From positions 1 to 19,006 of the forward strand of contig JBEKIG010000025.1 of assembly GCA_050011875.1 (NCBI GenBank): a stretch of DNA of 19,006 nt. The letters run 5' to 3'. A program made the position numbers and the translations under genes. Each line of letters opens with the position of its first letter. Position 1 is the stretch's first letter. This document shows positions 1 to 19,006 of the stretch, piece after piece. Source of the stretch: Nitrososphaeria archaeon (lineage in GTDB: Archaea > Thermoproteota > Nitrososphaeria > JACIWG01). The notes beneath the pieces are model-generated. The model saw only the letters and a list, made by a program, of their open reading frames with translations. It was not told where the DNA came from and did not search any database.

Positions 1-266
1 AAGGCGGCCAAGAATCAACTGAAGCCGAATTAACTCATCCGCATAATTGCCCGATAACATGCAGAATCCATTGCAGTCATTGCGGAGAAGATATCACACA
101 TTCTACATTCTATATCATTAGAAATGACAGCGAAGAACAAAGAATGCAGCCACGAAACTATCTATTGTGTCTATTGTGCCATAAAGCATATGAAGAACTA
201 TTCCGTGAAATGGATGCGGCCCCCGCAGAAAATAAGAAAGACAGCTACCGCTCATCTGTCATCTGA
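1..266 (+). CDS. 5'-truncated CxxC...CxxC zinc-finger hypothetical protein (not in ORF track)
   Basis: Frame 3 is open from base 3 to TGA at 264-266: ...RIHCSHCGEDITHSTFYII...NYLLCLLCHKAYEELF...; same layout as the 7685-7975 protein; converges on the endolysin with a 22-nt overlap. Confidence 0.7.
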   Translation, partial: GGQESTEAELTHPHNCPITCRIHCSHCGEDITHSTFYIIRNDSEEQRMQPRNYLLCLLCHKAYEELFREMDAAPAENKKDSYRSSVI

Positions 267-670
267 TAATGATCGGAATCAGGGCGATGCTTCCAGCGAC
301 CGCCCCAAACATTAAACGGATGCAAGCTTTCCCAATAGGCTCCGAATGGCTCACATTCTTCGACTGTAGTCAACAATCTTCCATTGGGTGCAAAGATATT
401 CAGGTCCATAGCCAAACGTTCGCAGTGAAGCGAATTCTTTATTCCTAGGCCTTCGTGCGCATATATGAGAGCTTGCTCATGAGTGCGATATGCTTCGCCG
501 AAGGTGACATGGTATCCTCGCTTGTTAATATATTCTATAAGCTTGGCAATATTAGCAGAAAAGATCTCTTGTTCAGAGCCAAGACATATATGAGGCTGAA
601 TATTATTTGCAGCCATGGAAATAAAGAAACTGCTTATTGCCAAAAGCGCCATAAAACGGAAATAAGACAT
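245..670 (-). CDS. M15-family zinc peptidase endolysin with N-terminal signal/SAR segment
   Basis: GEAYRT..Q, SLHCERLAMD (SxHxxxxAxD), WGGRW and DSDHYQ motifs; hydrophobic N-terminus MSYFRFMALLAISSFFISMAA. Confidence 0.88.
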   Translation of the reverse strand: MSYFRFMALLAISSFFISMAANNIQPHICLGSEQEIFSANIAKLIEYINKRGYHVTFGEAYRTHEQALIYAHEGLGIKNSLHCERLAMDLNIFAPNGRLLTTVEECEPFGAYWESLHPFNVWGGRWKHRPDSDHYQMTDER

Positions 671-686
671 TGTTATGCCTTTTGAG

Positions 687-1454
687 TTACAAGTTTTTTA
701 TACTAGCGGCCATCTCTTTGCGCAACTGTCCCTTCAGGTCTTCTGTGAGACCATTAGCGAAAGCATTTGCACGTTGCAATGGGCTATCGTTGCCCTGAGA
801 GGCTGCTACTGATGCTAACGGTCTAGGCTTGGCAAGATTTGCACTAGCACGAGCTCTATCAGATTCATTTTGGGAATTTGGCGATATGCCCATTTGCTTA
901 ATAATGGTATACGCTGAAGCTCCCTTTGTATAAAGATCGGGATTATTATAGACAGTTTGGGCCAGTTCCGGATAAGTGAGCTTCAGCATCTCTAGATTAT
1001 CCTTATTGACGATCATATCAAAGTCAGAATATTTAGCTCTAAGTTGTAACTCTGCTGAAGTGGCTACCGACTGATCTTTATACTGTTTTAATTGCGCCTC
1101 AAGATTCTGTATTTTCTTGTCATAGCGCGATAAATGCCTTTTTTCTATAAGAGCATCGGGCGCAAGATTATCGTCTTGCTCAACCGATTCTTGTTGTTGT
1201 GGCTGCATCTGTTGTTGATATGCCGCAAGCTGACGCGCCATCTCTTCTTTCTCTTGCTTTAAAAGCAGGGCCTGTTCGCGCAGCGCTTTAAAGTTCTTTT
1301 GCCCTTGAGTTTCTTGTTCTACGGGAGCAGCCTGCGCAACCTCTGGTTCCTGGACAGGAGCATCAGAAACAATTGGCTCAACTTGAGAAACTACATCAAT
1401 ACCAACATCTTGAAAATTCTCTTCATTCTGTGGGATTTGCTCATTGTCAATCAT
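687..1454 (-). CDS. Putative capsid scaffolding protein
   Basis: Acidic Q/E/P-rich N-terminus, coiled coil (NFKALREQ...), basic helical C-terminus; lies in the head module downstream of the portal. Confidence 0.65.
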   Translation of the reverse strand: MIDNEQIPQNEENFQDVGIDVVSQVEPIVSDAPVQEPEVAQAAPVEQETQGQKNFKALREQALLLKQEKEEMARQLAAYQQQMQPQQQESVEQDDNLAPDALIEKRHLSRYDKKIQNLEAQLKQYKDQSVATSAELQLRAKYSDFDMIVNKDNLEMLKLTYPELAQTVYNNPDLYTKGASAYTIIKQMGISPNSQNESDRARASANLAKPRPLASVAASQGNDSPLQRANAFANGLTEDLKGQLRKEMAASIKNL

Positions 1455-1948
1455 ACTTTTCCTTCTATGAGTGGACTATCATCAGCTTCACCATTCAACT
1501 TTTTAGCTATCTTAAGTAGCGTGCCATCGTTATATGATAGCACAAATCTGAGCAACTCATACTCAGATTCTGGTATATATTGCTTATTAATAGTCATATA
1601 TTCACATGCATCCTTGGAAGGAACTACCCACAGAAATTCAAGCGCATCGCGTTTTCTGTGGTACTTGTAGACTGTTTGGTCCCATCCAGGCGTAGGAGCT
1701 GAAAGACGCGCAAAAAAGTAATTGCGCAGTACATTTTCAAGCAATCTTTCTTTTTTGCATTCTACAACAACATAGAAATCACCAGGGAATGTTTTCTTGG
1801 CATTTTCTACACATAGAAAGATATTCTTATCATAATCAGTGAGGTTCTCTTGCATCTGATCTATAACAGTATGACCGATCTCTGGCTTAGCCAGAAGATC
1901 AGTTGCTATCTTGCCTACTGTGGGCTTCTTTGTTTCTTTTTTCTTCAT
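1451..1948 (-). CDS. Phage hypothetical protein (head module)
   Basis: RBS AAGGAG, globular 165 aa, ATGA overlap with the scaffold gene. Confidence 0.8.
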   Translation of the reverse strand: MKKKETKKPTVGKIATDLLAKPEIGHTVIDQMQENLTDYDKNIFLCVENAKKTFPGDFYVVVECKKERLLENVLRNYFFARLSAPTPGWDQTVYKYHRKRDALEFLWVVPSKDACEYMTINKQYIPESEYELLRFVLSYNDGTLLKIAKKLNGEADDSPLIEGKV

Positions 1949-2000
1949 ACTTCTCCTTAAATGGCTAAATTTCCACCAATTCTACTATAGTTTTTGGTCA

Positions 2001-2038
2001 AAAATCAAGGATCCAGCATGCTATCGTACTGGATCCTT
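2001..2038 (-). terminator. Intrinsic terminator
   Basis: 10-bp stem AAGGATCCAG/CTGGATCCTT (2007-2038) followed by GATTTTT on the minus strand. Confidence 0.65.
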
Positions 2039-2063
2039 AGAAATAAGTGGTGGAGAAAGGAAA

Positions 2064-2393
2064 TTATCTCTTGGGCTTCTTTATCTTGGCGCCTTTTTGT
2101 CTAGCCTCATTCAGACTTATCGCGATCGCCTGTTTAGGGTTAGTAACTTTCGGGCCAGTTTTTTTAACACGCGAATGCATTTTGCCTTCTTTAAACTCGT
2201 GCATCCGCTTTTCAATGAATGATTTAACCTTGGGGCTTTTTTCTGCTTTGCCTTTGAAGATTTTCGCATGCTTGGCAGCTTTCTTTGTCTTAGATGACGA
2301 CTTCTTGCCGGCTTTCTTTTCAAGAGCCTTCTTAATATCTTTATGAGCGGGTTCTTTGGCCTCTTCAGCCCAGAACTTTCCTGGAACTTTCAT
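2064..2393 (-). CDS. Very basic DUF6496-like protein
   Basis: Lys-rich; MHEFKEGKMHS...GPKVTNPKQAIAISLNEAR matches the DUF6496 pattern. Confidence 0.8.
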   Translation of the reverse strand: MKVPGKFWAEEAKEPAHKDIKKALEKKAGKKSSSKTKKAAKHAKIFKGKAEKSPKVKSFIEKRMHEFKEGKMHSRVKKTGPKVTNPKQAIAISLNEARQKGAKIKKPKR

Positions 2394-2409
2394 TAGTCAC
2401 CTTATTAAG

Positions 2410-2431
2410 ATGGGGAGCATATGCTCCCCAT
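2410..2431. repeat. Perfect 22-bp palindrome (terminator, processing hairpin or operator)
   Basis: ATGGGGAGCAT|ATGCTCCCCAT, intergenic. Confidence 0.85.
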
Positions 2432-2438
2432 AATGTTA

Positions 2439-2588
2439 TTATCTTACGCGTATCGATTCTTCAAAGACTAACCGCCTGTTAATCTTCTTATCAATCGCAT
2501 CACGTCTATATGCAATATTTGCCGGTACACCGAGAATCTTGTAAGCAATCTTCTGCGGCTTGCCCGGTACTCTTATCATCGTTGGCAT
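2439..2588 (-). CDS. 49-aa basic hypothetical protein (not in ORF track)
   Basis: MPTMIRVPGKPQKIAYKILGVPANIAYRRDAIDKKINRRLVFEESIRVR; RBS AAAGGA; TAATG overlap with the upstream stop. Confidence 0.75.
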   Translation of the reverse strand: MPTMIRVPGKPQKIAYKILGVPANIAYRRDAIDKKINRRLVFEESIRVR

Positions 2589-2815
2589 TAATATCCTTTA
2601 TCAAAGAGTCCTGAAGAATGAATGAACTCTTCTGGAAGATTTGCTATCTTGGCATGATCTTCGCGAATCAATTCAGAATCCATTAACTCAGGTTTTCGAC
2701 GTGGATCAACATTTTGATAGAATACGACGCGCGCTACTTCAGAATCTGATGCATTAGTCGTATCAGTCTTTGCAATACCTACGTCGCCCATCAGAGTCGG
2801 TTTCAGTATGATCAT
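2588..2815 (-). CDS. 75-aa small protein of the EDH..IANLP paralog family (start re-assigned to 2815)
   Basis: ATG lies just after the upstream stop with AAGAAGG ahead of it; DPRRKPELMDSELIREDHAKIANLP. Confidence 0.7.
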   Translation of the reverse strand: MIILKPTLMGDVGIAKTDTTNASDSEVARVVFYQNVDPRRKPELMDSELIREDHAKIANLPEEFIHSSGLFDKGY

Positions 2816-2816
2816 A

Positions 2817-3107
2817 TTAGACCTTCTTAGGTTCAAAGTGCTCTTGACGCTTCTTGTCATCATAATTGATCTGCTTGTTGATTCCTACAATGGTATCATC
2901 AAGGATATCAGGCAAGTAAGCTTCATGATCAGCCCAGTCTTTCATGATAACCTGTTGAGGTAAGTTAGCTATTGCATTGTGATCTTCAGAAATCATAGAT
3001 GCATCATGGTGCTGCATACGCTCTGTCGCATTTTTACCGGCATAAGCGCCATCTTTCATGGATGATTCAGATTTACTGTGATGAACTTCGTGATGATATC
3101 TTGGCAT
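2817..3107 (-). CDS. 96-aa small head-module protein of the EDH..IANLP family
   Basis: RBS GAAAGG; DASMISEDHNAIANLPQ. Confidence 0.8.
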   Translation of the reverse strand: MPRYHHEVHHSKSESSMKDGAYAGKNATERMQHHDASMISEDHNAIANLPQQVIMKDWADHEAYLPDILDDTIVGINKQINYDDKKRQEHFEPKKV

Positions 3108-3228
3108 AGTGTGCCTTTCGTAGAACTGCTTGCCCGCATGGGGTAGCAGAGGTTTTAACCTCCTACTACAGGAAGTATTACCATGAGTTCACTACAAGTG
3201 AAGGAGAAATGCTATTGTTTTGTGAGAT

Positions 3229-3258
3229 ACAAATAAAACGGACTCCGCTGGAATCCGT
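3229..3258 (-). terminator. Intrinsic terminator
   Basis: ACGGATTCC-AGC-GGAGTCCGT followed by TTTATTT; the G-U pair favours the minus strand. Confidence 0.65.
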
Positions 3259-3366
3259 CTAGAGATAAAAATCGTATGTTCTTGAAAATTAGCCTGCCAA
3301 TTTAAAATTTACAAGGATATTTCCTCCTTTTCGGGCTTCATCAAAGCCATCATTATAGTTCCACAG

Positions 3367-3834
3367 TCAAAATAATAGATTTGCCCAGAATGAACTTTTA
3401 TATTCAGTGAGCGATATATTCTTGCTAGTTCCGGAAACTTGCAACTGGACAGATATCTTTGGAGGATTACCAGGATCTATGGCATTGATAAGAAATGGCA
3501 CAACCACGCTCATCATGATGACACCAGACGAGTCATATATGTTAGTAGCGCTCATTTCGGTAATAATATCTGAACCTCCTAAAATAACTAGAAAATCAGT
3601 ATTAGTAGACGCATATCCATAAGTATAGAGAGAAACTCCAACTGAATATGTTCCCACTGCAGAAGGAACCCAGCTATATGTACTTGTATCAAAACCAGAA
3701 CCCGATTCCATAAAATCAAAGGGAATCGTATACTGAGTTCCATCCCCAGTTACATTTGTTGGGCTAGTTGTATTAGTTGCGTAAAATCCATTGCGGGCAA
3801 TATATATATCATTTACAGCATTATTAATAGCCAT
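3367..3834 (-). CDS. Stand-alone C1q/TNF-like jelly-roll protein (possible receptor-binding or decoration protein)
   Basis: GFYA...NVTGDGTQYTIPFD...GFDTSTYSWVPSAVGTYSV aligns with the C-terminal domain of 17345-18559 (GFSA...NATGDWTAYNIIFD...GYDNTTGIYTAPVAGRYLL). Confidence 0.7.
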   Translation of the reverse strand: MAINNAVNDIYIARNGFYATNTTSPTNVTGDGTQYTIPFDFMESGSGFDTSTYSWVPSAVGTYSVGVSLYTYGYASTNTDFLVILGGSDIITEMSATNIYDSSGVIMMSVVVPFLINAIDPGNPPKISVQLQVSGTSKNISLTEYKSSFWANLLF

Positions 3835-3843
3835 TGTATTTCC

Positions 3844-4026
3844 TTATCTTATATAACCCTGATCTTCCATTTCATGACGCCTTCGTGGATTCTGGCCAGG
3901 AAGATCAAAGCCGTGACGCGCATGCAATCTGTGAAATGCCACAGTTTTACTTCTATCTTCAGAGCGCTTGCTCTCTTGGTCTCTTATATTGCCCAAGTAT
4001 TGAGCTTGGTAATCTATTCTGTTCAT
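3844..4026 (-). CDS. 60-aa hypothetical protein, partial paralog of the 2588-3107 proteins
   Basis: ATGA overlap with the portal stop; ends NPRRRHEMEDQGYIR. Confidence 0.7.
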   Translation of the reverse strand: MNRIDYQAQYLGNIRDQESKRSEDRSKTVAFHRLHARHGFDLPGQNPRRRHEMEDQGYIR

Positions 4027-6041
4027 TGTGCCCTCGCGGTTGGTTGTTCTTTAACTTCAGGATTACTCTGCTCTTGCTGAATAGACTGCGATAGCTGAAT
4101 AAGCTTCTCGATGTGACTCAAGTCCATTGTATCTATTTCTTTAAGAGCCTTAACAAGATTGAGCAGTGCTATCTCATCATCTTTCATGGATTCATGCTTG
4201 CGTTCTTCAGCAAGGGCCTGATTTTCTGCTATGCGCGACATTCTTTCCATGCCCAAGCCTTGATCAGCAGTAGCTCTGGCTTTTGCCAGCTCAGTGCGAC
4301 TTTGGATCTCTTCCATTTGCACTTGCATTTGCTGCATTTGCATTTGTTGTTGTTGCTTAGAAGATTGGACAATCGAATCGATAAGCTTTTGCTTGTTCTG
4401 CAAAGTAGAGGCATCAATAAGTAAGTCATCAGCTATTGGTACTCCGGCTTGTCTAAGTTCTAACATCTGAGCGAACTGCATTTGCTTTTGCGTAGTTGTA
4501 TTGAGTCCTTCTTCTACAGTCGCATTATATTTGCCGAACGCTTTGTTATAGAACTGAGCAGTTGGATTGCCTTCTTCAAGAATTTTGGCAACTTTGCCCG
4601 GCGTATAGTTTGCTTGAATGAGATCGATCATAAGGCGGCCGAGCAGCTCTTGAGACCTGTCCAGCTGATCGAAAAGACGCTGCAAGGTAGTAAGGCCGGC
4701 ACCTTGCCTGAGCATGCTTAGAATGCCTGCTTTGTCGTCAGACGCGCTGCCGAGTAGTTCTTCATTTACACCTGATACTTCTGAAATTTCCTTGGCCAGT
4801 AGCTCACTTAGCTGAATCATAGATGGCGGAATCTGCGGTGCGACTATTTGTTCAGCATCGGTCATTTGTGCATCTTCTTTAAGAGCAATACCGCGACCTT
4901 GGCCAGATAAGAATATGTCCTTCGGATTAACGAGGGCATTCTCTTTATATTTCCATCCAGAATTAACTTGGGATTCAAGAATATCAAGCTCAATAATACG
5001 ACGACGATTATATAAATATTGTGCATCGCGTAATCCTCTGACAACGCCCTGAATGCGCCATGGGAAGTATTCACAATGTGGTTCGTAATAAGAAAAAACC
5101 GGAACAAACCCGTAATTATCTATGCCCGTAGGATTTGGCCCGTCATAAAATACACGGCCCTGAATAACTACCGAAAGACGAACTGTCGGCACTTCTTGTT
5201 CGATCATTGTTACAGTTGGATATGTCTGTAAGAATAAACGAAGCTTGTCTTCATCTTGGGCGCGCCATTCTTGTGTCTCACCAGTCTGCGTATCAACGAG
5301 CATCTGTTGTTTACGGTAATCACGGTACCAGAATTCATCGTATGTTAGTAAATTTTTAAGACCATAGTTATAGGCTTCTGCAGCAAATTGAAATTTTCCA
5401 TCTCTATTATCTACACCATAAAGGCCTAGAATCTCTTCTGCATATTGTGGCATAAGAGAGATTGCTTCTCGTTTGGTCAAGAACGTTCTCTTCCAAAGAG
5501 CATTACAATCAGAGAGATCGGCCTTTTTGAAATATGGGTCGATTAGGAAATAGTTATGAGGGCAGTTGTCAACCTTAATAGTTCCCGAAACAGGATCTTC
5601 GCGATAATCGACCCATACATGTAATAGATTCATTCCAGAAATAAGAGCACCATGGAACGAATCAGATATTGTTTCAAGCACATGCTCTGTATCGGCAATA
5701 TGCATTAATATTTTTGTAAATTGATCAGCAGTCTCGTCATCAGCATTCTCTACACCAACGCATACAGTTGATTTACGATTACGGCGCTGATGGCCTTCAA
5801 TCACGTTTATGATACGCATAATGCGATTAAAGGTGAACTGGCGGCGCCTATTGGAAGGAAGGTTGCCGTAAAGATCGTTCCAAAGCGACTGATCGCCAAG
5901 GTAAAAGCGCTGATCTGTATCCGCCTCACCCCAGAAAGATTGATTAATTGTAATACTTTCTGCATAAAAGGCTTCCATGCGGCCTAATATGGGTTTGTCG
6001 CGTTCGTCATAATATTGCGGACCTAATTGGGGAAACAGCAT
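4023..6041 (-). CDS. Portal protein, P22-like
   Basis: 672 aa; FYLGDQ, TFNRIMRIINVIEGHQRRNR, GVVRGLRDAQYLYNRR, EVSGVNEELLG, Q-rich C-terminal coiled coil; RBS AAGGAG. Confidence 0.92.
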   Translation of the reverse strand: MLFPQLGPQYYDERDKPILGRMEAFYAESITINQSFWGEADTDQRFYLGDQSLWNDLYGNLPSNRRRQFTFNRIMRIINVIEGHQRRNRKSTVCVGVENADDETADQFTKILMHIADTEHVLETISDSFHGALISGMNLLHVWVDYREDPVSGTIKVDNCPHNYFLIDPYFKKADLSDCNALWKRTFLTKREAISLMPQYAEEILGLYGVDNRDGKFQFAAEAYNYGLKNLLTYDEFWYRDYRKQQMLVDTQTGETQEWRAQDEDKLRLFLQTYPTVTMIEQEVPTVRLSVVIQGRVFYDGPNPTGIDNYGFVPVFSYYEPHCEYFPWRIQGVVRGLRDAQYLYNRRRIIELDILESQVNSGWKYKENALVNPKDIFLSGQGRGIALKEDAQMTDAEQIVAPQIPPSMIQLSELLAKEISEVSGVNEELLGSASDDKAGILSMLRQGAGLTTLQRLFDQLDRSQELLGRLMIDLIQANYTPGKVAKILEEGNPTAQFYNKAFGKYNATVEEGLNTTTQKQMQFAQMLELRQAGVPIADDLLIDASTLQNKQKLIDSIVQSSKQQQQMQMQQMQVQMEEIQSRTELAKARATADQGLGMERMSRIAENQALAEERKHESMKDDEIALLNLVKALKEIDTMDLSHIEKLIQLSQSIQQEQSNPEVKEQPTARAQ

Positions 6042-6051
6042 CAGCTACTCC

Positions 6052-6372
6052 TTAGTTAGTTGGATTGCAACCGGAGCAAGTGCATGTCTTGTTGACTGTG
6101 TCAAAGTTGGCAATGTCGGTTAATATATCTTGGCACCAGCTTATCAATGATGCATATTGTGGAAATGCTGTCTCAGCATAAGTAATAACAGGCTTCAAAG
6201 TGGCTAATATAGCCAAGATGTCTTTGCCTAGTTGCCCAGAAGATACGAGTTGCTCCAAAGTAGGCCAAACGGCTTCACCTTCAGAAACAACTTCTTTGCA
6301 AAGATCTTCCAGCTTGGCTAATATCCAGGATAGGACATGCTTGAGGTTGTTTTCAATAACCGTTGCTGCCAT
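6052..6372 (-). CDS. Hypothetical amphipathic helical protein
   Basis: RBS AAGGAGATAT; 106 aa; ends CTCSGC. Confidence 0.75.
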   Translation of the reverse strand: MAATVIENNLKHVLSWILAKLEDLCKEVVSEGEAVWPTLEQLVSSGQLGKDILAILATLKPVITYAETAFPQYASLISWCQDILTDIANFDTVNKTCTCSGCNPTN

Positions 6373-6447
6373 AGATATCTCCTTATAGAAAATAGATGAT
6401 AGATACTACTATCCGCAGAATAAGGCCGGTAACATTAGTATTCAAGA

Positions 6448-6645
6448 TTATTTTTCGCGAGGGCGGATGCTTGCAGCTATAGACAAACGAGGCGATAAGC
6501 CTAGTTCTTTGCGATATTCCAGATCAAGTTCATGAAGATGCTTATCATATCTATGCCGGCAACGGGAACTACAATAAGTAAAAGATCTACTACCTGCTTT
6601 CGGCGTGAATTCCTTTTTACACATAGGACATATTTGACTTGCCAT
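6448..6645 (-). CDS. Small treble-clef-like C2C2 zinc-finger protein
   Basis: CPMCKKEF...YCSSRC; RBS AGGAGATAT. Confidence 0.75.
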   Translation of the reverse strand: MASQICPMCKKEFTPKAGSRSFTYCSSRCRHRYDKHLHELDLEYRKELGLSPRLSIAASIRPREK

Positions 6646-6692
6646 TGATATCTCCTGGTTTAATTTTCAAGAGCATACCATGGGTAACAATA

Positions 6693-6726
6693 ATAAAAAA
6701 CCCACATGTCGTTATCACATGCGGGG
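6693..6726 (-). terminator. Intrinsic terminator
   Basis: CCCGCATGT...ACATGTGGG followed by TTTTTT on the minus strand. Confidence 0.7.
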
Positions 6727-6790
6727 CTGTTACATGTAATGCCTGCTTAATCAGACAATACTAGTAATATAGTACTTGATATTAGGCGAT

Positions 6791-7000
6791 ATGGATATAT
6801 ATTTATAACATTTATATAACAATATATCATATTCAGCATGGTTTGCCTGGAGTGAATTAGAACGGTTAGAGAAACATTTTATTGAAGTTCATAGTAATGA
6901 TGCTTCGAAATGCAAAGAGGGTTGCATGGTAGACTTTACCAAAGAAGATGGCATGGAATATATAAAAACAATTCTTGCAGCAATTGAAAAGGATGATTAA
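6791..7000 (+). pseudogene. Small ORF interrupted by an early in-frame TAA (or using a non-ATG start)
   Basis: MDIYL*HLYNNISYSAWFAWSELERLEKHF...IKTILAAIEKDD*; its stop overlaps the ATG at 7000. Confidence 0.35.
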
Positions 7001-7302
7001 TGGAATGGATATCAGTTAAAGACAGATTGCCTGATGACTATGATGCAGATTACATAGTATTAGCAACAAACATACAAGCTGATGAAGATGGTATTGTTCC
7101 AACATGGTTTCGTATTGGCTTTAAGCCATATGAATTAGCACTTGCAAAATGGTCGGAAGCAGATCCTGCATTAGTAAAATTCTATCAAGATAGGGGCGAT
7201 CATTCATGGGATTGGGCAAGAGTAGACCAATTTAGCGATTGCAGAGTTGATACAAATAATATAACACATTGGATCAAAATACCTAAACACCCAACACTGT
7301 AG
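7000..7302 (+). CDS. DUF551-like phage protein
   Basis: MEWISVKDRLP...ITHWIKIP signature. Confidence 0.85.
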   Translation: MEWISVKDRLPDDYDADYIVLATNIQADEDGIVPTWFRIGFKPYELALAKWSEADPALVKFYQDRGDHSWDWARVDQFSDCRVDTNNITHWIKIPKHPTL

Positions 7303-7313
7303 AAGGATAAATA

Positions 7314-7685
7314 ATGCAATGGAAACAATTTAAAGACAAGATGCCTGAAGGTGATTGCCGCCTATTAATATGTGGCCATCTCAATACAGATCCCTTAACT
7401 CCTCCAGAATATGACTATACATACTTAGAATTTGTAGACTATAAGGATGGTTTATTGATTCCGGATGATGATGGACACGAATGGTATGCGCCAGATCCAG
7501 AAGATTATTGGATATACCAAAAGTCTATACTCACACCATTCGATGACAAAAAGGAACCTAATTATAAAGCATTGATAGCATGCGACAGATGCTATGAATA
7601 TTTATACTTTGAAGGCAGTGCATGCTGTGAGGAAGATAAAATAGAAAGTTGTGTTTGTCCTAAATGCCTCAAGAAGGAAGACTAA
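7314..7685 (+). CDS. DUF551-like protein with C-terminal Zn ribbon
   Basis: MQWKQFKDKMP...DYW; CDRC...CPKC. Confidence 0.7.
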   Translation: MQWKQFKDKMPEGDCRLLICGHLNTDPLTPPEYDYTYLEFVDYKDGLLIPDDDGHEWYAPDPEDYWIYQKSILTPFDDKKEPNYKALIACDRCYEYLYFEGSACCEEDKIESCVCPKCLKKED

Positions 7686-7975
7686 TGACAAGAAAATGCG
7701 ATAAATGCAACAAAGAAATCCCAAGAGAAATATATTTAACAATTTTTTGGCCTAGCAGCGATCTTAATGTTGCAAGAAAGATATTAGAAACTTGCGATGA
7801 TTGTTATAAAAAATACTTAATCCTTCATGATAAGCTATTGATAAAGTTCTTTGAAATTCCAATTGAACCGAAACAACAACCTAAAAAGTTTTGGCAAAGA
7901 TTGTTTAGCCCGAAAGAAATAAAGCCTGTACAAATGATTCCCAAAAGAGGCCGAGGGCGCCCTAGAAAGAAGTAA
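7685..7975 (+). CDS. Zinc-finger protein with C-terminal AT-hook (start re-assigned to 7685)
   Basis: TAATG overlap, RBS AAGGAAG; CDKC...CDDC; KRGRGRPRKK. Confidence 0.75.
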   Translation: MTRKCDKCNKEIPREIYLTIFWPSSDLNVARKILETCDDCYKKYLILHDKLLIKFFEIPIEPKQQPKKFWQRLFSPKEIKPVQMIPKRGRGRPRKK

Positions 7976-7984
7976 TTCTACTAC

Positions 7985-8012
7985 TTGCAATCGCGCCATT
8001 TGGCTATATATT
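7985..8012 (+). promoter_or_regulatory. Sigma70-like promoter for the 8057-8867 cassette
   Basis: TTGCAA-16-TATATT. Confidence 0.5.
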
Positions 8013-8056
8013 CTTAACGTTATATATTATTAACCTTCCTACTTTAAGGAGTTACC

Positions 8057-8512
8057 GTGAAAGGTAGCAAGATCCTGTTATCTCTGTTGGCATTGGTCTC
8101 TTGTAGCTGCGCTGCTATGTTAGAACAGCAAGGGCAAGACTATGTATTCAGAGACAATCAAGAGTCGCATCTAGTTAAACGCTATGATGTGCATCCGTTT
8201 CTGCGTAATTTGACGCCAGGTCAATTGCGAAAATATTACGAAGTGGGCAATCGTATTAAGGCTATAAAACTAAGCAACGGCGATTATATAGCGCGTCCGA
8301 TAGGCGAACTTAATGGCGGCGGTCCTTGGCTGGCCGGTATCGTAGCAGCTGTAGGATATCCAGTAGTTGGCGTAACAGCACTTGCAGCAACAATAGCAAG
8401 CATTCCTGCAGCAGGTCCTGGTTGCTTTCTTGTAGGTTGGGGCGTAGCTGCCGCTGGTACCGTAGCGGTTACCAAAGGCGTTATCGCTGCTGCTGTAGTA
8501 CCAACTCCGTAA
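8057..8512 (+). CDS. Exported precursor: signal peptide, ~68-aa domain, diGly, Gly/Ala/Val-rich hydrophobic peptide
   Basis: RBS AAGGAG with GTG start; signal aa 1-20 (also lipobox-like LVSC); ELNGG at aa 84-88; last 63 aa contain one charged residue. Confidence 0.8.
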   Translation: MKGSKILLSLLALVSCSCAAMLEQQGQDYVFRDNQESHLVKRYDVHPFLRNLTPGQLRKYYEVGNRIKAIKLSNGDYIARPIGELNGGGPWLAGIVAAVGYPVVGVTALAATIASIPAAGPGCFLVGWGVAAAGTVAVTKGVIAAAVVPTP

Positions 8513-8519
8513 GGCAGAT

Positions 8520-8867
8520 ATGGATTTAAAATTAGTAAAAAATACACCTTATGTGATACTCCTATTGCTAATATCATTCCTGTTTAATGCAGTATTGCGT
8601 ATCCCTACACCATGGACAATGCCAGTAGTCTGGATTCTAGAATATTATAGTGTTTTCTGGATATACCAGAATTATGCCTATAGGGCTCATGAGCTATCAT
8701 GGCCAGATATATTTCGAAGAAAAGCAATCCTTGGATTGTTGCTCTTTCTAGGAGCAATCGTAGGCTATCGCCTTTACTATGGTACTGTCACTGCATTAGT
8801 GTGTGCTGCATATGCAGCGCTAGTTGTCTCAACTTTGGTTTTATTAGAACATTCGCTATATAACTAG
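8520..8867 (+). CDS. Small ~4-TM membrane protein (immunity-like partner)
   Basis: Four hydrophobic segments in 115 aa; starts 7 nt after the preceding stop. Confidence 0.75.
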   Translation: MDLKLVKNTPYVILLLLISFLFNAVLRIPTPWTMPVVWILEYYSVFWIYQNYAYRAHELSWPDIFRRKAILGLLLFLGAIVGYRLYYGTVTALVCAAYAALVVSTLVLLEHSLYN

Positions 8868-8892
8868 TCCAATATTTGTCTTTCCTGATAGC

Positions 8893-8921
8893 AGGCCCCC
8901 TATAAACGGGGGCTTTTCTTT
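8893..8921 (+). terminator. Intrinsic terminator closing the cassette
   Basis: AGGCCCCC-TATAAAC-GGGGGCTT followed by TTCTTT. Confidence 0.8.
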
Positions 8922-8925
8922 GCAT

Positions 8926-8995
8926 AAATAAACCCTCCATCGGGAGGGCAGTGTTACAAAGCACTCCGAAAGGAGGGTTCCAATATAAAGGATCT
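8926..8995 (-). ncRNA. Candidate ~70-nt sRNA with anti-Shine-Dalgarno motif
   Basis: Promoter at 9001-9029; terminator CCCTCC-CGAT-GGAGGG-TTTATTT; no ORF; contains CCCUCCUUU. Confidence 0.5.
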
Positions 8996-9000
8996 ATCTT

Positions 9001-9029
9001 TTTATAACATCTTTAGTCTAATTGTTCAA
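9001..9029 (-). promoter_or_regulatory. Sigma70 promoter with extended -10
   Basis: TTGAAC-17-TATAAA, with TGn directly before the -10. Confidence 0.6.
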
Positions 9030-9163
9030 TAAAGATTTGGCACCGGCACTTGCATATTACACATAGAATTCAGTGCAAATTTTCTCTTGATATTATGCCA
9101 TTTGCTTATATGTTTTATTACCTCCTCTAGAACATAGTCGCCCAATAGGAATTGTTCTCCTCT

Positions 9164-9208
9164 AAAGGCCTCCGGGATTCTAAAACACTGCTAATAAAAC
9201 CCGGAGGT
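9164..9208 (-). terminator. Hairpin after the 84-aa gene (possible weak terminator)
   Basis: CCTCCGGG...CCCGGAGG stem with a short U tract. Confidence 0.4.
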
Positions 9209-9226
9209 CATTTATAACCATGCCAA

Positions 9227-9481
9227 TTATAACTTGATTTGCGCATTGAGCATATGAATAGCTTTATTAAAGGTAAAAATATCGAAGATATGAGTCTGTT
9301 GATACTGTGCTGTACCGTTAATGTAATGATAGCGCACAACTTCATAGTGATCTTGTGGCTTATCAAGCTTATTAACTTCCAGGAATCCCTCTGTACTCTT
9401 TGATGCATTATCTATCGAATGATAGTCATCAATTACAATGGCTCCATCGGTTACATATTTGAATGTATATAATTTTTCCAT
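9227..9481 (-). CDS. Hypothetical protein
   Basis: RBS AAAGGA; 84 aa, in operon orientation. Confidence 0.7.
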   Translation of the reverse strand: MEKLYTFKYVTDGAIVIDDYHSIDNASKSTEGFLEVNKLDKPQDHYEVVRYHYINGTAQYQQTHIFDIFTFNKAIHMLNAQIKL

Positions 9482-9490
9482 GGCAATCCT

Positions 9491-9607
9491 TTAATACTCA
9501 GGCAAATCTGTTCTGAAGATAGCAGGCATACATTTTGGGCATAGATCACTTTTTTTTATATAAATATATTCATCACGATGCTTAGAACTACAACGTAGGT
9601 AAATCAT
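9491..9607 (-). CDS. 38-aa Zn-ribbon-like microprotein overlapping the terL 3' end (not in ORF track)
   Basis: MIYLRCSSKHRDEYIYIKKSDLCPKCMPAIFRTDLPEY; fills the gap between terL and the next RBS. Confidence 0.55.
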   Translation of the reverse strand: MIYLRCSSKHRDEYIYIKKSDLCPKCMPAIFRTDLPEY

Positions 9608-10961
9608 CTCTAAAAAATCCAGTTGTTACTCTATCCCCTAAAACGGCCTCACGGTAACGCTTATCTAGTTCTTCAGGGCTAGTACCTTCTCGTATCTTTG
9701 GCAAAGCAACACAGAGGTACCTCATTGCGTCGGCATAGTTTGATGCCCAATTGTGCAATGGATGATCTGAATAGAGTGGTTTTGCTGTATCAGACTTCTT
9801 AAGATCTTTACGGTAGTTCTCAAGCGCCTTAATCAGATCTGCACACTTAGTTTCATCAATCCACATCTTAGAGAATGTAGAGCGTACGCATTCTATACCA
9901 TCGATAATAGGAATGTTAGGGCATATGGTAAACTTCATGCCCAATTGCGATGCTTTATCAAAACGTGTTACGCCACCTGCTGCGAATTCTCTTACTTTCA
10001 AATCATGGGGTCCTATAAAGCGACCCATATTATAGCCTTTTTCATTGATTATTTTCGCATAATGCTCAAGGCCCTCATCACAATTCTCATAGCAATCTAT
10101 AACACGTATAATATTATTGCATATTTGAAAAAATATTAGTGCCGTTGTGTCCCTAATACCGAGATCAAAACTACAATGAACCTTGTATGCAGACTCATAG
10201 CCTACATGACCTATCTGCCCTTTTAATTTCATCTTATCAATATATTGCGTATAATATGCTCCCGAAACACCAAGATCGAAACTGCAATAATATTCCTGTT
10301 GAATAAGATCTTCTGAGATCAAGCCTTCATTCTTTTCTTTTAGAATAGCCTGTACAGGAATATGCCCTGTCTCTTCAACGGACATCTTGAGACAGTACCA
10401 TTCAGGATTGTTGAGTGCAACATTATAAAGATCGTAAAGGTGGTTCTTGCCACGGGGCGTTGTAATGAATAGCGCCCAGGCACCATTAGCTACCATGATA
10501 GGACGTAAAAAAGCATAGGCATTAGGGTCTTGGAGAGCATACTCAGAGAATATAACAGCTTGGAAGTTTGTACCAACAAGTGAATCGTAATTGTCTGATC
10601 CGCAGACCTTCAAGATAGAACCATTCTTGAAGCGTATCTTCATGTCTGAAGAGTTCTTTTGTTCAACTATCTCATCAGGGCAATACCAATCTAAGATACG
10701 ATGTTGCTGGTCATCTATGCAATCCCACAGCACTTTGCGACCTTGTGAATATGTTGGAAATACATAGAAGACAGTGCAAGTCTTACGCATGCATTGTCGA
10801 ACGGCAAGGTTGAAGGCTACGATGTCCTTACCTGCACGGCGAGGCAATATAGCCAATACCTTCCTAAATCCATCTTCCTCTATGGCCTTAGCTATCTTTG
10901 CTTGATACGGCCGTGGTTGAAACCTCTGTAGCTTTAGAATCAGTTCCGGTGTCAGTTTCAT
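9588..10961 (-). CDS. terL: Terminase large subunit
   Basis: Q motif PRPYQ, Walker A PRRAGKD, Walker B VIFSEYA, ITTPRGKNH, RNase H-like SFDLG...HD...ADAMRY. Confidence 0.95.
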   Translation of the reverse strand: MKLTPELILKLQRFQPRPYQAKIAKAIEEDGFRKVLAILPRRAGKDIVAFNLAVRQCMRKTCTVFYVFPTYSQGRKVLWDCIDDQQHRILDWYCPDEIVEQKNSSDMKIRFKNGSILKVCGSDNYDSLVGTNFQAVIFSEYALQDPNAYAFLRPIMVANGAWALFITTPRGKNHLYDLYNVALNNPEWYCLKMSVEETGHIPVQAILKEKNEGLISEDLIQQEYYCSFDLGVSGAYYTQYIDKMKLKGQIGHVGYESAYKVHCSFDLGIRDTTALIFFQICNNIIRVIDCYENCDEGLEHYAKIINEKGYNMGRFIGPHDLKVREFAAGGVTRFDKASQLGMKFTICPNIPIIDGIECVRSTFSKMWIDETKCADLIKALENYRKDLKKSDTAKPLYSDHPLHNWASNYADAMRYLCVALPKIREGTSPEELDKRYREAVLGDRVTTGFFRDDLPTL

Positions 10962-11065
10962 TTAACCAGTTCTCCAAATAATGCAATGTGGCATCTATCG
11001 CAGCCACAGCCTGTCCTACAGTTCTTGTATTTCTTCCTATATTTTCTCTTCATTCTCCTTTTCAT
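10958..11065 (-). CDS. 35-aa basic Cys4 microprotein between terS and terL (not in ORF track)
   Basis: MKRRMKRKYRKKYKNCRTGCGCDRCHIALFGELVK; its TGA overlaps the terL ATG (ATGA). Confidence 0.55.
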   Translation of the reverse strand: MKRRMKRKYRKKYKNCRTGCGCDRCHIALFGELVK

Positions 11066-11546
11066 TCTTATCGCCCCACTTCTGTTGTACTAATGCTTGT
11101 ACGCAATTGGTAAGATCTTCAATAGACGAACCTTGTTCTTCACGCTTCAATTTGGCTCTACGTTCTTCGGCCGCTGCATTCACAGAACAGTAATGCGATA
11201 TAGTTTTATCTACTGTACCGGCATCATATTCACGCTTTAAAGCACCTATTTCTCTTTTGTCGCCTATAGCTGTTAATGCATACCAATAAGCTTCTTTAAA
11301 ATCCGCATTGCTATGTACAGTTCGGTAGAACGTTTTTTCGGGTATTCCGTATTCGCGCATAAACTGTGTAATCTTCAATGAACTAGGCAAATCAGCCCAG
11401 GCGATAAGGTCTTGGCACATCTTCTCCAAGAACGCACCGCTCATCTCATTTTCTCTCCAAGAACAAAGGTTTTTAAACGTAGCATAGACCTTGTCTGCTT
11501 TTTCCTTGGCTGCTTTTGTTGTGCTACTCTTGATAGTTTGCGCCAT
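11037..11546 (-). CDS. terS: Probable terminase small subunit
   Basis: Directly upstream of terL; HTH-like QFMREYGIPEKTFYR, FKEAY..A, C-terminal coiled coil. Confidence 0.7.
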   Translation of the reverse strand: MAQTIKSSTTKAAKEKADKVYATFKNLCSWRENEMSGAFLEKMCQDLIAWADLPSSLKITQFMREYGIPEKTFYRTVHSNADFKEAYWYALTAIGDKREIGALKREYDAGTVDKTISHYCSVNAAAEERRAKLKREEQGSSIEDLTNCVQALVQQKWGDKNEKENEEKI

Positions 11547-11986
11547 TATTTTATTCTTTTCAATGTTTTGAAGTCTCCCTTATAGTGATCTTTTAATGTC
11601 CTCAATGTAAATTCTGTACGAGGTGGATCCCCATAAATCTTCTTTGTAATTATTGCCGTTATTTGAGCATCATCATTATAGAGTATCTTATTGGCACAAT
11701 CTAATACCATTTTTATAAGATTATCTATATCTGGCTTATAGAAGTCAGGAGTGCCAAGCAGTTTTTCTTTTTGTTTCTCACGAGTCTTGGCAAGAGGCAT
11801 ATAGAAAGTAGCATTAAGCAACAAAGGACCGTTATAAAGCGGCCGATCGCCATGTTGATTAGTAAGATTAATGCCAATTATTAGCTTATGGTTCTTTTGT
11901 GCATCATAAACTCTATTTACATAATGTCTTGGTCGTTGTAATGGTATTGGTGCTCCAGGTATTGTATAAACTACTACTTCTTCCAT
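11546..11986 (-). CDS. rusA: RusA Holliday junction resolvase
   Basis: IPGAPIPLQRPR; KPDIDNLIKMVLD; YNDDAQI; KIYG..PRTEF. Confidence 0.92.
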   Translation of the reverse strand: MEEVVVYTIPGAPIPLQRPRHYVNRVYDAQKNHKLIIGINLTNQHGDRPLYNGPLLLNATFYMPLAKTREKQKEKLLGTPDFYKPDIDNLIKMVLDCANKILYNDDAQITAIITKKIYGDPPRTEFTLRTLKDHYKGDFKTLKRIK

Positions 11987-11993
11987 GTATCAC

Positions 11994-12260
11994 TCATTTC
12001 GGCGTTGTCGCTATGAGATCACAAACTTTTTCAAGTATATTTTGGCTAGTCTCTTTTTCAATATTCTCGCCATCAATATAGTAAATATCATATTGTTCGT
12101 CTACTTGTTGGTCCCAAGGACAAGGCATGGCATCAAGATCGCCTGGTTCAGGCTCTATTGTCCATTCGCCTTGTTCTTGGGCAGACATAGTGGAGGTAGT
12201 CATAAACTCAGTATCGTTAGTTGTACATGCTAGAAAAAGCGCTAAAAGCAAAGAAATCAT
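11994..12260 (-). CDS. Acidic exported or lipoprotein-like protein
   Basis: MISLLLALFLAC N-terminus; ATGA overlap with the upstream gene. Confidence 0.65.
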   Translation of the reverse strand: MISLLLALFLACTTNDTEFMTTSTMSAQEQGEWTIEPEPGDLDAMPCPWDQQVDEQYDIYYIDGENIEKETSQNILEKVCDLIATTPK

Positions 12261-13033
12261 TTGCCGGCTCCCTTTAAAATAAACGGCCTCAGTAACACTG
12301 GCACGAATTGGGCAATTGCTTCATGCGCTTTTATTTTAGCATCTTCTGCGCAAGAAATCTGCTTTATAAATGGCAGATCTTTATGAACTTCAAGAGTATA
12401 TTCAATAAATTTATCTACTTGCGATATAATAGCGGCTAGATCTAATTTGTAATGTTCATCATGAGACATAAGTTCCTCAATCGTAAAAGCTGCACGTTTA
12501 GCGAAGCAATCGGACGTCAACACAACAGCAGTTCCTGGACATTGAATTCCGGCAGCTAAATAGCCTATAAGCTTAATAGATTCCGCTATATGGTCGAGAG
12601 TGCTTGTTGGACTAAACTGAAATTCATGAACTGATTTCTTCCAAGTACCAGTTACCGGCCGATAAGGATTTCCTTCATAGGGCTTCTTGGTTTGTTTTTT
12701 GGCATGATCTTCTATTTCTACATGGATGCGCTGTTCTTCTGGCAAATAGACATCAGTAGAAGCATCTATATTATACTGGTGCGCTAAACTAACGAGCTCA
12801 GGAAAATCTGGATCTACAAATCTTGTTTTACAATAATCATTGCATAAATAGATATAGAATCTCAGTGGATCTTTAATAGTAATCTTCTTTATTTTTTCGG
12901 CCGAAACATACTCGTCAAATGCCTCTTTATGACATTCTTCAGGATAAGGAGCTATCTTGATAGCGCCAGCCAAAGATAGTCCTAGATAATCGCCAGAATG
13001 TTGGCCATATTTCTCAAGAAACGGATACTTCAT
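12257..13033 (-). CDS. Hypothetical protein coupled to the replication initiator (start re-assigned to 13033)
   Basis: ATGA overlap with the upstream stop, GGAAGG upstream; 258 aa. Confidence 0.7.
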   Translation of the reverse strand: MKYPFLEKYGQHSGDYLGLSLAGAIKIAPYPEECHKEAFDEYVSAEKIKKITIKDPLRFYIYLCNDYCKTRFVDPDFPELVSLAHQYNIDASTDVYLPEEQRIHVEIEDHAKKQTKKPYEGNPYRPVTGTWKKSVHEFQFSPTSTLDHIAESIKLIGYLAAGIQCPGTAVVLTSDCFAKRAAFTIEELMSHDEHYKLDLAAIISQVDKFIEYTLEVHKDLPFIKQISCAEDAKIKAHEAIAQFVPVLLRPFILKGAGK

Positions 13034-13893
13034 GTCGGATAACCTTCCTGTCTTAATGCTATGCAATCTTTGAAATGCAGCCTATCTTTGTAGCTCTGCA
13101 ATTGTCTTTCAATAATCTCAGCCTTCTTGTCTGGTGCAAGTGCTAATTTCCCAATTGACTCTATAAGTCGTGATAACCTTTGGTCGCAGAACTCTTTAAA
13201 CTCTCGCGCTGTTTGCTCATTGACATAGCGACTTGTAGTCCGTGTCTTCATTTGCGCCAAGAATTGCACAGCACTTTCAATAGAATCCTGGCTAAGCCCT
13301 TCCTGTTTAAGGATTCTTTCCGGGTCCGGGTGCTCTTTAATGCTTGCTCTATTTTGTGCCGTGCCTTCCGGGTGCCATACAGGGGTTGAAACTAGGCCAT
13401 ATTTCTTCGTTGTTTCTCTATAAAGACTAAGAGCACTTGCATTAATAATAACCTCTTTTTTATATTGTGCGCCAGTATCTGGCATTGATTGTCTAGATGC
13501 CGAATTACATAGTGCTACTATGGGTATCAAAAACGATAAACAAAGCAGGCCTCTAAGTGCTGGTAATATAGCCGCAAGTTCATCTATGATCTCCGGGCGG
13601 CGCAGCTCTGGATTGAGTCCATATATATTACTATTGTTAATGCGGCGCTTTCTTGAAATAAGACCGAGCTCTCTTGCTTTCTTAATTGCCCTGCATACCG
13701 TTCTTGTACCAATACCTAATCTCTTGGCTATAGTAGCCTCAGATTCGTAGTAATTATTGTTATAATACAAACACTGATTAACCACCAAGTTGATGGTTTC
13801 TAATATTCTACCTGTCTTAAGTTGTTTGATCTCATTGAGATCTTTTAGGTTTTTTTGATTTGGGACTTGATTTTTTTGTTGTTTGTTGTACAT
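13030..13893 (-). CDS. Winged-HTH protein, putative phage replication initiator
   Basis: YESEATIAKRLGIGTRTVCRAIKKARELGLISRKRR...SNIY (HTH_36-like); first gene of the leftward operon. Confidence 0.72.
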   Translation of the reverse strand: MYNKQQKNQVPNQKNLKDLNEIKQLKTGRILETINLVVNQCLYYNNNYYESEATIAKRLGIGTRTVCRAIKKARELGLISRKRRINNSNIYGLNPELRRPEIIDELAAILPALRGLLCLSFLIPIVALCNSASRQSMPDTGAQYKKEVIINASALSLYRETTKKYGLVSTPVWHPEGTAQNRASIKEHPDPERILKQEGLSQDSIESAVQFLAQMKTRTTSRYVNEQTAREFKEFCDQRLSRLIESIGKLALAPDKKAEIIERQLQSYKDRLHFKDCIALRQEGYPT

Positions 13894-14001
13894 TTTAGTT
13901 ACTTATTTTTAATGTTTCTACGTAAACACTTTGGTCGGTAGCGTACGTGAGACATCGGTAAAAGGGGTTATTTCAATAACAGTTAAATTTAAATTGATAC
14001 C

Positions 14002-14030
14002 AATTTATCTTAACTGCGTGATGTAAGCAA
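14002..14030 (-). promoter_or_regulatory. Possible leftward sigma70 promoter
   Basis: TTGCTT-17-TAAATT. Confidence 0.45.
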
Positions 14031-14031
14031 C

Positions 14032-14073
14032 AAAATTAAAGCCGGAGATTAAAAAACTTCGGCTTTTGGTTTT
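14032..14073. terminator. Bidirectional terminator-like hairpin
   Basis: AAAGCCGGAG...CTTCGGCTTT with T tracts on both strands. Confidence 0.65.
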
Positions 14074-14095
14074 GTAAAAAGCTTGAAATCTATGC

Positions 14096-14246
14096 ACAGG
14101 TAAGGCGAAGTGGATGCGCATCCGGCTATAATTATTCTTAAGAAATATTTATAAAGGGGCCGGATGTTATGGATATATACGACAGATCTTAAGCTCTCTC
14201 CGTATATTAAAGTAACGTGCTGGTTCGATTCCAGCTACCTGTACCA
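14096..14246 (+). ncRNA. 151-nt tRNA-Leu-like RNA with elongated anticodon and variable arms
   Basis: Acceptor stem ACAGGTA/TACCTGT, discriminator A, CCA; D arm GCG-AAGTGGATG-CGC; T arm GCTGG-TTCGATT-CCAGC; anticodon-type loop CT-TAA-GA. Confidence 0.8.
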
Positions 14247-14306
14247 TCATCTTTAACGTGTTCGCGCAAGAGATTCTGTTAAAAATCATCATAATTCTCG
14301 ATCCTC

Positions 14307-14335
14307 TTGCAATTCATGAAAAAAAGTTCTATAAT
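14307..14335 (+). promoter_or_regulatory. Strong sigma70 promoter of the early operon
   Basis: TTGCAA-17-TATAAT. Confidence 0.75.
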
Positions 14336-14377
14336 TATAGTAGTTGTGTAATAGAAAGTCTCTACTATAGGAGTTAC

Positions 14378-14713
14378 ATGCGTAATATAAATGAAGTGCT
14401 TCATGAACTAGAAAATATTATCAATAGCAATCTTGATGTGGTTCACAGACTCACCGACTATGCCAATACTTATGCCAAAGACAATCAAACAGAGCAGGCC
14501 GCTCTCGCAAGGGCAGTAGCAAGCATCTGGGATTACTTAAAACCCGTACATCGCATGATACGCGAACAAAATCCAGCTCAGACGAAACTTTATGACAAGA
14601 TTGATGAGTATATCGTCCAACAAGATAAACATCCCGTAGAGGCTAAGTCCGTTGAAGATATATCTATATTGGAACCAGTAGCACCTAAAACAATAAAGAA
14701 GGGGAAGAAATGA
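14378..14713 (+). CDS. Hypothetical helical protein, 111 aa (start re-assigned to 14378)
   Basis: AGGAG before the ATG, downstream of the promoter. Confidence 0.75.
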   Translation: MRNINEVLHELENIINSNLDVVHRLTDYANTYAKDNQTEQAALARAVASIWDYLKPVHRMIREQNPAQTKLYDKIDEYIVQQDKHPVEAKSVEDISILEPVAPKTIKKGKK

Positions 14714-14895
14714 ATGTAATTGCGTGGCTGGCTCTTGCCAATATCATAATGACCGGCTTATTGATGTCTATAGCTTATATGCTTCGCCAAGATATTATTG
14801 CATTCGATGAACAGAATATTAATCAGTATAAACGCATGAAAGAAATCATTACCGATCTGTTAAAGCTAAAAGAGATAAAGAAAAAGAATGAATAA
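14710..14895 (+). CDS. Small single-TM protein
   Basis: N-terminal hydrophobic helix; overlaps both neighbouring genes. Confidence 0.7.
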   Translation: MNVIAWLALANIIMTGLLMSIAYMLRQDIIAFDEQNINQYKRMKEIITDLLKLKEIKKKNE

Positions 14896-15490
14896 TCAAT
14901 TTTTTGTATATAGATCTGATGAAATAGATAAAATAACACAGGCAATGATAGAATTCCAAAAAAGTATGAATTATATTATCAAGAATGCCAAAGGACAATT
15001 CGACTATGCTTCTCTTGATGCCATACTATATCATGTGATACCCAAAATAGCTGCTTGTAATATCCAATTGGAGCAATCTGATATGTGTTACGGAGAAGAT
15101 GTATATTTACGTACAGCTATTACTCATGCAAGCGGTCAGTTCAAAGCTTCATACAATTATCTTTATCCCAAATCGTTTATGACTACCCTTCCTAAATCTT
15201 CTAAGGATGCTGGCACCATTCAGCAAACATTGGGGGCTATAAAGTCCTATCAATGTCGTTATGCATTGAAGAATTTCCTTTGTGTACCAATCATGGACCC
15301 TGATTTTGATGATGCAAATTGCATCACTGAAGATCAAGCCAATGCTTTATATGAGATGGCCAACGGCAATCAAACAATTCTTGATACATTTATGCAGCAA
15401 TTAGGAATCGAATCAAGCATGGGTATAAAAACAGAAGATTATGATGCTGCTGTAGAAATAATGAAAATTCTTTGCAATAAAGGAAAATAA
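14888..15490 (+). CDS. erf: ERF-family single-strand annealing protein (copy 1)
   Basis: YASLDAIL, THASGQF, LGAIKSYQCRYAL, DPDFDDA. Confidence 0.8.
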   Translation: MNNQFFVYRSDEIDKITQAMIEFQKSMNYIIKNAKGQFDYASLDAILYHVIPKIAACNIQLEQSDMCYGEDVYLRTAITHASGQFKASYNYLYPKSFMTTLPKSSKDAGTIQQTLGAIKSYQCRYALKNFLCVPIMDPDFDDANCITEDQANALYEMANGNQTILDTFMQQLGIESSMGIKTEDYDAAVEIMKILCNKGK

Positions 15491-15499
15491 AGGAGCAAT

Positions 15500-16258
15500 A
15501 TGGATAGTAATGAACTCAATCTGTTATTAGACTTTGCAGGTAAGTTAAACGAACTCATTGAACAACGCGCCATAGAACTAGTTAAATCTGCACCTAAGCG
15601 AACGTTTATGTCGGCTGAAGTCAATGAGCTTGCTGCGGCTATGTCTAAAGCCCAAGGGAAATATTTGCCATTGTTCTTCAACAAGACTAATCCATATGAA
15701 CGGTGGGAATTCAATGACCTTGAAGCTATTGTTGCAGCTGTGAGACCTGCTCTTGAACAAAACGGAATATTCTTTACGCAACTGCCCTGCGTTGAGGAAT
15801 CAGGTGTTATCATCCTTTATACTCGCCTGATTCACAATTCAGGGCAATGGATTGAATGTACGTCGCGCATTGTTCCTCCTCAGAATAACCAGCAAGAGTA
15901 TGATAGCATTCTAGCTGCACAAAAGCGCTCTGCTGCTTATAGCATTTTGGGTATTGCCGGTAAGAATGATCGTACTGACGACGATTCAGAAATAGCTATG
16001 CGTACTGTTAGAAACCAGTCAGATAAGGGCACCGATATCAATCTCAGCTATGATACTAGTGATGCAAGTTATGATCGAATATCTAAAGATCAACTGCAAG
16101 AATTGGAATATGTTCTTTCAGAGTTTCCTGATATGGTAACAACACTACTTAAACGTGAACGTATTGAAACATTAGCTGATTTGCCCAAGAATAGATACCG
16201 TGCTACGTTAGATAAAACGCATGAGATTGTAGCGTTGCGTAAAGGTATAAAGAAATAG
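15500..16258 (+). CDS. erf: ERF-family single-strand annealing protein (copy 2, divergent motif)
   Basis: ELAAAMSKAQG, NKTNPY, VRPALEQNGIFFTQ, TRLIHNSGQWIE, DDDSE. Confidence 0.85.
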   Translation: MDSNELNLLLDFAGKLNELIEQRAIELVKSAPKRTFMSAEVNELAAAMSKAQGKYLPLFFNKTNPYERWEFNDLEAIVAAVRPALEQNGIFFTQLPCVEESGVIILYTRLIHNSGQWIECTSRIVPPQNNQQEYDSILAAQKRSAAYSILGIAGKNDRTDDDSEIAMRTVRNQSDKGTDINLSYDTSDASYDRISKDQLQELEYVLSEFPDMVTTLLKRERIETLADLPKNRYRATLDKTHEIVALRKGIKK

Positions 16259-16267
16259 GAGAAATAA

Positions 16268-16549
16268 ATGGCATTAAACCGCATTGTAAGGCATACAATA
16301 CCAAACAAGTTCGATAGTGCAGAATTCGGCACTATATGTTTAGCCAATTATAGCGATACTCCTTGTGAGCTCTTTATTCAATTGAGCCATACCGACGAAG
16401 CTGAGTGGGAACCTATCGGACATTTATTGGAATCTGCATTCTGCGATCTATTGCAAGATGAAGAATTCATAGTAGAATTGATCAATATGGCAGCTACTCC
16501 AAACACTAAGTCTTATAAAAACATAACTACGATACTCGCCAAGAAATAA
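16268..16549 (+). CDS. Hypothetical protein
   Basis: RBS AGGAG; last gene of the plus-strand operon. Confidence 0.75.
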   Translation: MALNRIVRHTIPNKFDSAEFGTICLANYSDTPCELFIQLSHTDEAEWEPIGHLLESAFCDLLQDEEFIVELINMAATPNTKSYKNITTILAKK

Positions 16550-16567
16550 TCTTGGTGCTCATCTCTA

Positions 16568-16583
16568 CTCTTTTTGATGCGCC
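16568..16583 (+). repeat. 16-bp direct repeat, copy 1
   Basis: CTCTTTTTGATGCGCC, identical at 17320-17335. Confidence 0.9.
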
Positions 16584-16610
16584 TGGAGAAATCTCTGGGC
16601 GTATTATTTT
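16577..16610 (+). terminator. Terminator between convergent operons
   Basis: ATGCGCC...GGCGTAT stem followed by TATTTT. Confidence 0.6.
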
Positions 16611-17293
16611 GGTCTAACTGATGTTGGCGCCGCAATAGGCATTCTTTCCTTCAAAGCCGTATTTAATGCGCTAATGCCTGCATATTCTCTGTCTAACAAT
16701 TGGTATCTTTGTTGTAACTCAGATAGCCTTTTGCCTAATCTGCTATTTTCTTGCATATATCCTTTAACTTGCGCATCAAGAACTGCTCGTTCTGCGATTA
16801 GATCAGTTATTTGTTTAGTAAGGCCGATTACTCGTGCATTTGGCGTCACTTCTTGCAGCCGTTCTGCCAGCGCCCTATTCTCTTGGCGCTCATCCGTTAT
16901 GGCCTTGTTTGCTATGATGAGCTGCCGGGTAAGTTCTTGGACTGCTGTATCTTTTTCGTGCAATGTCGTTTGAATGATCTCTAATGCTCGAATTATTTGC
17001 CCCAATTGTTGTTGCGTTTGCTGAAATGCACATTGCACACTTTGTAACTCTGCTGGATAGCCCTTTTTAGGCGGCGATGACAGAGTCCCCTGCTCCGAAC
17101 AGTTACTTATTGAACAATGTTTATATGTATATATTAATGCTATGACAACAATTGCAACTATGGCCGCTGGAACAATGGCCTGCTTGCATATCTTATTACA
17201 TATAAATTCTTTCGATTTTTCCATAGGCAATGTTTGCATACTGAAAAGAACGCAGCAAAGAATAAATATATTAAATATTGATCTGTTATTCAT
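16604..17293 (-). CDS. Exported single-TM coiled-coil protein (moron/effector-like)
   Basis: RBS AAGGAGG; signal peptide, TM segment AIVPAAIVAIVVIALIY, ~130-aa coiled coil. Confidence 0.8.
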   Translation of the reverse strand: MNNRSIFNIFILCCVLFSMQTLPMEKSKEFICNKICKQAIVPAAIVAIVVIALIYTYKHCSISNCSEQGTLSSPPKKGYPAELQSVQCAFQQTQQQLGQIIRALEIIQTTLHEKDTAVQELTRQLIIANKAITDERQENRALAERLQEVTPNARVIGLTKQITDLIAERAVLDAQVKGYMQENSRLGKRLSELQQRYQLLDREYAGISALNTALKERMPIAAPTSVRPK

Positions 17294-17319
17294 AGGTTGT
17301 CCTCCTTGTTTTAATCGAT

Positions 17320-17335
17320 CTCTTTTTGATGCGCC
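17320..17335 (+). repeat. 16-bp direct repeat, copy 2
   Basis: CTCTTTTTGATGCGCC. Confidence 0.9.
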
Positions 17336-17344
17336 CGTTTCTTT

Positions 17345-18559
17345 CTATCTTAGAATATTTACCGATAACCATGTATAGCGGCGCGATGATGGGTCGCCTC
17401 GTACACCAACTACTTTGGTTCCACGCCCTACAGACAAGAAGCAATTAATTGTATCGCCTGCATTCAGATATAATATCATGCTCAGCGTCTGCATAATGTT
17501 ATAGTAATATGGATCAACACTAAGAGCACAGATTGGATATGGATTGATAACAAACGCTTCCGCTTTCTCTGCACCATTGAGTTGAACCACATAGTGAGCT
17601 TCAACGTGAGTATCTTGAAGATTATAAAAGCTTATAGTTCCGGCTAGTAAATAGCGTCCGGCCACCGGTGCAGTATATATTCCAGTAGTATTATCATAGC
17701 CTCCGTCAGTGTAGTCAATGGTATCAAATATTATATTATATGCAGTCCAATCGCCAGTCGCATTATCTACATTCGCACTCTGATGCGCAGAGAATCCATA
17801 GTTAGTTGCAGTCGCGAAAGCTGCTATGGCTATTCCATTGGCCGTATTGGTAATAGTGATATTAGATCCTGCTGTAAGAGTGTTCCATGCAGGTGCTGTG
17901 CCTCCGCCGATAAGCACTTGCCCATTGGTTCCATTAGAAGCTGCTACGACGCCAGTTCCGTTTGTTGTCAGCACGCCATTCGTTTGGCTATCTACCGTCA
18001 ATGTATTACCTCGCAAGGCAGTGGTCGCTCGAACGCTTCCAGGGGCTATGACAACAGGATCCAACGAGACTGTCGCCACGCCTGCCACCGTATTAACATC
18101 TATCTGATTGACCGTACCATTGACAGCCGTTATAGTGCCAGCATTGGTTGCATTAATAGTAATCTGATTGGCTACTGTTTCATCGAAAGTTATACCGGTG
18201 CCAGGTAGTATCGAGCCAAAAGCTGGAGAGGCGCCCGGATTGGCAAAGAGCACTTGCCATTGGGTAGTACCATTAACAGATGATGGTACACCGGCATTAT
18301 TGGTAACAACTACACCATCGATACCAAGATCGTTAATTACCCCAACAGGTATCCATTGTGCTTGATTGGCTAATATCGCTACTAGCACCCATGCTGATTG
18401 ATCTGTTGGGTCAATCCAAAGCGTTCCCAAGAAAGCAAAGTCTGTTACTTGCGGATGCCTTGGAATAACCATAGGGTTCTGTGCAGCTGAATATATTGAG
18501 TTAGTAAGGCCATATGTCTGCTGTGGCCTTATATTGTGAATCTTACTTACTACAGTCAT
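17345..18559 (-). CDS. Tail-fibre-like protein with C1q-like tip
   Basis: G/T/N/V-rich shaft with two ~55-aa repeats (aa 81-137 and 194-247); C-terminal FSA..IFD..YDNTTGIYTAPVAGRY..LYLNAGDT. Confidence 0.8.
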   Translation of the reverse strand: MTVVSKIHNIRPQQTYGLTNSIYSAAQNPMVIPRHPQVTDFAFLGTLWIDPTDQSAWVLVAILANQAQWIPVGVINDLGIDGVVVTNNAGVPSSVNGTTQWQVLFANPGASPAFGSILPGTGITFDETVANQITINATNAGTITAVNGTVNQIDVNTVAGVATVSLDPVVIAPGSVRATTALRGNTLTVDSQTNGVLTTNGTGVVAASNGTNGQVLIGGGTAPAWNTLTAGSNITITNTANGIAIAAFATATNYGFSAHQSANVDNATGDWTAYNIIFDTIDYTDGGYDNTTGIYTAPVAGRYLLAGTISFYNLQDTHVEAHYVVQLNGAEKAEAFVINPYPICALSVDPYYYNIMQTLSMILYLNAGDTINCFLSVGRGTKVVGVRGDPSSRRYTWLSVNILR

Positions 18560-18568
18560 ATTGTCTCC

Positions 18569-19006
18569 TTAAATTGCCATTATAAGATTGCCAGAAAAAA
18601 ATGGCGCTGGGCCGTACCCCGTCATGCCGGATATACTTATAGTCTTAGGAGTAAGGCCTGCAGAAAATATCATTTCCATAGTATCACCAGCATTCATATA
18701 GCAACTAATACTTCCGCTTACTAACGAAACACTATCTTCCTCTTGAGTACTACTTAAATATCCGTTGCCAGCTCCTGGAGCAGTAGCTTGATTGCCAAGA
18801 AAGATTTGAGTATTATCTCCACCTTGCGCTATTTGCCAGCCGCCACTAGCAAAGCCTTGCACGATAACTACATCTCCAAGAGCAGCTGTTGCCGGAAGAG
18901 TAACTACTAGCCTGGAACCGCTCTCAGTTATTAGGCCAGTGTTAGAAGAGGCAGTTAAATCCGAGGTCACAGCAGACCATTTTATGCCGCCTCCAGCAGC
19001 TTCAAG
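18569..19006 (-). CDS. 5'-truncated tail-fibre-like protein with apparently chimeric C-terminus
   Basis: Frame is open to the window edge (LEAAGGGIKWSAVTS...); TLPATAALGD..GGWQIAQ module followed by YMNAGDT..FFSGNLI. Confidence 0.75.
   Translation of the reverse strand, partial: LEAAGGGIKWSAVTSDLTASSNTGLITESGSRLVVTLPATAALGDVVIVQGFASGGWQIAQGGDNTQIFLGNQATAPGAGNGYLSSTQEEDSVSLVSGSISCYMNAGDTMEMIFSAGLTPKTISISGMTGYGPAPFFSGNLIMAI

What the first reader, a model, noticed from the sequence alone, without database searches (positions are those of the whole stretch)
14096..14246. Giant two-armed tRNA-Leu-derived RNA with twin self-complementary CUUAAG loops
Seen: a complete tRNA frame (7-bp acceptor, A73, encoded CCA, 3-bp GCG/CGC D stem with GG, canonical T arm, class-II 'U-stem-GU' variable-arm base) in a 151-nt RNA. 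The anticodon arm runs TCCGGC/GCCGGA, TATAA/TTATA and TATT/AATA to the loop CTTAAGA (14137-43, anticodon UAA = Leu). The variable arm runs GTTAT/GTAAC, ATATACG/CGTATAT and AGA/TCT to the loop TCTTAAGC (14187-94). Both tips carry the palindrome CUUAAG and can form 7 bp with each other. Position 8 is A, not the usual U. Known: bacterial LeuRS relies on A73 and tertiary shape rather than the anticodon, and loop-loop pairing drives HIV DIS dimers and phi29 pRNA rings. Inference: the RNA is too long to decode, so it may be a repurposed ncRNA, such as a kissing-loop oligomer, an anticodon-nuclease decoy carrying two Leu-like loops, or a LeuRS/EF-Tu sponge.
Basis: partly seen in the sequence, partly recalled or inferred. 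Interest (0 to 1): 0.9.

Follow-up and report, generated by a model that had tools for sequence, protein, structure and literature searches.

The report
Oversized tRNA-shaped element in a phage
A small uncultured phage carries a 151-base element with the frame of a transfer RNA but two greatly lengthened arms, so it cannot decode; it is a real tRNA derivative of unknown use, seen in one clonal phage only.

Summary
Window 14096-14246 (+) folds as a cloverleaf: a 7-bp acceptor stem, a 3-bp D stem with GG in its loop, a canonical T arm, A73 and an encoded CCA. The anticodon and variable arms are each 16 bp and both are capped by TCTTAAG. ARAGORN and Rfam do not call it.

It is tRNA-derived and too long to decode.
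- Every copy I found belongs to one clonal phage, at least 99.98% identical over 5-15 kb, so no covariation test is possible.
- The closest distinct relative has no such element at this spot.
- A sister phage carries a different 120-nt tRNA-like element elsewhere, with paired arms but no twin loops.
- No sigma-70 promoter precedes the element, and a terminator-like hairpin does.
- No RNA run was listed.
- I found no attB-like match, no integrase and no splice motif.

Oversized tRNA frames are frequent in the phage contigs I sampled. T4 RNAC is an old, unexplained analogue.

Verdict: a new variant of a known but poorly understood kind. Moderate interest.

The parts
14096..14246 (+). Whole tRNA-shaped element E1 (151 nt including the encoded CCA)
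   Evidence: Sequence; MFE cloverleaf; my frame scanner
14096..14102 (+). Acceptor stem, 5' strand; pairs 7 of 7 with 14236-14242
14105..14119 (+). D arm: 3-bp stem (14105-14107 / 14117-14119) and a 9-nt loop with GG. Preceded by A8 G9 at 14103-14104.
   Evidence: E2 in the sister phage has the same 8-nt loop motif AAGTGGAT and also A at position 8.
14120..14165 (+). Extended 'anticodon' arm: 16 pairs, a 5-nt bulge on the 3' side and one U/U mismatch
14137..14143 (+). 7-nt apical loop CTTAAGA, shaped like an anticodon loop with the anticodon triplet TAA; part of the 10-bp DNA palindrome 14135-14144
14166..14216 (+). Extended 'variable' arm: 16 pairs with a 4x4 internal loop and a smaller one
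14187..14194 (+). 8-nt apical loop TCTTAAGC
14219..14235 (+). T arm: 5-bp stem with loop TTCGATT
14236..14246 (+). Acceptor stem 3' strand (14236-14242), discriminator A (14243) and encoded CCA (14244-14246)
14038..14075 (.). Context: hairpin followed by a T-run on either strand, terminator-like, immediately upstream of E1
   Evidence: Read; inverted repeat I4. The scan tool did not flag it, presumably because its loop exceeds the tool's 8-nt limit.
14307..14335 (+). Context: promoter-like site TTGCAA-17-TATAAT (10 of 12) for the early-left (ORF111/Erf) operon. It lies downstream of E1, so it cannot drive E1.
13030..13893 (-). Context: replication initiator (lambda O-like, HTH), transcribed away from E1

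Best explanation
E1 is an accessory, tRNA-derived gene of an uncultured tailed phage whose host is most likely a bacterium.

What it keeps and what has changed: it retains the parts of a tRNA that processing and tRNA-binding proteins recognise. These are the acceptor/T-arm stack, the D-loop GG and T-loop elbow, A73 and the CCA end. Its anticodon and variable arms have each grown to 16 bp, so it cannot act as a decoder on the ribosome.

Most likely working (inferred): where it is transcribed, RNase P and 3' trimming cut it out as a stable RNA of about 151 nt. That RNA then acts as a tRNA look-alike that occupies some tRNA-recognising factor. This would make it comparable to the long tRNA-like stable RNA C of phage T4, whose role is still unknown.

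Shown: the anatomy, tRNA ancestry, sporadic distribution, and the absence of splice or att features.

Inferred: expression, processing and any binding role.
For: - The cloverleaf is the unconstrained MFE fold, and frames of this kind are absent from a reversed 2.0-Mb control.
- A sister phage (Rep 53%, TerL 78% identical) carries a second oversized frame, E2. It is 120 nt and shares the D-loop motif, A at position 8 and the T loop. It is co-oriented within an operon just after an endolysin gene.
- More distant relatives (TerL 46-48%) carry ordinary tRNA genes: two tRNA-Asn just downstream of TerL in L255, and one tRNA-Glu about 4.6 kb downstream of TerL in L252. So the lineage does pick up tRNA genes.
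- Single excision from the loop gives only A34 anticodons, and there is no excess of bulge-helix-bulge motifs: 12 against 11.0 +/- 4.4 in shuffles.
- Group I intron and tmRNA models do not match.
- T4 RNAC (139 nt) has a canonical T arm at its 3' end and two long hairpins. It is described as expressed, with unknown function, in passages of PMC3014915 and PMC9697503.
Against: - No sigma-70-type promoter lies upstream on the + strand. The best candidate is 8 of 12 with a 15-nt spacer. A terminator-like hairpin sits 20 nt upstream.
- All copies are clonal, so nothing shows selection on the arms or loops.
- The closest distinct relative, L245 (TerL 88%), lacks the element at this spot, so it is dispensable.
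- A at position 8 breaks the usual U8-A14 tertiary pair (recalled knowledge), which may weaken the tRNA-like fold or charging.
- There is no sequence similarity to T4 RNAC or RNAD, so that comparison is only an analogy.
Confidence: 0.42

Rival explanations
1. Decaying or neutral tRNA gene. A phage tRNA gene lost its decoding role and picked up palindromic expansions in its two exposed loops. The element has no present function.
For: - No promoter was found, and a terminator-like hairpin lies just upstream.
- It is absent from the nearest distinct relative.
- It is found in one clonal population only.
- E2 in the sister phage has a degenerate first hairpin with a 5-nt loop.
- U8 is replaced by A.
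Against: - All four original stems are still perfect (7/7, 3/3, 5/5), and both long arms pair well: 16 pairs each, with one internal mismatch in arm 1 and two internal loops in arm 2. Random decay would not be expected to keep this.
- The two loops share a 7-mer, roughly 1e-3 by chance.
- CCA is retained.
Confidence: 0.25
2. A DNA-level or antisense element. The palindromes between the divergent rep and early-left promoters would serve as protein-binding sites, such as operator or origin sites. Alternatively, the real RNA is the leftward transcript that ends at the hairpin at 14038-14075.
For: - It lies in the 484-bp divergent control region next to rep.
- A 10-bp perfect palindrome spans 14135-14144.
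- TCTTAAG occurs three times within 380 bp (13815, 14136, 14187), out of 5 CTTAAG sites in 19 kb.
- A promoter-like site on the - strand at 14391-14364 (9 of 12) faces the bidirectional hairpin.
Against: - This reading does not explain a complete tRNA frame with a sense-strand T loop, D-loop GG and CCA.
- CTTAAG is not enriched in the window overall: 5 against 6.5 expected.
- E2 sits in a different context, inside an operon.
- The relative L245 uses unrelated direct repeats in its own control region.
Confidence: 0.13
3. An insert-bearing pre-tRNA. The two long arms contain intervening sequences that are removed to give a working class II tRNA, for example Leu-UAA.
For: - Of the 35 oversized frames (out of 45 unique) that ARAGORN without -i left uncalled, ARAGORN -i as intron-containing tRNAs. 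One is a tRNA-Leu(UAA) frame that ARAGORN -i reads as having a 47-nt insert in its anticodon loop (L049).
- The bin that holds the contig is archaeal and encodes two tRNA splicing endonuclease genes.
Against: - ARAGORN -i does not call E1 or E2.
- Single excision gives only the anticodons AGG, AUG or AUA, and there is no excess of bulge-helix-bulge motifs.
- The group I intron model does not match.
- The contig and its continuation C28 are compositional outliers in the bin. The phage has an M15 cell-wall peptidase, sigma-70-type promoters and hairpin terminators, which point to a bacterial host.
Confidence: 0.07
4. A phage attachment site (attP) that copies a host tRNA gene.
For: Integrating phages often carry part of a tRNA gene (general knowledge).
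Against: - There are 0 matches to the 22-nt T-arm/acceptor string in one genome for each of 185,579 species.
- No Phage_integrase hit falls on C25 or C28; the 4 hits are all on other contigs.
- A whole frame with a matching 5' half is not needed for an att core.
Confidence: 0.03

Closest known systems
Bacterial or phage class II tRNA (Leu/Tyr/Ser type)
   Same: 7-bp acceptor stem, 3-bp D stem with GG in the loop, a canonical T arm, a discriminator base with encoded CCA, and an extra arm between the anticodon and T arms.
   Different: - The anticodon arm is 16 bp instead of 5.
- The extra arm spans 51 nt (16 bp).
- Position 8 is A.
- The total is 151 nt.
- ARAGORN and the Rfam tRNA model do not detect it.
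Phage T4 stable RNAs C and D (species 1 and 2 RNA)
   Same: They are phage-encoded and 139 and 119 nt long. RNAC has a canonical T arm next to its 3' end, paired termini and two long hairpins. Their function is unknown (passages read). They are not in Rfam.
   Different: - There is no sequence similarity.
- RNAC's terminal stem pairs only 5 of 7, and the scanner found no D arm at the tRNA position in it; RNAD has no T arm.
- The T4 RNAs sit in a tRNA gene cluster. E1 is the only tRNA-like gene on the two contigs (C25, C28) that hold most of its phage genome.
Intron-containing tRNA genes (archaeal bulge-helix-bulge type; group I intron in tRNA-Leu UAA)
   Same: Extra sequence in the anticodon region of a tRNA frame, with the triplet UAA present.
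   Different: - No splice motif is present and no canonical product can be formed.
- The inserts are far too short for a group I intron, and that model does not match.
- There is a second expansion, in the variable arm.
Loop-loop ('kissing') RNAs such as ColE1 RNA I or retroviral dimerisation hairpins
   Same: The apical loops carry a 6-nt self-complementary word, preceded by a pyrimidine-U-N-purine turn motif. The motif rule is recalled knowledge.
   Different: - The pairing is AU-rich and weak, -5.5 kcal/mol.
- There is no partner RNA, no conservation and no experiment.
- Any near-perfect DNA palindrome gives such a loop.
E2, the oversized tRNA-like element of the sister phage (L032 9247-9366, minus strand)
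   Same: It shares the D-loop motif, A at position 8, the T loop, a 3-bp D stem and two hairpins between the D and T arms. ARAGORN misses it too.
   Different: - It is 120 nt, with discriminator C and no encoded CCA.
- Its first hairpin is short with a 5-nt loop, and its loops are unrelated to TCTTAAG.
- It lies at a different genome position and is flanked by a 17-nt direct repeat.

Membership tests
tRNA (functional decoder) | Acceptor stem of 7 bp with a discriminator base and a 3' CCA (encoded or added) | tested here: met
   7 of 7 pairs, A73 and encoded CCA
tRNA (functional decoder) | T arm with a 5-bp stem and a T-loop consensus; D loop with GG | tested here: met
   Loop TTCGATT and D loop with GG
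tRNA (functional decoder) | Anticodon arm of 5 bp with a 7-nt loop, total length about 70-95 nt | tested here: not met
   The arm has 16 pairs and the total is 151 nt
tRNA (functional decoder) | Recognised by tRNA detectors or models | tested here: not met
   ARAGORN with and without introns finds 0 genes. Rfam finds no tRNA match, even at E up to 10 on 701 nt.
Archaeal-type intron-containing tRNA | A bulge-helix-bulge motif at the exon-intron borders, giving a canonical anticodon loop after excision | tested here: not met
   12 loose motif matches against 11.0 +/- 4.4 in 200 shuffles. All single excisions that keep U33 give A34 anticodons.
Group I intron in tRNA-Leu(UAA) | A ribozyme core of 200 nt or more inserted in the anticodon loop | tested here: not met
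   No Rfam match in the window. The extra sequence in the arm is about 29 nt.
tmRNA | A tRNA-like domain plus a tag reading frame | tested here: not met
   ARAGORN's tmRNA search finds 0; no Rfam match
Phage attP derived from a host tRNA | Identity of the 3' part to a host tRNA gene, and a nearby integrase | tested here: not met
   0 exact matches in genome contigs. No integrase hit on C25 or C28. Serine recombinases were not searched.
T4 RNAC-like phage stable RNA (no formal family) | A phage-encoded stable RNA of about 120-140 nt with tRNA-like termini and a T arm | tested here: inconclusive
   The architecture is alike, but there is no sequence similarity and no expression data for E1.
Kissing-loop RNA | Complementary loops whose pairing is conserved or shown by experiment | not testable with these tools
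   The complementarity is present. There is no sequence variation among copies, and E2 lacks it.

The most novel reading that the evidence does not exclude
E1 is a working two-headed tRNA mimic. The tRNA core gets it processed and CCA-ended. The two equal 16-bp arms present identical U-turn loops (TCTTAAG). These loops would either bind a dimeric anticodon-loop-recognising factor, for instance as a decoy for an anticodon nuclease or a modification enzyme, or pair with each other, within one molecule or between molecules, to build a rigid or multimeric particle.
Probability: 0.1. Interest if true: 0.8.

Novelty: new variant of a known kind. Interest (0 to 1): 0.42.

Why it matters
Phage tRNA-like RNAs that do not decode are an old unsolved problem: T4 RNAC and RNAD have had no known role for decades. 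Standard tRNA finders miss this element and many other oversized tRNA frames in the viral contigs I sampled, so the class is probably under-counted. If E1 is expressed, it would be a compact and unusually regular example to test what such mimics bind. As it stands it is a single clonal instance with no evidence of expression, so its value is as a lead rather than a discovery.

Tried and rejected
**Searches for relatives of E1**
- DNA similarity to the 50,697 phage records, both for the element and for the whole window: no match.
- BLAST of the element against 60 relatives of the bin's genome: only short AT-rich chance matches.
- Pattern scans of IMG/VR for the D-loop motif joined to the T-arm motif, with gaps of 48-138 nt. 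Across 212 motif pairs examined, 8 frames passed: E1, E2, L089 and L160 with good frames; L047 and L055 with doubtful frames; and L117 and L159, which fold as a tail joined to an ordinary-looking tRNA.
- The 17-nt D-arm string: the other 18 loci are unrelated GC-rich coding DNA.
- The search for related loci with Rep in the metagenome collection picked low-complexity peptides and found nothing.
- The TerL alignment found 18 metagenome loci and none in genome contigs.
- The arms are not repeated elsewhere in the phage family.

**Expression and earlier findings**
- RNA runs: none was listed (after a busy answer).

**Literature**
- Five searches turned up no paper on oversized two-armed phage tRNA-like RNAs. 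I read only listings, plus passages of PMC10690425, PMC3014915 and PMC9697503.
- Supplements were not opened. Supplementary tables of PMC10690425, which list candidate structured RNAs in IMG/VR, might include this element.

**Comparisons and hypotheses tested**
This number rests on recall.
- Splice and attP hypotheses were tested and rejected.

**Not attempted**
- RNA 3D modelling.
- Any trimmed-arm version of the sequence.

Full report
**1. Observation**

- a 7-bp acceptor stem (14096-14102 with 14236-14242);
- A and G at positions 8 and 9;
- a 3-bp D stem around a 9-nt loop with GG;
- a 5-bp T stem with loop TTCGATT;
- A73 followed by an encoded CCA.

The unconstrained fold is this cloverleaf: -42.4 kcal/mol, z = -2.23, with 5 of 200 shuffles folding as well. 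The 'anticodon' arm (14120-14165) and the 'variable' arm (14166-14216) each have 16 pairs. They end in a 7-nt loop (14137-14143) and an 8-nt loop (14187-14194) that share TCTTAAG.

Standard detectors miss it. ARAGORN finds nothing, with or without introns. Rfam finds nothing at gathering scores, and gives no tRNA match up to E = 10 on 701 nt.

I wrote a frame scanner that requires a 7-bp acceptor, a 5-bp T stem with a T-loop motif, and a D stem with GG. It recovers the element. For lengths of 96-220 nt it finds 0 frames in 2.01 Mb of reversed viral loci and 6 in the reversed 2.64-Mb genome. The frame is therefore real and tRNA-derived.

**2. Setting**

The window is a whole contig, C25, of a 2.64-Mb bin. 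The bin is archaeal: it has archaeal-looking tRNAs and two tRNA splicing endonuclease genes.

C25 does not look like part of that genome:
- C25 and C28 overlap by 119 nt, so together they make about 34.5 kb of one phage genome. Both are among the most deviant contigs in tetranucleotide composition.
- The genes are those of a tailed phage: large terminase, P22-type portal, RusA, a lambda O-like initiator, two Erf genes, an M15 cell-wall peptidase and C1q-like fibre proteins.
- The terminase is at most 39% identical to any cultured phage. All the named cultured phages among the 15 best hits listed infect proteobacteria; six of the 15 are unnamed environmental phage records.
- A near-consensus sigma-70 promoter and the murein peptidase point to a bacterial host.

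I read the contig as a bacterial phage that was binned with an archaeon.

E1 lies in the 484-bp gap between the leftward rep gene (start at 13893) and the rightward ORF111/Erf operon. That operon's promoter-like site (14307-14335) is downstream of E1. On E1's own strand I found no acceptable promoter; the best is 8 of 12 with a 15-nt spacer. A hairpin with T-runs on both strands (14038-14075) stands 20 nt upstream.

**3. Relatives**

Five IMG/VR contigs, one metagenome contig and record G062 carry the element. All are the same clone: 0-2 differences over 4.9-15.1 kb. Identity of the element therefore says nothing about selection, and no covariation test is possible.

The relatives differ at this locus:
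- **L245** (TerL 88%) is the nearest distinct relative. It has a different initiator and an extra ORF in this gap, and no tRNA-like frame.
- **G061** (Rep 53%, TerL 78%; synteny) ends 157 nt upstream of rep, so the E1 position cannot be read. Between terminase and portal it holds another oversized frame, E2 (L032 9247-9366, minus strand, 120 nt).
- **E2** shares the D-loop motif AAGTGGAT, A at position 8, a 3-bp D stem and the T loop with E1. It differs in its acceptor stem, discriminator C and lack of CCA. It has a short first hairpin with a 5-nt loop and one long second hairpin, and no TCTTAAG loops. It follows an M15 endolysin gene on the same strand. The last 17 nt of that gene are repeated directly after E2, which looks like an insertion scar.
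- **L248** (TerL 78%) gave no BLAST match to the E2 region and no credible frame; the portal-homologous DNA starts about 1.2 kb after TerL.
- **Relatives at 46-48% TerL identity** carry ordinary tRNA genes: two tRNA-Asn just downstream of TerL in L255, and one tRNA-Glu about 4.6 kb downstream of TerL in L252.

So this phage lineage acquires tRNA genes sporadically, and E1 and E2 are lineage-specific derivatives.

**4. Hypotheses tested and rejected**

*attP.* The 22-nt T-arm/acceptor string has 0 matches in one genome for each of 185,579 species. The 4 Phage_integrase hits in the bin are all on other contigs.

*Introns.* Single excision from the 34-nt loop closed by the basal 5-bp stem gives only the anticodons AGG, AUG or AUA. 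Loose bulge-helix-bulge patterns are no more frequent than in shuffles: 12 against 11.0 +/- 4.4, with 80 of 200 shuffles reaching 12. No group I intron or tmRNA match was found.

*Repeated mobile hairpins.* The arms occur nowhere else in the phage family.

**5. The twin loops**

Sharing a 7-mer between the two loops is unlikely by chance, roughly 1e-3, though the estimate is post hoc. The loops can form 7 pairs with each other, but the duplex is AU-rich and weak at -5.5 kcal/mol.

A self-complementary tip is also what any near-perfect DNA palindrome produces. The first arm's tip is a 10-bp perfect palindrome (14135-14144).

TCTTAAG occurs a third time at 13815 inside rep. That makes three of the five CTTAAG sites of the 19-kb window fall within 380 bp, which keeps a DNA-level reading alive.

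E2 shows no equivalent pair of loops, although its long hairpin also has a 6-nt palindrome in its apical loop.

**6. Wider picture**

In the 243 loci held at that point (2.01 Mb, mostly fetched through tRNA-like patterns, so not a fair sample), the scanner found 45 unique oversized frames.
- ARAGORN without introns calls ordinary tRNAs in 10 of them, mostly tandem genes.
- With introns allowed it more as insert-bearing tRNAs.
- 13 of the 45, including E1 and E2, stay uncalled.

Oversized tRNA frames are therefore not rare in viral contigs.

Phage T4 offers a classical analogue. RNAC (139 nt) and RNAD (119 nt) lie next to its tRNA genes. RNAC folds with a canonical T arm at its 3' end, loosely paired termini and two long hairpins. 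The passages I read say both are expressed and that their roles are unknown (PMC3014915; PMC9697503). They are not in Rfam and show no sequence similarity to E1.

**7. Reading**

What is shown:
- E1 is a tRNA derivative that cannot decode.
- It is an accessory element of one clonal phage.
- It is not an att site, not a recognisable intron-bearing tRNA, and not a known RNA family.

What is inferred:
- It is transcribed and processed to a stable CCA-ended RNA.
- It works as a tRNA look-alike.

The perfect stems, the two equal well-paired arms and the shared loop word argue for function. The missing promoter, the upstream terminator-like hairpin, A at position 8 and the absence from the nearest relative argue for a silent relic or a DNA-level role.

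My odds:

| Reading | Probability |
|---|---|
| Functional tRNA-like RNA | about 0.42 |
| Neutral relic | 0.25 |
| DNA-level or antisense element | 0.13 |
| Spliced pre-tRNA | 0.07 |
| attP | 0.03 |
| Something not considered | remainder |

I give the two-headed mimic reading about 0.1.

**8. Limits**

- No RNA run was listed.
- Supplements of papers were not read.
- The host is unknown.
- The collections hold no diverged copy of E1.

Noticed in passing
L032 9210-9400 (record G061), minus strand: E2 is a second oversized tRNA-like frame of 120 nt. It sits directly after an M15 endolysin gene. The gene's last 17 nt (ATGAAATGCATTGGTAG) are repeated right after the element, which looks like an insertion scar or a captured cassette.
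   Followed up: partly
Whole genome G000; contigs C25 and C28: The bin is archaeal: it has two tRNA splicing endonuclease genes, archaeal-type tRNAs and several GC-rich oversized tRNA frames that are probably intron-bearing. C25 and C28 overlap by 119 nt, are compositional outliers and together form about 34.5 kb of a phage with bacterial-type genes. This is likely a binning error.
   Followed up: partly
L124 (six frames), L049 (three), L043, L072, L092 and other IMG/VR loci: There are clusters of tRNA frames with inserts of 25-124 nt in the anticodon loop that ARAGORN calls only with -i. Several inserts share the word ACAGCAA or TGCAAAT. One (L049) is a tRNA-Leu(UAA) frame that ARAGORN -i reads as having a 47-nt insert in its anticodon loop. 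The hosts and any splicing route are unknown.
   Followed up: no
L164, minus strand, about 2935-3290 in reverse-complement coordinates: Two tandem oversized tRNA-like frames (131 and 126 nt) lie in an unrelated phage contig. The first shares E2's D-loop motif and exact T arm, but has an extra hairpin between the acceptor stem and the D arm.
   Followed up: partly
L034 15543-16109 (record G062, beyond the window's left end): A free-standing LAGLIDADG-type homing endonuclease gene (Pfam E = 1e-4) lies about 640 nt past the endolysin gene of the same phage.
   Followed up: no
window 14888-15490 and 15500-16258: Two adjacent Erf-family single-strand annealing genes in tandem. The relative L245 has the same pair.
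   Followed up: no
window 14038-14075: A hairpin with T-runs on both strands sits between the rep promoter region and E1. It could insulate rep from leftward read-through. The scan tool did not flag it, presumably because its loop is longer than 8 nt.
   Followed up: partly
L245 3780-3830 (read on the minus strand): The relative that lacks E1 has two direct copies of a 17-nt word (TTAACTTTCGTGTTTTA) just upstream of its different 470-aa initiator gene. They look like iterons.
   Followed up: no
L262 (T4) 1909-2172: T4 RNAC folds far better than shuffles (z = -4.6) with a canonical T arm. RNAD does not (z = -0.8) and has no T arm. Neither is in Rfam 15.
   Followed up: partly
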